A stretch of 64,000 nt of DNA from an uncultured Oscillospiraceae bacterium (lineage in GTDB: Bacteria; Bacillota; Clostridia; Oscillospirales; Oscillospiraceae), in the NCBI GenBank assembly GCA_905235655.1, contig CAJOMA010000003.1:4067-68066 (forward strand). Direction: 5' to 3'. Both the position numbers and the translations under genes were made by a program. This document shows, in pieces, positions 1-64,000 of the stretch. The notes beneath the pieces were generated by a model. That model ran no database searches and was not told where the DNA came from. It saw nothing but the letters and a program-made list of their open reading frames with translations. Numbering within the stretch: position 1 is the stretch's first letter; each line of letters starts with the position of its first letter.

Positions 1-912
1 GAAGAACCGACTGAGGAAACTGCCATGCCTCCAGAGCCGGACTCCCCTGCTCCGCTGCTTTGGCGCGTTACGGATGCAGACGGACACGAGTTGTATCTCT
101 TCGGTACGATCCACGTCGGCGACGAGCGCAACGACGATGTGTTGGAGCGCATTTCTCCGGTGTTCGAGGGCTGTGACGCGCTGGCGGTGGAATTTGATCT
201 CGTTGCCTACGAAAAGAATACGCAGATGTTGATGAGCGACATGGTGCAGTATGTGCTCACTGACGGCAGCGTTGTTTCCGACTATATGCCGGAGGAGCTG
301 TATCAAAGCACCTACGAGCTTCTGCAGAAGGCCGGACTGTTTCCGTCTGTTTTCAGACAGTACAATCTGGCATGGTGGTCGCAGATGGTCGATTCGGCTA
401 TGCTGGAGGTCTACTCCAGTTTGGACGCCAACAAGGGCATGGACAGAATGCTGATCCGCAGCGCCTATGAGAAAAATATTCCCGTGCTGGATGTGGAATC
501 GGCCGCGTTCCAGATGGCGCTGCTCAACAGCTTTGACAACGAGCTCTATCTGCTGAAGATCGAGGAAGCCTTGAACAGTACGGAAACCTATGACAGCGAT
601 CTTACCAAGCTGTATGAGCTTTGGCTTTCCGGTGACAGAGACACATTCTGGAAGTATATTGCCGGTGATAATGATGCCGGTGAAACGGACGGAGATTACA
701 CACAAGAGCAGCAAGCGATGATCGAGGATTACAACCGTCAGATTCTTGACGAGCGCAATCTTGGCATGCGAGATAAAGCAATTGAATATCTCAACAGCGG
801 CGAGACCGTGTTCTTTGCCGTCGGCGCAGCGCACATGGCAAATGATGCCGGTCTTGTAAAGCTCTTGACCGACGCAGGTTATACCGTCGAGCTTTATATT
901 TACGGAGACTGA
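1..912 (+). CDS. TraB/GumN family protein (5' end outside window)
   Basis: Frame is open from base 1; LYLFGTIHVG, ILDERNLGM and FFAVGAAHM motifs typical of TraB/GumN/TIKI proteins. Confidence 0.8.
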   Translation, partial: EEPTEETAMPPEPDSPAPLLWRVTDADGHELYLFGTIHVGDERNDDVLERISPVFEGCDALAVEFDLVAYEKNTQMLMSDMVQYVLTDGSVVSDYMPEELYQSTYELLQKAGLFPSVFRQYNLAWWSQMVDSAMLEVYSSLDANKGMDRMLIRSAYEKNIPVLDVESAAFQMALLNSFDNELYLLKIEEALNSTETYDSDLTKLYELWLSGDRDTFWKYIAGDNDAGETDGDYTQEQQAMIEDYNRQILDERNLGMRDKAIEYLNSGETVFFAVGAAHMANDAGLVKLLTDAGYTVELYIYGD

Positions 913-919
913 TCGTACG

Positions 920-1573
920 ATGCTGAATCAAGAATGGGTATCGAAAACGGAGCAATTTCTAAAAGAAAAGTTCGACGGCGCGCAGTATTTGAACGCGCAC
1001 CCCGTCGATAAAGCCTACCGGCTCGAGCATACCTACCGCGTAGCAAACATCGGCAGACAGATTGCCGTGAACGAGAATTTCGACGAAACGGAGCTTGTAC
1101 TCGCCTGCCTTCTGCACGACATTTCCTACTGCGAGGAGTTCGGCGAGGAAGGGTGGATCGAACACGGCAGGCGCGCCGCTAAGATCGCCCGTCCGTTCCT
1201 GCGGGAGCTTGGTATGGCAGAGGACCGGATTCAGGATATCTGCTACGGCATTGCGATCCATGTGGACGATAAAGCCGACTTTGACGGGGAACGCACGCCC
1301 TTTGCCCTCTCCGTCGGCGACGCAGACAATATTGACCGTTTCGACGCCTACCGCATCCACGAAACGCTGTATCACGACGGATTTCTTGATAAACCGCTGG
1401 AGGAAAAGCGCGAATATGTGGAAAAACGACTTGGCAGAGTGCGGGAGCTGACGGAGATGCCGCTCGGCACGAAAACGGCGGAAGAACTGTGGAAATCACG
1501 GCTTGCGTTCTATATTGAATTCTACGAAAAGCTCGCAGCACAGATCGCCTGTAGCGAATGCGTCCGGCCATAA
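920..1573 (+). CDS. HD-domain phosphohydrolase
   Basis: RLEHTYRV, CLLHDI, IAIHVD and DADNID HD-family motifs. Confidence 0.85.
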   Translation: MLNQEWVSKTEQFLKEKFDGAQYLNAHPVDKAYRLEHTYRVANIGRQIAVNENFDETELVLACLLHDISYCEEFGEEGWIEHGRRAAKIARPFLRELGMAEDRIQDICYGIAIHVDDKADFDGERTPFALSVGDADNIDRFDAYRIHETLYHDGFLDKPLEEKREYVEKRLGRVRELTEMPLGTKTAEELWKSRLAFYIEFYEKLAAQIACSECVRP

Positions 1574-1587
1574 TTGAGGGTCAAGAC

Positions 1588-2061
1588 ATGAAAAGGTACG
1601 ATCAAACCGCAAAGTATTGGTTTTTAGCTCTGACGCTTCTGCCGTTTGCTTGCATTGCTGTCGGCGTGGTATTGCGCTTCTTATTCTCTGACAGATCACA
1701 ATTCATTTGGTCTCTGATTTTTGTAGGTATCCCCTTGTTTATTCTGTTTTTTGTGGTCTATATCGCTACTGCGCGCTCCTATCTCTTGATCGACAGCGAA
1801 AAGATCGTTTTCCCGGTGACGCGCATTCCGAAAACAACGCTCAAACGAAACACAGTGTATTTTTCAGATATTTCTTGGGTCGAAGAAAGATTTTCCAAAG
1901 GAGATTTTATATCACAGACATTGGATACATATTACTATACCTTCCACATGAATAGCGGAGATTCCTTCACGGAAACGCTGTATTCATACGGAAAGAAGCA
2001 GGAGTCCGAGATTGTCTCAATCCTCAAAAGCAGAACAAAATTTAAATTTAAGCAAGTATAA
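1588..2061 (+). CDS. Hypothetical membrane protein (2 N-terminal TM helices plus soluble domain), low GC
   Basis: ATG at 1588 after GAGG; two hydrophobic stretches; 32-35% GC in hand-counted 60-nt lines. Confidence 0.6.
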   Translation: MKRYDQTAKYWFLALTLLPFACIAVGVVLRFLFSDRSQFIWSLIFVGIPLFILFFVVYIATARSYLLIDSEKIVFPVTRIPKTTLKRNTVYFSDISWVEERFSKGDFISQTLDTYYYTFHMNSGDSFTETLYSYGKKQESEIVSILKSRTKFKFKQV

Positions 2062-2062
2062 T

Positions 2063-2105
2063 AAGACACCGGCTCTCCCCTCTTCGGGGAAAGCCGGCGT
2101 CTTTT
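2063..2105 (+). terminator. Intrinsic terminator
   Basis: Imperfect stem gacaccggctctcccc / ggggaaagccggcgtc followed by tttt. Confidence 0.65.
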
Positions 2106-2307
2106 CAGACTGTTAAAGAACGTAGAGAGGCAGAGATCCGGAAGCCTTTTTGAAAACCAAACACAATTCAGTGTTTATTCCAATTTCGTTCATAGTTTCG
2201 TCAAAATTGCCTTTTATACTCAAGATGTAAGAAGGATAAATCTTCTTGCAAGAGCCACAGTACGATTCATCTTTTCATTTTATCTCTCTTTTTCCCTCTC
2301 TCTTTTC

Positions 2308-2355
2308 AAAAGCACATTCCCGGTTACCCTCAAAAGTAACCGGGAATGTGCTTTT
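2308..2355 (-). terminator. Intrinsic terminator of the rplU-prp-rpmA-obgE unit
   Basis: Perfect 20-bp inverted repeat aaaagcacattcccggttac / gtaaccgggaatgtgctttt just past the obgE stop. Confidence 0.85.
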
Positions 2356-2361
2356 TCTGCG

Positions 2362-3636
2362 TTATCGCTCGTAATCAAATTCAAAATCATAGATACTGAC
2401 CGTGTCGCCGTCCTCGATGCCCATACTCTCGAGGCGTTCAAACAAACCGCTCTTGCGGAGCTGGCGGTCGAAGTACATTCTCGACTCATAGTCTGCGAAG
2501 TTGATATCCATAATGAGCTGCTGCAGCCATTTGCCGGAGACGATCCACAGATCATCGATATGCTCGATCGTCAGATCGTCCGCCGCGCCTGCCTCAGCAA
2601 GCGGCTTGACGTATTCCGGTTCATAGACGATGACGGGAGGCAGCTCCTTGAGCCTTTCCGCAATTGCGCGGACAAGCTGCTTCGTGCCCTGCGTCGTCGC
2701 GGCGGAAATCTCAAAGAACGGATAGCCGCGTCGCTCGACGTACTCGCGCAGACGGTCTAAGTTGTCGCTTCCCTCAGGGATCAGATCGCACTTGTTGGCG
2801 GCGACGAGCATGGGGCGGGACGCAAGCTCGGAAGAGTACTGCGTAAGCTCCTCGTTGATCTTTTCAAAGTCCTCGATCGGATCGCGGTCCTCGGAGCCCG
2901 ACACGTCGACGATGTGCACGAGCAGACGGCAGCGGTCGATATGGCGCAGGAAGTCGTGACCGAGACCTGCGCCCTCCGCCGCGCCCTCGATAATGCCGGG
3001 AATATCCGCCATGACGAAGGAAACGCCGTCGTCGACGTAGATCACGCCGAGATTCGGATAAAGGGTCGTAAAATGGTAGTTGGCGATCTTCGGATGGGCG
3101 TTCGAGGTCACGGAGAGCAGCGTCGACTTCCCGACGTTCGGGAACCCGACCAGTCCGACGTCCGCGAGCAGCTTCAGCTCCAGAACGACCTCATGCTCCT
3201 CGCCGGGAAGACCTGCCTTCGCAAAGCGCGGCACCTGTCTGGTCGGCGTGGCGAAATGCTTATTGCCCCAGCCGCCTCTGCCGCCCTTACAGAGAATGAA
3301 GTCCTCGCTGTCGGACATATCCTTGATGATCTCGTTCGTCTCCGCGTCGCGGACGACCGTACCGCGCGGAATCTGGATGACAAGGTCTTCACCGCGCTTG
3401 CCGCTGCAGCGGGAGCCCTGACCGTCCTGACCGTTTGGCGCGACGTACTTGCGTTTGAAACGAAAATCCATCAGCGTGGAGAGATTATCGTTGACGCGCA
3501 GGACAATATTGCCGCCCTTGCCGCCGTCGCCGCCGTCAGGTCCTCCTGCCGCGACGTATTTCTCGCGGTGGAACGCAACCGCGCCGTTGCCGCCGTTTCC
3601 GGCCTTGACGAAGATTTTTACTTTATCTACAAACAT
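2362..3636 (-). CDS. obgE: GTPase ObgE/CgtA
   Basis: MFVD start, Gly-rich Obg fold, GFPNVGKS, DIPG, NKCD and C-terminal OCT domain. Confidence 0.97.
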   Translation of the reverse strand: MFVDKVKIFVKAGNGGNGAVAFHREKYVAAGGPDGGDGGKGGNIVLRVNDNLSTLMDFRFKRKYVAPNGQDGQGSRCSGKRGEDLVIQIPRGTVVRDAETNEIIKDMSDSEDFILCKGGRGGWGNKHFATPTRQVPRFAKAGLPGEEHEVVLELKLLADVGLVGFPNVGKSTLLSVTSNAHPKIANYHFTTLYPNLGVIYVDDGVSFVMADIPGIIEGAAEGAGLGHDFLRHIDRCRLLVHIVDVSGSEDRDPIEDFEKINEELTQYSSELASRPMLVAANKCDLIPEGSDNLDRLREYVERRGYPFFEISAATTQGTKQLVRAIAERLKELPPVIVYEPEYVKPLAEAGAADDLTIEHIDDLWIVSGKWLQQLIMDINFADYESRMYFDRQLRKSGLFERLESMGIEDGDTVSIYDFEFDYER

Positions 3637-3702
3637 ACACCATCTCCCCTTCCTCAAAAAAATCCCGAACATAAAAGATATGTTCGGGATTCCTTATGCA
3701 TC

Positions 3703-3987
3703 TTACTGCTCTACCGGATAAACAGAGCACATTTTGCGATCCTTGCCCAGACGCTCGAATTTGACGTGACCGTCGACCTTTGCGAACAGGGTGTCGTCGC
3801 TGCCGATACCGACGTTGGTACCCGGATGGATGTGCGTGCCTCTCTGGCGAACCAGAATGTTGCCCGCGAGAACGAACTGGCCGTCCGCGCGCTTCACGCC
3901 CAATCTCTTGGACTCGGAATCACGGCCGTTCTTGGTAGAACCGCCGCCCTTCTTATGAGCGAAGAACTGAAAACCGATTTTCAGCAT
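3703..3987 (-). CDS. rpmA: 50S ribosomal protein L27 with Prp-cleaved N-terminal extension
   Basis: MLKIGFQFF|[15 protein letters not shown] matches Firmicutes long L27. Confidence 0.97.
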
Positions 3988-3990
3988 GTG

Positions 3991-4314
3991 TTACACCTCC
4001 ATAACTTCGATATAATCAGGATAATCATCCCGCAGGGAGCACATGGTCAGCATAAAGCCGGTCAGCACTGCCTGAACTGCGTCCTCATCATCGCAAACTG
4101 CGGGAAGCGTGAGGGTGATACGGGGCTCGTCCTCAATGACCTTCGTGTTGGCGTGATTGCCGAGCACGTCATTGATCGTACACTCAGCGAATTTCACCGC
4201 GGAAGAAACGGCCGCGCAAACGACGTCGCTTCCCTCCTCGGCGTATCCGCTGTGCCCCGATACGGCAAAACCGTTGATCCTGCCGTCACGATTGAAAATT
4301 TCTACTCTCGTCAT
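3991..4314 (-). CDS. prp: Ribosomal-processing cysteine protease Prp
   Basis: GHSGY and DVVCAAVS motifs; lies between rplU and rpmA. Confidence 0.92.
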   Translation of the reverse strand: MTRVEIFNRDGRINGFAVSGHSGYAEEGSDVVCAAVSSAVKFAECTINDVLGNHANTKVIEDEPRITLTLPAVCDDEDAVQAVLTGFMLTMCSLRDDYPDYIEVMEV

Positions 4315-4322
4315 AAAGCAAA

Positions 4323-4634
4323 TTAACCGACGATCTTCTCAATCTGCACCTTGGTGTACGGCTGTCTGTGACCGCGGATGGACTTGGAGTCCTTCTTCGG
4401 ACGGTACTTGAAGACAACGATCTTCTTGGACTTGCCTTCCTTCAGCACCTTTGCTTCGACAGAAGCACCTGCGACCACGGGAGCGCCGAACTTGGAGTTC
4501 TCACCGTCCACGATTGCCAGGACCTGATCGAAGGTTACGGTTGTGTCAGCCTCAACGCCGAGCTTTTCGACGAAAATGACGTCGCCTTCCTTGACGTTAT
4601 ACTGCTTACCACCGGTAACGATAACTGCCTGCAT
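4323..4634 (-). CDS. rplU: 50S ribosomal protein L21
   Basis: [10 protein letters not shown] and GHRQPYT motifs; ATG at 4634. Confidence 0.97.
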
Positions 4635-4644
4635 GTTTTGCACC

Positions 4645-4716
4645 TACCTTTTCTGTAGTCTCGCTCTGGAGGCGTGAGGGCGCGCCTCAGCTTCTACCTC
4701 TTCAATGCGGCGCGAC
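4645..4716 (-). promoter_or_regulatory. Probable L21 leader RNA
   Basis: 5' UTR of rplU containing gcgccgca ... cacgcct ... gcgagac blocks resembling the Firmicutes L21 leader; recognised by eye only. Confidence 0.5.
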
Positions 4717-4717
4717 T

Positions 4718-4746
4718 ATTCTATCATCGATTTTTCCAAATGTCAA
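4718..4746 (-). promoter_or_regulatory. sigma-A promoter of rplU operon
   Basis: TTGACA-N17-TAGAAT with extended TG. Confidence 0.8.
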
Positions 4747-4753
4747 ATAGTAT

Positions 4754-4782
4754 TTGACACTTTTTTTACTTTTTGCTATACT
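4754..4782 (+). promoter_or_regulatory. sigma-A promoter of apbE
   Basis: TTGACA-N17-TATACT. Confidence 0.75.
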
Positions 4783-4813
4783 TTTTTTGTAATTATTCAT
4801 AGAATCCGGTGAT

Positions 4814-5803
4814 GTGATGAAAAAACTATGCGCCATTTCCCTGCTTCTTGTGTGTTTGCTCTGCGGATGCACGGAATCCGTGCCTGCCGAGCGGGAGATT
4901 TTCGCGATGGATACGCTGATGACACTTCGCGTCTGGGGCGACGATACCCTCGTTTCCGACGCGGTTTCCGAGATCAACCGTCTTGACGCGCTGCTCTCCG
5001 TGACGAACGAAAACAGCGAGATTTTTGCGCTGAACCGGGACGGTGAAGCGGAATTAAGCGCAGATACGTATGACCTGCTGGTAAAAGCGATCGCAGTCAG
5101 CCGTCGGACGGACGGCGCGTTCGATCCGACCGTCTATCCGCTGGTGGTGGCGTGGGGCTTTACGAAGGACGAACAGCACGTTCCCACGCAGGAAGCGCTT
5201 GACGCAGCGCGTTCTCTTGTCGGCTATGAACGGCTTTTGAACCGGTTAGACGTTACGTGCGTATCCTTTGACGGCAGGATCGACCTCGGCGGCATTGCCA
5301 AGGGTTACACTGCGCAGAGAATTGTTGACTTCCTGCGAAGCAAGGGCGTCGAAACGGCGTTTCTCTCCCTCGGCGGCAACGTCCAGACCCTCGGCAGCAA
5401 GCCGGACGGCGAGGCATGGGTCGTCGGGATCGCCGATCCGGATCGTCCCTCGCAGGCGATCGGCTGCCTGCGTTTTAGCGGCTCTCTTGCCCTTGTGACT
5501 TCCGGCGGATATCAGCGATACTTTGATGAGAACGGCGTGCGGTATCATCACATTCTTGACCCGAAAACGGGTTATCCCGCTGACAGCGGACTTGCTTCCG
5601 TGACCGTGCTTGCTCATGACGGCGCGCTCGCGGACGGTTTATCCACCGCGCTGTTTGTGATGGGTATGGAGAAAGCGACCGCGCTATGGCGCGAAAGCGA
5701 TGATTTTGAAGCGGTCTTTTTGACGGAGGACGGCGGTATCTTTGTGACGGAGGGCGCCGCTTCCCTGCTGAGGGACTGCGAGTTTACGGTGATCGAACGA
5801 TGA
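4814..5803 (+). CDS. apbE: FAD:protein FMN transferase (lipoprotein)
   Basis: Lipobox LLCGC; FDPTV, IDLGGIAKGY, TSGGYQRY, HHILDP and ADGLSTA motifs. Confidence 0.93.
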   Translation: MMKKLCAISLLLVCLLCGCTESVPAEREIFAMDTLMTLRVWGDDTLVSDAVSEINRLDALLSVTNENSEIFALNRDGEAELSADTYDLLVKAIAVSRRTDGAFDPTVYPLVVAWGFTKDEQHVPTQEALDAARSLVGYERLLNRLDVTCVSFDGRIDLGGIAKGYTAQRIVDFLRSKGVETAFLSLGGNVQTLGSKPDGEAWVVGIADPDRPSQAIGCLRFSGSLALVTSGGYQRYFDENGVRYHHILDPKTGYPADSGLASVTVLAHDGALADGLSTALFVMGMEKATALWRESDDFEAVFLTEDGGIFVTEGAASLLRDCEFTVIER

Positions 5804-6156
5804 AGACACGGACTTGGATTCTTCTGTTTACTGCGCTTGCGGCAGTCTGCCTGCTGTGCAGTTATTTCATCTTTTTCGGCGGTACGTCCGGCACGACGGC
5901 GACGGTCGCCTCGGACGGCGTGACGGTCATGACCCTCGACCTCTCCGCAGACGGAGAATACCGAATCGTGTCGGACTACGGCGTGAACACGATCCGCGTC
6001 GCAGACGGCAGGGTTTCGGTCGTTTATGCCGACTGCCCTACGCAGGACTGCGTGCGCCACGCGCCTTCAAATTCCGGCGCGCCGATCGTCTGCCTGCCGA
6101 ACCGGCTGGTGATTACTTTTTCATCATCAGAGGAATTTGACGCGATCATTGGCTAA
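5800..6156 (+). CDS. NusG domain II-containing exported protein (Lin0431/DUF1312-like)
   Basis: N-terminal TM helix; ADCPTQDCV and IVCLPNRLVI motifs; overlaps apbE stop. Confidence 0.8.
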   Translation: MKTRTWILLFTALAAVCLLCSYFIFFGGTSGTTATVASDGVTVMTLDLSADGEYRIVSDYGVNTIRVADGRVSVVYADCPTQDCVRHAPSNSGAPIVCLPNRLVITFSSSEEFDAIIG

Positions 6157-6183
6157 AGGCAGGGGCAAACATGCCCCTGCCTT
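6156..6183. terminator. Bidirectional terminator between convergent genes
   Basis: 11-bp perfect stem aaggcaggggc / gcccctgcctt. Confidence 0.75.
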
Positions 6184-6184
6184 C

Positions 6185-6613
6185 TTAATAGGTACGGATA
6201 TTGCTCGTGATCTCGTTGAACGCCTGCGTCGCCTGACGGGTGCACTGGGGCTGCTTGGAAATGTCGGACAGCGACACCATGCCGACCAGCCGATTTTTGT
6301 CCTGTACCGGCAGCCTGCGGATTTTTTCCTTTGCCATCAGTGCGGACGCCTCGTCGACCGTCTGCTGCGCACTGACGGAAAAGATTCTGCGCGTCATAAT
6401 GTCAGATACCTTAACGCACAAGGGGTCTTCCTCCGCCGCAACGCAGCGCAGAACGATATCGCGATCCGTTACCATGCCGCGCAGTCTGCCGTCCTTCGTA
6501 CAGACCGGAAGCGCGCCGATATTGTAATGCGACAGCAATCTTGCCGCGACGGCGGCGTTTTCGTCCGGCGAAACGCTGATGATTCGCCTGCTCATAACGT
6601 CTTGAACTTTCAT
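6185..6613 (-). CDS. Tandem CBS-domain protein
   Basis: IGALPV, GMVTDRDIV and GMVSLSDI CBS motifs. Confidence 0.9.
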   Translation of the reverse strand: MKVQDVMSRRIISVSPDENAAVAARLLSHYNIGALPVCTKDGRLRGMVTDRDIVLRCVAAEEDPLCVKVSDIMTRRIFSVSAQQTVDEASALMAKEKIRRLPVQDKNRLVGMVSLSDISKQPQCTRQATQAFNEITSNIRTY

Positions 6614-6624
6614 GATTTACCTCC

Positions 6625-6662
6625 CAAAAAATCAGCCTCTGCCGAACAAAGCCGGCAGAGGC
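6625..6662 (-). terminator. Terminator of nfnAB
   Basis: 10-bp stem gcctctgccg / cggcagaggc with T-tract on the minus strand. Confidence 0.7.
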
Positions 6663-6706
6663 GTTTGTCATTTGGAAGTATGGGAAAAGAACTGAATAAT
6701 TATACT

Positions 6707-8089
6707 CTATTTGTGAAATCTCGCGTCGATCGCCGCGGCGGCCTTTTTTCCCGCACCCATGGCAAGAATGACGGTCGCTGCGCCGGTCACGGCGTCGCCG
6801 CCGGCATAGACGCCCTCGCGGGTCGTCATATTGTCCTCGTTGACGATCAGACAGCCTTTCTTGTTGGTTTCCAGACCGGGCGTTGTGGAGCGGATCAGCG
6901 GATTGGGAGATGTGCCGAGCGCCATAATGACCGTATCGACCGGTAGCTCAAACTCGCTGCCGGGGATCGCGATGGGGCTGCGCCTGCCGGAGGCGTCCGG
7001 CTCGCCGAGCTCCATGCGGAGGCACTGCATCGCGCCGACTCTTCCCGCTCCGTCGTCGAGAATTTTCACGGGATTGGTGAGGGTGAGGAATTCGATCCCC
7101 TCTTCCTTGGCGTGGTGCTGCTCCTCCAGCCGCGCGGGCATTTCCTTTTCCGTGCGGCGATAGACGATATAAACGTGCTCCGCGCCGAGCCGCTTTGCCG
7201 AGCGGGCGGCGTCCATTGCTACGTTGCCGCCGCCGACCACGGCGACGGCGTTGGAGACGATGACCGGCGTATCGCTTTCCGGTTTGTATGCTTTCATCAG
7301 ATTGATTCTCGTCAGGAATTCATTTGCCGACAGGACGCCCTTCAGCGCTTCACCTTCGATGTTCATAAATATCGGCAGACCTGCGCCGGAGCCGATGAAA
7401 ATCGCCTGATAGCCCATTTCGAACAGCTCGTCGACAGACAGTACCTTGCCGATGATCATGTTCGTCATGACCTGAACGCCCATTGCCTCTAATTTTTTAA
7501 TCTCGTTTGCAACGAGCGCCTTCGGAAGACGGAATTCGGGAATGCCGTAGACCAGAACGCCGCCGGCGGTATGAAGCGCCTCAAAAATGCGGACCTCGTA
7601 GCCCTTCTTGGCAAGCTCGCTCGCGCAGGTCAGACCGGAAGGCCCGGAGCCGACCACTGCGACCTTCACGCCGTTTGATTCCGGCTTTTCCGGCATTTTG
7701 TTGACGTTCTCTCGGTACCAGTCCGCGACGAAGCGCTCCAAGCGTCCGATTGCGACCGGCTCGCCCTTCACGCCGCGGACGCACTTGCTTTCACACTGAC
7801 GTTCCTGCGGGCAGACTCTGCCGGACAGGGCGGGAAGCGCGTTCGTCGATGTAACGATCTCATACGCCGCGAGGAAATCTCCTTCTGCGACCTTGGCGAT
7901 GAATTCGGGAATGCGGATACTGACGGGGCAGGCGGTCACGCACTGCGGATTCTTGCAATGCAGGCAGCGCTGCGCTTCATTGACCGCCATTTCCGCCGTG
8001 TAGCCGAGGGTAACCTCCCTGAAATTGCGGTTGCGGACGTTCGGCTCCTGCTCCGGCATGGGGGTTTTTGTCATCTGCATATTCGGCAT
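6707..8089 (-). CDS. nfnB: NfnB-like large subunit of the electron-bifurcating transhydrogenase (GltD-like flavoprotein)
   Basis: RCLHC..C..ACP Fe-S motif, GRVCPQE, GSGPSG and GGGNVAMD; paired with an nfnA-like gene and no gltB in window. Confidence 0.8.
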   Translation of the reverse strand: MPNMQMTKTPMPEQEPNVRNRNFREVTLGYTAEMAVNEAQRCLHCKNPQCVTACPVSIRIPEFIAKVAEGDFLAAYEIVTSTNALPALSGRVCPQERQCESKCVRGVKGEPVAIGRLERFVADWYRENVNKMPEKPESNGVKVAVVGSGPSGLTCASELAKKGYEVRIFEALHTAGGVLVYGIPEFRLPKALVANEIKKLEAMGVQVMTNMIIGKVLSVDELFEMGYQAIFIGSGAGLPIFMNIEGEALKGVLSANEFLTRINLMKAYKPESDTPVIVSNAVAVVGGGNVAMDAARSAKRLGAEHVYIVYRRTEKEMPARLEEQHHAKEEGIEFLTLTNPVKILDDGAGRVGAMQCLRMELGEPDASGRRSPIAIPGSEFELPVDTVIMALGTSPNPLIRSTTPGLETNKKGCLIVNEDNMTTREGVYAGGDAVTGAATVILAMGAGKKAAAAIDARFHK

Positions 8090-8102
8090 TGTTCTACCTC
8101 CC

Positions 8103-8957
8103 TCAAGGAATCATCGCCTTGCCGAGCACTTCGATCCGGCAAACATGTTCTCTTTCATCCTGCGCTTCCTGATCGCGGTAGACGCTGTTGCGGTTCATCA
8201 GCTCCGCGAAATCTACCTTGTGACCGTCGAAATCAGGCCCCTCGACGCAGGCGAAGCGAACCACGCCGTCGACCGTGACACGGCAGCCGCCGCACATGCC
8301 GGTGCCGTCGACCATGATCGGGTTGAGCGAAACGATCGTCTTTACGCCGAACGGCTCCGTCGTCTTCGCGACAAATTTCATCATCGGGATCGGTCCGATG
8401 GCAAGCACCTCGTCGTATTGTTTGCCTGCCTCCAGCAGCTCCTGAAGCTTGACCGTGACGAACCCGTGCTCGCCGTAGGAGCCGTCGTCCGTCATCAGAT
8501 AGAGATTGTCGCTGCAGGCGCGGAATTCGTCCTCCAGAATGACAAGCTCCCGATTGCGGAAGCCGACGATGACGTCGACCTCGCAGCCTGCTTCCTTGAA
8601 CGCCTGCGCGGAGGGCAGCGCGATGGCGCAGCCGACGCCGCCGCCGACCACGCAGACGCGCTTGAGACCGTCGGTATCCGTCGGTCTGCCGAGCGGCCCG
8701 ACAAAGTCAAGGACCGCGTCGCCCTCGTTCAGCGCGCCGAGCATTTTGGTCGAAAGACCGACTTTTTGGAAAATGATGGTGACCGTTCCCTTCTCGCGGT
8801 CATAGCCCGCGATGGTCAACGGTACGCGCTCGCCGTATTCATCCACACGGAAAATAATAAACTGACCGGCCTTTGCTTTCCTTGCAACAAACGGAGCTTC
8901 GATCTCCATCAGCGTAACAGCGGCGTTCAGCTCCTTCTTTCTGACGATCTTGAACAT
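8103..8957 (-). CDS. nfnA: NfnA-like small subunit (PyrK/FNR-like with 2Fe-2S cluster)
   Basis: ERVPLTI, GPLG, GGGVG and MVDGTGMCGGCRV..CVEGP motifs. Confidence 0.8.
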   Translation of the reverse strand: MFKIVRKKELNAAVTLMEIEAPFVARKAKAGQFIIFRVDEYGERVPLTIAGYDREKGTVTIIFQKVGLSTKMLGALNEGDAVLDFVGPLGRPTDTDGLKRVCVVGGGVGCAIALPSAQAFKEAGCEVDVIVGFRNRELVILEDEFRACSDNLYLMTDDGSYGEHGFVTVKLQELLEAGKQYDEVLAIGPIPMMKFVAKTTEPFGVKTIVSLNPIMVDGTGMCGGCRVTVDGVVRFACVEGPDFDGHKVDFAELMNRNSVYRDQEAQDEREHVCRIEVLGKAMIP

Positions 8958-9029
8958 TCGCATCCACCTCTCAATGTGATGTAGGTACAGTATAGCATAT
9001 TTCTTGCTAAAAACAAAGCGTTTTACAAA

Positions 9030-9923
9030 TTATAACTTCGAATTTACGATAATCGGACTTGTTCCGATCATGTCCCAGGAAAAGACTTCGATCAGCTCCG
9101 CCGCGCTGACAGGCGCAGGGGTATCTGTCAGTTTCGCAAGAAAGGCAAGATAGCCGATCAGCTCCTGCGGGCGGTATCGCTCGCGCAGGTGCGCCATATC
9201 CAGACTCTTTTCGCGCTTGCTGAGACGTTTGCCGTCTGGCGCGACCAGCAGCGGCACGTGATAAAAACGCGGCACGGGCATATTTAGCGTCTGATACAGC
9301 CAAATCTGACGCGGGGTGGAGCGCAAAAGATCGCAGCCTCGCACGACCTCCGTCACGCCGCCGTCCGCGTCGTCGCAGACCACGGCGAGCTGATAGGCGT
9401 ACACCCCGTCGGAGCGGCGGACGATGAAGTCGCCGCATTCTGCAGCGAGCTTCTCGCGCTGTGCGCCGAATACGCCGTCCGTGAACACAATGTCCCTATA
9501 CGGCACACGGACGCGCCACGCGGGAGTTCTTTTCTTTGCGGCACGTTCCGCCTCGCTCAGATCACGGCAGGTTCCGGGATAGATCAGCGTTCCGTCTGAG
9601 GCGTGCGGCGCGGAGGCGTCGTGCAGCTCGCTGCGGCTGCAGTAACACGGATAGGTCGGCAAAAGCCCAAAAGCCTCGGCATAACGCGCGGTGCGCGCGC
9701 TTTGCAGCGGCGTTTCTTCATCATAGGTCAGTCCGAGCCACGCAAGATCGTCCTTGATCGCGTCGATGTACTCCCGCCTGCTGCGTTCGGGGTCAAGGTC
9801 CTCAATGCGAAGCAGCATTTTCCCGTTCTGCGAACGGACGGACAGCCAAGCAAGCAGCGCGGTAAAGAGATTTCCGAGGTGCATCCGTCCCGAAGGGCTC
9901 GGCGCAAAGCGTCCGACCGTCAT
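9030..9923 (-). CDS. gluQ: Glutamyl-queuosine tRNA(Asp) synthetase
   Basis: GRFAPSPSGRMHLGN, YQLAVVCDD and KRLSKR; 297 aa with no anticodon-binding domain. Confidence 0.88.
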   Translation of the reverse strand: MTVGRFAPSPSGRMHLGNLFTALLAWLSVRSQNGKMLLRIEDLDPERSRREYIDAIKDDLAWLGLTYDEETPLQSARTARYAEAFGLLPTYPCYCSRSELHDASAPHASDGTLIYPGTCRDLSEAERAAKKRTPAWRVRVPYRDIVFTDGVFGAQREKLAAECGDFIVRRSDGVYAYQLAVVCDDADGGVTEVVRGCDLLRSTPRQIWLYQTLNMPVPRFYHVPLLVAPDGKRLSKREKSLDMAHLRERYRPQELIGYLAFLAKLTDTPAPVSAAELIEVFSWDMIGTSPIIVNSKL

Positions 9924-10852
9924 GGAAGACTCACCAGATTTCTCAGCGGTCTGCCCCCCAGATAATTTTGAATATTTTCGCGGCAGATCGCCCAGATTAT
10001 TTCCTCAGTCTCGGGCAGATGACCGAAGCTCACGCCGGCGACATGCGGCGTCAGAATGACGTTCGGCATTGTCCACAGCGGATGCGCTGCAGGCAGCGGC
10101 TCCGGTTCCGTCACGTCCAGACCGACGCCGAAAAATTTTCCGCGATGCAGCAGCGCTGTTAACGAATTCAGGTCAATCAGATCGCCTCTTCCGACGTTGA
10201 TCAGCACGGCGTCGTCCCTGCAAAGAGACAGGCGTTCCTCATCAAAATAACGCGCAGTTTCCGCATTGGACGGCAGGGCGCATACGATAAAGTCCGCTTC
10301 AGGCAGAAAGGCCTCGGCGCAGAATAACGTGGTCAACGCCTCAAAATGCGCTCTCGTCTGACGCGCAGCGCGGCAGACGCCGATCGTATGCACGCCGAGC
10401 GCCTGTAAACGCTTTGCAATTTCCGTGCCGATATTGCCGCAGCCGAAAATCAGAGCGGTGCTTCCCGCAATACGTTTTTCGCAGCCGAGGTCGCGCCATT
10501 GCCCTGCCTGTTGATAAGCGGGCAGTCTGCGGCAAAGTGCGAACAGCATGGCAAGCGCGTGCTCGGCGATCGTCTCGCCGAACGCGCCAGACGCAGTTGT
10601 CAGCAGAACGTCCTTCGGAAACCCGCCGCGCAGATAACGGTCAGCGCCCGCCCATGTCATCTGCACCCATTTGAGTTTCTTTGCTGCAGAAAGCTCCTCC
10701 AGGCGCGGCTCGCCGATGACGACCTCCGCGTCCGTGATTTCCCGCAGCCGCAGATCGGCGTCTGCGTCACAAGGCAGCGCAATCGTTTCAAATTCGTCCG
10801 TCAGGTGCGGCACATTCTGCCCGCAGTCGGACAGGATCAGCAGTTTTCGCAT
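9920..10852 (-). CDS. D-2-hydroxyacid dehydrogenase family protein
   Basis: GCGNIG Rossmann motif; NVGRG, EPEP and TPHVAG catalytic motifs; ATG at 10852 after GGAGG. Confidence 0.88.
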   Translation of the reverse strand: MRKLLILSDCGQNVPHLTDEFETIALPCDADADLRLREITDAEVVIGEPRLEELSAAKKLKWVQMTWAGADRYLRGGFPKDVLLTTASGAFGETIAEHALAMLFALCRRLPAYQQAGQWRDLGCEKRIAGSTALIFGCGNIGTEIAKRLQALGVHTIGVCRAARQTRAHFEALTTLFCAEAFLPEADFIVCALPSNAETARYFDEERLSLCRDDAVLINVGRGDLIDLNSLTALLHRGKFFGVGLDVTEPEPLPAAHPLWTMPNVILTPHVAGVSFGHLPETEEIIWAICRENIQNYLGGRPLRNLVSLP

Positions 10853-10868
10853 GGTACACCTCCGTTCG

Positions 10869-11972
10869 TCACTCGGCAGCGTCAAAATCGTCCCATGTCA
10901 CGGGCGCGTTGTACGGATTAAAATGAGCATTGATTAAATCAATATAGTCCTGATCCAAATCGACGCAGACGTAAACGTCGCTGAAATAGAACGGCATGAC
11001 AGTGGAATACATTGCATCCGCTTCGCAGACGAAAGCCGATTCCGCCAGCCAGTAAAGCTCCAAAAATGACAGATCGGTCATGCTGTTTTTTACGATCTTC
11101 GATAGCGCGGAGGGCAGCTTGAACGCATTGATCATTCTCGCCCACTGCTTGATCGCCGCTTTGATAAAGTCGCGCTGAACGCGAATTCTTCCGATATCGG
11201 CGTTTTCATAGCCGGAACGGAAGCGGACAAGTCCCATCGCCTGCTCCCCGTTCAGCCTCTGCATGCCGGCAGGGATCGCGATATGGAGCGCCTGCGCCGG
11301 GTCGTCATAGTACATATCGAGCGGCACGTCAAACTCCACGCCGCCGAAGAGATCGACGAGCGCAATAAACACGTTAAGATCGACAAGAATATAGCCGTCC
11401 GGACGAAAGCCAATGCAGTCTGCGGTATAGTCCATCAGCGCTTCCATTCCTTCTTTTCCGCAGCCGTTCGCGGCATACGCGCCGTTGATCTTGTGCGGCG
11501 TGTAGGATGAATGGACTTTGGTGTCCCGAGGAATACTCATAATACTGATTGCGCGGCTCGGCCGGTCGACGTTCAGCAGCAGAATGGTATCCGTGCTGCT
11601 GCTCGCAGCGTCCTCGCCGACAAGGAGGATCGTACAGCAGTCGTCCTTCCTTCCCGCGGTGCGGTACATCGGTTCATGGGAGAGAAAGTGCACGGCAGCG
11701 GCGGCAAGAAGCAAAAGGATAAACAATACAAGCAGTATGACGAGGAAGAATTTCAAAAAGCGGCGCTTTCTGCGCGGCTTATCGCCCTGCGCATAATACT
11801 GGTTTACCTTACGCTCCGACACGGCAGGACGCGCGGGCGCAGAATCGTCCTCAAGCTCCGCAGCGTCCGGGTATTCGTCTTTGTTGCGTTGATCGTCAAT
11901 GTCCGCGTCGATCGGATCGTCCTGCGGCGGAATCGGACGCGGCTTCCATTCCTGATTGAATCGGTTCTTCAA
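10869..11972 (-). CDS. LytR-CpsA-Psr (LCP) family protein
   Basis: Single TM helix; TDTILL, SIPRDT, KINGAY, VRFRSGY and RIRVQRDF motifs. Confidence 0.9.
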   Translation of the reverse strand: MKNRFNQEWKPRPIPPQDDPIDADIDDQRNKDEYPDAAELEDDSAPARPAVSERKVNQYYAQGDKPRRKRRFLKFFLVILLVLFILLLLAAAAVHFLSHEPMYRTAGRKDDCCTILLVGEDAASSSTDTILLLNVDRPSRAISIMSIPRDTKVHSSYTPHKINGAYAANGCGKEGMEALMDYTADCIGFRPDGYILVDLNVFIALVDLFGGVEFDVPLDMYYDDPAQALHIAIPAGMQRLNGEQAMGLVRFRSGYENADIGRIRVQRDFIKAAIKQWARMINAFKLPSALSKIVKNSMTDLSFLELYWLAESAFVCEADAMYSTVMPFYFSDVYVCVDLDQDYIDLINAHFNPYNAPVTWDDFDAAE

Positions 11973-12082
11973 GCGCTCACCTTCTTATCCCTATTTTACA
12001 ACATATTGCAAGGCTTGTAAATAATGAAAACAGCTCCGGTTTTTCGCTCGGGAAATTTGTGCAAAATTTCACCAGATTGTTG

Positions 12083-12136
12083 TTGACAATTCCAAGATAT
12101 GTATGTATACTTGTCAAAGGACACAAGATATTGTGG
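12083..12136 (+). promoter_or_regulatory. sigma-A promoter with tandem NrdR boxes
   Basis: TTGACA(12083)-N17-TATACT; NrdR-like box acacaagatattgtgg (12121-12136) and a weaker box ttccaagatatgtatg (12090-12105) 31 bp upstream. Confidence 0.7.
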
Positions 12137-12196
12137 TGACCATGCGATTCTTCCACAAAATAATCCAAACCCTTTTTCTGATTTTCGGAGGCGATT

Positions 12197-12877
12197 ATGC
12201 GTATCGGAGGCCTTCAAAAGCTGACATTACTCGACTTTCCGGGTCATGTTGCCTGCACGGTGTTTCTGCAGGGCTGCAATTTCCGCTGCCCCTTCTGCCA
12301 TAATTCTTCCCTTGTTCTGGGGACGGATTCGCTCGGTGAAGATGAAATTTTCCGCTTTCTGAATACGCGTCAGGGTCTTTTGGACGGCGTTGCGATCACC
12401 GGCGGCGAGCCGCTGCTGACACCCGAGCTTCCGGACTTCCTTCGGAAAGTCAAAGCCCTCGGCTACAAAACCAAGGTCGATACGAACGGCAGCTTCCCCG
12501 ATAAGCTGCGGCTGCTGCTTGACGAGGGTCTGGTCGATTACGTTGCGATGGACATTAAGAACAGTCCGGAAAAGTACGCCGAGACAGCCGGCGCGGAAGG
12601 GATGCTCGAAGCGGTCGGAAAGAGCGTTGCAATTCTGAAAAACGGAACCATCCCCTATGAATTCCGCACCACGGTGGTCGACGAGCTGCACGAGCCTTCG
12701 GACTTCGAAGCGATCGGCAAATGGCTTGCCGGCGCGCAGCGGTACTATCTGCAGGGCTTCGTCGATTCCGGCGACCTCCTGCGCCCGGGTCTTCACGCCG
12801 CGAGCAAGGAAAAAATGGAGCAATGTCTGGCGATTGCCGTTCAATATATACCGGCTTCAAACATCAGAGGAATATAA
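12197..12877 (+). CDS. nrdG: Anaerobic ribonucleotide reductase activating radical SAM enzyme
   Basis: CNFRCPFC radical-SAM motif, TGGEP; directly upstream of nrdD. Confidence 0.92.
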   Translation: MRIGGLQKLTLLDFPGHVACTVFLQGCNFRCPFCHNSSLVLGTDSLGEDEIFRFLNTRQGLLDGVAITGGEPLLTPELPDFLRKVKALGYKTKVDTNGSFPDKLRLLLDEGLVDYVAMDIKNSPEKYAETAGAEGMLEAVGKSVAILKNGTIPYEFRTTVVDELHEPSDFEAIGKWLAGAQRYYLQGFVDSGDLLRPGLHAASKEKMEQCLAIAVQYIPASNIRGI

Positions 12878-12898
12878 TATGAATAGAGGAGAAAAATT

Positions 12899-15280
12899 AT
12901 GTATCAGGTAGTAAAACGAAATGACAAGGTCGTTGATTTTGACCTGTCGAAAATCTGTCTCGCCATTCAAAAGGCATTCGACGCCCTCGGCAAGGACTAC
13001 AACAAGGACACCATCGACTTCCTCGCGCTCAAGGTAACGGCTGACTTTGAGCCGAAGATCAAGGATGGCAAGGTCGCGGTCGAGGACGTGCAGGACAGCG
13101 TAGAGACTGTTCTGATCCGCGCGGGCTACGACGACGTGGCAAAGGCGTATATCCTTTACCGCCGTCAGAGAGAAAAGCTCCGCAACATGAAGTCCACCAT
13201 CCTCGACTACAAGGAGCTTGTGGACAGCTACGTCAAGGTGCAGGACTGGCGCGTCAAGGAGAATTCCACCGTCACCTACTCCGTCGGCGGTCTGATCCTC
13301 TCCAACTCCGGCGCGATCACCGCGAATTACTGGCTCAGCGAAATCTACGACGATGAGATCGCAAACGCGCACAAAAACTGCGATCTGCACATCCACGACA
13401 TGTCCATGCTGACCGGCTACTGCGCGGGCTGGTCGCTGCGCCAGCTCATTCAGGAGGGTCTCGGCGGCGTACCCGGCAAGATCACCTCCGCGCCTGCGAA
13501 GCACCTGGCTTCCCTGTGCAACCAGATGGTCAACTTCCTCGGCATCATGCAGAACGAATGGGCGGGCGCGCAGGCGTTCTCGTCCTTCGACACCTATCTT
13601 GCTCCCTTCGTCAAGGTGGACAACCTGAACTACGATCAGGTAAAGAAGTGCGTCGAGTCCTTCATCTACGGCGTCAATACCCCGTCCAGATGGGGTACGC
13701 AGGCGCCCTTCTCCAACATCACGCTTGACTGGACCGTGCCGGACGACATGGCGGAGCTTCCCGCGATCGTCGGCGGCAAGGAAATGCCATTCAAATACAA
13801 GGACTGCAAGGCGGAAATGGACATGGTCAACCGCGCCTTCATCGAGACGATGATCGAAGGCGACGCAAACGGCCGCGGCTTCCAGTACCCGATTCCCACC
13901 TATTCGATCACCCGCGACTTCGACTGGTCGGAGACCGAGAACAACAAGCTGCTGTTCGAGATGACCGCGAAGTACGGCACCCCCTATTTCTCCAACTACG
14001 TCAACAGCGACATGCAGCCGAGCGACGTGCGCTCCATGTGCTGCCGTCTGCGTCTTGACCTGCGCGAGCTGCGCAAGAAGTCCGGCGGCTTCTTCGGCAG
14101 CGGCGAGTCCACCGGCTCTGTCGGCGTCGTTACGATCAATATGCCGAAGATCGCGTATCTTTCCAAGACGCCGCAGGAATTCTACAAGCGTCTGGATCAC
14201 CTGATGGACATTGCCGCCCGTTCGCTGAAGATCAAGCGCACCGTCATCACCCGTCTGATGGAAGAAGGGCTTTATCCCTACACGAAGCGCTACCTCGGTA
14301 CCTTTGAAAACCACTTCTCCACCCTCGGTCTGATCGGCATGAACGAGGTCGGCCTGAACGCGGCTTGGCTGCGCAAGGACATGAGTCATAAAGAAACCCA
14401 GGAGTTCACGAAGGAAGTTCTGAACCACATGCGAGAGCGCCTGTCCGACTATCAGGAGCAGTACGGCGATCTATACAACCTCGAGGCGACTCCGGCGGAG
14501 TCCACCACCTACCGTCTTGCCAAGCACGACAAGAAAGACTTCCCCGACATCATCACCGCCAACGAGAACGGCACTCCGTACTACACCAACTCCTCTCACC
14601 TGCCCGTCGGCTACACCGAGGACATCTTCTCCGCGCTGGACGTGCAGGACGAGCTGCAGACGCTCTATACCTCCGGCACCGTCTTCCACGCCTTCCTTGG
14701 CGAGAAGCTGCCTGACTGGCGTTCTGCCGCCGCGCTGGTGCGCAAGATCGCAGAGAACTACCGTCTGCCGTATTACACCCTCTCTCCGACCTACTCCGTC
14801 TGCCGCGAGCACGGCTATATTACCGGCGAACAGTATACCTGCCCGATCTGCGGTCAGCCGACCGAGGTCTACAGCCGTATCACCGGATACTACCGCCCCG
14901 TACAAAACTTCAACGACGGCAAGGCGCAGGAATTCAAGGATCGCTTGGAATACAACGTCGCAAGCTCCATGAAGAACCGTTTCGGCGGCGCGGAAGCTTC
15001 CGCACAGACTGAAAAAGAAGTTTCTGTCGCTCCCTGCGCGGATGGCAGACTGGTGCTCTTCACCACGAGCACCTGCCCGAAGTGCGTGATGGCGAAGAAA
15101 TTCCTCGCAGACGCCGGTATCTCCTATGAAACCGTCGTCGTGAACGAAACGCCTGATGAGGCGAGAAAGTACGGCGTTCGTCAGGCGCCTACCCTCCTGA
15201 TCCTCGACGGAGACAAAGAAATCGACCGCGTGGAGAATCCGTCCAACATCCGCGCCTTTGCGGAAGCGCACATGGCGTAA
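12899..15280 (+). CDS. nrdD: Class III ribonucleotide reductase with ATP cone and fused C-terminal CxxC redoxin domain
   Basis: ATP cone, RSMCCRL finger loop, Zn motifs CREH/CPIC, YSRITGYYRP glycyl-radical motif, then TCPKC..QAPT domain. Confidence 0.93.
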   Translation: MYQVVKRNDKVVDFDLSKICLAIQKAFDALGKDYNKDTIDFLALKVTADFEPKIKDGKVAVEDVQDSVETVLIRAGYDDVAKAYILYRRQREKLRNMKSTILDYKELVDSYVKVQDWRVKENSTVTYSVGGLILSNSGAITANYWLSEIYDDEIANAHKNCDLHIHDMSMLTGYCAGWSLRQLIQEGLGGVPGKITSAPAKHLASLCNQMVNFLGIMQNEWAGAQAFSSFDTYLAPFVKVDNLNYDQVKKCVESFIYGVNTPSRWGTQAPFSNITLDWTVPDDMAELPAIVGGKEMPFKYKDCKAEMDMVNRAFIETMIEGDANGRGFQYPIPTYSITRDFDWSETENNKLLFEMTAKYGTPYFSNYVNSDMQPSDVRSMCCRLRLDLRELRKKSGGFFGSGESTGSVGVVTINMPKIAYLSKTPQEFYKRLDHLMDIAARSLKIKRTVITRLMEEGLYPYTKRYLGTFENHFSTLGLIGMNEVGLNAAWLRKDMSHKETQEFTKEVLNHMRERLSDYQEQYGDLYNLEATPAESTTYRLAKHDKKDFPDIITANENGTPYYTNSSHLPVGYTEDIFSALDVQDELQTLYTSGTVFHAFLGEKLPDWRSAAALVRKIAENYRLPYYTLSPTYSVCREHGYITGEQYTCPICGQPTEVYSRITGYYRPVQNFNDGKAQEFKDRLEYNVASSMKNRFGGAEASAQTEKEVSVAPCADGRLVLFTTSTCPKCVMAKKFLADAGISYETVVVNETPDEARKYGVRQAPTLLILDGDKEIDRVENPSNIRAFAEAHMA

Positions 15281-15291
15281 GAGGTCGTCGT

Positions 15292-16194
15292 ATGTATGAT
15301 ATCATTATCGTCGGCGCAGGTCCCGCGGGTCTGACTGCGGCGATCTACGCGCGGCGCGCCGGAAAAACCGTCTTAGTCCTCGAAAAGGACACCTTCGGCG
15401 GGCAGGTCACCTACTCGCCGAAGCTGGAAAACTATCCGGGCTTTACGGAGATCAGCGGCAACGAGCTGGCGCAGAAGATGCTCGAGCAGGCGCTCGCGCT
15501 CGGTGCGGAGGTCGATATGGACACCGTGACCGACGTTAAGGACGGCGCAGTAAAAACCGTTGTCGGCGAGGCGGCGACCTATGAAGCGAAAGCCGTGATC
15601 ATCGCAGCGGGCGCGCGTCACCGCCGTCTGCATCTTCCCAATGAGGAAGCACTGATCGGTAATGGCATCTCCTTCTGCGCGGTCTGCGACGGCGCGTTCT
15701 ACAAGGGACAGCACGTCGCGGTCATCGGCGGCGGCAATACCGCCCTGCAGGAGATTCTGCTTCTGTCCGAGGTCTGCAGCAAGGTAACGGTCGTGCAGAA
15801 CCTTGCCTTCCTGACCGGAGAACAGAAGATGATCGACTTGGTGAAGTCCAGAGACAACATCGAAGTGATCTATTCGACCGTCGTGAAAGCCTACGAGGGC
15901 GAAAGCAGCCTCGAGGCGATCCGCCTGATCAACACAGCGACGAACGAGGAAAGCCGCCTTGAAGTAGACGGCATCTTCCTCGCCATCGGCACGGTGCCGG
16001 AAAACGGCGCCTATCATAAGGTCGCGAAGCTCAACGAGCAGGGCTATATCGAAGCAGACGAGCGCTGCATGACCGGAACGCCCGGCGTGTTCGTTGCCGG
16101 AGACTGCCGCACGAAGACGTACCGTCAAGTCGCGACGGCGATCGCGGACGGCGCAGCCGCCGCGCTCAACGCCTGCCGTTATCTGGACGCATAG
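15292..16194 (+). CDS. trxB: Thioredoxin reductase
   Basis: GAGPAG, FCAVCDG active site, GGGNTA and AGDCR motifs. Confidence 0.9.
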   Translation: MYDIIIVGAGPAGLTAAIYARRAGKTVLVLEKDTFGGQVTYSPKLENYPGFTEISGNELAQKMLEQALALGAEVDMDTVTDVKDGAVKTVVGEAATYEAKAVIIAAGARHRRLHLPNEEALIGNGISFCAVCDGAFYKGQHVAVIGGGNTALQEILLLSEVCSKVTVVQNLAFLTGEQKMIDLVKSRDNIEVIYSTVVKAYEGESSLEAIRLINTATNEESRLEVDGIFLAIGTVPENGAYHKVAKLNEQGYIEADERCMTGTPGVFVAGDCRTKTYRQVATAIADGAAAALNACRYLDA

Positions 16195-16200
16195 AAAATA

Positions 16201-16229
16201 AGATGACTTCTCAAACTGAGAAGTCATCT
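16201..16229 (+). terminator. trxB terminator; left direct repeat of MITE copy 1
   Basis: 12-bp perfect stem agatgacttctc-aaact-gagaagtcatct; identical 29-mer at 16471-16499. Confidence 0.8.
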
Positions 16230-16470
16230 CAGACTGTCAAAAGAGTCCGTAACCGTCAAAATCAATCAAACATTTTGAGTATTTTGCGCTGATTGATCTT
16301 TTATGTTAATTCGGAGTTTTTAAACTTTCGAGACGCTAAAAATGCTTGCTTCGCAAGGATTTTGACTTACTGCGCAACTTGCACTCTACCGTATCTATAT
16401 ACGCCTACGAGTGCAAGTTGCTTGTCTTCCGAACTTTTTGGCTGTCGAAAAAAGGTTTTTCGACACGCTG
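16230..16470. mobile_element. Non-autonomous MITE-like element, copy 1 (241 bp)
   Basis: Ends cagactgtcaaaa and tttttcgacacgctg form imperfect TIRs; flanked by a 29-bp direct repeat; homologous to 44522-44772. Confidence 0.78.
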
Positions 16471-16499
16471 AGATGACTTCTCAAACTGAGAAGTCATCT
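16471..16499 (+). repeat. Right direct repeat (duplicated terminator hairpin) of MITE copy 1
   Basis: Exact copy of 16201-16229, followed by tttttt. Confidence 0.85.
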
Positions 16500-16526
16500 T
16501 TTTCATTTACGATCAAATATTGTCAT

Positions 16527-16555
16527 TGATAATCGTTCAAATTGCGGTGAAACTA
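16527..16555 (+). promoter_or_regulatory. Possible sigma-G promoter of the SASP gene
   Basis: TGATA-N17-GAAACTA, loosely matching sigma-G consensus; SASP genes are sigma-G targets. Confidence 0.3.
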
Positions 16556-16611
16556 CAGTTGAGGTCATCGAAAGCGATTTGATGATCAAACTGTAAAAGG
16601 AGATGACAACA

Positions 16612-16806
16612 ATGAAAAACAACAACCAGATCAACGTTCCGGAAGCACGCGACGCGATGGACAAGTTCAAGATGGAAGCTGCCAGCGAGGTTGGCGTCAA
16701 CCTTAAGAACGGCTACAACGGCGACCTGACCTCCCGTGAGGCGGGCAGCGTCGGCGGTCAGATGGTCAAGAAGATGATCGAGTCCTACGAGCGCAATATG
16801 AAGTAA
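16612..16806 (+). CDS. Alpha/beta-type small acid-soluble spore protein
   Basis: KFKMEAASEVGV and DLTSREAGSVGGQMVKKMI; AAAGGAG RBS 9 nt before ATG 16612. Confidence 0.93.
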   Translation: MKNNNQINVPEARDAMDKFKMEAASEVGVNLKNGYNGDLTSREAGSVGGQMVKKMIESYERNMK

Positions 16807-16810
16807 TAAT

Positions 16811-16841
16811 AAGCCGGTGTCTCAAACAGAGCCACCGGCTT
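16811..16841. terminator. Bidirectional terminator between SASP and ACT genes
   Basis: Stem aagccggtg / caccggctt between convergent genes. Confidence 0.7.
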
Positions 16842-16851
16842 ATTCTACCCA

Positions 16852-17280
16852 TCAGTGCAGTCCGATCTCTTCCGGGTCGATGGTCCGAACGCCGTTCTTT
16901 TCCAATAGCGCGATCAAACGATCTTCGTCGGATACGCGGAAGACCATATAGGCATCTTCCCTGCCACGGTTAAAGAGCGAATACATATATTCGATGTCGA
17001 TCTTTTCCTGTGCCATCAGTTCCAGCACGTTCGCAAGCGAGCCCGGCACATCCGGAACGGCGACAATCACGACGTCGTTGACCTTCACGATGCAATTCTG
17101 ACCGGTGAGCGCTTCCTTTGCAGTATTGACGTCGCTGACGAGCATACGGAGAATGCCGAAATCCGTCGTATCGGCGATGGAAAGCGCGCGGATGTCCACG
17201 CCCGCCTGATACAAGGCGCGGGTAATGCCGGCAATTTTGCCGGCTTTATTCTGCAAAAAAACGGAAAGCTGCGATACCAT
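16852..17280 (-). CDS. Tandem ACT-domain protein
   Basis: QLSVFLQNKAG, IRALSIADTTDFGILR and DVPGSLA; this family usually follows paaK. Confidence 0.88.
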   Translation of the reverse strand: MVSQLSVFLQNKAGKIAGITRALYQAGVDIRALSIADTTDFGILRMLVSDVNTAKEALTGQNCIVKVNDVVIVAVPDVPGSLANVLELMAQEKIDIEYMYSLFNRGREDAYMVFRVSDEDRLIALLEKNGVRTIDPEEIGLH

Positions 17281-17292
17281 AAGTCTACCTCC

Positions 17293-18600
17293 TTAATCCA
17301 AGAGCTTGCGCTTGTCGATGACGCGGACGGCCTTTCCCTCGGAGCGCGGGATGGTGTTCGGCTCCACCAGAGAGACTTTTGCGCCGATACCGAGCAGCGT
17401 CCGGAGCGCGGCCTCGAGCTCCTTTGCGCGCTGCGCCAGACCGCGCACCGTATCGGAGAATATCTCGTTGCTGATCTCAACCTGTACCTCGATGCTGTCG
17501 GTATGGTTTGTCCGATCGACAACGATCTGATAGTTCGCGGTATACCCCTTGTCGAGCAGGACGGTCTCGATCTGCGACGGGAAGACGTTCACACCGCGAA
17601 TGATGAGCATGTCGTCCGTTCTGCCGCGCGGCTTCGTCATCTTGACGAGCGTGCGTCCGCAGGCGCATTTTTCCCGCGTGATAACGCCGATATCGCGGGT
17701 GCGGTAGCGCAGGATCGGAAAGGCTTCCTTCGTAATGCAGGAGAAGACCAGCTCGCCCTGCGTGCCCTCCGGCAGCACCTCGCCGGTGTCGGGGTCGATG
17801 ACCTCGACGATGAAGTGATCCTCGTTGATGTGCATACCGGTCTGTTCGCTGCATTCAAACGCGACGCCTGGACCCATTACCTCGGTCAAGCCGTAGATGT
17901 CAAAGGCTTTAAGCCCGAGCTTGTCCTCGATCTGACGGCGCATTTCGTTCGTCCAAGGCTCCGCGCCGAAGATGCCCGCCTTCAAGGAGATGTCGTCCTT
18001 CGTCAGCCCGCTTGCCTCGAGCACCTCCGCAAGATGCAGCGCGTAAGACGGCGTAGAGCAGAGCACCGTGCTGCCGAAGTCGTGCATAATGGTGATCTGA
18101 CGCTGTGTATTGCCGGTGGACGCCGGGATCGCAGTCGCGCCGAGGCGCATCGCGCCTCCATCCGCGCCGAGACCGCCGGTGAAGAGGCCGTAACCGTAGG
18201 AGACCTGCACGACGTCTTCGTTCGTGCAGCCCGCAGCGGTCAGCGCTCTGGCGCAGCAGTCCGCCCAAATATCCAAATCATGCTGCGTGTAGCCGACGAC
18301 GATCTGCTTGCCAGTCGTGCCGGAGGAGGCGTGGATGCGCACAACGTCCTTCATCGGAACGGCGAACAGTCCGTACGGATAGGTGTCGCGCAGATCCTTT
18401 TTGTAGCTGAACGGCAGCTTGTGCAGGTCGTCGATCGAACGGATATCATCCGGCGTGACGCCCGCCTCTTTCATCTTGTCTCGGTAGAACGGAACGCATT
18501 CGTAGACGCGCCTGACCGTAGCGGCCAGCCGTTCATTTTGCAGAGAAACAATCGTTTCTCTTGAAGCTGTTTCGATTTCCTTCTGATAATACTTTTCCAT
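17293..18600 (-). CDS. paaK: Phenylacetate-CoA ligase
   Basis: [26 protein letters not shown] and [13 protein letters not shown] motifs. Confidence 0.92.
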
Positions 18601-19172
18601 TATGTTCCTGCCCCCAAAGCAAACGCTTTCTGATTCATTTCGAGGAATTTGGGCGGGACGCTCTGCACGATCGCCTCATTCCATTCCTCCGGTGAAAAGT
18701 CAAAGTATTTTGATAATCTGCCCATCAGGACAAGGTTGACCGCCTTGGAGGAGCCCGCCTTCTCCGCAAGAGAAAGCGCGTCAAAGGCGTCGACCCTGAT
18801 CCCCGCAGCCTTCATCTTTTCGACAAGCTCTGCGGGGTATTCCGCCGCGCCGGTGATCACCGGCATCGGATTGATCTGCTGCGTATTCGTGATGATCGTG
18901 CCGTCGGGTTTTAGGTATTGCGTCCAGCGCGCCGCCTCCAGCAGTTCAAAGGAGACGATAAAGTCCGCTTCGCCGAGGTCGATGATCGGAGAGCAGACGC
19001 GGTCGCCGTAGCGAACGTAAGTCACGACGCTGCCGCCGCGCTGACTCATGCCGTGTACCTCGGAAACCTTGACGTCATAGCCGCGCGACAGCAGGAGCTT
19101 TCCGAGCAGCTTGCTCGCAAGCAGACTTCCCTGCCCGCCGACGCCGACGATCATGATATTCTTTGTTTTCAT
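18600..19172 (-). CDS. iorB: Indolepyruvate/arylpyruvate:ferredoxin oxidoreductase beta subunit
   Basis: GVGGQG and [13 protein letters not shown] motifs. Confidence 0.92.
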
Positions 19173-19174
19173 GC

Positions 19175-20908
19175 TCACCCCTCCTGCAATGCGTCGAATT
19201 TGCAGAGCTGACGGCATACGCCGCAGCCGGTGCAGAGGGTGGAATCAACCTTTGCCTTGCCATCCGTCATGCTGATGGCGGGACAGCCGATCCTCATGCA
19301 CGCCTTGCAGCTCTTGCATTTTTCACTGTCGACATGAAGCGGAGCTTTGTGCTTCACATACTTTAACAGCGCGCAGGGTCTTCTGGAGATGATGACCGAC
19401 GCCTCCGGCGCGGCAAGCTCCTCCTTGATGACGCGCTCGCATTGCGCAAGGTCATAAGGATCGACGACGCTGACGCGGCGAATGCCGAGCGCATGGCAGA
19501 GCGCTTCCAGATCGACCTTTGCCGCAGGATCGCCCTTGAGGTTAAAGCCGGTGGTCGGATTCTGCTGATGGCCGGTCATGCCGGTGATGGAGTTGTCCAG
19601 AATGATCACAGTGCTGTTTGAATCGTTGTAGGCGATGTTGACCAGACCCGTCATGCCGGAATGCATAAAGGTCGAGTCGCCGATGACCGCGACGGTATTG
19701 CCGTCGGTCTTCCCTTCGTTCGCCTTGTTAAAGCCGTGAATTCCGGAAACGGACGCGCCCATGCAGATTACGCTGTCGACCGCGTTCAGCGGCGCGACTG
19801 CGCCGAGGGTATAGCAGCCGATATCGCCGATCACGTTGAGCTTCAGCTTTTTGAGCGTGTAGAACAGACCGCGGTGCGGACAGCCGGCGCACATGACAGG
19901 CGGACGCGCCGGAATGACCTCGTTCAGCGCGCTGCCCTGCGATACGGGAAGTCCGAGTCCTGCGGCGATTTTGTTCTGTGACAGCTCGTCGATGTTGGAG
20001 AACAGATTCTTTCCTTCGACCGTTAATCCGATCGTTTTGCAGTAATCCTCCACAAAGCCGTCCAGCTCCTCCACGACCACGACGCGGTCGACAGACGCGG
20101 CAAAATCGCGTAGCAGCTTATCCGGCAGCGGCCAGATCATGCCGAGCTTTAAGACGCTGACGTCTTCGCCGCAGACCTCGCGCACATACTGATAGCAGGT
20201 GCTGGAGGTGATGATACCGAGCTTGCGGTCCGTTCCCTTTTCCCAGCGGTTGCAGGGGGCGGTTTCCGCGTAGTCCTGCAGCGACTTCAGCCGCGCTTCC
20301 ACGATCGGATGGCGCTTTTTGGCGTAGCCTGGCATCATGATGTACTTCATCGGGTTCTTTTCGTAGGCCTTCTGCGGAAGCTCCGCGCGCTCGGACGGCT
20401 CGACGATGCTCTGCGAATGCGCCACTCTGGTGCACATTTTCAGCAGGACGGGCGTATCGAACCGCTCGGAAATCTCATAAGCGAGCTTGGCGAACGCGAT
20501 TCCCTCTCCGGCGTCCGAAGGCTCGAGCATCGGCACCTTCGCAGCCTTGGCGTAGTTTCTGGAATCCTGCTCGTTCTGCGAGCTGTGCATGCCGGCGTCG
20601 TCCGCGACGGCGATGATCATGCCCGCGTTCACGCCCGTATAGGAGATCGTAAAGAGTGGATCGGCGGCGACGTTCATGCCGACGTGCTTCATGCCGCAGA
20701 AGCTGCGCTTGCCTGCCATCGACGCGCCGAACGCCGCTTCCACAGCGACCTTCTCATTCGGCGCCCACTCGGCGTAGATTTCGGGATATTTTGCGGCGCA
20801 TTCCGTGATCTCCGTACTCGGCGTGCCGGGATAGCTGGATACAAAGGAGCAGCCGGCCTCATATAAGCCTCTGGCAACGGCCTCGTTGCCGAGCATCAAT
20901 TGTTTCAT
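19175..20908 (-). CDS. iorA: Indolepyruvate/arylpyruvate:ferredoxin oxidoreductase alpha subunit
   Basis: YPGTPSTE, NEKVA, CAGCPHR, GDIGCY, TPP motif GDST..N and C-terminal 2x[4Fe-4S] Cys motifs. Confidence 0.93.
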   Translation of the reverse strand: MKQLMLGNEAVARGLYEAGCSFVSSYPGTPSTEITECAAKYPEIYAEWAPNEKVAVEAAFGASMAGKRSFCGMKHVGMNVAADPLFTISYTGVNAGMIIAVADDAGMHSSQNEQDSRNYAKAAKVPMLEPSDAGEGIAFAKLAYEISERFDTPVLLKMCTRVAHSQSIVEPSERAELPQKAYEKNPMKYIMMPGYAKKRHPIVEARLKSLQDYAETAPCNRWEKGTDRKLGIITSSTCYQYVREVCGEDVSVLKLGMIWPLPDKLLRDFAASVDRVVVVEELDGFVEDYCKTIGLTVEGKNLFSNIDELSQNKIAAGLGLPVSQGSALNEVIPARPPVMCAGCPHRGLFYTLKKLKLNVIGDIGCYTLGAVAPLNAVDSVICMGASVSGIHGFNKANEGKTDGNTVAVIGDSTFMHSGMTGLVNIAYNDSNSTVIILDNSITGMTGHQQNPTTGFNLKGDPAAKVDLEALCHALGIRRVSVVDPYDLAQCERVIKEELAAPEASVIISRRPCALLKYVKHKAPLHVDSEKCKSCKACMRIGCPAISMTDGKAKVDSTLCTGCGVCRQLCKFDALQEG

Positions 20909-20925
20909 ATTCCGCCTCCACTCTA

Positions 20926-22563
20926 TCAGTTTGTGATCTGCGCTTCGACCAGACGGCCGTGGCAGTATTTCTCGCGCAGGACGGGCTTTTCGATCTTGCC
21001 GGTCGGGTTGCGCGGAACCTTCTCGAAGATGATTTTGCGCGGCCGCTTGTAGCGCGGCATACCGAGGCAGAATTCGTTGATCTCCTCCTCGGTGCAGGTC
21101 ACGCCGTCCTTCAGTTCGATGATCGCGGCGGCGATTTCGCCGAGACGCGGGTCGGGCAGACCGATGACCGCGACATCCTTGATCTTTTCGTTCGCCCGCA
21201 GGAAGTCCTCGATCTGCACGGGATAGAGGTTTTCGCCGCCGGTGATGATAACGTCCTTTTTACGGTCGACGAGATAGATAAAGCCGTCCTCGTCGTACTT
21301 CGCCATATCGCCGGTATAGAGCCAGCCGTCCTTGAGGACTTCGTTCGTCGCTTCTTTGTTTTTGTAGTAGCAGAGCATGACGCCCGGGCCATGGACGATC
21401 AGCTCGCCGACCTCGCCGCCGGAAACGGGCTTCCCCTGCTCGTCGACGATCTTCGCCTCCCAGCCGAAGCCGGGCTTTCCGATCGCGCCGACTTTATGGA
21501 TATTCTCCACGCCGAGATGGACACAGCCGGGTCCGATCGATTCGGAAAGACCGTAATTCGTGTCGTACTGATGGTGCGGGAAGATCGCCTTCCAGCGCTT
21601 GATCAGACTCGGCGGAACGGGCTGCGCGCCGATATGCATCAAGCGCCACTGATCGAGCATGTAGTGCGAAAGATCGACTCTGCCGGAATCAATCGCGTCC
21701 AGAATATCCTGCGCCCAAGGCACAAGCAGCCAGACGATTGTGCACTTTTCTTCCGTTACGGCGCGCAGAATCCATTCGGGCTTCACGCCGCGCAGCAGAA
21801 CGGCGCGGCTGGCGGAGAGCAGACTGCCGAACCAGTGCATTTTCGCGCCGGTATGGTATAGCGGCGGAATGCAGAGGAAAACGTCGTCACGGGTTTGTCC
21901 GTGGTGATTCTGCTCCGTGCGGCAGGAGCTGACGAGGGCGCGGTGATTGTGCAGTATCGCCTTCGGAAAGCCCGTCGTGCCGGAGGAGAAATAGATCGCC
22001 GCATAATCGTCCTCGTCGAGCAGTACGGGAGGCGCAGACTGGGAGCAGTAGTTGACAAGCTCCAGATAGGACTCCGCAAAGGGCGGCACGTCCTTGCCGA
22101 CGTAGAACATAAACTTTACGCGATCCATACGCTTTACAATCGGCTTGATCCGGTCGGTAAACTCCGGTCCGAAGATCAGCACCTCCACGTCGGCAAGATC
22201 AACGCAGTATTCGATTTCGTCGCTCGAATAGCGGAAGTTCATCGGCACGGCAAGCGCGCCGGTTTTCAGAATGCCGAAATAGATCGGCAGCCATTCCAGA
22301 CAGTTCATCAGCAGAATGCCGACCTTCTGTCCTTTCTTAATCCCACGGCTCAGCAGCAGGTTGGCAAAGCGGTTTGCGCGATGATCAAATTGCTGCCAGG
22401 TCATCTCTCTGCGGTAAGGCTGATCCGTGCTCGTATTCTCAATCAGTCGGAATTCGCTCCACGTCTTCGCACGGTCGCGTTCCTCCGAGGGATTGATCTC
22501 CACCAGCGCAACCTCCGCTCCGTAAAATCGCGCGTTTCGTTCCAGAAAATCGGTAATTACCAT
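20926..22563 (-). CDS. AMP-forming acyl-CoA ligase, first gene of the T-box operon
   Basis: FSSGTTGFPK, YGLSE, TGD, DRKKD and PTGK motifs; ATG at 22563 after AAAGGAG. Confidence 0.88.
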   Translation of the reverse strand: MVITDFLERNARFYGAEVALVEINPSEERDRAKTWSEFRLIENTSTDQPYRREMTWQQFDHRANRFANLLLSRGIKKGQKVGILLMNCLEWLPIYFGILKTGALAVPMNFRYSSDEIEYCVDLADVEVLIFGPEFTDRIKPIVKRMDRVKFMFYVGKDVPPFAESYLELVNYCSQSAPPVLLDEDDYAAIYFSSGTTGFPKAILHNHRALVSSCRTEQNHHGQTRDDVFLCIPPLYHTGAKMHWFGSLLSASRAVLLRGVKPEWILRAVTEEKCTIVWLLVPWAQDILDAIDSGRVDLSHYMLDQWRLMHIGAQPVPPSLIKRWKAIFPHHQYDTNYGLSESIGPGCVHLGVENIHKVGAIGKPGFGWEAKIVDEQGKPVSGGEVGELIVHGPGVMLCYYKNKEATNEVLKDGWLYTGDMAKYDEDGFIYLVDRKKDVIITGGENLYPVQIEDFLRANEKIKDVAVIGLPDPRLGEIAAAIIELKDGVTCTEEEINEFCLGMPRYKRPRKIIFEKVPRNPTGKIEKPVLREKYCHGRLVEAQITN

Positions 22564-22584
22564 TTCTTGACTCCTTTGTAATGA

Positions 22585-22818
22585 AAATCGCCCTCTGCTT
22601 TCGCAGAGGACGAGAATTTCCCGTGGTACCACCTCTATTGGGTCTCAGCGGATCGTGTGATCCCGCGCTGTAACGGGCGCAGCCGTTTCCGCCTACTGGA
22701 AAGCCGTTCGGCAGAACCGCTCGGAAAGGAATTCCGCCTGTGCGCCGCCGCTGTCTTGCACCGACCGGCAGTTCTCTGTAGGCGCATTCACAGGTGTACT
22801 TGGTTTCGTCATCGCGTT
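22585..22818 (-). ncRNA. T-box riboswitch with Phe (UUC) specifier
   Basis: Minus strand shows GCGAUGA GA-motif, AGUA, AGAGA, GGUGCAAGA, GAA-UUC specifier (22731-22729), GAGCG, T-box AAUAGAGGUGGUACCACG and terminator hairpin 22589-22612 with U-tract. Confidence 0.9.
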
Positions 22819-22831
22819 TTCTATTAGGAAC

Positions 22832-22860
22832 ACTTTAGCACTTTTAATCGTTAAAGTCAA
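22832..22860 (-). promoter_or_regulatory. sigma-A promoter of the T-box leader
   Basis: TTGACT-N17-TAAAGT; the -35 overlaps the paaI-like stop codon. Confidence 0.6.
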
Positions 22861-23285
22861 GTGTTTTTTTCAACGGGAAACGGCGTGCTGAGAACGTAGC
22901 CGTTCATGCCCGCCTTTGCGACCAGCGTGCCGAGCTCGTCGCGGATAACGACGTCGTAAAGCGCGGTTGTGCGACCCTGTCTGACGACGTCGGCGGCGGC
23001 GATCAGCGTCTTCCCCTTCGCGGGCGAAAGATAAGTAATATCCCCGTGCAGCGTGATCGTATTGGTCTGCTCCGCGTGCGCGTTGGCGGCGACGGCGGAG
23101 GCAAAATCGGCAAGCGTAAAGATCGCGCCGCCCATGACGGTGCCTCTTGCGTTCAGGTGCTTCGGAAGAATCGGCATTTTGCAGACCGCGTGGCCGCGAT
23201 CGGCTGTCTCTATCGTTATCTCCGCAGCCTCCGTCGCAAAGCGATCGGCGGCAAAGGCGCGGCGGATTTCTTCGAGCGTTCTCAT
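22857..23285 (-). CDS. PaaI-family hotdog thioesterase
   Basis: HLNARGTVMGGAIFTLAD, TYLSPA and GRTT motifs; ATG at 23285 after GGAGG. Confidence 0.85.
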   Translation of the reverse strand: MRTLEEIRRAFAADRFATEAAEITIETADRGHAVCKMPILPKHLNARGTVMGGAIFTLADFASAVAANAHAEQTNTITLHGDITYLSPAKGKTLIAAADVVRQGRTTALYDVVIRDELGTLVAKAGMNGYVLSTPFPVEKNT

Positions 23286-23351
23286 GATGTATCCTCCTTC
23301 CGGATTTTGATGATAGTATAACATTTTGTGTGGAAAATGCAAGGATAATTA

Positions 23352-23380
23352 TTGCAAAAACGGCCTCGCGGTGGTAAAAT
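23352..23380 (+). promoter_or_regulatory. sigma-A promoter of the COG0523 pair
   Basis: TTGCAA-N17-TAAAAT. Confidence 0.55.
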
Positions 23381-23430
23381 ATATTGGAATTTCAGGAAGT
23401 CTGTGAACAGACTTGAAAGGAAGCGTATTT

Positions 23431-24579
23431 ATGACTACAATTGACATTTATTCCGGCTTTCTCGGCGCGGGGAAAACGACCCTGATCAAGAAGATGATCA
23501 AGGAAGCCTATTGCGGCGAAAAGATCGTCCTGATCGAGAACGAATTCGGCGAGATCGGCATCGACGGCGGTTTCATGCAGGAGGCGGGAATCCAGATTAA
23601 CGAGATGAATTCCGGCTGTATATGCTGCTCCCTCGTCGGCGATTTCAGCAAGGCGCTGCAGCAGGTCATCAGCGAGTATGCGCCCGACCGCATTTTGATC
23701 GAGCCGTCCGGCGTCGGCAAACTCAGCGACGTGATCGCCGCGGTGCAGCGCTCCGTCGGCGCTGAGGTGCAGCTCGGCTGCTTCGTCACCGTCGCAGATG
23801 CGACGAAATGCAGGGTGTATCTGAAGAATTTCGGCGAATTCTACAGCAATCAGATCGAAACGGCGTCGGCGATCATTCTCAGCCGCACCGCGACCATTGC
23901 CGAGGACAAGCTGGATACCGCCGTTTCCCTGCTCCGCGAGCACAACAAAGAGGCCGTCATTATCACGACTCCGTGGGAGGAGCTGACTGGCGCGCAGATT
24001 CTGGACGCCATGCGCCACCAAAACAGTCTGACGGAAGAACTGGCGGAGTTGATCGAACACGAGCATCACCATCACGACGATGAGGAATGCGACGATCCCG
24101 ATTGCTCCTGCCACCACCATCATCATGACCACGAGGACGGCGAGGAGCATCACCACCACCATCACCACGATCATGAGGACGGTGAGGAGCATCACCATCA
24201 TCACCACGATCATGAGGACGGCGAGGAGCATCACCACCACCATCACCACGATCATGAGGACGGCGAGGAGCATCACCATCATCACCACCACGGTCACGAC
24301 GCAGACGAGGTCTTCCAGAGCTGGGGCGTGGAAACACACAAGAAGTTCAGCAGAGACGACCTCAACGAGATTCTTTCCGCGCTCGACAGCGACGAAGTTT
24401 ACGGTATCGTGCTTCGCGCGAAGGGCATCGTCCAGTCGCCGGACGGCGGATGGCTGCATTTTGACCATGTTCCCGGCGAGATCGACATTCGCAGCGGCTG
24501 CGCCGCCGTGACCGGCAGACTCTGCGTGATCGGCTCAAAGCTGAAGGAAGCGGAAATCGTCAACCTTTTTGGAGTGTAA
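23431..24579 (+). CDS. COG0523/CobW-family metallochaperone GTPase with His-rich insert
   Basis: GFLGAGKTT, NEFGEIGID, GCICCS (CxCC) and EPSG motifs; CobW-type C-terminal domain. Confidence 0.9.
   Translation: MTTIDIYSGFLGAGKTTLIKKMIKEAYCGEKIVLIENEFGEIGIDGGFMQEAGIQINEMNSGCICCSLVGDFSKALQQVISEYAPDRILIEPSGVGKLSDVIAAVQRSVGAEVQLGCFVTVADATKCRVYLKNFGEFYSNQIETASAIILSRTATIAEDKLDTAVSLLREHNKEAVIITTPWEELTGAQILDAMRHQNSLTEELAELIEHEHHHHDDEECDDPDCSCHHHHHDHEDGEEHHHHHHHDHEDGEEHHHHHHDHEDGEEHHHHHHHDHEDGEEHHHHHHHGHDADEVFQSWGVETHKKFSRDDLNEILSALDSDEVYGIVLRAKGIVQSPDGGWLHFDHVPGEIDIRSGCAAVTGRLCVIGSKLKEAEIVNLFGV
24127..24291 (+). repeat. In-frame tandem repeat, 4 units of 39-42 bp encoding DHEDGEE(H)6-7
   Basis: Units start at 24127, 24169, 24208 and 24250. 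Confidence 0.9.
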
Positions 24580-24582
24580 ACT

Positions 24583-25518
24583 ATGCCTGTTCCCGTTTAT
24601 GCATTCACCGGATTCTTAGACGCCGGCAAGACAAAATTCATACAGGATACGCTGTGCGACACGCGCTTTAACGCCGGCGAGCGCACCCTGCTTCTGATCT
24701 GCGAGGAGGGCGAAGAGGAATACGATACCTCCGTCTATCCGTACCATCACGTCTACCCGGAGGTCGTCGACCAGGAGAGCGTGACGACGCAGGAGCTGGA
24801 AGCCCTGTGCAAAAGGCACCGCTGTGAGCGCGTGGTCGTCGAGCTGAACGGCATGCTGCAGGTCGGTTTATTCTATCAGAAAATGCCGCAGGACTGGCAG
24901 ATCGCGCAGGAGGTCATGTTTGTCGACGCAACGACAATCCTGCAATACAACGCCAATATGCGCTCTCTCGTCGTGGACAAGCTGACCGGCTGCGAGATGG
25001 TCGTATTCAACCGCGTGCCGGCAGGTATGGACATCATGCCGCTGCACAAGCTGGCGCGTGCCCTCAACCGGCGCGTCGGCATTCTCTATGAGTACGCCGA
25101 CGGCAGGATGGATTATGACGATATTGAGGATCCCCTGCCCTTTGATATCAACGCGCCTGTCATCGAGATCGGCGACGAGGATTTCGCCCTCTGGTACCGC
25201 GATATCAGCGAAGAGCCGAAAAAATACAAGGATAAGACCGTGCGCTTCAAGGGGCAGGTCGCCCGTTTGAAAAAGGAAAAGGACGGCTTCTTCGCGCCCG
25301 GCCGCTTTGTGATGACCTGCTGCGTCGAGGACATCCAGTTTATGGGGATTCCCTGTAAATATGAAAAGAGCGACGAGCTGCGCGCCCGCGACTGGGTTAT
25401 GGTGACGGCGAAGATCAACGTCCGGTTCCACTCCATCTACCGCGGGATCGGCCCCGTGCTGGAGGCGCTGGAAGTCTCCCCTGCCGAACCCGCGCAAAAC
25501 GAGGTCGCTACCTTTTGA
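24583..25518 (+). CDS. CobW-like GTPase N-domain fused to a DUF1980/TIGR03943-like C-domain
   Basis: GFLDAGKT at N-terminus with no CxCC; C-terminal GRFVMTCCVED motif. Confidence 0.65.
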   Translation: MPVPVYAFTGFLDAGKTKFIQDTLCDTRFNAGERTLLLICEEGEEEYDTSVYPYHHVYPEVVDQESVTTQELEALCKRHRCERVVVELNGMLQVGLFYQKMPQDWQIAQEVMFVDATTILQYNANMRSLVVDKLTGCEMVVFNRVPAGMDIMPLHKLARALNRRVGILYEYADGRMDYDDIEDPLPFDINAPVIEIGDEDFALWYRDISEEPKKYKDKTVRFKGQVARLKKEKDGFFAPGRFVMTCCVEDIQFMGIPCKYEKSDELRARDWVMVTAKINVRFHSIYRGIGPVLEALEVSPAEPAQNEVATF

Positions 25519-25522
25519 CAGC

Positions 25523-25560
25523 AAAAACCACCTTCACTGCTTTTGTGAAGGCGGTTTTTT
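25523..25560. terminator. Bidirectional terminator
   Basis: aaaaaccaccttcac / gtgaaggcggttttt between convergent genes. Confidence 0.75.
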
Positions 25561-26113
25561 ATTCCTCTGCGAAGGGTTTATCCTTCAGAACAACTTCGCG
25601 AATGAAGCGGAAGGTATCTTTTTCTCCCCGGTCACGCAGCATGGTCAGAAGGAAAACCAGCTCGCGCATCGTCTGCGGATGCATCATGGACGCTTCTTTT
25701 GCTTCGATCGAACGCTCTAAGTATGCCAGTGCGTCCCCTTCCTTGTAATTCTTGCCGTGGTAGGTCTTGCAGGCAGCGATTCGATCCATCACCATCTCTG
25801 CCAGATACCTGCGTGGCATCAGCACCGGCTCATACCGCCGAGTTTTGATATTGATATCCGTCCAGTATTCAAAATGATGCTTGTTTCTTCCCTTGTGGTG
25901 CATCCACGCCAGGGAATAGCCGAAGAGCTCGCGCTCCTTCGAGTTTGGACTGCGCGTGCCCTGATAATACTTCAGTCCGGAGTGGAATTCCGTCCAAGCG
26001 TATTTTGACAGATCGTGCGTCAATCCCTGCCGGTAAAGACCGACCGCAAAACAGCCCTTGCGGACAAGGCGGCGGTGCTTTGCCACGGTGCGAAAATGTT
26101 TCCAAAAGTACAT
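25559..26113 (-). CDS. DUF5662-like HD-type protein
   Basis: HRRLV, THDLSK, HHKGRNKHHFEYW and EMVMDRIAACK motifs. Confidence 0.7.
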   Translation of the reverse strand: MYFWKHFRTVAKHRRLVRKGCFAVGLYRQGLTHDLSKYAWTEFHSGLKYYQGTRSPNSKERELFGYSLAWMHHKGRNKHHFEYWTDINIKTRRYEPVLMPRRYLAEMVMDRIAACKTYHGKNYKEGDALAYLERSIEAKEASMMHPQTMRELVFLLTMLRDRGEKDTFRFIREVVLKDKPFAEE

Positions 26114-26122
26114 GATGATCCT

Positions 26123-26809
26123 CTATTCTTCCAACGCTTTTTCCAGCTTTTGCAGCGCTTTCTTTTCGATCCTGCTGACGTAGCTGCGGCTGATCCCGCA
26201 TTTTAGCGCGATTTCCCGCTGGGTCAGCGGCTTGCGGTTGCCGATGCCGTAGCGCAGCAGAACGATCTGTTTTTCTCTCGGGTCAAGACAGGTTTCGATC
26301 TTCTGATAGAGCTTCGCATAGATTTCCTTATCGGAAAGCTGCTCGAACAGATCGTCGTCCGAGCAGATCACGTCCATCAGGGACAAGGCGGTGCCGTCCT
26401 TCCCCGTTTCGATGAATTCCGACAGGGAGACGTCGGCAGCGCTCTTTTTTTGACCGCGAAAGTACATCAGAATCTCATTTTCCACGCACCGCGCCGCATA
26501 GGTCGCGAGCCGCGCGCCCTTCGAGGCGTCAAAGGTCGAAATCCCCTTGATCAGACCGATCGTTCCGATCGAGATTAAATCCTCCTGATCGGCGGTCTGC
26601 GTATAGTATTTCTTCATGATGTGCGCGACCAGACGCAGGTTTCGCTCGATCAAAATGTTTCTTGCGTGCAGATCGCCCTGCGCGGAAAGCTCCAGATAGT
26701 GCGCTTCCTCCTTCGCGCTCAGCGGCTTCGGAAAAGAGCCCGAGCCGTTGGACAGCCGCAGGGAGTACAGAATGCTGCTGATCATCAGCCAGACAGCCGC
26801 GCCCAGCAT
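26123..26809 (-). CDS. sigK: Sporulation sigma factor pro-sigma-K (uninterrupted)
   Basis: Hydrophobic pro-peptide, SFPKPLS, NLRLVAHI, RCVENEILM and SRSYVSRIEKKAL motifs. Confidence 0.9.
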   Translation of the reverse strand: MLGAAVWLMISSILYSLRLSNGSGSFPKPLSAKEEAHYLELSAQGDLHARNILIERNLRLVAHIMKKYYTQTADQEDLISIGTIGLIKGISTFDASKGARLATYAARCVENEILMYFRGQKKSAADVSLSEFIETGKDGTALSLMDVICSDDDLFEQLSDKEIYAKLYQKIETCLDPREKQIVLLRYGIGNRKPLTQREIALKCGISRSYVSRIEKKALQKLEKALEE

Positions 26810-26826
26810 TCAATCACCTCCGAATC

Positions 26827-26854
26827 AGCGTATTCAGAGGCGGCAAGTCCGTAT
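26827..26854 (-). promoter_or_regulatory. Possible sigma-E promoter of sigK
   Basis: ATA-N17-AATACGCT, close to the ATa-N16/18-cATAcanT consensus. Confidence 0.35.
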
Positions 26855-26858
26855 TACT

Positions 26859-27710
26859 TCAATTTTCGCGCGAAATCAGACGGTTTGCTGTATCAATCAA
26901 AAAGTCCGGATGATCAAAGCAAGTCAGCGCGTCAATCGCCCTGCGCGTTTCCTCCGCGACCATCGTTCCGCATTTCTCCACACCGTACAGCCGGACAAAG
27001 GTGTTTTTGTTTTCGTCCACGCCGGTCGCCTTGCCGAGCTTGTCCCGATCGCCGATCACGTCGAGGATGTCGTCGCGAATCTGGAACGCCAGTCCCAAAT
27101 GTTCGGCGTATTCCGCTGCGGCGTTTTGCTGCGCGTTCGAGCCGCCCGCGGCGATCACACCGAGCTGACAGGCGGCGGAAATCAGCGCGCCGGTCTTGCG
27201 CGATTGGATATCATAGACCTCCTGCGCAGTGCAAAGACGGTTTTCGGCGTCCATATCGAGAATCTGACCGCCGACCATGCCGAGCTCGCCGGCGCAGAGG
27301 CTGAGCACGCGTACAGCCTGCACGATGCGCTCCGACGGCAGTTTTGCGCAAGCAAGCTGCCCAAACGCCGCCGTCAGCAGCGCGTCGCCCGCAAGGCATG
27401 CCGTAGCTTCGCCGTAGACTCTGTGATTGGTCGGCTTTCCTCTGCGGTAGTCGTCATTATCCATGCACGGCAGATCGTCGTGGATCAGACTGTAGGTATG
27501 CACCATCTCCATCGCCGCGCCGAACGGCAGCGCGGCTTCGGTATCGCCGCCGCAGAGGTCGCAGAACGCAAGCACGAAGATCGGGCGAAGCCGCTTTCCG
27601 CCCGCAAGCAGACTGTAGCGCATGGAATTGAATAGCACCTGCTGCGGCTGATCATCCGTAAAGCAGCCTCGCAGATACGCTTCGATCCGCTCAAGATAGT
27701 TCTGCATCAT
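26859..27710 (-). CDS. ispA: Farnesyl/geranyl diphosphate synthase
   Basis: GGKRLRP, IHDDLPCMDNDD and FQIRDDILD motifs. Confidence 0.92.
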   Translation of the reverse strand: MMQNYLERIEAYLRGCFTDDQPQQVLFNSMRYSLLAGGKRLRPIFVLAFCDLCGGDTEAALPFGAAMEMVHTYSLIHDDLPCMDNDDYRRGKPTNHRVYGEATACLAGDALLTAAFGQLACAKLPSERIVQAVRVLSLCAGELGMVGGQILDMDAENRLCTAQEVYDIQSRKTGALISAACQLGVIAAGGSNAQQNAAAEYAEHLGLAFQIRDDILDVIGDRDKLGKATGVDENKNTFVRLYGVEKCGTMVAEETRRAIDALTCFDHPDFLIDTANRLISREN

Positions 27711-27933
27711 CGCGAAACTCCGTTTCGACCGGCGCACCGTCCGCACCCTTTGTCAGACGGGTAACCTTTAATTCCGCCTCGTCGAGCAGCTTGGTGCAGG
27801 AGGCGACCAACTGCGTCCCCTCTTCAAACAGCTTCAGCGCGTCCTCCAGCGGCACGTCGCCGCGCTCCATCTTCTGCACGATTTCGTCCAGCCGCGTGAC
27901 GGACGCCTCAAAGCTCTGAGATTTTGATTTCAT
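27691..27933 (-). CDS. xseB: Exodeoxyribonuclease VII small subunit
   Basis: SFEAS..RLDEIV..MERGDVPLEDALKLFEEG. Confidence 0.93.
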   Translation of the reverse strand: MKSKSQSFEASVTRLDEIVQKMERGDVPLEDALKLFEEGTQLVASCTKLLDEAELKVTRLTKGADGAPVETEFRDDAELS

Positions 27934-29132
27934 TTTTGTACCTCCTGTACCTCCGTGATCGCCGCGCCATCGGAAAACTGTACGGTGATCCGATCTCCGA
28001 CCGATACCGCGTGAACGAATTTAATCAGCTCGCCCGCTCCGTCCGTCGCCATGCTGTAGCCGCGGGAGAGAACCTTCAAGGGGCTCATCGCGTCGAGCTT
28101 CGACGTCAGCCGGACGAACTGCTCGCGCTTGCGGCTGAGCAACTGCGCAGACGCGCCGCACAGCCGCTGATGGGTATGATCCAGGAGCAATCTGCGGTCG
28201 TTGAGATAATTGACCGGACTGCGCAGCGATCTTGCCGAGGCAAGCGCGTTCAGTCGCTGCCGCTCCTGCTTCAGACGCTTTTGCATAAGCGTCTGAAGCA
28301 GCATATTCTTAGCTTGCAGAGCTTTTCGCAGCTCGGCTTGATCCGGTACGGCGAGCTCCGCCGCGTTGGACGGCGTCGCAGCGCGCAGGTCTGCGACAAA
28401 GTCCGCGATCGTCACATCCGGCTCATGCCCGACGGCGGAGATCACGGGGATGGCGGAGTCCGCGATCGCATAAGCGACGCGCTCGTCGTTGAACGCCCAC
28501 AAATCCTCGATCGAGCCGCCGCCGCGCCCTGTAATGATCAGATCGGCGAGCTGAAAACGGTTTGCATAGCGGATCGCGGCGGCAATCTCCGCAGGTGCTT
28601 CCTCTCCCTGCACGCGAACAGCCAACAGCTTGACCTGCGTCAGCGGATACCGCTTGCGCAGAATGCGGAGCATATCGTGCAGCGCGGCGCCGGCAGCGGA
28701 GGTGACGATCGCAATGCGGTGCGGATATTGGGGCAGCGGCTTCTTTCGATCCAGCGAAAACAGCCCCTGCGCCTGCAATTTTTCCTTGAGCTGCTCGAAC
28801 GCTGCGTGCAGGTCTCCAACCCCGTCCGGCGTCATCGCCTCGCAGTAGAGCTGATAAACGCCGTCTCTCGGATAAACCGCGACACGCCCGAACGCGATGA
28901 CCTTCATGCCGTTTTTCGGCTGAAAGCGCAGACGAAACGCGCTGCCCTTGAACATGACGCAGCGGATCGCGCCGTCCGCGTCTTTTAGGGAAAAGTAATG
29001 GTGTCCCGACGGATAAAGCTTGTAATTGCTGATCTCGCCACGGATAAAAATTGCGGACAGAAATTCGTCGTCCTCAAAGCGCAGCTTGAGGTATTCATTG
29101 ACCTGCGAGACCTCATATACTTCCAGCTGCAT
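27930..29132 (-). CDS. xseA: Exodeoxyribonuclease VII large subunit
   Basis: GEISNY, GRGGGSIEDLWAFN, AVGHEPD and TPSNAAE motifs. Confidence 0.95.
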   Translation of the reverse strand: MQLEVYEVSQVNEYLKLRFEDDEFLSAIFIRGEISNYKLYPSGHHYFSLKDADGAIRCVMFKGSAFRLRFQPKNGMKVIAFGRVAVYPRDGVYQLYCEAMTPDGVGDLHAAFEQLKEKLQAQGLFSLDRKKPLPQYPHRIAIVTSAAGAALHDMLRILRKRYPLTQVKLLAVRVQGEEAPAEIAAAIRYANRFQLADLIITGRGGGSIEDLWAFNDERVAYAIADSAIPVISAVGHEPDVTIADFVADLRAATPSNAAELAVPDQAELRKALQAKNMLLQTLMQKRLKQERQRLNALASARSLRSPVNYLNDRRLLLDHTHQRLCGASAQLLSRKREQFVRLTSKLDAMSPLKVLSRGYSMATDGAGELIKFVHAVSVGDRITVQFSDGAAITEVQEVQK

Positions 29133-30042
29133 GATGCGCCCTCCATGTCAAGACCGCCGTACCGAGCGCGTTGTCCGTTGCATACTGCGGCGGGCAGAAG
29201 ATCGCCGGAAGATCGGCGCAGGCTTCCCGCAGCATTGTGTTTGAGGCGACGCCGCCGGCAAATACCACGGTGCAATTCGGATACTCTGTCAGCGCATTCT
29301 TCGTCGCCGCAACAATCGCGCCGATCAGACTGCGCAGCGCATAGCCCGCAGTTTCGGTGGGATTGCCGCAGTGGTAGTCCTCCATCTTATTTTGCACGCC
29401 GGAAAGAGAAAACTCCGTTCCGTTCACCCTCACGCGAAAGAAGGAGCGGTCTGTCGCTTCCCTGCTCAATGCGTCAAGCTGCTTACCTGCGGGAAAGGAC
29501 AGTCCGAGGAGCTTTCCCGTGCGGTCGATGAGCTGACCGGCGGAGATATCCGTCGTGCCGCCGATCTTCTCGGCGTGCACGCTCACGCCCTCCGGCGTGA
29601 CAAGCAGCAGCTCCGTCGTTCCGCCGGAAAGGTGCCAGGCAAGGTGCGGTCTGTCCATCAGCTCCATGCGCTCCGACGACCACAGAGATGCGGCAATATG
29701 CCCCTGCTGATGAGAAAATTCATACACCGGAACGCCGAGCGCGGCGCCGAGTACCTTTGCCTGTGACAGTCCCGCCAGAAAGCAGGGCATATAGGAGCCC
29801 TCCACCGCTCTGGGACGGGCGCTGACGCCGACGGCGTCGATTTTTGCCGCGCCAATATCCGAAAACAGCCTGTCGGTCAATTCCGGCAGGCGTTTGATAT
29901 GCGAAAAGAGCGCGTCGCTCTGGCGCAGACCGAGAAGACCCGGCTCCACGTCCAGAAGACGCGAAACATTATGCGCCTCCGCGCCGTCAAAGGCGGCGAC
30001 GGAGGTCGTATAGTTGCTGGTGTCAAAGGCAAGAACGGTCAT
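29113..30042 (-). CDS. TsaD/Kae1-family paralog
   Basis: FDTSNYTTS, HQQGH, LSGG, DISAGQLID, GGVASN and TDN motifs; shorter and divergent relative to TsaD. Confidence 0.75.
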   Translation of the reverse strand: MTVLAFDTSNYTTSVAAFDGAEAHNVSRLLDVEPGLLGLRQSDALFSHIKRLPELTDRLFSDIGAAKIDAVGVSARPRAVEGSYMPCFLAGLSQAKVLGAALGVPVYEFSHQQGHIAASLWSSERMELMDRPHLAWHLSGGTTELLLVTPEGVSVHAEKIGGTTDISAGQLIDRTGKLLGLSFPAGKQLDALSREATDRSFFRVRVNGTEFSLSGVQNKMEDYHCGNPTETAGYALRSLIGAIVAATKNALTEYPNCTVVFAGGVASNTMLREACADLPAIFCPPQYATDNALGTAVLTWRAHHAAGSI

Positions 30043-30494
30043 TGTTCCTGCTCCTTCCTGCTGCGCACGAACGAGCCGAGAATGCCGTTGACGAATGAAA
30101 CAGTTTCCTCGTCCTCATACTTACGCGTCAGCTCGACGCATTCGTTGATGGCAACGCCCGTCGGCACATCGTCGACATAAAGAATCTCGAAGATCGCAAG
30201 CCGCAGCGCAGCCTTGGTGAAGCGCGAGATACGGTGGAGATTCCAGCCGATTGCATACTTTGAGATCAGCGCGTCAAGCTCCTCCGCACGATCTGCCACA
30301 CCGAGAACGCAGGCGCGGATATAGTCCATCTGCTTCTTGTTGGGACGCTCCGCATAGACGGCGTTCTCCTGCGCAAGCTCTTCATAATAGCCGCGCTCCA
30401 GCCGCGTCTGAATCGCCTGTTCCGGAGGGGCGTCGGTGTAGTCAAGCTCGTAGATCAAATGAGCGGCAAGCTCTCTGGCGTTGGATCGTGTCAT
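30039..30494 (-). CDS. nusB: Transcription antitermination factor NusB
   Basis: TRSNARE, LRLAIFEI, AINECVEL and FVNGILG motifs. Confidence 0.93.
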   Translation of the reverse strand: MTRSNARELAAHLIYELDYTDAPPEQAIQTRLERGYYEELAQENAVYAERPNKKQMDYIRACVLGVADRAEELDALISKYAIGWNLHRISRFTKAALRLAIFEILYVDDVPTGVAINECVELTRKYEDEETVSFVNGILGSFVRSRKEQEQ

Positions 30495-30540
30495 TGGGAA
30501 TCTCCTTTATGTACGGTGTCTGATGCGGCGGAACAACGCC

Positions 30541-30924
30541 TTATTTATTGGCGGCAGACTTGGGCAAAGCGACGCCGCAGACGTTGACGTTGACGCGAAC
30601 GGGACGGGTGCCGGTCATGGAAGCGACTTCGTCGGCAATGGCTTCCTGAACGTTCTTGGCAACGGTCATGACCGCCGTGCCCATCTTCACGATCAGATTG
30701 CAGGCGATGGAGATTTCGTCGCCGTTCAGAGAAACACGGATACCCTTGCGGAGATTCTTCTTGCCGAGCATATTGGCGATATCGAAATTTGTCGAAGAGC
30801 TCAGACCGTAGACGCCCTCGACCTCGCGAACTGCCAGCGCGGCGATGGAAGCGATGACTTCCTCGGAGATCAGAATGCTGCCGCTTTCCTGTGCCTGAAC
30901 GAGATATTCTTTGGTTTCAGCCAT
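30541..30924 (-). CDS. Asp23/Gls24 family protein
   Basis: ISEEVIASIAA, EVEGV, KGIRV and VNVNV motifs; conserved position before nusB. Confidence 0.88.
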   Translation of the reverse strand: MAETKEYLVQAQESGSILISEEVIASIAALAVREVEGVYGLSSSTNFDIANMLGKKNLRKGIRVSLNGDEISIACNLIVKMGTAVMTVAKNVQEAIADEVASMTGTRPVRVNVNVCGVALPKSAANK

Positions 30925-31011
30925 GATGATTGGTTCCTTTCTGTGTACGCGGTCAAACTGCCGCTTATATTCCTATATATTTTACCACATTTTGAGAAAA
31001 TTACAATACCT

Positions 31012-31563
31012 TTATTCCACTCCGATGACACGAATGTCGGAAAGAGAGAAATCCGTCTGACCCATCACGATGTCCGCGAGCAGAGAAACGTCGCTCTGCG
31101 TCAGTCCTTCGGCGGGAGAGGCGACCGCAAGCGAGATTCCGCCGTCCGAGATATAGGCAACGCAATCCTGATAACCCTTCGCGACGACAAGGCTTTCAAT
31201 CTCCGATTCCGCCAGCGCGTCCGCGATAATTCCCTCCAGCTTCCGGCTGGTCTCGGAGGTGTCCTCCCCCTCGGCATAGGAGATCGTCTCCTGCAGAAGC
31301 AGGATCGCATCGTCGCGCGCGGTTTGTCTGGAAAGGCGCATTTGCGCAAAGTATTCGTCCATGCTGTCCTGGCGGCTGACCTGAGACGCCTGCGGCAATG
31401 CCGCGCCGTTCATTACCAGCGTCGCTTCGCCGAGCACCTTATCGGCGTCCAGCGTCTGCGTCAGCTCGGGCGTATGACCGCCGTAAAGCCAATTGAGATA
31501 GATTCCGGCGCAGACAAGCACCAACACGCCGGCGATCACTGCGTTTCGTTTCCATGTTTTCAT
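31012..31563 (-). CDS. spoIIIAH: Stage III sporulation protein AH
   Basis: N-terminal TM helix, YFAQMRLSR, IESLVVAKGY; last gene of the spoIIIA operon. Confidence 0.85.
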   Translation of the reverse strand: MKTWKRNAVIAGVLVLVCAGIYLNWLYGGHTPELTQTLDADKVLGEATLVMNGAALPQASQVSRQDSMDEYFAQMRLSRQTARDDAILLLQETISYAEGEDTSETSRKLEGIIADALAESEIESLVVAKGYQDCVAYISDGGISLAVASPAEGLTQSDVSLLADIVMGQTDFSLSDIRVIGVE

Positions 31564-31576
31564 CGTGTTTCCTCCA

Positions 31577-32110
31577 TCATTTTAGTTTTACAACCGTGAT
31601 TTGGCTGCTGTTCAAACCGGTCAGCGCCGCTACCGCATGGATCAGATCGAGCCGCACAGACGGAGAATCGCCTCCCTCGCTGACGATCAGCGCGCCCTGA
31701 AACTGCGGATATCGCACTGCGGATACTGCTGCTTTATCGTATGCGCTCCCCTCGGACAAAATGACCGTTTTCCGTTCCTCGCTGCTGCGGTTGTCCGTGC
31801 CGTTCGCATCGCTCGACTTCTGCAGGTCTGTCTGATATTCCGTTCTGCTGCCGGTTTGGAGCGTCAGCATGACCTGCACCGCGCCCGCGCCCTTGATCTG
31901 TGACAGAAGCGCTGCCAATCTGGTTTCCAGCTCGCTGACGTAAGCCTCGTCCGAACGCTCCGCGCTGACCGGCGCTTCCTCCTGCTTTTTCGTGGATTTG
32001 CCGATCGGCAGGATTAAAAGCGCAATCCCGATAACAAAGACCAACGCGGCGTATTTGTACTTTTTCAGCAGTGCGACGAGCTTTTTCGGTAGGTTGTTCC
32101 AGTTAGCCAT
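31577..32110 (-). CDS. spoIIIAG: Stage III sporulation protein AG
   Basis: LETRLAALLSQIKGAG.V.VMLT and GALIVSEGG motifs; operon order. Confidence 0.85.
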   Translation of the reverse strand: MANWNNLPKKLVALLKKYKYAALVFVIGIALLILPIGKSTKKQEEAPVSAERSDEAYVSELETRLAALLSQIKGAGAVQVMLTLQTGSRTEYQTDLQKSSDANGTDNRSSEERKTVILSEGSAYDKAAVSAVRYPQFQGALIVSEGGDSPSVRLDLIHAVAALTGLNSSQITVVKLK

Positions 32111-32582
32111 ATAACCTCCATTCCTGTCTGCTTTGCGGGATATGCAGCGCGGTTTCGATACAGGCGCTGACCGCCTGTATCTGCTCCGGCGTCAGCGTGC
32201 CGATGAGCTTAACGCTGACCGGCTCGGGATATTCCCCGTCCGAGAGCGTGACCTCCGCCTGCAGCATTCCCCCGACAGCCTTCGCCTCATTTTCAATGTA
32301 TGCCTCGGCAGACTGCTTGACCTGCCGGCGCAGCAGCTCATCCTGCGTCCTTTTGATCTTTGCCGAATCAAACTGATAGTTCGAATTGAACTGCTCCAGA
32401 TATGCGCTGAGCCCTTTCATGTCCAGAGACAGCAGCGGCCGCACCGCGACCAGCAGCACGAGAACGCCGCCGATCAGACGAACGATCTTTTTCAGCGCGC
32501 TCTTTTGAATCAGCACGTCCGCAATCACGGTGATCATGCAGACGGCTACGACAGAAATCAAATATGCTCGAATCCCATCCAT
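32103..32582 (-). CDS. spoIIIAF: Stage III sporulation protein AF
   Basis: Two N-terminal TM helices, LVAVRPL; operon position. Confidence 0.75.
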   Translation of the reverse strand: MDGIRAYLISVVAVCMITVIADVLIQKSALKKIVRLIGGVLVLLVAVRPLLSLDMKGLSAYLEQFNSNYQFDSAKIKRTQDELLRRQVKQSAEAYIENEAKAVGGMLQAEVTLSDGEYPEPVSVKLIGTLTPEQIQAVSACIETALHIPQSRQEWRLYG

Positions 32583-33658
32583 CACACAGCCACCTTGATA
32601 AAGCAAACACAGGAGACAAGCAGCAGAAGTCCGCAGGTGCCGCACATGGCAAGCAGATATCCCATCGCCGTGGAGAAATTCTTCAAAAGCGAGATGTGCG
32701 GCTTTAAGCCCACTGTTCCGCTGATCGCAGCGGTTACTTTGAGGAGCAGATACTGAATCCCGACCTTCAAAAACGGCAGGATGCAGATTGACAGAACGGC
32801 GATCATGCCGAAAACACCGATCGAGTTTTTAATCACGGCCGCGCCGGCAATCAGCGTTTCCGAGGCGTCGGATATCATCCCGCCGACCACCGGCACCATG
32901 CCGGACATCGCGGCCTTCGTCGTCTTGACCGCCACGGCGTCTGCCGCGCCGCCGATCACGCCCGTAACGGAAAGAAAGGCAAGGAAAACATAGACCATGA
33001 TCCGCAGGCTTTTGGAAATCAGCCAGCCGATCAGCTCCCGCAGCTCCTTGAGCGCGTCGCTGGATAACGCCGCCTCCGCGGTCGCAACAGCGAGATAAAA
33101 GAACACGCCGGGAATCAAAAGCTTGCAAATGAGCTGCATCAGAAGCTGCGAGAACAGAAGCGTTCCCGCGTGCAGCGCAGCTGCAGCGTTCAAATTCCCG
33201 CTCATTGCCGCCGCAGAGGCAAGCACGGGCAGCAGACACGCGCTGTAGCCGGAAAGCGATTGAATCGTCTCCTGCGCCATCGTTACCATGGCGTGAAACT
33301 CACCGACAAACGCCGCGCATATTCCCAGCGCGCCCGCCGCGCTGACCGCGCCGCCGAATTTGCTGACGGAGGACATATCCGCGACAGAGCAAAGCGTCAC
33401 AAGGCCGATCAAAACCGCGCAAAGGCGCAGTCCGCTTTGCAGACTTCCGTCCGTTTTCGCAATCGCGCGAAGAATGACGCTTTTTGCGCCGATCCACAGA
33501 TCAGGCTCCTCCTGCGGGGAAAGCTCCGGCATCAATTCGCTCGCTTCGGCTGGAAGCTCCTGCTCCAAAACGTCCGTATCAATCCCGATATCCTCTGCGG
33601 CGGACGCCGGAAGCGCGAAGAAAAGCAGGAGAAACAGGAGAAGAAAAGCACGTTTCAC
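32582..33658 (-). CDS. spoIIIAE: Stage III sporulation protein AE
   Basis: Multi-TM protein; VPVVGGMISDA and IKNSIGVFG motifs; GTG start after GGGAGG. Confidence 0.85.
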   Translation of the reverse strand: MKRAFLLLFLLLFFALPASAAEDIGIDTDVLEQELPAEASELMPELSPQEEPDLWIGAKSVILRAIAKTDGSLQSGLRLCAVLIGLVTLCSVADMSSVSKFGGAVSAAGALGICAAFVGEFHAMVTMAQETIQSLSGYSACLLPVLASAAAMSGNLNAAAALHAGTLLFSQLLMQLICKLLIPGVFFYLAVATAEAALSSDALKELRELIGWLISKSLRIMVYVFLAFLSVTGVIGGAADAVAVKTTKAAMSGMVPVVGGMISDASETLIAGAAVIKNSIGVFGMIAVLSICILPFLKVGIQYLLLKVTAAISGTVGLKPHISLLKNFSTAMGYLLAMCGTCGLLLLVSCVCFIKVAV

Positions 33659-33659
33659 A

Positions 33660-34052
33660 TTATCCTCCCGACATCGTATCAATCAGAGAAAGCACCGCCT
33701 CCAGAAGCGGAAGCGAAACATAGAGCGCAAGAATGCCGCCGCATACCTCGATCAGCTTAGCGATCGCATTCTCGCCCGCGTCTGCGCATACCGTCGCCCC
33801 GATCTGGGTAATCAGACCGATGCCAATGGTTTTAAGAATTGGTTCGGTCAGCGTCTTGTCCAACCCCGCGATATTGCGCAGCTTTGCCAGAAACTCAATG
33901 ACCGGCTCCGCAAGCTGAACAAGCAGCAGCCCGATCAAAACGCAGGCGGCAAGCGTCAGCAGAATCCCGAGCTCCGGACTGTTTTTCCGGAGCATGGCGG
34001 TCAGCAGCACCGTGACGATCCCGATTACCGCCGCTTGAAGCAGTCCCTGCAT
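33660..34052 (-). CDS. spoIIIAD: Stage III sporulation protein AD
   Basis: ILKTIGIGLITQ, CADAGENAIAK motifs. Confidence 0.88.
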   Translation of the reverse strand: MQGLLQAAVIGIVTVLLTAMLRKNSPELGILLTLAACVLIGLLLVQLAEPVIEFLAKLRNIAGLDKTLTEPILKTIGIGLITQIGATVCADAGENAIAKLIEVCGGILALYVSLPLLEAVLSLIDTMSGG

Positions 34053-34246
34053 CAGAAATGAAACAGACCTTTCACAAGGTCGAAGAGGTCTGCGACCTTC
34101 TGAACGACAATGATCAGCACGACCACGAGTCCTGCGAGCGTCGTCATGGTCGCCTGCTCTTCTCTGCCGGATCGGACAAGCACCTGATTGAGAATCGAAA
34201 CGATAATCCCGACGGCGGCAATTTTGAAAATCAGATCAATATCCAT
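34052..34246 (-). CDS. spoIIIAC: Stage III sporulation protein AC
   Basis: MDIDLIFKIAAVGIIV..LNQVL.RSGREEQA. Confidence 0.92.
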   Translation of the reverse strand: MDIDLIFKIAAVGIIVSILNQVLVRSGREEQATMTTLAGLVVVLIIVVQKVADLFDLVKGLFHF

Positions 34247-34249
34247 GCT

Positions 34250-34752
34250 TCACACCAGCAGAATCGCGATCGCGGCGCCGGTGCAGAGTCCAAGGAGGGC
34301 GTAGCCCCTCGCCATCGGCCGTTTTTCCGTTTCTCCGCGCTCCAAAGCCGTTTTTAAGCGGTGCTGTGTCAGCCGCAGGAGGTTATCCTCCCCTTCCAGA
34401 TCATATCGCCCCAGCGTACTGAAAAGCTCCAGCAGCGCCATTGTCGCATCCGGCGGCAGGACGCACTTGATTTTGAAAAACGCCTTCTGCGCGGCGGCGC
34501 TCCGGCACGAGCCGCTGTCCAGCGCGTCCGCGTATTCTCTCAGAAAATCCGCGCAAATTCTGTCGGAACGCTCCGCAGTGATCCGGCAGAGCTTCGGAAG
34601 TGGAAAGAGCGTATAGCTCAGCTCGCATTTCAGGATTTCCAGCATATTCAAAAAGGCGCGAAGCTGACGCTGCGGTAAAACTGCATGGTTTTCGCAATGC
34701 CGAAGCTTCCCGCGCCGAGGACGATCATCGCCGCGCCGATCCAACGAATCAT
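34250..34752 (-). pseudogene. spoIIIAB: Stage III sporulation protein AB, split by a 1-bp deletion (or assembly error)
   Basis: ATG 34752 gives MIRWIGAAMIVLGAGSFG..FYR then a stop; the remainder (RQLRAFLNMLEIL..GRYDLEGE..YALLG) is in another frame; span is 503 nt, one short of a codon multiple. Confidence 0.75.
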
Positions 34753-35615
34753 ATTGTCATCCTTTCCGCAGTAACAGTTCGATCCTTCCGGATCGTCACA
34801 AGATTTTGAAAAATACCGGACGTCAAAAGCCTTCGATACAACTCGCGCTGCTTCAGCTCCTCATGATTTCCCGCGTGCGCCGTTGCAATGAAATTCACGC
34901 CGCAGTAGGAGCCGCGCAGCATGGCTTCGATATCCTCCGCCGCCGTGATCTCATCGACGGCGATCCATTCGGGGCTCATCGTGCGCAGCAGAAATTCCAC
35001 GGCCGCCTCCTTCTTTACGCCGGACAGCACGTCCGTATGCCTGCCGAGGTCAAACTGCGGCGTGCCGTTCCGGCACGCGCCGATCTCCATTCGCTCGTCG
35101 GCAACACCGATCCGAAAGGAAAAGCGGTCGGATAGCTGCCGGATCAGGTCGCGCAGCAGCGTCGTCTTCCCGACGCCCGGCGCGCCGATGATCAGCGTTG
35201 ATTTTGAGCGCAGCCAAAGCGCGTCCGCCGTTTTTGCCGCGATCCCCTTGATCTGTCTCGCGATACGAAGATTGACGGAGGAAAGCTCTTGAAAGCCGCA
35301 GATATCAGCCCCTTGATACACCGCCTTCCCGCAAATGCCAATGCGATGTCCGCCCGGAATCGTAATAAAGCCGTTTTTCAGCATTTGCTGCGCGGAGAAA
35401 ACGGCATGTCCGGTCGCTTTTGCAATGATTTCTTCCAGCAAGTCGGCGTTCACAGCCGCCGTATTCAAGCAGCGCTCTTTCCCGTTAACGGCGACAAGCG
35501 GCGGCTGTCCGCAACGCAGACGAATTTCTTCAATCTCTGCTGCAAACGGCAGGCGCAGAATTGGGTCTCTCACCTCCGGCGCAAGAACCGTGCATGCCTG
35601 TCTGATCTCGTCCAT
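34749..35615 (-). CDS. spoIIIAA: Stage III sporulation protein AA (ATPase)
   Basis: IEEIRLR, GGHRIGICG, GAPGVGKTTLLRD, DER and LRTMSP..VDEI motifs. Confidence 0.92.
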   Translation of the reverse strand: MDEIRQACTVLAPEVRDPILRLPFAAEIEEIRLRCGQPPLVAVNGKERCLNTAAVNADLLEEIIAKATGHAVFSAQQMLKNGFITIPGGHRIGICGKAVYQGADICGFQELSSVNLRIARQIKGIAAKTADALWLRSKSTLIIGAPGVGKTTLLRDLIRQLSDRFSFRIGVADERMEIGACRNGTPQFDLGRHTDVLSGVKKEAAVEFLLRTMSPEWIAVDEITAAEDIEAMLRGSYCGVNFIATAHAGNHEELKQRELYRRLLTSGIFQNLVTIRKDRTVTAERMTI

Positions 35616-35635
35616 CGCTATCTCACTCCTGCAAC

Positions 35636-35664
35636 ACTCTATGCGGACAAGACCTCCGTTAGGA
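35636..35664 (-). promoter_or_regulatory. Probable sigma-E promoter of spoIIIA
   Basis: TCCTAA-N15-CATAGAGT upstream of spoIIIAA; spoIIIA is sigma-E dependent in Bacillus subtilis. Confidence 0.4.
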
Positions 35665-35667
35665 CAC

Positions 35668-35696
35668 AAAAAAAGAGTGCTGCCGAAGCAGCACTC
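35668..35696 (-). terminator. Terminator of the ECF S-component gene
   Basis: gagtgctgc-TTCG-gcagcactc stem with T-tract on the minus strand. Confidence 0.85.
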
Positions 35697-35711
35697 AAAT
35701 GCGGTGATGAT

Positions 35712-36254
35712 TTATTGCTTTCTCCCTTGATTGATCAGACGCAGAATCGTCGGCGCAAGCAGCATATTGATACCGAGCTCAACAAGGAAATTGACTAAAA
35801 TAACGCTGATAATCAGATTTCGAATTTCTTCCCAAAAGAAGAATCGACAACCAATCAGGAACAAGCCGGTGTTCACTACCGGACAGACAATACTTGCAGC
35901 AAACACAGCCAGATATTGATTGTGCTTTTTCAGAAGTCTGTAGGTTAGACCGGCGATCAGACCTGCGCAACATCCTTTCACCAGCGTAGTAATGATAGCT
36001 CCGATGGGATTAATCTCGAGAAAAAACGTAGCGGCGCCTGAAAGCAGCACAGTAACGCCAAAGACGAAGCCAAGCCAAGCCCCAGCCCATACGCCAAGCA
36101 GCGCTGCACCGATCACCACCGGAACAAGAACCAGCGTGATAGAAACGCCGGGTATGGGCTGTACAAAGTTTGCGATGATCTGAAGCACTACCACAATTGC
36201 AGTCAGTATGGCTGCAAGCGCGATCTGCCGAGTTTCGGTTTTTTTGATATTCAT
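35712..36254 (-). CDS. ECF transporter S component (PanT-like), low GC
   Basis: Hydrophobic; IALAAILTAI, SITLVLVPVVIGA..G..LGFVFG and CPVVNTGLF motifs; substrate uncertain. Confidence 0.75.
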   Translation of the reverse strand: MNIKKTETRQIALAAILTAIVVVLQIIANFVQPIPGVSITLVLVPVVIGAALLGVWAGAWLGFVFGVTVLLSGAATFFLEINPIGAIITTLVKGCCAGLIAGLTYRLLKKHNQYLAVFAASIVCPVVNTGLFLIGCRFFFWEEIRNLIISVILVNFLVELGINMLLAPTILRLINQGRKQ

Positions 36255-36333
36255 TTTTCCTCCTGCTGTCGCTCCATATTTAGGATGCAACGCAAATCAT
36301 GTATTTAGTACAATGTATCAGGGATACACAGGA

Positions 36334-38811
36334 CTACGGGATTTCCTCCTCCACCGGAGGGTTGGGGTCAAAGGTGCCGTTTTGCATCTGCTCCCACTGC
36401 TCTTTCGTAATCAGGAGCTGCCGCGGCTTCGCGCCCTCAAAGGGACCGACAATGCCGCGCTCTTCCATCTCGTCGACGATTCGCGCGGCTCTGGCATAGC
36501 CGAGCTTCAAGCGGCGCTGGAGCATGGAAACGGACGCCTGACCGGTTTCCAGAATGACCTCCACGGCGGCGGGCAGCAGCTCGTCGCCCTCGGTTTCCTC
36601 CGCGCCTCGAACAGGATCGGCAGCGGCAGCAGCCGATTTTCCGGTCTGCTCCGCGCGTTTTTCGATCTGCTCGATGATTTCCGTGGAGTAATTGCTCTGC
36701 GACTGCGCCTTGATCGAGGAGACGACAGCCTGCACTTCATCATCGGTGATGAAGCAGCCCTGAATACGCTTGGGTTTTCCCTGTCCGAGCGGTGCAAAGA
36801 GCATGTCGCCCTTGCCGACGAGCTTTTCCGCGCCCTGCGTGTCGAGTATGATACGAGACTCCATCGCAGACGAGACAGCGAAGGCGATTCTCGACGGAAT
36901 GTTTGCCTTCATCAGACCCGTAATAACGTCTGCGGAGGGACGCTGCGTGGCGATCACGAGGTGGATGCCGGACGCGCGGCCCATCTGCGCGATACGGCAG
37001 ATGGATTCTTCGACTTCCTTCGCCGCAACAAGCATCAGATCGGCAAGCTCGTCGATCACGACCACGATCTGCGGCATGGGCTGCTGATCGGGATCGTTGA
37101 CGATCGCCTTGTTGTACGATTCGAGATCGCGCACGCCCTCTTCGGACATCATGCGGTAGCGGCGCATCATTTCGGTCACCGTCCACTGCAGCGCGCCTGC
37201 CGCCTTCTTCGGGTCGGTCACAACGGGGATCAGCAGGTGCGGAATGCCGTTGTACACGCCGAGCTCGACCATCTTCGGGTCGACCATGATGAGCTTGACC
37301 TCATCCGGCTTCGCCTTATACAGCAGAGATAGAATGAGGGTGTTCATGCAGACGGATTTACCGGAGCCGGTCGTGCCTGCAATCAGCATGTGCGGCAGCT
37401 TGGAGATATCGCCGACAATACAGTTGCCGCTGATATCCTTGCCGACGGCGAAGGATATCTTGGACTTGCTGTTTTTGAACGACGGCGAGTCGATGACCTC
37501 GCGGGCGTAGACCACGTTGATCGCCTTGTTCGGCACCTCGATGCCGACGACGGAGATTTTATCGGGGATCGCGGAAATTCGCACGCCGGTCGCGCCGAGC
37601 GAGAGCGCGATATCGTCCGCAAGGTTGGTGATCTTGGACAGCTTCACGCCGCGATCGAGTTCGAGCTCATAGCGCGTGACGGACGGACCGCGGATGACGT
37701 CGACAATATGCGGCTCAATGCCGAAGCTTTCCAGCGTGTCTGCCAGACGCTTGGAGTTTTCACGCATTTCACCGGTTGCGTCGATCATGCTCTGGCGGCG
37801 AAGGTCAAGCAGGGAGATCGGCGGAAATTTGTATTCCTGCGCTTTCTCCTCCGCTTTCTTTTCGATTTCCTGCGTGATTTCAGCAGCTTCGGCGGCAGCC
37901 TCGCCCTTTTTGATCTTTTCCGGCTCCTGCGCAGCGGGCTTCGGCTTCGGCGCAGGCGGCATCAGCTCGATCTCGTCGATCGTGACCTGCTTCTTCTCTG
38001 CGTCGATCAGCGGCAGCGGCTTGTCCTCCGCCGGCGCTTCCTCCGCGTTCTGCGCACGAGGCTTCCTTCCCTTCTTCTCCTTCAAACCGGGAGGATCGTC
38101 GACCGGAAGGTCATAATCGGAAATCCTTTGCGGATGTCTGCGCTCATAACGCTCTATGCGCTTGTTCTGCACATGATTGACCAGTCGTTCTGCGGGATCA
38201 ATCTCCGCGGCAGGCTCTTTCTCCGCCTTCGGCATCGGCGGACGGTTTTTGATCGCCGTGATCAGGCTGTTGATCGTGATACCGAAAATCGTCATCACCT
38301 GCAGGATAATGAGGATCAAAAATACGATCAAGCCGCCGAATTTCGTGATCGCGGCTTCCAGAAGCTCCGCGATCAGACCGGGAATCAGGCCGCCGCTTGA
38401 CCAGTCCTTGCCACCCGCCCAAAGCGCCGACACGGACAGCAGCGTATTGCTGCCGGAGAAAATCTCATAGAGCAGGTGCGCAACACCGGAGACCGTGACG
38501 ATCAGAGTGAGCATGCAGAAGATTCGCAGCTTCACGGGTCTGTCCTTGCTCTTAAACAGCGTAATCGCAATCGCGACCAGCGCGATCGGTAATATGTACC
38601 TGCCCAACTGACCGAACAGACCGCCGACCAGACCAGCGCCGGTCGAGAGCAGGAAGGCGTCCGTAGGCAGACAGCACAAGAAGGCAAGGATCGCTATGAG
38701 CAGGAGCAGAATCCCCGTAAACTCCCGGCGGTTCTGCTGCTCGCGCATCGTCGCGGTCACATGCTTGCTCGACTGGGACGTATTTTTCTTGTTTTTGGAT
38801 TTATTCGACAT
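36334..38811 (-). CDS. ftsK: FtsK/SpoIIIE DNA translocase
   Basis: N-terminal TMs, GTTGSGKS, VIDELADLM, ATQRPS and gamma-domain LQRRLKLGYARAARI. Confidence 0.95.
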   Translation of the reverse strand: MSNKSKNKKNTSQSSKHVTATMREQQNRREFTGILLLLIAILAFLCCLPTDAFLLSTGAGLVGGLFGQLGRYILPIALVAIAITLFKSKDRPVKLRIFCMLTLIVTVSGVAHLLYEIFSGSNTLLSVSALWAGGKDWSSGGLIPGLIAELLEAAITKFGGLIVFLILIILQVMTIFGITINSLITAIKNRPPMPKAEKEPAAEIDPAERLVNHVQNKRIERYERRHPQRISDYDLPVDDPPGLKEKKGRKPRAQNAEEAPAEDKPLPLIDAEKKQVTIDEIELMPPAPKPKPAAQEPEKIKKGEAAAEAAEITQEIEKKAEEKAQEYKFPPISLLDLRRQSMIDATGEMRENSKRLADTLESFGIEPHIVDVIRGPSVTRYELELDRGVKLSKITNLADDIALSLGATGVRISAIPDKISVVGIEVPNKAINVVYAREVIDSPSFKNSKSKISFAVGKDISGNCIVGDISKLPHMLIAGTTGSGKSVCMNTLILSLLYKAKPDEVKLIMVDPKMVELGVYNGIPHLLIPVVTDPKKAAGALQWTVTEMMRRYRMMSEEGVRDLESYNKAIVNDPDQQPMPQIVVVIDELADLMLVAAKEVEESICRIAQMGRASGIHLVIATQRPSADVITGLMKANIPSRIAFAVSSAMESRIILDTQGAEKLVGKGDMLFAPLGQGKPKRIQGCFITDDEVQAVVSSIKAQSQSNYSTEIIEQIEKRAEQTGKSAAAAADPVRGAEETEGDELLPAAVEVILETGQASVSMLQRRLKLGYARAARIVDEMEERGIVGPFEGAKPRQLLITKEQWEQMQNGTFDPNPPVEEEIP

Positions 38812-38823
38812 TCCGTTTCCTCC

Positions 38824-39663
38824 TTACGAGTTGATCAGCGCGAGGATCAGCACGATCGCTGCGGCTTCCCAACTGTAATAAGCAAAGAGATTGAGCTTGT
38901 TTCGCTGCATCAGATAGCGGAAATACTGGATCGCGAAATAGCCTGCAGCCGCCGCGAAAGCGACGGTGAGCAGCATCGGCAGCAGGATCGCAAAGGTAAA
39001 CGAGCCGTAAAGAAAGGCGCGGATGAGATGATAGAAAAATGCGACAAATTCAAAGGCAAGCGTCAGCATATAGGCGAGGCGGACGTTGTATTCGTTTTTC
39101 AGTCCGCGCAGTCTGCCTACGGAAAGCGATATCCCGAGAGAGGAAAGACCCGGTAGCACCCAAAAGGCTCTGCCGATGCCGATCCACAGCATATCGGACA
39201 AGAGCACGCGGCGCTCATCCCTGCCGCCCTCGCGCGTGCGGAAGCAGAGAAACAGGATTAAACCGTTCAGAATAAACAGCAGCGCGACGTAAACCAAGCC
39301 GGAGAAATGATCGACCAGCGTCGCAAAAATCAGCGACAGCAGCATCGGCAGCAGCGCAAACAGACCGAGCACAATGCTGCGGACGCGCAGCCGGTCGTAA
39401 CGCTCCTTGCGTCTGCGCTTTTTGATTCCGGTGATTATCAGAACTTCCCTGCCGAGCGTCCGCGATTCCGGACGGAAGGCGATATTGATCGCGAGGATCA
39501 CGCCGATGCAGATCGCAAGGCGGATATAGTATCCGCCGCCCTCATTCAGCGGCGCCATATTAAACGCACTGCGCGCAAGCGCATAGTGACCCGTGAAGGA
39601 GATCGGCAGCAGCTCGGAAACGCCGCCGAACAGACCGTAAAGGATCGCTTCCCAAATCTTCAA
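38824..39663 (-). CDS. UppP/BacA-like membrane protein with degenerate catalytic motifs
   Basis: ELLPISFTGH and PGLSSLG correspond to the BacA motifs EFLPVSSTGH and PGxSRSG; TTG start after GAGGAG. Confidence 0.75.
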   Translation of the reverse strand: MKIWEAILYGLFGGVSELLPISFTGHYALARSAFNMAPLNEGGGYYIRLAICIGVILAINIAFRPESRTLGREVLIITGIKKRRRKERYDRLRVRSIVLGLFALLPMLLSLIFATLVDHFSGLVYVALLFILNGLILFLCFRTREGGRDERRVLLSDMLWIGIGRAFWVLPGLSSLGISLSVGRLRGLKNEYNVRLAYMLTLAFEFVAFFYHLIRAFLYGSFTFAILLPMLLTVAFAAAAGYFAIQYFRYLMQRNKLNLFAYYSWEAAAIVLILALINS

Positions 39664-39747
39664 GTTCCAGTCTCCTCTGTTTATTTTGGAACAGTCTTTC
39701 GCATTCTGAATGATTATATCACATTCCGCTTGAAATTTCCATCATTT

Positions 39748-40434
39748 TTATGAATTTCTCTTTGCGTTCTTCTTTTTTGCCGCAATCATGCGGTGCAGCG
39801 TGTCCAAGGCGTCGTGCAAGCTCCCGAGCCGGTCGATCAGACCGCTTTGCACCGCTTCCCTGCCGTAGACGATCGTGCCGACGTCGGTTGCGATCTGACC
39901 CGTCGCCATCATATATTCGGAGAACTTCTCCCTGCTAATTCTGGAGTTTGCGGTCACAAAATCCGTGATCTGCTCCTGAATCCGCTGGAAATAATGATAC
40001 GTTGCCGGTGCGCCGACGACCAGACCGCTCATTCTGACGGGATGGATCATCATACTGGCGGACGGCGCGATCATGCTTTTCTTTGCGGAAACAGCGAGCG
40101 GAATGCCGATCGAATGTCCGCCGCCAAGCACCAGAGAGACGGTCGGCTTCTTCATGCCGGAGATCAGCTCCGAGATCGCAAGCCCCGCCTCGATATCGCC
40201 GCCGACCGTATTGAGCAGCAGCAGGAGTCCGTCAATATCGTCGCTTTCCTCAATCGTCGCAAGCAGCGGCAGAACATGTTCGTATTTCGTCGTCTTTACC
40301 GTCTCTGGCGCGACCTGATGCCCCTCGATCTGACCGATGATCGTCAGAGTATAAATACAGCCGCGGTCTGTCCTCGTCAGACCCGCGCCCAAATCCTCCA
40401 TACGCTCCTGCGTCAGCGTTCTTTCTTCTTCCAT
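39748..40434 (-). CDS. tepA: ClpP-like protease TepA
   Basis: IIGQIEGH, TTKYEHVLP, LNTVGGD and LGGGHSIG motifs; tepA-ftsK synteny. Confidence 0.85.
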   Translation of the reverse strand: MEEERTLTQERMEDLGAGLTRTDRGCIYTLTIIGQIEGHQVAPETVKTTKYEHVLPLLATIEESDDIDGLLLLLNTVGGDIEAGLAISELISGMKKPTVSLVLGGGHSIGIPLAVSAKKSMIAPSASMMIHPVRMSGLVVGAPATYHYFQRIQEQITDFVTANSRISREKFSEYMMATGQIATDVGTIVYGREAVQSGLIDRLGSLHDALDTLHRMIAAKKKNAKRNS

Positions 40435-40458
40435 CGTTTGCCTCCAAGATTTTTCGCT

Positions 40459-40487
40459 TAGTATTCCACAGATTGGAAGAAGTAAAC
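40459..40487 (-). promoter_or_regulatory. Possible sigma-G promoter of tepA
   Basis: GTTTA-N17-AATACTA; tepA is forespore-expressed in B. subtilis. Confidence 0.4.
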
Positions 40488-40494
40488 ATAGAAC

Positions 40495-40523
40495 TTGAAA
40501 AAACCGCGGCTTCCTGTTATAAT
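40495..40523 (+). promoter_or_regulatory. sigma-A promoter of the TSCPD-domain gene
   Basis: TTGAAA-N17-TATAAT with extended TG. Confidence 0.7.
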
Positions 40524-40544
40524 GCAAAAAAAGGAGGGATTCAG

Positions 40545-40796
40545 ATGCATTATGAATATAAAACGCGCGGCGTCTGCGCGTCGAAAATCGTTTTTGATCT
40601 CGAAGACGGCGTTGTCGACAACATTCGATTCATCGGCGGCTGCTCCGGAAACACCCAGGGCGTTGCCGCCCTTGCAAACGGAAAGCCGGCGGACGAGGTA
40701 ATCTCCATTTTGCAGGGCATCCGCTGCGGTTTCAAGCAATCTTCCTGCCCCGACCAGCTCGCGCAGGCGCTGCTCGCCGCAAAGGAGCAACAATAA
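40545..40796 (+). CDS. Stand-alone TSCPD-domain protein (TIGR03905-like)
   Basis: GVCASKI, GGCSGN and IRCG..SSCPDQLA motifs; ATG after AAGGAGG. Confidence 0.85.
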   Translation: MHYEYKTRGVCASKIVFDLEDGVVDNIRFIGGCSGNTQGVAALANGKPADEVISILQGIRCGFKQSSCPDQLAQALLAAKEQQ

Positions 40797-40798
40797 AT

Positions 40799-40830
40799 AA
40801 GGAAGCTGCTGTTAATTCGGCAGCTTCCTT
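40799..40830. terminator. Bidirectional terminator
   Basis: aaggaagctgc / gcagcttcctt 11-bp stem between convergent genes. Confidence 0.8.
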
Positions 40831-40841
40831 TGTTATGTCTC

Positions 40842-42734
40842 TCAGATCATCAGACTGCAAACAAGATCGCTGAACGACGTCGGGTCTTCCAGCGGCAGAT
40901 TCGCCATCAGCAGACCCTGCTGATACAGCAAATCTGCATATTTCTTCGCCTTATCGGGATCGGACGCAACGCACGCGCGCAGGACAGACAGCGCCGCGTG
41001 ATCCGGATTGATCTGCAGCACCTTGCCGGCCTTGAGGTCGGCGTTCGGGTCCATCGCGCGAAAATACTTCTCCATCTCAAAGCTCATGCCGCCGTCCGGC
41101 ACCATGGAGACCGCGTGCGAGCCGAGTTCGTTCGAAACGCGCACGTCCGCGACCTTGTCGCCGAGTGTTTCCTTGAGGAAGGCAACGCAGTCCTTGAACT
41201 GCTCCGCTTTTTCCTCTGCGGCCTTCTTTTCCTCGTCCGTCGCAAGATCGAGCTCGTCCGTCAGGATATTGCGGAATTCATGCTCCTCATACTTGTTCAG
41301 CGTCTGCGGGATGAATTCATCGACCTGCTCCGTCAGAAGCAGCACGTCGAAGCCGCGCTCGCGTAGCAGGGTCGTCTGCGGCAGCTTGGAAAGCTGCTGC
41401 GCCGTATTGCCGGTCACAAAGTAGATGTGCTTTTGCGACTGCGGCATCTTCTCGCAGTATTCCTTGAGGGTCACGAGCTTCCCTTCCTTGTCGGAATGGA
41501 ATTCAACCAGGTCCTGCAGCATTTCCTTGTGCATGCCGTAATCGGAGACAAGACCGTACTTGAGATTGCGTCCGAAGGCGGCGTAGAACTTTTCATATGC
41601 CGCTCTGTCCTGCTCCAGCAGGCGAAGCAGCTCCGCCTTGATCTTCTTTTCGAGATTAGACGCAATTGTTTTCAGCTCTCTCGTGTGCTGCAGCAGCTCG
41701 CGGCTGATGTTCAGACTCAGATCCTGCGTATCCACTACGCCGCGGACGAAACGGAAATGCTCCGGCAGGAGGTCTTCGCAGTGATCCATGATCATCACGC
41801 CGGAGGAATAGAGCTGCAGACCGGACTTATAATCCTTCGTGTAGAAATCATACGGCGCTTTCGCAGGAATGTAGAGCAGCGCCTTATAGGTGACCGTGCC
41901 CTCGACGGAGATCGGGATCACGCTCACCGGCTCCTCGTAATCAAAGAACTTCTCGCGGTAGAAGGCTTTGTATTCCTCGTCCGTGACGTCCTTCTTGTTC
42001 TTTTGCCAGAGCGGCACCATGGAGTTCAGCGTCTGATCCTCAAGAACCGTCTCATATTTCGGCTCGTCGGCGTCCATCGTTTCCTCCGTCGGCTTGCGCT
42101 CCTCCACCTCCATACGGATCGGATAGCGGATATAGTCAGAATACTTTTTCACCAGGCCGCGCAGGCGGTAGTCCCCGAGATAGTCGCTGTAACGCTCTTC
42201 CTCCGTATCGGGCTTGAGCTTCAGAATGATCTGCGTGCCCGCGCTCTCCTTTTCGCATTCCGTGACCGTATAGCCGTCTGCGCCGGAGGAGTGCCATTTC
42301 CACGCCTGATCTTCCCCGTACCTCTTCGAGATCACGGTGACCTCCTCGGCGACCATGAACGCGGAATAGAAGCCGACGCCGAACTGACCGATGATGTCGA
42401 TATCCTCCTGCTTTTCCATCGCCGCCTTGAAATTCAGAGAGCCGCTGTGCGCGATTGTGCCGAGGTTTTCTTCCATTTCCTCCCTGCTCATGCCGATGCC
42501 GTTATCGGAAACGGTCAGCGTTCCTGCCTCCTTATCGGCGGCGAGGCGGATATAGAAATCGCTTCTGCTCAAGCCGACGGACTGATCCGTCAGCGCCAGA
42601 TATGCGAGCTTATCAATCGCGTCAGAGGCGTTCGAAATCAGCTCCCGAAGAAAAATCTCCTTATGCGTATAAATCGAATTGATCATCAAGTCCAGCAGGC
42701 GCTTGGATTCCGCCTTAAACTGCTTCTTTGCCAT
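40842..42734 (-). CDS. htpG: Molecular chaperone HtpG (Hsp90)
   Basis: FLRELISNASDA, DNGIGM, IGQFGVGFYSAFMV and GVVDTQDL motifs. Confidence 0.96.
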   Translation of the reverse strand: MAKKQFKAESKRLLDLMINSIYTHKEIFLRELISNASDAIDKLAYLALTDQSVGLSRSDFYIRLAADKEAGTLTVSDNGIGMSREEMEENLGTIAHSGSLNFKAAMEKQEDIDIIGQFGVGFYSAFMVAEEVTVISKRYGEDQAWKWHSSGADGYTVTECEKESAGTQIILKLKPDTEEERYSDYLGDYRLRGLVKKYSDYIRYPIRMEVEERKPTEETMDADEPKYETVLEDQTLNSMVPLWQKNKKDVTDEEYKAFYREKFFDYEEPVSVIPISVEGTVTYKALLYIPAKAPYDFYTKDYKSGLQLYSSGVMIMDHCEDLLPEHFRFVRGVVDTQDLSLNISRELLQHTRELKTIASNLEKKIKAELLRLLEQDRAAYEKFYAAFGRNLKYGLVSDYGMHKEMLQDLVEFHSDKEGKLVTLKEYCEKMPQSQKHIYFVTGNTAQQLSKLPQTTLLRERGFDVLLLTEQVDEFIPQTLNKYEEHEFRNILTDELDLATDEEKKAAEEKAEQFKDCVAFLKETLGDKVADVRVSNELGSHAVSMVPDGGMSFEMEKYFRAMDPNADLKAGKVLQINPDHAALSVLRACVASDPDKAKKYADLLYQQGLLMANLPLEDPTSFSDLVCSLMI

Positions 42735-42757
42735 GTAAATCATCTTCCTTTGTAGTT

Positions 42758-42784
42758 TTGGCACTCTGCGCTTTTGAGTGCTAA
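42758..42784 (-). promoter_or_regulatory. CIRCE operator (HrcA)
   Basis: TTAGCACTC-N9-GAGTGCCAA, one mismatch to consensus, just downstream of TTGCAA-N16-TATAAT. Confidence 0.88.
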
Positions 42785-42886
42785 TCCTATTATATCGCGG
42801 AAAAATAAAATTGCAAGCCCCGTAACAAAGAATTCATACTTTATTTCTTTGCCGCTGTGTGATACACTGAAAACGAGGTGAAACAC

Positions 42887-44488
42887 ATGATTACAGTCAG
42901 CGATGTGGCGCTGCAATTCGGCGGCACTTACCTGTTTCAGCACGTTGATCTGCAATTCACTGCGGGTAACTGCTACGGCGTGATCGGCGCGAACGGGGCG
43001 GGAAAATCGACGTTTTTGAAGCTCCTTTCCGGCGAACTGGAAACGACGAAGGGCGAAATCACGATCAAACCCGGTCTGCGCATGTCCGTATTGAAGCAGA
43101 ATCAGTTTGAATATGACGCATATTCGGTGATCGACACGGTGATTATGGGCAACAAACGTCTTTATGACGTGATGAAGCAGAAGGACGCGCTATACGCAAA
43201 GCCTGATTTTTCCGATGATGACGGCATTCTCGCCTCTGAGCTGGAGATCGAATTTGCCGAGATGAACGGCTGGGAGGCGGAGTCAGACGCGAGCCGCATT
43301 CTGCAGGGGCTTGGGATTCCCGTCGAGCTGCATGAGGACGCGATGGCGGACACCGACCCGCGTCTGAAGGTCAAGGTTCTGCTTGCGCAGGCGCTGTTCG
43401 GCAATCCGGATATTATTCTTCTGGACGAGCCGACCAACAACCTCGATATCGAGTCGATCAACTGGCTGGAAAACTTCCTGCTGGACTATGAGGACAACGG
43501 CACGGTGATCGTCGTCAGTCACGACCGTCACTTTCTTAACACCGTCTGCACGCACATCGTGGACATCGACTACGGCAAGATCAAAATGTACGTCGGCAAC
43601 TACGATTTCTGGTATGAATCCAGTCAGCTTGTGCAGACCCTGCTGCGCAACAAGAACAAGCGTAATGAGGAAAAGATCGCGGAGCTGCAGGAATTTATCT
43701 CCCGCTTCTCCGCGAACAAGGCAAAGAGCAAGCAGGCAACGGCGCGCCGCCGCCTGCTGGAAAAGCTGAGCATCGAAGAGATTCCGATGTCCTCCCGCCG
43801 CTACCCCTTCGTCGGCTTTACCAGAGAACGTGAGGTTGGCAAGGATATTCTGTTTGTCACGGAAATCAGCAAAACCTTGGACGGCGTCAAGCTGCTCGAC
43901 AAGGTCTCCTTTACCGTGAACAAGAACGACAAGATCGCCTTCGTCGGCGAAAACGAGCTGGCGCAGACGACAATGTTCAAGATACTGATGGGAGAATCAG
44001 AGCCGGACGAGGGCAGCGTCCACTGGGGCGTGACGACCTCGCAAAGCTATTTCCCGAAAGACAATTCTGCATTCTTTGAGGGCTGCGACGATTCCCTTGT
44101 AGACTGGCTGCGGCAGTTCTCCGCAAAGAAGGACGACGTTTATCTGCGCAGTTTTCTCGGCAGAATGCTCTTTTCCGGCGACGATGTGTTCAAGCCGGTC
44201 AGCGTCCTGTCCGGCGGCGAGAAGGTACGCTGCATGCTTTCCAAAATGATGCTGTCCGGCGCAAACGTACTCCTGCTCGATCAGCCGACCAACCATCTCG
44301 ATATGGAATCCATCCAGGCGGTCAACAACGGCATGGCAGCTTTCCCGGGAAATATCCTGTTCGCAAGCCACGATCATGAGCTTTTGCAGTCGGTCGCCAA
44401 CCGGATTATTGAGTTCCGCCCCGACGGGACGATCACCGATTACCTCGGCACTTATGACGAATATCTGGAATACAGAAAAGACCAATAA
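42887..44488 (+). CDS. ABC-F family ATPase (YbiT-like)
   Basis: Two NBDs and no TM helices; GANGAGKST, LLDEPTN and LSGGEK motifs; PtIM-type linker. Confidence 0.9.
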   Translation: MITVSDVALQFGGTYLFQHVDLQFTAGNCYGVIGANGAGKSTFLKLLSGELETTKGEITIKPGLRMSVLKQNQFEYDAYSVIDTVIMGNKRLYDVMKQKDALYAKPDFSDDDGILASELEIEFAEMNGWEAESDASRILQGLGIPVELHEDAMADTDPRLKVKVLLAQALFGNPDIILLDEPTNNLDIESINWLENFLLDYEDNGTVIVVSHDRHFLNTVCTHIVDIDYGKIKMYVGNYDFWYESSQLVQTLLRNKNKRNEEKIAELQEFISRFSANKAKSKQATARRRLLEKLSIEEIPMSSRRYPFVGFTREREVGKDILFVTEISKTLDGVKLLDKVSFTVNKNDKIAFVGENELAQTTMFKILMGESEPDEGSVHWGVTTSQSYFPKDNSAFFEGCDDSLVDWLRQFSAKKDDVYLRSFLGRMLFSGDDVFKPVSVLSGGEKVRCMLSKMMLSGANVLLLDQPTNHLDMESIQAVNNGMAAFPGNILFASHDHELLQSVANRIIEFRPDGTITDYLGTYDEYLEYRKDQ

Positions 44489-44490
44489 TA

Positions 44491-44521
44491 AACGGTGCGC
44501 TGCTAACACAGCGCACCCGAT
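44491..44521. repeat. Terminator hairpin; left direct repeat of MITE copy 2
   Basis: aacggtgcgctgctaacacagcgcacccgat; repeated at 44773-44804 with one extra G. Confidence 0.82.
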
Positions 44522-44772
44522 CAGACTGTCAAAAAGTCCGTAACCGTCAAAATCAGCAAAGATTTTTCGGCCTATTTCGCGGACTATGCATTTTTCGATT
44601 TCTTAAATTTCCTAACTTTTTGGTTAAACAAACGCTTGCTTCGCAAGGATTTTGACTTACTGCGCAACTCACGACCTACCGTATCTATTATACGCCGACG
44701 GTCGTGAGTTGCTTGTCTTCCGAACTTTTTGGCAGCCTGCCAGCGTGTCGAAAAAGGTTTTTCGACACGCTG
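44522..44772. mobile_element. Non-autonomous MITE-like element, copy 2 (251 bp)
   Basis: Same ends as copy 1 (cagactgtcaaaaag ... tttttcgacacgctg); shared internal blocks; flanked by about 31-bp direct repeats. Confidence 0.78.
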
Positions 44773-44804
44773 AACGGGTGCGCTGCTAACACAGCGCACC
44801 CGAT
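44773..44804. terminator. ispH-rpsA terminator; right direct repeat of MITE copy 2
   Basis: 11-bp stem cgggtgcgctg-ctaaca-cagcgcacccg. Confidence 0.8.
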
Positions 44805-44813
44805 ATTTTTCGC

Positions 44814-46931
44814 TTATTCTGCGGGAGCCTCTTCAACTGGCGCAGTTTCCTCAACGGGAGCTTCTTCCACGGAAGCAGCTTCCTCGGCGGGAGCCTCTTC
44901 CACAGGAGCGGCTTCCTCAACGGGAGCCTCATCCACAGGTGCAGCTTCCTCAACAGAAGCTTCGTCGACAGGCTCTTCCTCCTCTGCAGGAGCTTCCTCC
45001 TCTGCAGGAACCGGCACAAGCAGCGCGCGGATGGAGAGGGAGATACGCTTGCGCTCGGAGTCGATCTCGATGATCTTCGCTTCGACTTCCTGACCTTCGC
45101 TCAAGGCGTCGGAAACCTTCTCGACGCGATGATCCGAGACCTGCGAAATATGGATCAGACCGTCAACCCCGGGCAGAATCTCTGCGAACGCGCCGAAATC
45201 GACAATCTTCACGATCTTGACCTGCGCAACGTCGCCGACGGAATACTTCTCGCAGAACTGGTTCCACGGATTCATCTCCGGCGTCTTGTAGCCGAGAGAA
45301 ATCTTCTTCTTCTCGGGATCGGCCTTTATGACGAAGACCTCGATGGTATCGCCGACCTTTACGACCTCGTCGGGAGTCTTAATGCGTCCCCAAGACAGCT
45401 CGGAGATATGGACCATGCCGTCCACGCCGCCGATGTCGACAAAGGCGCCGTAGCTGGTGAGGGACTTAACGGTGCCGGTGTACTTCTTGCCGACCTCGAT
45501 CTCGCTCCAAACCTTCTCAATCGCAGCTCTGCGAGCCTCGCCGCTCAGGGCGCGGATAGAGCCGACGACTCTGCGGCGGGCGCGGTTGAATTCGGTGATC
45601 TTCATTTTCAGGGTCTTGCCCTTGAGCTCGCTCAGGTCGCCGCCCTTGGCGACGCCGGTCTGAGAAGCCGGAATGAACACGCGGACGCCCTTGACGTTGG
45701 CGACCAGACCGCCCTTGTTCTCTTCGGTAATGACGCCTTCAACGGGAGTCTTTTCCTCGCAGGCCTTTTCGACCTCGTCCCACACCTTCATGCCCTCGAG
45801 CTTTTTGCGGCTGAGCTGAACGGTGCCCTCCTGATCGTTGACGCGAACGACGAACACTTCGATCTCGTCGCCGACCTTCAGGACTTCCTCGGGTTTTACG
45901 TTGGGGTCTGCGCTGACTTCGTCATACGGGATGTAGCCGGCATGCTTCGTGCCCAGATCGACCTGGACTTCGGTGGAACCGATCGCGGTAACGGTGCCAA
46001 AAACCTTATCTCCTGTATTTAAAGTCTTGATGGAGTTTTCGAGCAAAGCCTCAAAGCTCTCCTCTGCGACTGCATCAACATTAGAAATTTCGCTCATAGT
46101 CTTATTGACCTCCTTTATAATCCACGCAGGCGTCGACGCGCCTGCAGTGATGCCGATGGTAGCGCAATTCTGATATACGGCAGGATCGAGCTCGTCCGCG
46201 CAGTCGATCAGGTCGACCCTCGCGCAGTGCTCTGCGCAGATATGCGCCAGACGACCGGTATTGGAGCTGTTGCGGTCTCCGACGACGATCATGGCGTCGC
46301 AATTCGCCGCCAGTTCCGCGGCTTCTGCCTGCCTGTTTTCAGTTGCTCTGCATATTGTATCAAAGATTTCTCGATTTGTACACACTTTTTTTACGATTTT
46401 CTTGCAAGATTCCCATAAAAATTGCGTACTTGTCGTCTGAGAAACCATTGTGACGGGCAAATCCTTATTATTTTCCGAAGAATTCAGCCAGTTTTCGAGC
46501 TCCTCTGCGCTGGAAAAGACCAAAGGATGCCTGCACCAGCCGGCGATCGCTATGATCTCGGGATGGGTCGGCGTGCCGATGATGATCGGCTGTCTGCCAT
46601 CCTCCTCCGCCTTGGCGACAAGAGAATGGATGCGCTTGACGGACGGACAGGTCGCGTCGATGATCTCGACGTTTTTTGCCTCCAACGCTTCATACGTCGC
46701 GCGCGGAATGCCGTGAGAACGGATGATGACCGTCGAGCCGTCCGGAATATCGTCAAGGGAGGAAATCTCCTTGACGCCCAGCTCCTCAAAATGGCGTACC
46801 AGATGCCGGTTGTGTGCGATCGGGCCGAAGGTCACGGTGGACTTCCCTTCCACGATCGCCTGTTCGACCAGACCGACCGCGCGGCTGACGCCGTAGCAGA
46901 AGCCGGCGGTTTTCGCTGCTACAATCTTCAC
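44814..46931 (-). CDS. ispH: Bifunctional IspH (HMBPP reductase) / 30S ribosomal protein S1 fusion
   Basis: AGFCYGV, IAHN, DATCP, TIC.AT..RQ and SSNT IspH motifs, then four S1 repeats and an acidic tail. Confidence 0.92.
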   Translation of the reverse strand: MKIVAAKTAGFCYGVSRAVGLVEQAIVEGKSTVTFGPIAHNRHLVRHFEELGVKEISSLDDIPDGSTVIIRSHGIPRATYEALEAKNVEIIDATCPSVKRIHSLVAKAEEDGRQPIIIGTPTHPEIIAIAGWCRHPLVFSSAEELENWLNSSENNKDLPVTMVSQTTSTQFLWESCKKIVKKVCTNREIFDTICRATENRQAEAAELAANCDAMIVVGDRNSSNTGRLAHICAEHCARVDLIDCADELDPAVYQNCATIGITAGASTPAWIIKEVNKTMSEISNVDAVAEESFEALLENSIKTLNTGDKVFGTVTAIGSTEVQVDLGTKHAGYIPYDEVSADPNVKPEEVLKVGDEIEVFVVRVNDQEGTVQLSRKKLEGMKVWDEVEKACEEKTPVEGVITEENKGGLVANVKGVRVFIPASQTGVAKGGDLSELKGKTLKMKITEFNRARRRVVGSIRALSGEARRAAIEKVWSEIEVGKKYTGTVKSLTSYGAFVDIGGVDGMVHISELSWGRIKTPDEVVKVGDTIEVFVIKADPEKKKISLGYKTPEMNPWNQFCEKYSVGDVAQVKIVKIVDFGAFAEILPGVDGLIHISQVSDHRVEKVSDALSEGQEVEAKIIEIDSERKRISLSIRALLVPVPAEEEAPAEEEEPVDEASVEEAAPVDEAPVEEAAPVEEAPAEEAASVEEAPVEETAPVEEAPAE

Positions 46932-47533
46932 AGCCCTTCACCCAAGCGATAGATTTTCTTCAAAAGCTCCGCAGACAAGTCGTTCAATTCCTGTTCGGTC
47001 GCATGCTTGTCCGCCGTTTGCGGCTGATAGGACTCGCCGTAGACGACGTTAATCCTCCGGAAGAGCTTTTTCTTTGCCGTCACATAGACCGGTAAAACCC
47101 TTGTCTGCGTCCTTGTTGCGATCAGCACAACGCCGTTGTGCGGCTCAGACTTTTTTCCCTTGCGAACGCGCGTTCCCTCGGGGAAAATCAGCAGTTTGCT
47201 GCCGTCGCGGATCGTCTTCATCGCCGTCTTGATCGCGCCGATGTCCGCCCCCTCCCGGTCAACGGGAAAAACGCTGAGCTTTTTCAGCAACCAGCCGAGA
47301 ATCGGCGTCTTCAAAAGCTCCTTTTTCGCCATGGTACGCGGAATGACCGGCAGGTCGGCGCAGCCGATGACCCAGATCGGGTCGGAGAAGGCGCTGTGGT
47401 TGGCGGCAAAGATCACCGGCCCATCGGGAATATTCTCCCGTCCGGTCACGTGAACGGCCGGATGCACCAAACGCAGGAAAAACAAAGCGACAGCGCGTAG
47501 AAAGCGATATGTCCTTGCGGAAAACATCTTCAT
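46928..47533 (-). CDS. plsC: 1-acyl-sn-glycerol-3-phosphate acyltransferase
   Basis: NHSAFSDP, FPVDRE and IFPEGTR motifs. Confidence 0.9.
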   Translation of the reverse strand: MKMFSARTYRFLRAVALFFLRLVHPAVHVTGRENIPDGPVIFAANHSAFSDPIWVIGCADLPVIPRTMAKKELLKTPILGWLLKKLSVFPVDREGADIGAIKTAMKTIRDGSKLLIFPEGTRVRKGKKSEPHNGVVLIATRTQTRVLPVYVTAKKKLFRRINVVYGESYQPQTADKHATEQELNDLSAELLKKIYRLGEGL

Positions 47534-48207
47534 AAAGCAAGCTTCTCCCGTATGATTTTTAGTAAGGCAGCAACGCTTTCCTCCAAAGAAAGCTCGGAGG
47601 TGTCGAGCAATACGGCGTCGTCCGCCTGTCTGAGCGGCGCAATCTCGCGGTGCATATCGCGGTAATCGCGCTCGATCATATCCTTAAGAACATCCTCATA
47701 GACGTCGTTCCTTCCCTGCGCCTGCAGCTCAAGGAAGCGGCGCTTTGCGCGAACCTCTGCGGAGGCGCTGAGGTAGATTTTTACATCCGCATTCGGCAGA
47801 ACGACCGTTCCGATATCGCGGCCGTCCATGATGACGCTGTTCGTTTCGGCGACGTTTCTCTGCGTGTCAAGCAGGAACGCGCGGACGGACGGCAGCGCGG
47901 AAACCTTTGAAGCCATGGAGGAGACCTCCGGCAGTCGAATCTTCTTCGATACGTCCGCGCCGCCGAGATATGTATGCTGCACGCCGTCCTTCCAGGAAAG
48001 CTTCACGCGAAGCCGCGGCAGAAGCGCGTCGATCTTCTCCGCTTCTTCCGGAAGAATGCCGCTTTTGAGAACGGCATAGGCGACCGTGCGATAGATCGCG
48101 CCTGTGTCCACATAAACAAAATTCAGTTCTGCCGCGGCGCGGCGCGCCATAGTGCTTTTTCCCGCGCCGGCGGGACCGTCGATCGCAACACTGTAAACCT
48201 TGTTCAT
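47530..48207 (-). CDS. cmk: Cytidylate kinase
   Basis: IDGPAGAGKST, DTGAIYR and MDGRDIGTVVLP motifs. Confidence 0.95.
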   Translation of the reverse strand: MNKVYSVAIDGPAGAGKSTMARRAAAELNFVYVDTGAIYRTVAYAVLKSGILPEEAEKIDALLPRLRVKLSWKDGVQHTYLGGADVSKKIRLPEVSSMASKVSALPSVRAFLLDTQRNVAETNSVIMDGRDIGTVVLPNADVKIYLSASAEVRAKRRFLELQAQGRNDVYEDVLKDMIERDYRDMHREIAPLRQADDAVLLDTSELSLEESVAALLKIIREKLAL

Positions 48208-48220
48208 GCAGCTCACCTCT

Positions 48221-49498
48221 TCAAAAACTTTCAATATTATACCGTTTATCTGCCGGTTTGTCAAACCGTGAATCTGCGATTGCGTATACTGCGGAATATG
48301 CGGTCGCCCACGCGATCTGCAGATTAAAACCGCCGGTGTAGGCGTCGCAGTCAATGATCTCGCCGGCAAAATACAAGCCTTCGACCAGCTTGGATTCCAT
48401 CGTTTTGGGATGGATCTGTTTGACGTCCACGCCGCCGCGGGTGATGATCGCTTCCTCCACCGGTCTCGTCCCCGAAATTGGGATGATAAACCGTTTTGTC
48501 TGCTCCAAAAGCGATCTTCGCAGGCGCTTTGTCAGCGCGTTTGCCTGCATGGACGGATCAATGCCGCACCGCTCCAGCAGGACGGGAATCATCGAACGCG
48601 GGTAGAGATCGGCAAGCGCGTTTTCCATGCTGCGATTGGCGTACTTTTCAAGGTCGCGCAGGAATCTCGCGTCGAGCTTCGACTCGTTGAGCGCGGGCTT
48701 TAAGTCGAGCGATACGCTGTAGTGCTCTCCCTCTTTCATCTGCGCGGAGGCGGACAGCGCCATCGGGCCGGAGATACCGAAATGCGTGAACAGCAGCTCG
48801 CCGAATTCCTGAAAAACGGTCTTTCCCTTTTTGTCCAGCAGCTTCAATTCCGTATTGCGCAGGGACAGCCCCTGCAGCCTCACGCAATCGCTGTCGCTGA
48901 TAAGCGGAACGAGCGAGCCGGTCGGCGCAATGATGTTGTGCCCGAGCTCTTTCGCCATCCGGTAGCCGTCGCCGGTCGAACCCGTCAAGGGATAGGACGC
49001 GCCGCCCGTACAGAGCAGAACCTTTTCGCAGGAAATGACGCCGTTTTGCGTCTTAACGCCGACGATCCTGCCCTCCTGCGCAAGCAGACCGCGGACAGCC
49101 TCCTGTCTGCGCTCCAAAAGCGGCGACCTCATTGCGCGCTCCAGCGCGGCGATTACGTCCGCAGAGCGGTCGGATACGGGAAAGACGCGATTGCCGCGTT
49201 CCGTTTTCAAAGGACAGCCGTTTTCTTCAAAGAACGCCATCGTCCGCTCGGGCGGAAAGCCGCAGATCGCGCTGTAGAGGAAGCGCGGATTGCGCGGGAT
49301 ATTCTTTAAAACATCTTCCGGCGCGCAGCGGTTTGTCACATTGCAGCGACCCTTGCCGGTGATCGCGAGCTTTTTGCCAAGGCGGTCGTTCTGCTCCAGA
49401 AGCAGAACGCGAAGCCCCCGCTTCACCGCCTGCGCAGCGGCGAACATCCCCGCCGCACCGCCGCCGACGATCACAAGATCATTCGTCGATCTTTTCAT
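48221..49498 (-). CDS. HI0933/BaiN-like NAD(P)/FAD-dependent oxidoreductase
   Basis: GGGAAGM, KLAITGKGRCNVTN, GRVFP, TGSTGDGY and TGGFNLQ motifs. Confidence 0.9.
   Translation of the reverse strand: MKRSTNDLVIVGGGAAGMFAAAQAVKRGLRVLLLEQNDRLGKKLAITGKGRCNVTNRCAPEDVLKNIPRNPRFLYSAICGFPPERTMAFFEENGCPLKTERGNRVFPVSDRSADVIAALERAMRSPLLERRQEAVRGLLAQEGRIVGVKTQNGVISCEKVLLCTGGASYPLTGSTGDGYRMAKELGHNIIAPTGSLVPLISDSDCVRLQGLSLRNTELKLLDKKGKTVFQEFGELLFTHFGISGPMALSASAQMKEGEHYSVSLDLKPALNESKLDARFLRDLEKYANRSMENALADLYPRSMIPVLLERCGIDPSMQANALTKRLRRSLLEQTKRFIIPISGTRPVEEAIITRGGVDVKQIHPKTMESKLVEGLYFAGEIIDCDAYTGGFNLQIAWATAYSAVYAIADSRFDKPADKRYNIESF
48236..48264 (-). promoter_or_regulatory. Perfect sigma-A promoter for cmk-plsC-ispH/rpsA inside the upstream CDS
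   Basis: TTGACA-N17-TATAAT. Confidence 0.8.
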
Positions 49499-50342
49499 AG
49501 ACATGGTATACGTCCCAGATCTCCTCCAATTTGTTGAAGATCCGTGTTGTTTCGAGCTTCTTTTTGGAGGCGGCGGCAACGATCAGCGCGTTGAGGACGC
49601 TCATCGGCGCGACAAGGGAATCGACAAGCGAGATCATGTCGCTCTTTGCCGTCAGCAGATAGTCTGCGAATTGCGCAAGCGGAGAAGAGGCGCAGTCCGT
49701 CAGCGCAATCGTCTTTGCGCCGGAGGTATGGGCATACTCTGCCGCCTGAATCGCCGCCGAGGAATAGCGCGGGAAGCTGATGCAGATCAGCGCGTCCTGC
49801 GGCGAAATGCGCACGATCTGCTCGAAGACCTCGCTGTCAGAGGCGGAGGTGATCAGCCGGACGTCGCGGAACATGTACTTGAAATAGTAGCACAAAAAGG
49901 ACGAAAGGGCGGAAGAGGAACGCACGCCGACAATATAGATCGTCTGCGCGTTCAGAAGGGCGTCGACCGCGCCGTTGAAGGCATCCGGCGCGATCTGTTC
50001 GTTTGTGGCGCGGATCAAATCCATATCCGTCTGCAAAACCGTGGATAGCACATGCTTCTCCGGCATGCGCTTTTCGCCGACCTCGATCCGCTGCACGGAG
50101 GTCAGTCGGGTCAATACCATTTCCTGCATGGCCTTCTGCATTTCGGGGTAGCCGTCGTAACCGAGCTCCGCCGCAAAACGCACTACGGTGGATTCGGATA
50201 CCTGAACGGTCTTGCCCAGCACGCCTGCCGTCAGAAACGCCGCTTTATCATAGCTCTCGAGAATATATTCTGCAATTTTACGCTGTCCTTTAGAGAACGA
50301 ATTCATTTTGTTATGTATGCAGGTCAGAATGTCCGCTGTCAT
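49479..50342 (-). CDS. MurR/RpiR family transcriptional regulator
   Basis: VSESTVVRFA.ELGYDGY HTH followed by a SIS domain. Confidence 0.9.
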   Translation of the reverse strand: MTADILTCIHNKMNSFSKGQRKIAEYILESYDKAAFLTAGVLGKTVQVSESTVVRFAAELGYDGYPEMQKAMQEMVLTRLTSVQRIEVGEKRMPEKHVLSTVLQTDMDLIRATNEQIAPDAFNGAVDALLNAQTIYIVGVRSSSALSSFLCYYFKYMFRDVRLITSASDSEVFEQIVRISPQDALICISFPRYSSAAIQAAEYAHTSGAKTIALTDCASSPLAQFADYLLTAKSDMISLVDSLVAPMSVLNALIVAAASKKKLETTRIFNKLEEIWDVYHVYEKIDE

Positions 50343-51046
50343 TTCTTACCCTCCAATGCTTTGTATTCTTCCTTCGTCAGATACCGCCATTTTCCGACCG
50401 GCAGATCGCCGAGCGAAAGACTGCCCTCGCGCACGCGGCAAAGCCGCAGGACGCTGAGTCCTGCCGCTTCACACATGCGGCGAATCTGGCGGTTTCTGCC
50501 CTCGTGAATCGTGATTTCGTAAGTTGCTTTCTTTTCGCTTTGCCGCAGAAGGACGACCTTCGGCGGCGCAATTTTTCTTCCGTCCAGCACAATCGGACGC
50601 GCGAGGCGCTCCTGCGCGGTATCCAAGGCGCCGGCTACGGTAACCTCATATACCTTTTCAACGGCGTGGCTCGGGTGCATGAGGCGATTGGCAAGGTCGC
50701 CGTCGTTGGTAAAGAGAAGCAGACCCTCCGAGGCACAGTCCAGTCTGCCGACCGGATAGACGCGGCAGCCGCAGTTTACCAGGGAAGCGGCGGTTCTTCG
50801 CCCAAGCTCGTCAGAAAGCGTCGTAACATAGCCGCGCGGTTTGTAGAGCATGATGCAGACCGTCTCCGCTTTCTTCGGCAGCGGGCTTCCGTCCACGCGG
50901 ATATCGTCCGTTTCGGGATCGGCGCTCTGACCGAGGACGGCAGGAAGGCCGTTCACCGTGATTCTGCCCTCCCGCAAAAGTTTTTCAGCCGCGCGACGGG
51001 AGGCGATTCCATACGTGGAAAGGATTTTCTGTAACCGTTCTGTCAT
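50339..51046 (-). CDS. rluB: 23S rRNA pseudouridine synthase (RluB/RsuA family)
   Basis: S4 domain ASRRAAE, GRLD catalytic motif, EGRNRQIRRM. Confidence 0.88.
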   Translation of the reverse strand: MTERLQKILSTYGIASRRAAEKLLREGRITVNGLPAVLGQSADPETDDIRVDGSPLPKKAETVCIMLYKPRGYVTTLSDELGRRTAASLVNCGCRVYPVGRLDCASEGLLLFTNDGDLANRLMHPSHAVEKVYEVTVAGALDTAQERLARPIVLDGRKIAPPKVVLLRQSEKKATYEITIHEGRNRQIRRMCEAAGLSVLRLCRVREGSLSLGDLPVGKWRYLTKEEYKALEGKK

Positions 51047-52079
51047 CCTGCTCCCGTCCTTTCCAAAGAAGCGTTACCGTTCCGATTTCTCTGTCACCGA
51101 TCGTTACGGTTCCGTAACCTGCAGGCGTTCCGGCAGCGCCGGGCGCAAAGCAGAACTTCGGATACTGCACCGTAACGCGGACATTCTCGTTTTCGTAAGC
51201 AGGATAGGAAACGTCCTCCCCTGCGGTCAAATAAGCGCGGTTTCCGTCCATGCAGTCCACCCAGCCGACGTCCTCACCTGCCGAGATCAGCGTGCGCTCC
51301 GGATACTGCGCGAAACCGTAGTCGTAGAGGGCTTTGTGATCCTGCCAGTCGTTGCCGTCCGATATCGTGACGGCAATCAGCCGCCTGCCGTTCCGTTCCG
51401 CTGCGCTGACGAGGATTCTGCCCGCCGCCTTGGTATAGCCGGTTTTCACGCCGATCGCGCCGTCGACAGACCACAGCAGTTTGTTGTGATTTGTCAGACT
51501 GCGATCTCCGATCCGGACGGACTTCGTGGAAACGATATCTTCAAAATCTGAATTTTTCAGCGCGTACTGCGTCAGTCTTGCCAGATCTGCGGCGGTGGAA
51601 TAATGCGCCTCGCCGTCCAGCCCGTTCGGGTTTTCAAAATGCGTCCGGTGCAGACCGAGCTGCTGCGCCTTCAGATTCATCAAATCGACAAATTCCGCAA
51701 CGCTGTCGCTGCACGCAAGGGCAAGCGCGACTGCAGCGTCGTTGCCGGACTGGAGCATCATGCCGTAGAGCAGGTCGCGGATCGTCAGCCGCTCGCCCGC
51801 CTGCAGATAGATCGAAGAGCCTTCGATATTCGTCGCCTGCGGCGGAATCTCATAAACCTCGTCGAGCTGACAGTGCTCCAAAACGACGATTGCCGTCATG
51901 ATCTTCGTTGTGCTTGCGATCAGGCTTTTACAGTCGCTGTTTTTTGCGTAGAGGATTCTGCCGGTGTCGGCGTCCATCAGAATCGCGCTCTTTGCGCTGT
52001 CAGACGGCGCGGCATAGCAAACCGACAGGAAAAGGACGGCAGCAGCAAAGGCGGCCGCCGTCCTGAAAAGCCATTTCAT
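50985..52079 (-). CDS. D-alanyl-D-alanine carboxypeptidase (S11; DacB/DacF-like)
   Basis: Signal peptide; ASTTK, SGN and KTG motifs; sits between ytfJ and rluB. Confidence 0.88.
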   Translation of the reverse strand: MKWLFRTAAAFAAAVLFLSVCYAAPSDSAKSAILMDADTGRILYAKNSDCKSLIASTTKIMTAIVVLEHCQLDEVYEIPPQATNIEGSSIYLQAGERLTIRDLLYGMMLQSGNDAAVALALACSDSVAEFVDLMNLKAQQLGLHRTHFENPNGLDGEAHYSTAADLARLTQYALKNSDFEDIVSTKSVRIGDRSLTNHNKLLWSVDGAIGVKTGYTKAAGRILVSAAERNGRRLIAVTISDGNDWQDHKALYDYGFAQYPERTLISAGEDVGWVDCMDGNRAYLTAGEDVSYPAYENENVRVTVQYPKFCFAPGAAGTPAGYGTVTIGDREIGTVTLLWKGREQDDRTVTENPFHVWNRLPSRG

Positions 52080-52127
52080 TTCTCATCACCCCTGCTATTT
52101 TTTGCCGGAGTCATGAGAATACGCCTG

Positions 52128-52520
52128 TTAAATATCGGAAATGTCGGACTTTTTCTTTCCGATCATGTCTGACAGCTTATCGACAAAGCCGGGAAGCTGC
52201 TCGATCACGCGCTCTGCAGCGGAGCTCGCAGGCTCGTCCACCGGCAGCACACGCACTCGATCATTCTGAATGACGATGATCGCGACCGGCGTGATCTTCA
52301 CGCCGCAGCCTGCGCCGCCGCTGAACGTGCCGTTCGTATCGGCGATCTTCGCGGCAAGATCGGCGCCGCCGGAGGCGAGACCGAATGAAATCTTGGAGAT
52401 CGGTATCAGCGTCACGCCCTCGGCGGCGGCAATCGGCGCGCCGACGACGGTGTTCGCGTCCACCATTTCTCTGACCTTTGACATGGATGCGCCGAGGACA
52501 TCCGCTACGTTCTTACTCAT
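52128..52520 (-). CDS. ytfJ: GerW/YtfJ sporulation protein
   Basis: VDANTVVG, IPISKISFG..GG and GAGCGVKITPVA motifs. Confidence 0.85.
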   Translation of the reverse strand: MSKNVADVLGASMSKVREMVDANTVVGAPIAAAEGVTLIPISKISFGLASGGADLAAKIADTNGTFSGGAGCGVKITPVAIIVIQNDRVRVLPVDEPASSAAERVIEQLPGFVDKLSDMIGKKKSDISDI

Positions 52521-53094
52521 GTTCTGCTACCTCCTCAACGATTTCGGTTGGTTCATCCATCGGCAAGTCTTTCTTGCCGAACTGCATTTTTTCAATTTCC
52601 GGCAGCTCGTCCAGCGAGGACAGTCCGAAGGTGCGCAGGAAATCCGGCGTCGTGCGGTAGAGGATCGGTCTTCCGGGTACATTCAGTCTGCCGCATTCCT
52701 CAATCAGCCGCTTATTCAGCAGCGCGCTGACCGAATACGAGCTGTCAACGCCGCGAATCTGCTCGATATAAGCTTTCGTTGCCGGCTGGTAATAGGCGAC
52801 AATCGTCAGCGTTTCCAATTGCGAAGCCGAGAGCTTCGGCGGCTTTCTCGTCTCCAGCGCCTTCGTGATATACGAGGACATTTCCACGGAGGAACACATC
52901 TGATATGCCTTTTCCAGTTTGATTACGCGAAGTCCGCGCCGGTCGTAAGAAAGCCGATCCATCAGCGATTTCGCCGCAGCGTCGACCTCGTCCGGGTCGC
53001 ACTCGGCCGCCAACGCGATCCGATTCGTCTCGACCGGTTCACCCGCGGCAAAGAGGATCGCCTCGATCACGCGCTCTAATTCAGTTCGTTCCAT
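52513..53094 (-). CDS. scpB: SMC-Scp complex subunit ScpB
   Basis: IEAILFAAGEP, LETLTIVAY.QP, IRGVDS and TFGLSSLDELP motifs. Confidence 0.93.
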   Translation of the reverse strand: MERTELERVIEAILFAAGEPVETNRIALAAECDPDEVDAAAKSLMDRLSYDRRGLRVIKLEKAYQMCSSVEMSSYITKALETRKPPKLSASQLETLTIVAYYQPATKAYIEQIRGVDSSYSVSALLNKRLIEECGRLNVPGRPILYRTTPDFLRTFGLSSLDELPEIEKMQFGKKDLPMDEPTEIVEEVAEHE

Positions 53095-53881
53095 CCAGTG
53101 ACTCCATTTCTCCCTCCGGCATTTTTAAGAAGCGGACATTGACATCGTCGCCGCCGTCCTCCAGCTCAATGGAGCGGATACGGCAAAGCTCCAAAACGGC
53201 AAGGAAGGTCGCCACGATCTCGCTGCGGGAGCGGCTTCCCTTGAACAGACTGCGGAATTTGGATACGCCGCGCATCAGAAGACGCTTGAGCACCTGCGCC
53301 GCCTTCTTTGTGACGGGATACGGCTCTGCGCCGACGATGCCGCGGAAGTTCGACACGGGCGGCGGAAGCGCACGTTCACTGCGCTCGGCGATCATGGAAA
53401 AGGCGCGCAGCAGGTCTTCCGGCTCATGCTGATAGCGATAGGTTTTGTCCGCCTGATACGGCTCCGGCTGCTTGATAAAGGAATTACAGCCGATCTCGTT
53501 GCGCGGTTCCAGATAGCTTATCGCCGTGCGAATCTGCTCCAAGGCGTCGGCGCGCTGCCGCTCTTCCAGAGAACGGATCAGAAGCTCCATCTCCGAGAGA
53601 GCTTCCTCGCGTTCGGCGGCGGACAAAAGCATTTTCGTTTTAATCAACATCAGATGGGACGCCATGGCGATAAACTCGCTGGCAATCTCCATGTCCAGCC
53701 GCTTCATCTCATCCAGATACGCAAGATACTGCTCCAGAATCGACGTAATGCTGACGTCCTGAATCTCTATTTTGTTTTTGCTGAGCAGAAGCAAAATCAC
53801 GTCCAGCGGGCCGTCAAAGTCCTCCGGCAGCGCGTCCTGTTTCCGCATGACTCCGGTCAGATGATATCTCGGTTCGTCCAT
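53081..53881 (-). CDS. scpA: Segregation/condensation protein ScpA
   Basis: FDGPLDVILLL, EFIAMASHL and FLAVLEL motifs. Confidence 0.92.
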   Translation of the reverse strand: MDEPRYHLTGVMRKQDALPEDFDGPLDVILLLLSKNKIEIQDVSITSILEQYLAYLDEMKRLDMEIASEFIAMASHLMLIKTKMLLSAAEREEALSEMELLIRSLEERQRADALEQIRTAISYLEPRNEIGCNSFIKQPEPYQADKTYRYQHEPEDLLRAFSMIAERSERALPPPVSNFRGIVGAEPYPVTKKAAQVLKRLLMRGVSKFRSLFKGSRSRSEIVATFLAVLELCRIRSIELEDGGDDVNVRFLKMPEGEMESLDGTN

Positions 53882-53910
53882 GCGTATCCTCTTACAGTTT
53901 AATCCAAGTT

Positions 53911-53939
53911 ATTATAGCATTTTCTTGCCTTTCTTGCAA
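53911..53939 (-). promoter_or_regulatory. sigma-A promoter of scpAB
   Basis: TTGCAA-N17-TATAAT with extended TG. Confidence 0.7.
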
Positions 53940-53943
53940 GAAT

Positions 53944-53978
53944 AAAATGAGCGTGTTTCCTGCAAACACGCTCATTTT
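53944..53978 (-). terminator. Terminator of lon-engB
   Basis: 15-bp perfect stem aaaatgagcgtgttt / aaacacgctcatttt. Confidence 0.85.
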
Positions 53979-53982
53979 TTCT

Positions 53983-54570
53983 CTATTTTTCCACCGCGCG
54001 GAAGATCGCGCTGACGAGCTCGGCTCTGCCGGTCCCCTTTTCCGCGGAAAATGGGATCAGTGCGGTATCGGGCGAGAGCTTCAGGCCGGCGCGGATGCGC
54101 GCCATGTTCGGCGCAACCTCGCTCTTTTTTAGCTTGTCGAGCTTGTTGGCGACGACCACAAACGGACGGTCGGCGCTCTGAAACAGTTCCGCCATAACCA
54201 CGTCCAGCTTTGTCGGCGCATGGCGCGCGTCGACGATCATCACGCCGAGCGTGACTCGATCCGCCTGCGCGAAATACGCCTCCATCAGCCTGCCCCAGCG
54301 TTCCTTTTCGCTCTCGGCGACCTGCGCGTAGCCGTAGCCCGGCAGATCGACAAAATAAGCCTTGTCGTCTACCTTGAAATAATTGATGTGGACGGTCTTT
54401 CCGGGCTTCTGGCCGACGCGGGCGAAGTTTCTCCGCTGCAGGACGCAGTTGAGGACGGAGGACTTGCCGACGTTGGATTTTCCGGAGAAGGCGATCTGCG
54501 GCAGCGCGTCGTTCAAAAAGGCGTTCGGCTGCGCCGCAGATTTGATAAACTCGACCTTTTGCAGATTCAT
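53983..54570 (-). CDS. engB: Ribosome biogenesis GTPase YihA/YsxC
   Basis: GKSNVGKSS, DLPGYGYA and NKLDK motifs. Confidence 0.93.
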   Translation of the reverse strand: MNLQKVEFIKSAAQPNAFLNDALPQIAFSGKSNVGKSSVLNCVLQRRNFARVGQKPGKTVHINYFKVDDKAYFVDLPGYGYAQVAESEKERWGRLMEAYFAQADRVTLGVMIVDARHAPTKLDVVMAELFQSADRPFVVVANKLDKLKKSEVAPNMARIRAGLKLSPDTALIPFSAEKGTGRAELVSAIFRAVEK

Positions 54571-56990
54571 TGCCGGATCCTCGTCTTCGGCTTCGGCTGT
54601 TCGTGCGGCACGCTGACCGGAGGAACGGCCTTCTGCTGCAGCCTGCATTCTCTGTCCTCCTCTGCGGGCAGGATAAGCGCGGCGTCGATCACGGCGTCGG
54701 CATAATCCACAAGGATGAAGTTCAGCGACTTTCTGACCGTCTGGTCGATCTCATCCAAGTCCTTCTCATTTGCGCGCGGAAGGATGACCGTCTTCACGCC
54801 GTGGCGCAGCGCGGCCATGGTTTTCTCCTTCAGACCGCCGATCGGCAGCACGCGACCGCGGATCGAAATTTCGCCGGTCATGGCGATATCGCGACGTACC
54901 GGCGCGCCGGTCAGCGCGGAAACCATCGCCGTGCAGACGGTAATGCCGGCGGACGGGCCGTCCTTCGGAACCGCGCCCTCGGGGAAATGCACATGAATAT
55001 CCTTTGTTTTGTAGAAATCCTGCGGGATATGCAGGCTTTCTGCGCGGGAGCGGATAAAGCTCATCGCCGCCTGGACGGACTCCTTCATCACGTCGCCGAG
55101 ATTGCCGGTCAGATTGAGCTTGCCGGAGCCTTCGGTGACGTTGCATTCGACCTCGAGCGTTTCGCCGCCGACCGCCGTCCACGCAAGTCCCGTGACCAGA
55201 CCGACCGTGTCGGCAGGCGCGAGCTTATCGGGGAGAATCCTGCGCACGCCGAGATAATTCTGCAGCTCCGAGCCATTGACGCGGATGCGTCTAAGCTCCG
55301 GATCGGAAACGAAGCGCATCGCGCATTTTCTGCAAAGCGCTGCAAGCTCGCGTTCGAGATTCCGAACGCCGGATTCTCTCGTGTAGCACTGAATCATCTC
55401 GCGGATCGCGTCGTCTGTCACGGTGACCTGCGACTTTTTGAGTCCGTGCTTCTTGAGCTGCTTCGGCAGCAGGTGCCGCTTTGCGATCATCAGCTTTTCC
55501 TCATCTGTATAGGAATTGAGCTCGATGACCTCCATGCGGTCGAGGAGCGGACGCGGAATCGTATCCGCTGTATTCGCCGTCGTAATGAACATGCAGTCGC
55601 TCAGATCGAACGGGATTTCGAGATAGTTGTCGCGGAAGGCGCTGTTCTGCTCCGCATCCAGCACCTCAAGCAGCGCCGCAGACGGATCGCCTCGGTAGTC
55701 GCTGCCGAGCTTGTCGATCTCGTCGAGCAGCAAAAGCGGATTGGAAGAGCCCGCCTGCTGCAGCGCGGTCAGAATTCTGCCAGGCATCGCGCCGATGTAG
55801 GTTTTTCTGTGCCCGCGAATTTCCGCCTCGTCGTGAATGCCGCCGAGGGAAATGCGCGCAAGCTTTCGATTCAGCGCGCGGGCGACGCTCATGGCAACGG
55901 AGGTCTTGCCGACGCCCGGAGGGCCTACCAGACAGATGATCTGCCCCGGAAGATCCGGCGCAAGCTGCTTGACCGCAAGAATCTCAAGAATGCGCTCCTT
56001 GACCTTCTGCAGACCGAAATGATCCTCGTCCAGAATCTTTCTCGCAGCGCTGACGTCGAGGCGTTCCTTCGTCTTCTTATTCCACGGCAGCTCCAGCGCA
56101 ACGTCCAGATAGTTCCGGATGACGGACGCCTCGGAGGAGCCGTAGGGCTGCTTCGCAAGCCGCTGGACTTCCTTTTCGAGCTTTTCCTCGGCTTCCTTCG
56201 GAAGCTCCGCCTTTGCGATCTTCTCTCTGTATTCCTCCAATTCGGCCTCGTCGTCGTTTTCGCCGAGCTCCGAACGGATGACCTTCATCTGCTCGCGCAG
56301 GAAATAGTCGCGCTGTCCCTTGTCAATGCTCTGCTGTGTCTCGTCCTGCAGATGATTCTCCATCTCAAGTACGTCAAGCTCCCGCGAAAGAAGCTTAATC
56401 GTCGTTTCCAGACGGTGGACGGGATGCAGCTGCTTGAGCACGGTCATTTTGTCGGCGTAGCCGAAGGTCGCCGCCTGCGCAATCAGGTCGGCGATCAGGC
56501 CGGGCTCCTGCGTTGCCAGTATCCGCAGCATATACTCCTGCACCGGCCGCTGCGACAGCTCGGTGAACTCTTCAAAAAGTTGGATCGCCTGCCGTTTCAG
56601 CGCTTCGATCTTCGTCGTTCCGGCGACGTAATCCAGATCGGGGACGGATTCGGTGCGGGCAAGCAGATACGGGGTTTTCTGGACTGCCTCTGTGATTCTG
56701 GCGCGGTATTCGCCGAACACCAGCACGCGCACGGAATCGCCGGGCATTTTCAGCACCTGCCGCACATGGGCGACCGTGCCGATCGAATACAAATCCATAA
56801 AGCCCGGATCGTCCTGCAGAATATCCTTCTGCGTAATTAACAGAATCCGCTGATCGCCTGCCATCGCCTTATCCAGCGCGCGGACGGACTTCTCCCTGCC
56901 GACGTCGAAATGCGTCGTCGTCTGGGGAAACGCCGTCAAACCGCGCAGGGCAAGCACCGGCATGCGCTCGGAAATAATAATCTCGTTCAT
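54567..56990 (-). CDS. lon: Lon protease
   Basis: GPPGVGKT, LLDEIDK, PKDGPSAG and IGGLKEK motifs. Confidence 0.96.
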   Translation of the reverse strand: MNEIIISERMPVLALRGLTAFPQTTTHFDVGREKSVRALDKAMAGDQRILLITQKDILQDDPGFMDLYSIGTVAHVRQVLKMPGDSVRVLVFGEYRARITEAVQKTPYLLARTESVPDLDYVAGTTKIEALKRQAIQLFEEFTELSQRPVQEYMLRILATQEPGLIADLIAQAATFGYADKMTVLKQLHPVHRLETTIKLLSRELDVLEMENHLQDETQQSIDKGQRDYFLREQMKVIRSELGENDDEAELEEYREKIAKAELPKEAEEKLEKEVQRLAKQPYGSSEASVIRNYLDVALELPWNKKTKERLDVSAARKILDEDHFGLQKVKERILEILAVKQLAPDLPGQIICLVGPPGVGKTSVAMSVARALNRKLARISLGGIHDEAEIRGHRKTYIGAMPGRILTALQQAGSSNPLLLLDEIDKLGSDYRGDPSAALLEVLDAEQNSAFRDNYLEIPFDLSDCMFITTANTADTIPRPLLDRMEVIELNSYTDEEKLMIAKRHLLPKQLKKHGLKKSQVTVTDDAIREMIQCYTRESGVRNLERELAALCRKCAMRFVSDPELRRIRVNGSELQNYLGVRRILPDKLAPADTVGLVTGLAWTAVGGETLEVECNVTEGSGKLNLTGNLGDVMKESVQAAMSFIRSRAESLHIPQDFYKTKDIHVHFPEGAVPKDGPSAGITVCTAMVSALTGAPVRRDIAMTGEISIRGRVLPIGGLKEKTMAALRHGVKTVILPRANEKDLDEIDQTVRKSLNFILVDYADAVIDAALILPAEEDRECRLQQKAVPPVSVPHEQPKPKTRIRQ

Positions 56991-57020
56991 ATAGTCTCCT
57001 TTCGCGGGGTGCAGAAACAA

Positions 57021-57052
57021 GAAAAGGGGGCAAATATCAATTGCTCCCCCTT
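57021..57052 (-). terminator. Possible terminator between clpX and lon
   Basis: aagggggcaa / ttgctccccctt stem with one bulge and T-rich tail on the minus strand. Confidence 0.5.
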
Positions 57053-57057
57053 ACCTG

Positions 57058-58299
<1,242 letters not shown>

Positions 58300-58315
58300 A
58301 ACAATCTCCCCTTAA

Positions 58316-58897
58316 TTATCTCTGATAGATCACCTGATCGACCAGACCGTATTCCTTTGCCTCCTCGGCGGAGAGGAAGTGATCGCGCTCGCAGTCGGCG
58401 GCGACCTGTTCATACGGCTTGCCCGTATTTTCAGCAAGGATTTCATTCAAGCGCTTCTTGATCTGAGCAATGCGCTGCGCGTGAATCTGGATATCGGTGA
58501 CCTGACCCTGCGCGCCGCCGGAGGGCTGGTGGATCATGATCTCGGCATTCGGAAGCGCATAGCGCTTGCCCTTCGTGCCGGAGGACAGCAGAAACGCGCC
58601 CATGGACGCCGCCATACCCACGCAGATCGTCGAAACGTCGCACTTGATATACTTCATCGTGTCGTAGATCGCCATGCCGGCGGTCACACTGCCGCCGGGG
58701 CTGTTGATGTAGAACTGGATATCCTTGTCGGGGTCCTGCGCCTCCAGATACAGAAGCTGCGCGACGACGAGGCTCGCCGTGGTATCGTTGACCTCCTCCG
58801 ACAGGAAGATGATGCGGTCGTTCAGCAGGCGGGAGAAAATGTCATACGAACGCTCGCCGCGGCTGGTTTGTTCAACAACATAAGGTACTAAGCTCAT
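58316..58897 (-). CDS. clpP: ATP-dependent Clp protease proteolytic subunit
   Basis: [21 protein letters not shown] and MIHQP motifs. Confidence 0.96.
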
Positions 58898-58942
58898 AGC
58901 AATGCTCCTTTCTCGAAACATTCTAACCGTTCCGAAAGAGGA

Positions 58943-60250
58943 TTATTCCTCTTCCTTCTTCTCCTCGGCCTTGGGCGCGACGGCGACCGCGCTGTCCGCG
59001 ATCAGCTTCGCAGCCTTGCGAACCTGCAGGTCTCCCTCCATGCCCTTGCGGTCAAGGATTTCCTTGATCTTTTCCACGTCCATCTTATAGGACTCCGCCA
59101 GTTTCGTATACTCTTCTTCACATTCCTCGTCGGTGACCTCGAGCTTTTCCGCGTCGACGACGGCGTCGAGCAGGACGTTGGTCTTCACTGCGTTCAGCGC
59201 GCCCGAACGGAGACTGTTCTTGATGTTTTCCATCGTGCCGCCCATCATCTGCGCGTAGGCTTCCAGAGAAGCGCCCTGCGAACGAAGCTCATAGTCCATG
59301 CGCTCCATTTCGCGTTCAAGCTCTTCTTCGACCATGCTGTCGGGGATCTCGACGGTCATGTTGGCGACTGCCTTCTCGATCGCGGCGTTCTCAAACGCGC
59401 GGTCGATCCCCGCCTGCTTTTCGGTGCGGATGCGGTTTTCGATGTCGGCGCGAAGCTCCGCCATGGTGTCGAATTCGGAAACGTCCTTCACAAACTCGTC
59501 GTCCTTCTCGGGAACGGCGGTCTCCTTGACCTCATGGAGCTTTACCTTAAAGACGACAGGCGCGCCCTTGAGCTCCTCGGCGTGGTAGTTTTCCGGGAAG
59601 GTCACATTGATGTCCTTCTCCTCGCCCGCGCTCATGCCGACGACCTGCTCCTCAAAGCCGGGGATGAAGCTGCCGGAGCCGAGCTTCAGCTCGTAGCTTT
59701 CGCCCTTGCCGCCCTCGAACGCGACGCCGTCCTTGAAGCCCTCAAAGTCGATCACGGCGGTATCGCCGTCCTGCGCCGGACGGTCGACTGTGGTGATACG
59801 GGCGACGTTCTGCGCCATACGGTCGATCTCCGCGTCGATCTCGGATTCGGCGACCTCCGCGTCAGCCTTCTCGACCTCAAGTCCCTTGTACTGGCCGAGG
59901 GTGACCTCAGGGTACAGATCAGTCTCGATGGTCAGCGTGACGGAATCGTCGTCGTTGATGACCAGGGCGGAAACGCTCGGACGGCCGACGGGCTTGATTT
60001 CCTGCGTGAGCACGCATTCCTTATAGATTTCAGAGAACAGCTCCTCGATCGCGTCCTCAAAGAAGACGTGCTTGCCGTAAGCGGCCTCGATGACCATGCG
60101 CGGCGCCTTGCCCTTGCGGAAGCCGGGGATGGAGATGTCCTTACGGATTTTCAGATAGACCTTGTTGATCGCCGGCTCCAGCTCCGTGCGGCTGACGAGC
60201 GCGGTCACCTTTGCGTGGACGGCTTCTTTTTCTACGTTTTTAACGTTCAT
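58943..60250 (-). CDS. tig: Trigger factor
   Basis: IPGFRKGKAP signature; FKBP domain IDFEG..FIPGFEE. Confidence 0.95.
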   Translation of the reverse strand: MNVKNVEKEAVHAKVTALVSRTELEPAINKVYLKIRKDISIPGFRKGKAPRMVIEAAYGKHVFFEDAIEELFSEIYKECVLTQEIKPVGRPSVSALVINDDDSVTLTIETDLYPEVTLGQYKGLEVEKADAEVAESEIDAEIDRMAQNVARITTVDRPAQDGDTAVIDFEGFKDGVAFEGGKGESYELKLGSGSFIPGFEEQVVGMSAGEEKDINVTFPENYHAEELKGAPVVFKVKLHEVKETAVPEKDDEFVKDVSEFDTMAELRADIENRIRTEKQAGIDRAFENAAIEKAVANMTVEIPDSMVEEELEREMERMDYELRSQGASLEAYAQMMGGTMENIKNSLRSGALNAVKTNVLLDAVVDAEKLEVTDEECEEEYTKLAESYKMDVEKIKEILDRKGMEGDLQVRKAAKLIADSAVAVAPKAEEKKEEE

Positions 60251-60307
60251 GGTTGGTATCCTCCTGTGTGTTGCGCCAAGCTGCGCACTATTACATATAG
60301 CCGAAAT

Positions 60308-60336
60308 ATTTTAACAGATAATTGCGCATATTTCAA
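60308..60336 (-). promoter_or_regulatory. sigma-A promoter of tig
   Basis: TTGAAA-N17-TAAAAT with extended TG. Confidence 0.65.
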
Positions 60337-60346
60337 CTGTTTTTTA

Positions 60347-61036
60347 CTATTTCAGCCGAACCGGTCTGAATTTGAGGAAATCTGCAGCGCAAAGACGGAA
60401 GTTGACCCCGTCATAACTTCCCTCGATCGCGAGCTTGTGGCTGTCGCCGTGCAGATGTCCGTAGCAGCATTCCTTCACCCCGTATTTTTTGAGCAGCGCG
60501 AGAATTTCAGGGCATTCATAGCCGCGGTAGCGCGGCGGATAATGCAGGAAACAGAAGATTTCCTCACGTTCCGCTGCCTGCAGGGACGTTTCCAGACGGA
60601 TCAGCTCCCGCTTGAACACCTTGTCGTTATGACTTCCTGCTTCTGCTTCCTCCTCAAAGAACCAGCCACGCGTTCCGCAGATTGCAATATCTTCGTAGAC
60701 ATAGGCGTTGTTGTTCAAAATGTACATGTCGGAAAAACCGTGTTCCGTGCAGAATTTATAAAATTTCGTCGCGGTTGTCCACCAGAAGTCGTGATTTCCC
60801 TTGAGGATGATCTTTCTGCCGGGAATGGAGTTGATAAAGGAAAAATCCTCCGCCGCGCCTTCCATATCGAGCGCCCACGAAAGATCGCCGAGCAGAACCG
60901 TCGTATCCTCCGGCTGAATGACGGACAGCCCTTCGCGCAGCTTGTCGACATAATTGTTCCACGCGCCGCCGAATACGTCCATCGGCTTATCCGAGCCGAA
61001 GGACAAATGCAGATCGCCGATCGCATAAAGCGCCAT
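60347..61036 (-). CDS. Calcineurin-like metallophosphoesterase
   Basis: GDLH, GDLSW, GNHD, HYPP and GHLH motifs. Confidence 0.9.
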   Translation of the reverse strand: MALYAIGDLHLSFGSDKPMDVFGGAWNNYVDKLREGLSVIQPEDTTVLLGDLSWALDMEGAAEDFSFINSIPGRKIILKGNHDFWWTTATKFYKFCTEHGFSDMYILNNNAYVYEDIAICGTRGWFFEEEAEAGSHNDKVFKRELIRLETSLQAAEREEIFCFLHYPPRYRGYECPEILALLKKYGVKECCYGHLHGDSHKLAIEGSYDGVNFRLCAADFLKFRPVRLK

Positions 61037-61051
61037 CCGTCTTCCCCCCTT

Positions 61052-61978
61052 TCAGAACAAACGGCATAAATTGTCATAAAAAATGCAATTCAGCAGAGTT
61101 TCGGAATATCCGCAGTTCTGCAGATATTCATAAAATTTTGAGTAATCAGATAAATCGTGAAAGCCCTGTGGCAGCAGATCACATCCGTCCATATCGCCGC
61201 CGAGGGCGACGTGCGTTTCCCCGCAGAGCGTCATCATGCGCTCTAAATGCGCCCGCATCGTGCCGAAATCAGCGTTATCTCCCAAAAACGGCTGATAGAG
61301 ATTCAAACCCACCGTGCCGCCGGTGTCCGCGATTGCGCGGAGCTGATCGTCCGTCAGATTGCGGGTATGATTGCAGAGCGCGCGGCAATTGGAGTGGCTT
61401 GCGAGGATCGGCTTCCTTGTAACATCGACAACGTCCCAAAAAGAGGACTCTGAGATATGGCTGACGTCGATCAAAATGTTGTTTTCCTGCGCCGCCTTGA
61501 CAAAAGCCCTGCCACGATCCGTCAAGCTCCTGTTACCGCTGTGACAGCCTGCCAGCGCGTTGTCCGAGTTCCACGTCAGCGTGGACATGCAGAAGCCGTC
61601 CGCGCGAAGCTGCGGCAGGCGTTCCGGATCGCAGCCGATGACCTCCGGTCCTTCAATGGAAAGCAGCGCAGCAACCTTCCCCTGCGCATTCTCTTTCGTG
61701 ATATCAGCGGCGGTTGCGGCGAAGGCGACGCACTCGCTGTTCTTCTCCACTTCCTCGCGCAGAAGCCGCAGCGGAACCGTCAGATACTCCTCCTGCGTGC
61801 CGGGCAATCGATCCGGCATGCCGGCGTAGCTGCAAAAAGCAAACACCTGCGCATAAGCGTGAAACGCACGCGCTTTCACGAGATCGACATGGCAGGTGTT
61901 TTGCAGCAGGGGCTGATTTTCAGTCCACAGCATGTACGCAGTATCGCAGTGTCCGTCGAATAAACGAAGCTTACTCAA
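61052..61978 (-). CDS. Membrane dipeptidase family (M19) metallopeptidase
   Basis: DGHCD, SIEG, LTWN, DVSH, SHSN and GGDMDG motifs; TTG start inferred. Confidence 0.85.
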   Translation of the reverse strand: MSKLRLFDGHCDTAYMLWTENQPLLQNTCHVDLVKARAFHAYAQVFAFCSYAGMPDRLPGTQEEYLTVPLRLLREEVEKNSECVAFAATAADITKENAQGKVAALLSIEGPEVIGCDPERLPQLRADGFCMSTLTWNSDNALAGCHSGNRSLTDRGRAFVKAAQENNILIDVSHISESSFWDVVDVTRKPILASHSNCRALCNHTRNLTDDQLRAIADTGGTVGLNLYQPFLGDNADFGTMRAHLERMMTLCGETHVALGGDMDGCDLLPQGFHDLSDYSKFYEYLQNCGYSETLLNCIFYDNLCRLF

Positions 61979-62336
61979 AGGCGTCCTCCCAATGCTTGAT
62001 TTCCGGACGCTTGGTATCCATGCCGTCCGGCGCATAGATCTCGATCACGTCAAATCGCGGCTGTTTCGAGGCTTCCTCGTTCTGCGACAGATAGATCGCG
62101 GCGGTCTGCTTTAAGCGTTCCTGCTTTCTGCGGTCGACGAATTCCATTGCCTGCCCGAAGTCCGCATTCTTGCGGAGCTTCACTTCCACAAACACAAGAA
62201 ACCGCCGGTTCTCCGCGATCAGGTCAATCTCGCCGAAGCGGGAGCGGTAATTCGCCGCCGTGATCATATAACGTTTCTTTCGCAGGTAGTCTGCCGCGAG
62301 GCTTTCGCCCCAGCGACCCAAATAATCACGCGCCAT
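61971..62336 (-). CDS. YraN/UPF0102 family endonuclease
   Basis: GRWGESLA, GEIDLIA, VFVEVK and RFDVIEI motifs. Confidence 0.9.
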   Translation of the reverse strand: MARDYLGRWGESLAADYLRKKRYMITAANYRSRFGEIDLIAENRRFLVFVEVKLRKNADFGQAMEFVDRRKQERLKQTAAIYLSQNEEASKQPRFDVIEIYAPDGMDTKRPEIKHWEDAFE

Positions 62337-62934
62337 AGAGCTTCTTGAGGAAGGTCATGCGGTGGATCGGGCAAGGTCCGTATTCGCGCAGCGCGGCGTA
62401 ATGCGCCTGCGTGCCGTAGCCCTTATGTACCGCAAAGCCGTACTGCGGATAGCGCGCATCCTGCTCTTCCATGAAGCGGTCACGCGTGACCTTCGCAAGG
62501 ATCGACGCCGCGGCGATGTTCGCGCTCAAGCTGTCGCCCTTGATGATCGTCTCTACGGGAATATCCCCGAAATCCGGCTCGCGGTTGCCGTCCACCAGCG
62601 CAAGGGCAGGCTTTACGGAAAGCTGCTCCACCGCCTGCCGCATGGCGAGGAAGGTCGCCTGCAGGATATTAATCTCGTCAATCGTCTTTTCATCGACCAT
62701 GGCGATGCCAAAGGCAATCGCCCGATCCGTAATCACGTCATACAGCGCGCGGCGGCGTTTGTCGGAAAGCTTTTTGGAGTCGTTCAGTCCCTCGATCTCC
62801 AAGTCGCGCGGCAGAATAACGGCGGCGGCGCAGACCGGTCCTGCCAAGGGGCCTCTGCCCGCCTCGTCGACGCCGCAGATCAGGTCAAAGCCCTTTGCAA
62901 AGGCGGCGTGCTCATACTTCCAAAGCTCACTCAT
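62326..62934 (-). CDS. rnhB: Ribonuclease HII
   Basis: GVDEAGRGPLAGPV, DSKKL, LVDGN and HKGYGT motifs. Confidence 0.95.
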   Translation of the reverse strand: MSELWKYEHAAFAKGFDLICGVDEAGRGPLAGPVCAAAVILPRDLEIEGLNDSKKLSDKRRRALYDVITDRAIAFGIAMVDEKTIDEINILQATFLAMRQAVEQLSVKPALALVDGNREPDFGDIPVETIIKGDSLSANIAAASILAKVTRDRFMEEQDARYPQYGFAVHKGYGTQAHYAALREYGPCPIHRMTFLKKLYGA

Positions 62935-63794
62935 GTTTCAGGCTCCTCTAACGTAAATCGTCCGATTTTGCAGCTCCGGTATTCCTCCAAAAGCACTCTT
63001 GCCATGCGCTCCGTGTCGATTTCCCCGCGCGCAAGAAGAAAACCGCGTCTTCTGCCGGCTTCCACCAGCAGCTCGTAGCCCTTCGCGTCCTCCGGCAGGT
63101 CGATATTATAGCGTTCGCGCAGCGCGTCCGGATAGCGTTTCCAAAGCAGGGCGATCAGATTGCAGGCAAGCGCCTCCATATCGAGGATGTCGTCCTTGAC
63201 CGCGCCGGTGTAGGCAAGCCGTCTGCCGACCTCTTCGTCGTCGAATTTCGGCCAGAGAATGCCGGGCGTATCCAGAAGCAGCAGGCCGTTATCCACCGTG
63301 ATCCACTGCGTTCCCCGGGTTACGCCGGGGCGGTTTTCCGCCTTTGCGCCCTTGCGGCCGGAAATCTGATTGATAAAGGTCGATTTGCCGACGTTCGGAA
63401 TGCCGACGATCATCAGCTTGAGCGGCTTATTGACAAAGCCGCGCTCCTGATATCGCCGCAGCTTTTCGGAAAGCAGCTCGCGTACCGCCGGGATAAAGCG
63501 GTCGATCCCCTTGCGGCTCTTGCAGTCCGTTTTCAGAACGCAATCGCCCTTGCTCTTAAAATACTCGCTCCACCGCGCAGTCGCGGCAGGATCGGCAAGG
63601 TCGATCCGATTCAGGATCACCATGCGCGGCTTTTTGCCGCAGATCGCGTCGATATCCGGATTGCGGCTCGCCATCGGGATGCGCGCGTCTAAAAGCTCGC
63701 AGACGGCGTCCACCAGCTTGAGATCCTCCTCCATCCGGCGGCGCGTTTTTGTCATGTGTCCCGGATACCATTGGATATTCATTTTATCGTCCAT
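62931..63794 (-). CDS. rbgA: Ribosome biogenesis GTPase RbgA/YlqF
   Basis: QWYPGHM, LDARIP, GIPNVGKST and LDTPGILWP motifs. Confidence 0.95.
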   Translation of the reverse strand: MDDKMNIQWYPGHMTKTRRRMEEDLKLVDAVCELLDARIPMASRNPDIDAICGKKPRMVILNRIDLADPAATARWSEYFKSKGDCVLKTDCKSRKGIDRFIPAVRELLSEKLRRYQERGFVNKPLKLMIVGIPNVGKSTFINQISGRKGAKAENRPGVTRGTQWITVDNGLLLLDTPGILWPKFDDEEVGRRLAYTGAVKDDILDMEALACNLIALLWKRYPDALRERYNIDLPEDAKGYELLVEAGRRRGFLLARGEIDTERMARVLLEEYRSCKIGRFTLEEPET

Positions 63795-64000
63795 TATGAC
63801 ACCGATCCGATCCGTCCGAAATTACGAGAACCGGTTCCGTCTTCTCCCGGCAGGACGATCATCAGCACCTTGCCGAGCACCTGATTCAGCTTGATCTGTC
63901 CGATCTCCGCATAGCGGCTGTCGGCGGAGTTGTTGCGGTTATCGCCCATCACGAAAACGCAGTCCTTGTCAACCGTGACAACCATCGGCACGGTATATCT
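63794..64000 (-). CDS. lepB: Signal peptidase I (3' part only)
   Basis: VFVMGDNRNNSADSR motif; frame open to window edge; lepB-rbgA-rnhB synteny. Confidence 0.88.
   Translation of the reverse strand, partial: RYTVPMVVTVDKDCVFVMGDNRNNSADSRYAEIGQIKLNQVLGKVLMIVLPGEDGTGSRNFGRIGSVS

Follow-up and report, generated by a model that had tools for sequence, protein, structure and literature searches.

Transposition in the IS1182 family is poorly understood, and the published work on IS1272 and TnSha1 describes hairpin targeting together with proposed cruciform models. These two staphylococcal members of the family target terminator hairpins with no sequence preference (PMC4923244, PMC5678879), and they delete the hairpin rather than duplicate it (PMC4923244, PMC5678879). 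In one branch of the cruciform model (Fig. 13, pathway b), the whole stem-loop is duplicated, and extra copies of the end sequence are known in IS1272L (PMC5678879). Another member of the family, ISPse1, makes 4-bp repeats (PMC3281130). MITEs of the IS1182 family are already known in Methanosarcina, with repeats of 0-4 bp (PMC3852290); those of Methanosarcina acetivorans, which derive from ISMac2, are flanked by repeats of 0 or 4 bp (PMC3852290). Group IIC introns also insert beside intrinsic terminator stem-loops, reading structure and not sequence (PMC1702495).

We analyzed a 64-kb stretch of DNA, here called the window, in which a MITE of this family is present in two copies only, copy 1 at 16230-16470 and copy 2 at 44522-44772. 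The preliminary description had delimited the second copy as 44522-44739 (218 bases), and the whole element is larger than that stretch. Across the copies collected in this study, the element measures 241-269 bp, that is, roughly 250 bp. It had also been called a MITE from the letters alone, and this name was borne out, since the element is non-coding and multi-copy, has IS1182-family ends and shows hairpin duplication. The features of the two copies are as follows.

16201..16229, plus strand: left copy of the host hairpin flanking copy 1, a perfect 29-bp direct repeat of 16471-16499 (family D13)
16230..16470, plus strand: copy 1 of the MITE, 241 bp, with the same architecture as copy 2 by alignment and fold
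16374-16421, within the MITE at 16230..16470: covarying hairpin of copy 1
16471..16499, plus strand: right copy of the host hairpin flanking copy 1, with TTTTCATTT coming next
44494..44521, plus strand: left copy of the host terminator hairpin flanking copy 2 (target-site duplication), a perfect 28-bp repeat of 44777-44804 (family D14)
44522..44540, plus strand: left terminal repeat (IRL) of copy 2, CAGACTGTCAAAAAGTCCG
44546..44554, plus strand: 5' arm of the long-range stem of copy 2, GTCAAAATC, pairing with 44648-44656 in the fold
44555..44630, plus strand: AT-rich spacer of copy 2, hard to align and the most divergent part of the element
44635..44647, plus strand: small hairpin CTTGC-TTC-GCAAG of copy 2, present in the folds of both copies
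44648..44656, plus strand: 3' arm of the long-range stem of copy 2, GATTTTGAC, an apparent inverted copy of the end motif
44664..44712, plus strand: covarying two-tier hairpin of copy 2, with outer stem, internal loops, inner stem and loop
44713..44720, plus strand: T-rich tail TTGTCTTC past the hairpin of copy 2, near-invariant in alignments A2 and A4
44721..44739, minus strand: internal inverted copy of the terminal repeat of copy 2, reading CAGGCTGCCAAAAAGTTCG on the minus strand
44741..44772, plus strand: right-end palindrome CAGCGTGTCGAAAAAGG/TTTTTCGACACGCTG of copy 2, a left-end-like and a right-end-like repeat back to back
44777..44804, plus strand: right copy of the host hairpin flanking copy 2, with the T-run ATATTTTTCG next and terminator-like on the plus strand in the scan

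The element begins with CAGACTGTCAAAAAAG, which is the left-end consensus of the MITE, and ends with CGACACGCTG. The terminal motif CAGnnTGTC(A/G)AAAA occurs four times in its architecture, twice in each orientation: at 44522-44540, inverted at 44721-44739, and in the two halves of 44741-44772. The internal inverted copy, with which the stretch first delimited ends, differs from the IRL by 3 mismatches, and the two are imperfectly paired. The right-end palindrome forms a perfect 14-bp hairpin in the fold, and its outer half is the right terminus of the element. Two additional copies of the end motif seem to be present in the gtcaaaatc and gattttgac arms, the 5' arm doubling as a second direct copy of the GTCAAAA part. 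Between the ends, we defined a core of 94 nt, which consists of the small cttgc/gcaag hairpin and the two-tier hairpin with conserved internal loops. In the two-tier hairpin of copy 2, the outer stem has 13 bp (GCAAC plus 8 variable pairs, 44664-44676 with 44700-44712), the conserved internal loops are TAC and CCGAC, and the inner stem has 5 bp (44680-44684 with 44690-44694) around a variable loop at 44685-44689. Alignment of the two copies showed a 12-bp deletion in copy 1 that joins the internal inverted repeat to the right-end palindrome. An intrinsic terminator at 44664-44712 was considered and rejected; its TTGTCTT tail contains 5 T among 7 letters, and the scan (loop of 3-8, at least 5 T in 8) reports the flanking host hairpins only. 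A peptide gene in the copies was likewise considered and dropped, as only short ORFs overlap them, and the alignment contains loop-length indels and variable stems.

In both window copies, each flanking repeat is a whole stem-loop just 3' of a gene, and a T-run follows the second repeat only. The hairpin at 16201..16229, with a 13-bp stem and zero unpaired end, lies 3' of the stop of ORF 15292-16194, and that at 44494..44521, with a 9-bp stem, lies just past the stop of ORF 42878-44488 and is terminator-like on the minus strand in the terminator scan. The same arrangement was observed among 54 full copies, 42 of which have a flanking direct repeat of 15-38 bp that is, in each case, a complete hairpin. 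The repeat ends 0-1 nt from the stem foot on the 5' side in 36 and on the 3' side in 35 of these 42. Because the repeat ends sit at the stem foot, the length of the duplication tracks the length of the hairpin, and such joints are the expectation for joining at the base of an extruded stem-loop, not at a fixed spacing. The remaining full copies lie between hairpins with identical stems and different loops, or between different hairpins on the two sides. Furthermore, one orthologous gene is followed by a single hairpin in the window, compared with hairpin-MITE-hairpin in a different species (L008). An empty allele of the copy-2 site, or a joint skipping the element, was not seen in four metagenomes.

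Further copies were gathered by scanning reference genomes for the exact 20-mer ATTTTGACTTACTGCGCAAC. At least 113 loci were identified, many of them at contig ends. They are distributed over at least 26 assemblies that bear the names Oscillospiraceae, Faecousia or Clostridiales, and among the matches listed the carriers came from human, goat, deer, yak and other guts. The carriers are Oscillospiraceae (Faecousia and relatives) of the ruminant and human gut, and the element is present in them in very many copies. Where gut metagenomes, from sheep and other sources, contained the window, the contig depths summed to 130-2700 across conserved segments of the element and to 10-20 in the flanks, a difference of about 10- to 100-fold. 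Its copy number, taken together with the flanking repeats, suggests that the element is mobile. Outside these genomes, viral contigs were searched with two conserved 20-21-mers and plasmids with blastn for the whole element or its conserved parts, and neither contained them. The blastn search of a phage collection matched the right-end palindrome only and led to a second MITE family, described below, and to no autonomous partner.

The element resembles other bacterial MITEs (Correia/NEMIS, RUP, ERIC and those of Methanosarcina) in being small, non-coding, multi-copy, intergenic and strongly folding, with terminal inverted repeats and co-transcription with neighbouring genes. Correia elements make TA repeats. 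Unlike the short and fixed repeats of these MITEs, the repeat here is a whole hairpin of variable length, and the element has an internal branch hairpin that does not come from the terminal repeats and is extensively compensated.

We then compared the ends with those of autonomous elements. Two autonomous 1.5-kb elements, L142 and L143, have the MITE consensus CAGACTGTCAAAAAAG as their first 16 nt; accordingly, the terminal sequence CAGACTGT..AAAG(TCC) agrees with both at 16 of 16 nt. Close end variants were found in L146 (CAGACTGTCGAAAAAGTCC), in ISEfa7, which is L117 (CAGACTGTAGACAAAGTCC), and in L144, L148 and L118. The transposases of L142 and L146 scored 410 and 408 bits on NF033551 (IS1182, cutoff 270), and those of the autonomous elements carry DUF772 and DDE_Tnp_1_6 domains. 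L142 and L143 are among 40 IS1182-family loci obtained by a protein-guided scan of a virus collection. In plasmids, a motif of the N-terminal domain of the family matched genes that carry the annotation IS1182-family transposase. In the virus collection, 9 of the 11 elements with matched ends are flanked by whole-hairpin repeats of 20-40 bp. The Enterococcus faecium plasmid copy L118, which starts with CAGACTGTAGACAAACTCC and ends with CTACAATCTG, is flanked by a perfect 22-bp hairpin repeat, and the Cetobacterium plasmid copy L120 shows the same whole-hairpin signature. The autonomous elements are thus like the MITE in targeting a hairpin, usually a terminator, without preference for primary sequence, in duplicating the whole foot-cut stem-loop, and in having foldback hairpins made from the terminal repeat; the right-end palindrome of the MITE is analogous to the IRL foldbacks of ISEfa7, L118, L120 and L137. 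All 13 of the autonomous elements examined have a hairpin beside both IRL and IRR. These hairpins differ in sequence, the A-run or T-run of the terminal repeat is often part of them, and such end-proximal hairpins characterize this group of the IS1182 family. The MITE differs from the autonomous elements in that it has no transposase gene, and its 94-nt covarying core has no counterpart in any of those examined. Judged by sequence, the element is evidently a non-autonomous IS1182-family MITE of the hairpin-duplicating group.

An autonomous partner of the MITE was sought in several ways. Pairs of end motifs 0.5-4 kb apart revealed none in the window or the at least 113 loci, and tblastn with two Enterococcus IS1182 transposases against the same sequences found no partner. 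Clustering of ORFs of at least 250 aa across the loci gave only orthologous host genes and no partner transposase. A metagenome pattern (right-end palindrome, 100-130 nt, P-x-D/N-H) matched 15 loci, which were MITEs or chance matches with zero transposases. The metagenomes holding the window do contain short IS1182-like pieces at 80-95% identity and IS-sized contigs of 1564 and 1624 nt, and the closest autonomous elements sit on unrelated virus-collection contigs.

Several other identities were considered and dropped. Group IIC introns are ribozymes that measure some 700 nt or more, in most cases carry a reverse transcriptase, and leave the target unduplicated; the MITE has 250 bp, no Rfam intron match, a duplicated hairpin and DDE-type ends. 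REP/BIME sequences and the derivatives of IS200/IS605 (REPINs, PATEs) are likewise high-copy extragenic hairpins. Their folded single strands are handled by HUH (tyrosine) enzymes, and they are not known to have such terminal repeats or to duplicate their targets. An IS200/IS605 or REP-type origin was rejected, as the ends of the MITE match DDE elements of the IS1182 family and its targets are duplicated. The ends are superficially like those of IS630/Tc1 elements, but the TA duplication is absent. Finally, the likeness to CRISPR-repeat-like or casposon integration is limited to the long palindromic duplication.

Next, we examined the fold. The pairing proposed in the preliminary description was verified base by base: gcaac+ttgcactc (16374-16386) with gagtgcaa+gttgc (16409-16421) in copy 1, and gcaac+tcacgacc (44664-44676) with ggtcgtga+gttgc (44700-44712) in copy 2. 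The two copies differ at five of the eight inner pairs, in each case with compensation. The cgtat/atacg stem (44680-44684 with 44690-44694; 16390-16394 with 16399-16403) and the cttgc/gcaag stem (44635-44639 with 44643-44647; 16345-16357) were likewise recovered in both minimum-energy folds. The long-range gtcaaaatc/gattttgac stem stood in part; its sequences are in both copies (44546-44554 and 44648-44656; 16255-16263 and 16358-16366), but the full stem forms in the copy-2 fold only. Both folds are far stabler than shuffled sequences (z = -7.8 and -4.2).

The covariation was then analyzed on larger alignments. These were alignment A2, with 57 distinct full copies and a 63-pair structure, and alignment A5, with 100 distinct core sequences from covariance-model matches fitted to the model's own 23-pair structure. 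The concern that two copies are too few for statistics no longer applies with these 57 full copies and 100 core sequences. The covariance model of the 94-nt core, which the preliminary description had proposed building from homologs, gave 130 matches, some of them without the exact 20-mer, and copy 1 scored 115.7 bits. In A2, where collection with the 20-mer makes columns 157-176 invariant by construction, two-sided change was observed at 25 of the 63 pairs, with 93.6% of cells paired. The two-sided cells numbered 143, compared with 27.7±4.3 after shuffling (0 of 500 shuffles reached 143) and 10-35 in slid controls; the copies are mutually related, so the cells counted are not independent events. 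In A5, two-sided change extends to 19 of the 23 pairs; paired cells make up 97.0%, and two-sided cells number 200, compared with 49.9±6.3 shuffled and 12-26 in slid controls.

The individual helices contributed differently. In A2, the two-tier hairpin shows compensation at 7 of its 13 outer pairs, with 97.7% of cells paired, and in the small hairpin at 44635..44647, all 5 of 5 pairs show some two-sided change with 95.6% of cells paired (100-sequence set). Helix 1, in which the left end pairs with 44721-44739, is 87% paired with 7 of 17 pairs compensated (A2). The long-range stem (helix 2) is invariant in the 57 copies and hence uninformative for covariation; the invariance of its gattttgac arm is largely by construction, because most of the arm sits inside the collecting 20-mer. 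Among 109 copies, the 8 variable pairs form 38 arm haplotypes, each position having at least two Watson-Crick pair types, and pairing conserved by compensated change now extends across many lineages. The haplotype network needs about 10 separate compensated steps to link perfectly paired, amplified haplotypes. In addition, the otherwise constant GCAAC/GTTGC is replaced by GCAGC/GCTGC in L039, and the inner stem switches from CGTAC/GTACG to CGTAT/ATACG on several backgrounds. These results confirmed that the internal hairpins are held paired by compensating mutations, and this observation is statistically solid.

Not every covarying stem need reflect folding. The end-motif stems (the left end with 44721-44739, and 44741-44772) would covary as protein-binding sites without any folding, and all stems could in principle be arrays of double-stranded binding sites, with one transposase binding direct and inverted copies of the end motif. 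The six GTCAAAA-like motif copies in both orientations agree with this explanation, as do the imperfections of helix 1 and the right-end palindrome, which contain C:A or T:G cells of mixed strand sense, and the fact that all end copies change together within subfamilies. It leaves unexplained, however, the 8 variable pairs 44669-44676 with 44700-44707, for which at least 20 perfectly paired sequences were found with no common motif, and equally the switch of the inner stem on several backgrounds. We consider binding-site arrays a very unlikely account of the stems.

We next asked how variable each part is, using the mean column divergence within 28 copies of the youngest large subfamily (subfamily A). 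Divergence was highest in the AT-rich spacer (0.163), followed by the loop of the inner hairpin (0.129), and it was 0.019 in the left terminal repeat. In the stems and unpaired internal loops of the core, divergence was 0-0.025. Their variability lies 5-10 times below that of the spacer, a difference in favour of purifying selection, although uneven mutation rates in AT-rich DNA and exposed loops could mimic part of this pattern. The earlier suggestion of selection on shape is supported by the compensated pairs together with stems and internal loops far less variable than the spacer within the young subfamily. The pattern points to selection on part of the sequence as well, and the constraint on unpaired bases suggests that something reads those bases.

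Pairing could also be kept without selection, by template switching in the form of quasipalindrome correction or arm-to-arm conversion, in which case the interior would be a functionless foldback relic. Template-switch mutations are well known in E. coli, and some pairs of flanking hairpins (L019, L061, L095, L058) have identical stems with differing loops, in keeping with special hairpin dynamics. The stem variants found within the young subfamily are, however, one-sided mismatches with none compensated, and compensated differences separate subfamilies, a result that speaks against rapid arm-to-arm conversion. Most of the amplified haplotypes pair perfectly, two with one mismatch having reached 5-6 copies, a pattern that fits selection on lineages still proliferating. 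The asymmetric loops TAC and CCGAC are almost invariant and have never turned into paired sequence in 109 copies, and the constraint extends to unpaired flanks such as GTTGCTTGTCTT, which are beyond the reach of conversion. Intra-hairpin conversion, which had been named at the outset as another way to keep the arms matched, is accordingly weakened, and we regard a relic maintained in this way as quite unlikely.

The main rival to a function in transposition is that the core acts as RNA in cis; with its UUGUCUU tail, the hairpin would serve as an internal terminator, as an insulator or as a barrier to 3' exonucleases, so that insertions would be made harmless, or useful, to the host. Because the element always sits between a hairpin and its T-run, it must be transcribed as a tail on host mRNAs, and the insertion geometry, with the T-run only after the second hairpin copy, forces read-through. 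The T-rich tail past the hairpin is near-invariant, structured RNAs are typically recognized by covarying stems with conserved unpaired bases, and the end hairpins of the autonomous relatives precede T-runs and resemble terminators shielding the transposase gene. On the other hand, the orientation of the element is unbiased relative to terminator polarity (T-run only in 11, A-run only in 8, both in 9) and to neighbouring ORFs (12 sense, 6 antisense, 26 convergent). The distal host hairpin with its T-run already restores termination, and the terminator scan made no call on the hairpin of either copy. Non-Watson-Crick cells comprised 4 G:U compared with 9 A:C, with no excess of G:U on the plus strand or on the other. 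Nor did the core match any described family in Rfam, a search that the preliminary description had proposed. A search for RNA runs containing either copy was negative. Taken together, the G:U, orientation and Rfam results give no support for a strand-specific regulatory RNA, and we judge a role as RNA in cis unlikely.

For the whole window, Rfam 15 at gathering score gave a T-box at 22603-22821 as the sole match, and a permissive scan of 44450-44850 returned sub-threshold matches only, mostly at the flanking terminator hairpins. A search for a promoter of the element's own found no consensus in copy 2 and only weak sites in the variable spacer of copy 1. In our reading, the core is not a free-standing RNA gene.

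The reading that we prefer is that this is the interior of an IS1182-family MITE whose core is a cis-acting transposon module; as a whole, we hold its chances to be about even. A DDE transposase of the hairpin-targeting IS1182-family group would presumably move the MITE. The enzyme would join the MITE to both feet of a stem-loop in the host, in most cases an intrinsic terminator, and joining there would duplicate the whole hairpin and leave the T-run behind the second copy. The pairing of the core would then be held by selection on the lineages that keep proliferating, the core being a cis-acting structural module that can be likened to the sequence-variable end hairpins of the autonomous relatives. 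A DNA-level role in transposition is favoured because the transposase evidently reads hairpins at its targets, and a transposase or host factor probably reads the fold, acting at the DNA level. The core would most likely be folded DNA, single-stranded or extruded, in end recognition or assembly of the transpososome; less likely, it would insulate the element when host transcripts read through.

We also examined whether the core is general among these elements. The covariance model found it only in loci of the first MITE family; it matched none of the 40 IS1182-family loci, and it did not match the second MITE family. A blastn-short comparison of the interior with autonomous elements was negative too. 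In the second family (L114-L116, L124-L133), the end motif, the right-end palindrome and the duplication of a whole hairpin recur, with a different interior that is also rich in hairpins. A third element, 97 bp long in L077, has the same ends with almost nothing between them and no core. Since the second family and the 97-bp element do without it, the core is not a general need of this type of transposase. The element represents a new MITE of the IS1182 family that is very abundant and whose covarying core is specific to its own family of MITEs. Whether the 94-nt core is, beyond this, a previously undescribed structured module behind the success of the family, either as a single-stranded DNA scaffold or as a new RNA element, we regard as doubtful.

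What the element means depends on which of these holds. If the fold is only a relic, it is an ordinary new MITE family. If the scaffold of single-stranded DNA is true, a structure-specific DDE transposase works on DNA shape at both donor and target, and if the RNA element is true, a new RNA element has been carried into hundreds of 3' UTRs per genome. The interest of the element is moderate in itself and greater as a handle on how IS1182 transposases read DNA structure. It provides a natural data set of hundreds of insertions in which the flanking repeat is the whole hairpin, of any length, with autonomous relatives of equal signature and a MITE in which compensatory mutants have arisen naturally as a series. 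This makes it possible to test directly whether DNA shape is read by a DDE transposase.

The element also matters for the annotation of gut Oscillospiraceae. It breaks assemblies, as many copies lie at contig ends, it doubles terminator hairpins, and it makes many 3' ends longer by about 250 nt of structured sequence. In two loci, L044 and L098, the AT-rich spacer itself hosts nested insertions of other small repeats.

In the window, both copies of the MITE, the non-coding IS1182-family element of ~250 bp, are bounded by a direct repeat, as follows.

16201-16229, repeated at 16471-16499, flanking MITE copy 1
44494-44521, repeated at 44777-44804, flanking MITE copy 2

The repeated unit is the whole terminator hairpin of the host, cut at the foot of its stem, and varies from 15 to 38 bp in length. 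Flanking repeats of the same hairpin type were observed for 42 further MITE copies (in the collected loci L002-L111), and the autonomous IS1182-family elements (L118, L120 and L136-L145) were likewise flanked by a repeat of an entire hairpin. For the mechanism of transposition, no other feature of the locus may be as informative as this duplication. A single terminator hairpin was found at window 25517-25560, after the orthologue of the gene that precedes the hairpin-MITE-hairpin arrangement in L008, and this position is the unoccupied counterpart of the L008 site in another species.

We also compared the two hairpins that flank individual MITE copies. The left and right stems are identical in L019, L061, L095 and L058, while the loops are quite different; examples of such paired loops are AAAC and GCAA, or AGCA and CACTCT. 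In L107, the two stems themselves differ, and the differences are compensated. Simple decay after duplication does not account for such differences.

Further elements were found to share end sequences with the MITE.

L114:6074-6235, L115:1816-1975, L116:8457-8621 and L124-L133, second MITE family, ~170 bp
L077:2282-2378, mini-element of 97 bp with ends as in the MITE, CAGACTGTCAAAAAACC...GGTTTTTGAAAGTCTG

The second family was found on contigs from human faeces that had been deposited under the name 'Bacteriophage sp.'. Its similarity to the first is limited to the end motif and the right-end palindrome; its interior is different and hairpin-rich, and duplicated host hairpins flank it too. The two hairpins flanking the mini-element are not alike.

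Another family of small repeats (GTCATTGCGAG..., ...CTGCGCAGCCGTTAGCGACGAAGGAGCG.TACGGATGCGGCGTACCCC.TGCGGGT...) is nested within MITE copies, and also within the covarying hairpin. The L084 repeat appears to have the short repeat CTGCGCA on its flanks.

L054:1634-1700, L084:~75-130, L098:2555-2690, L044, L024, L004, L108, L113 and L126, nested small repeats

The covariance model of the 94-nt MITE core also gave a weak match.

L028:2434-2530, 38 bits, divergent two-tier hairpin, ACAAC-TCGCATTC...GAATGCGA-GTTGT

The end-like sequences around this hairpin are different ones (CAGCCTGAAACAGC / GCTGTCTTTCAGC), and the hairpin may be distantly related to the core while belonging to another element.

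Other features of the window were as follows.

22603-22821, minus strand, T-box leader (Rfam, 117 bits)
23413-24579, plus strand, ORF with a P-loop N-terminus (GFLGAGKTT)
44812-45009, direct repeats spaced by 15, 18 or 33 nt, where ORF 44814-46931 (minus strand, convergent) has its 3' end

The T-box leader was the sole match in the window at the Rfam gathering score. The P-loop ORF, whose product looks like a CobW/COG0523-type metal-chaperone GTPase, contains a long histidine-rich insert with four copies of HHHHHHDHEDGEE (repeats at 24061-24324). It is followed by a paralogous ORF (24583-25518) that lacks this insert. The direct repeats at 44812-45009 suggest that the C-terminal tail encoded by ORF 44814-46931 is low in complexity and repetitive.
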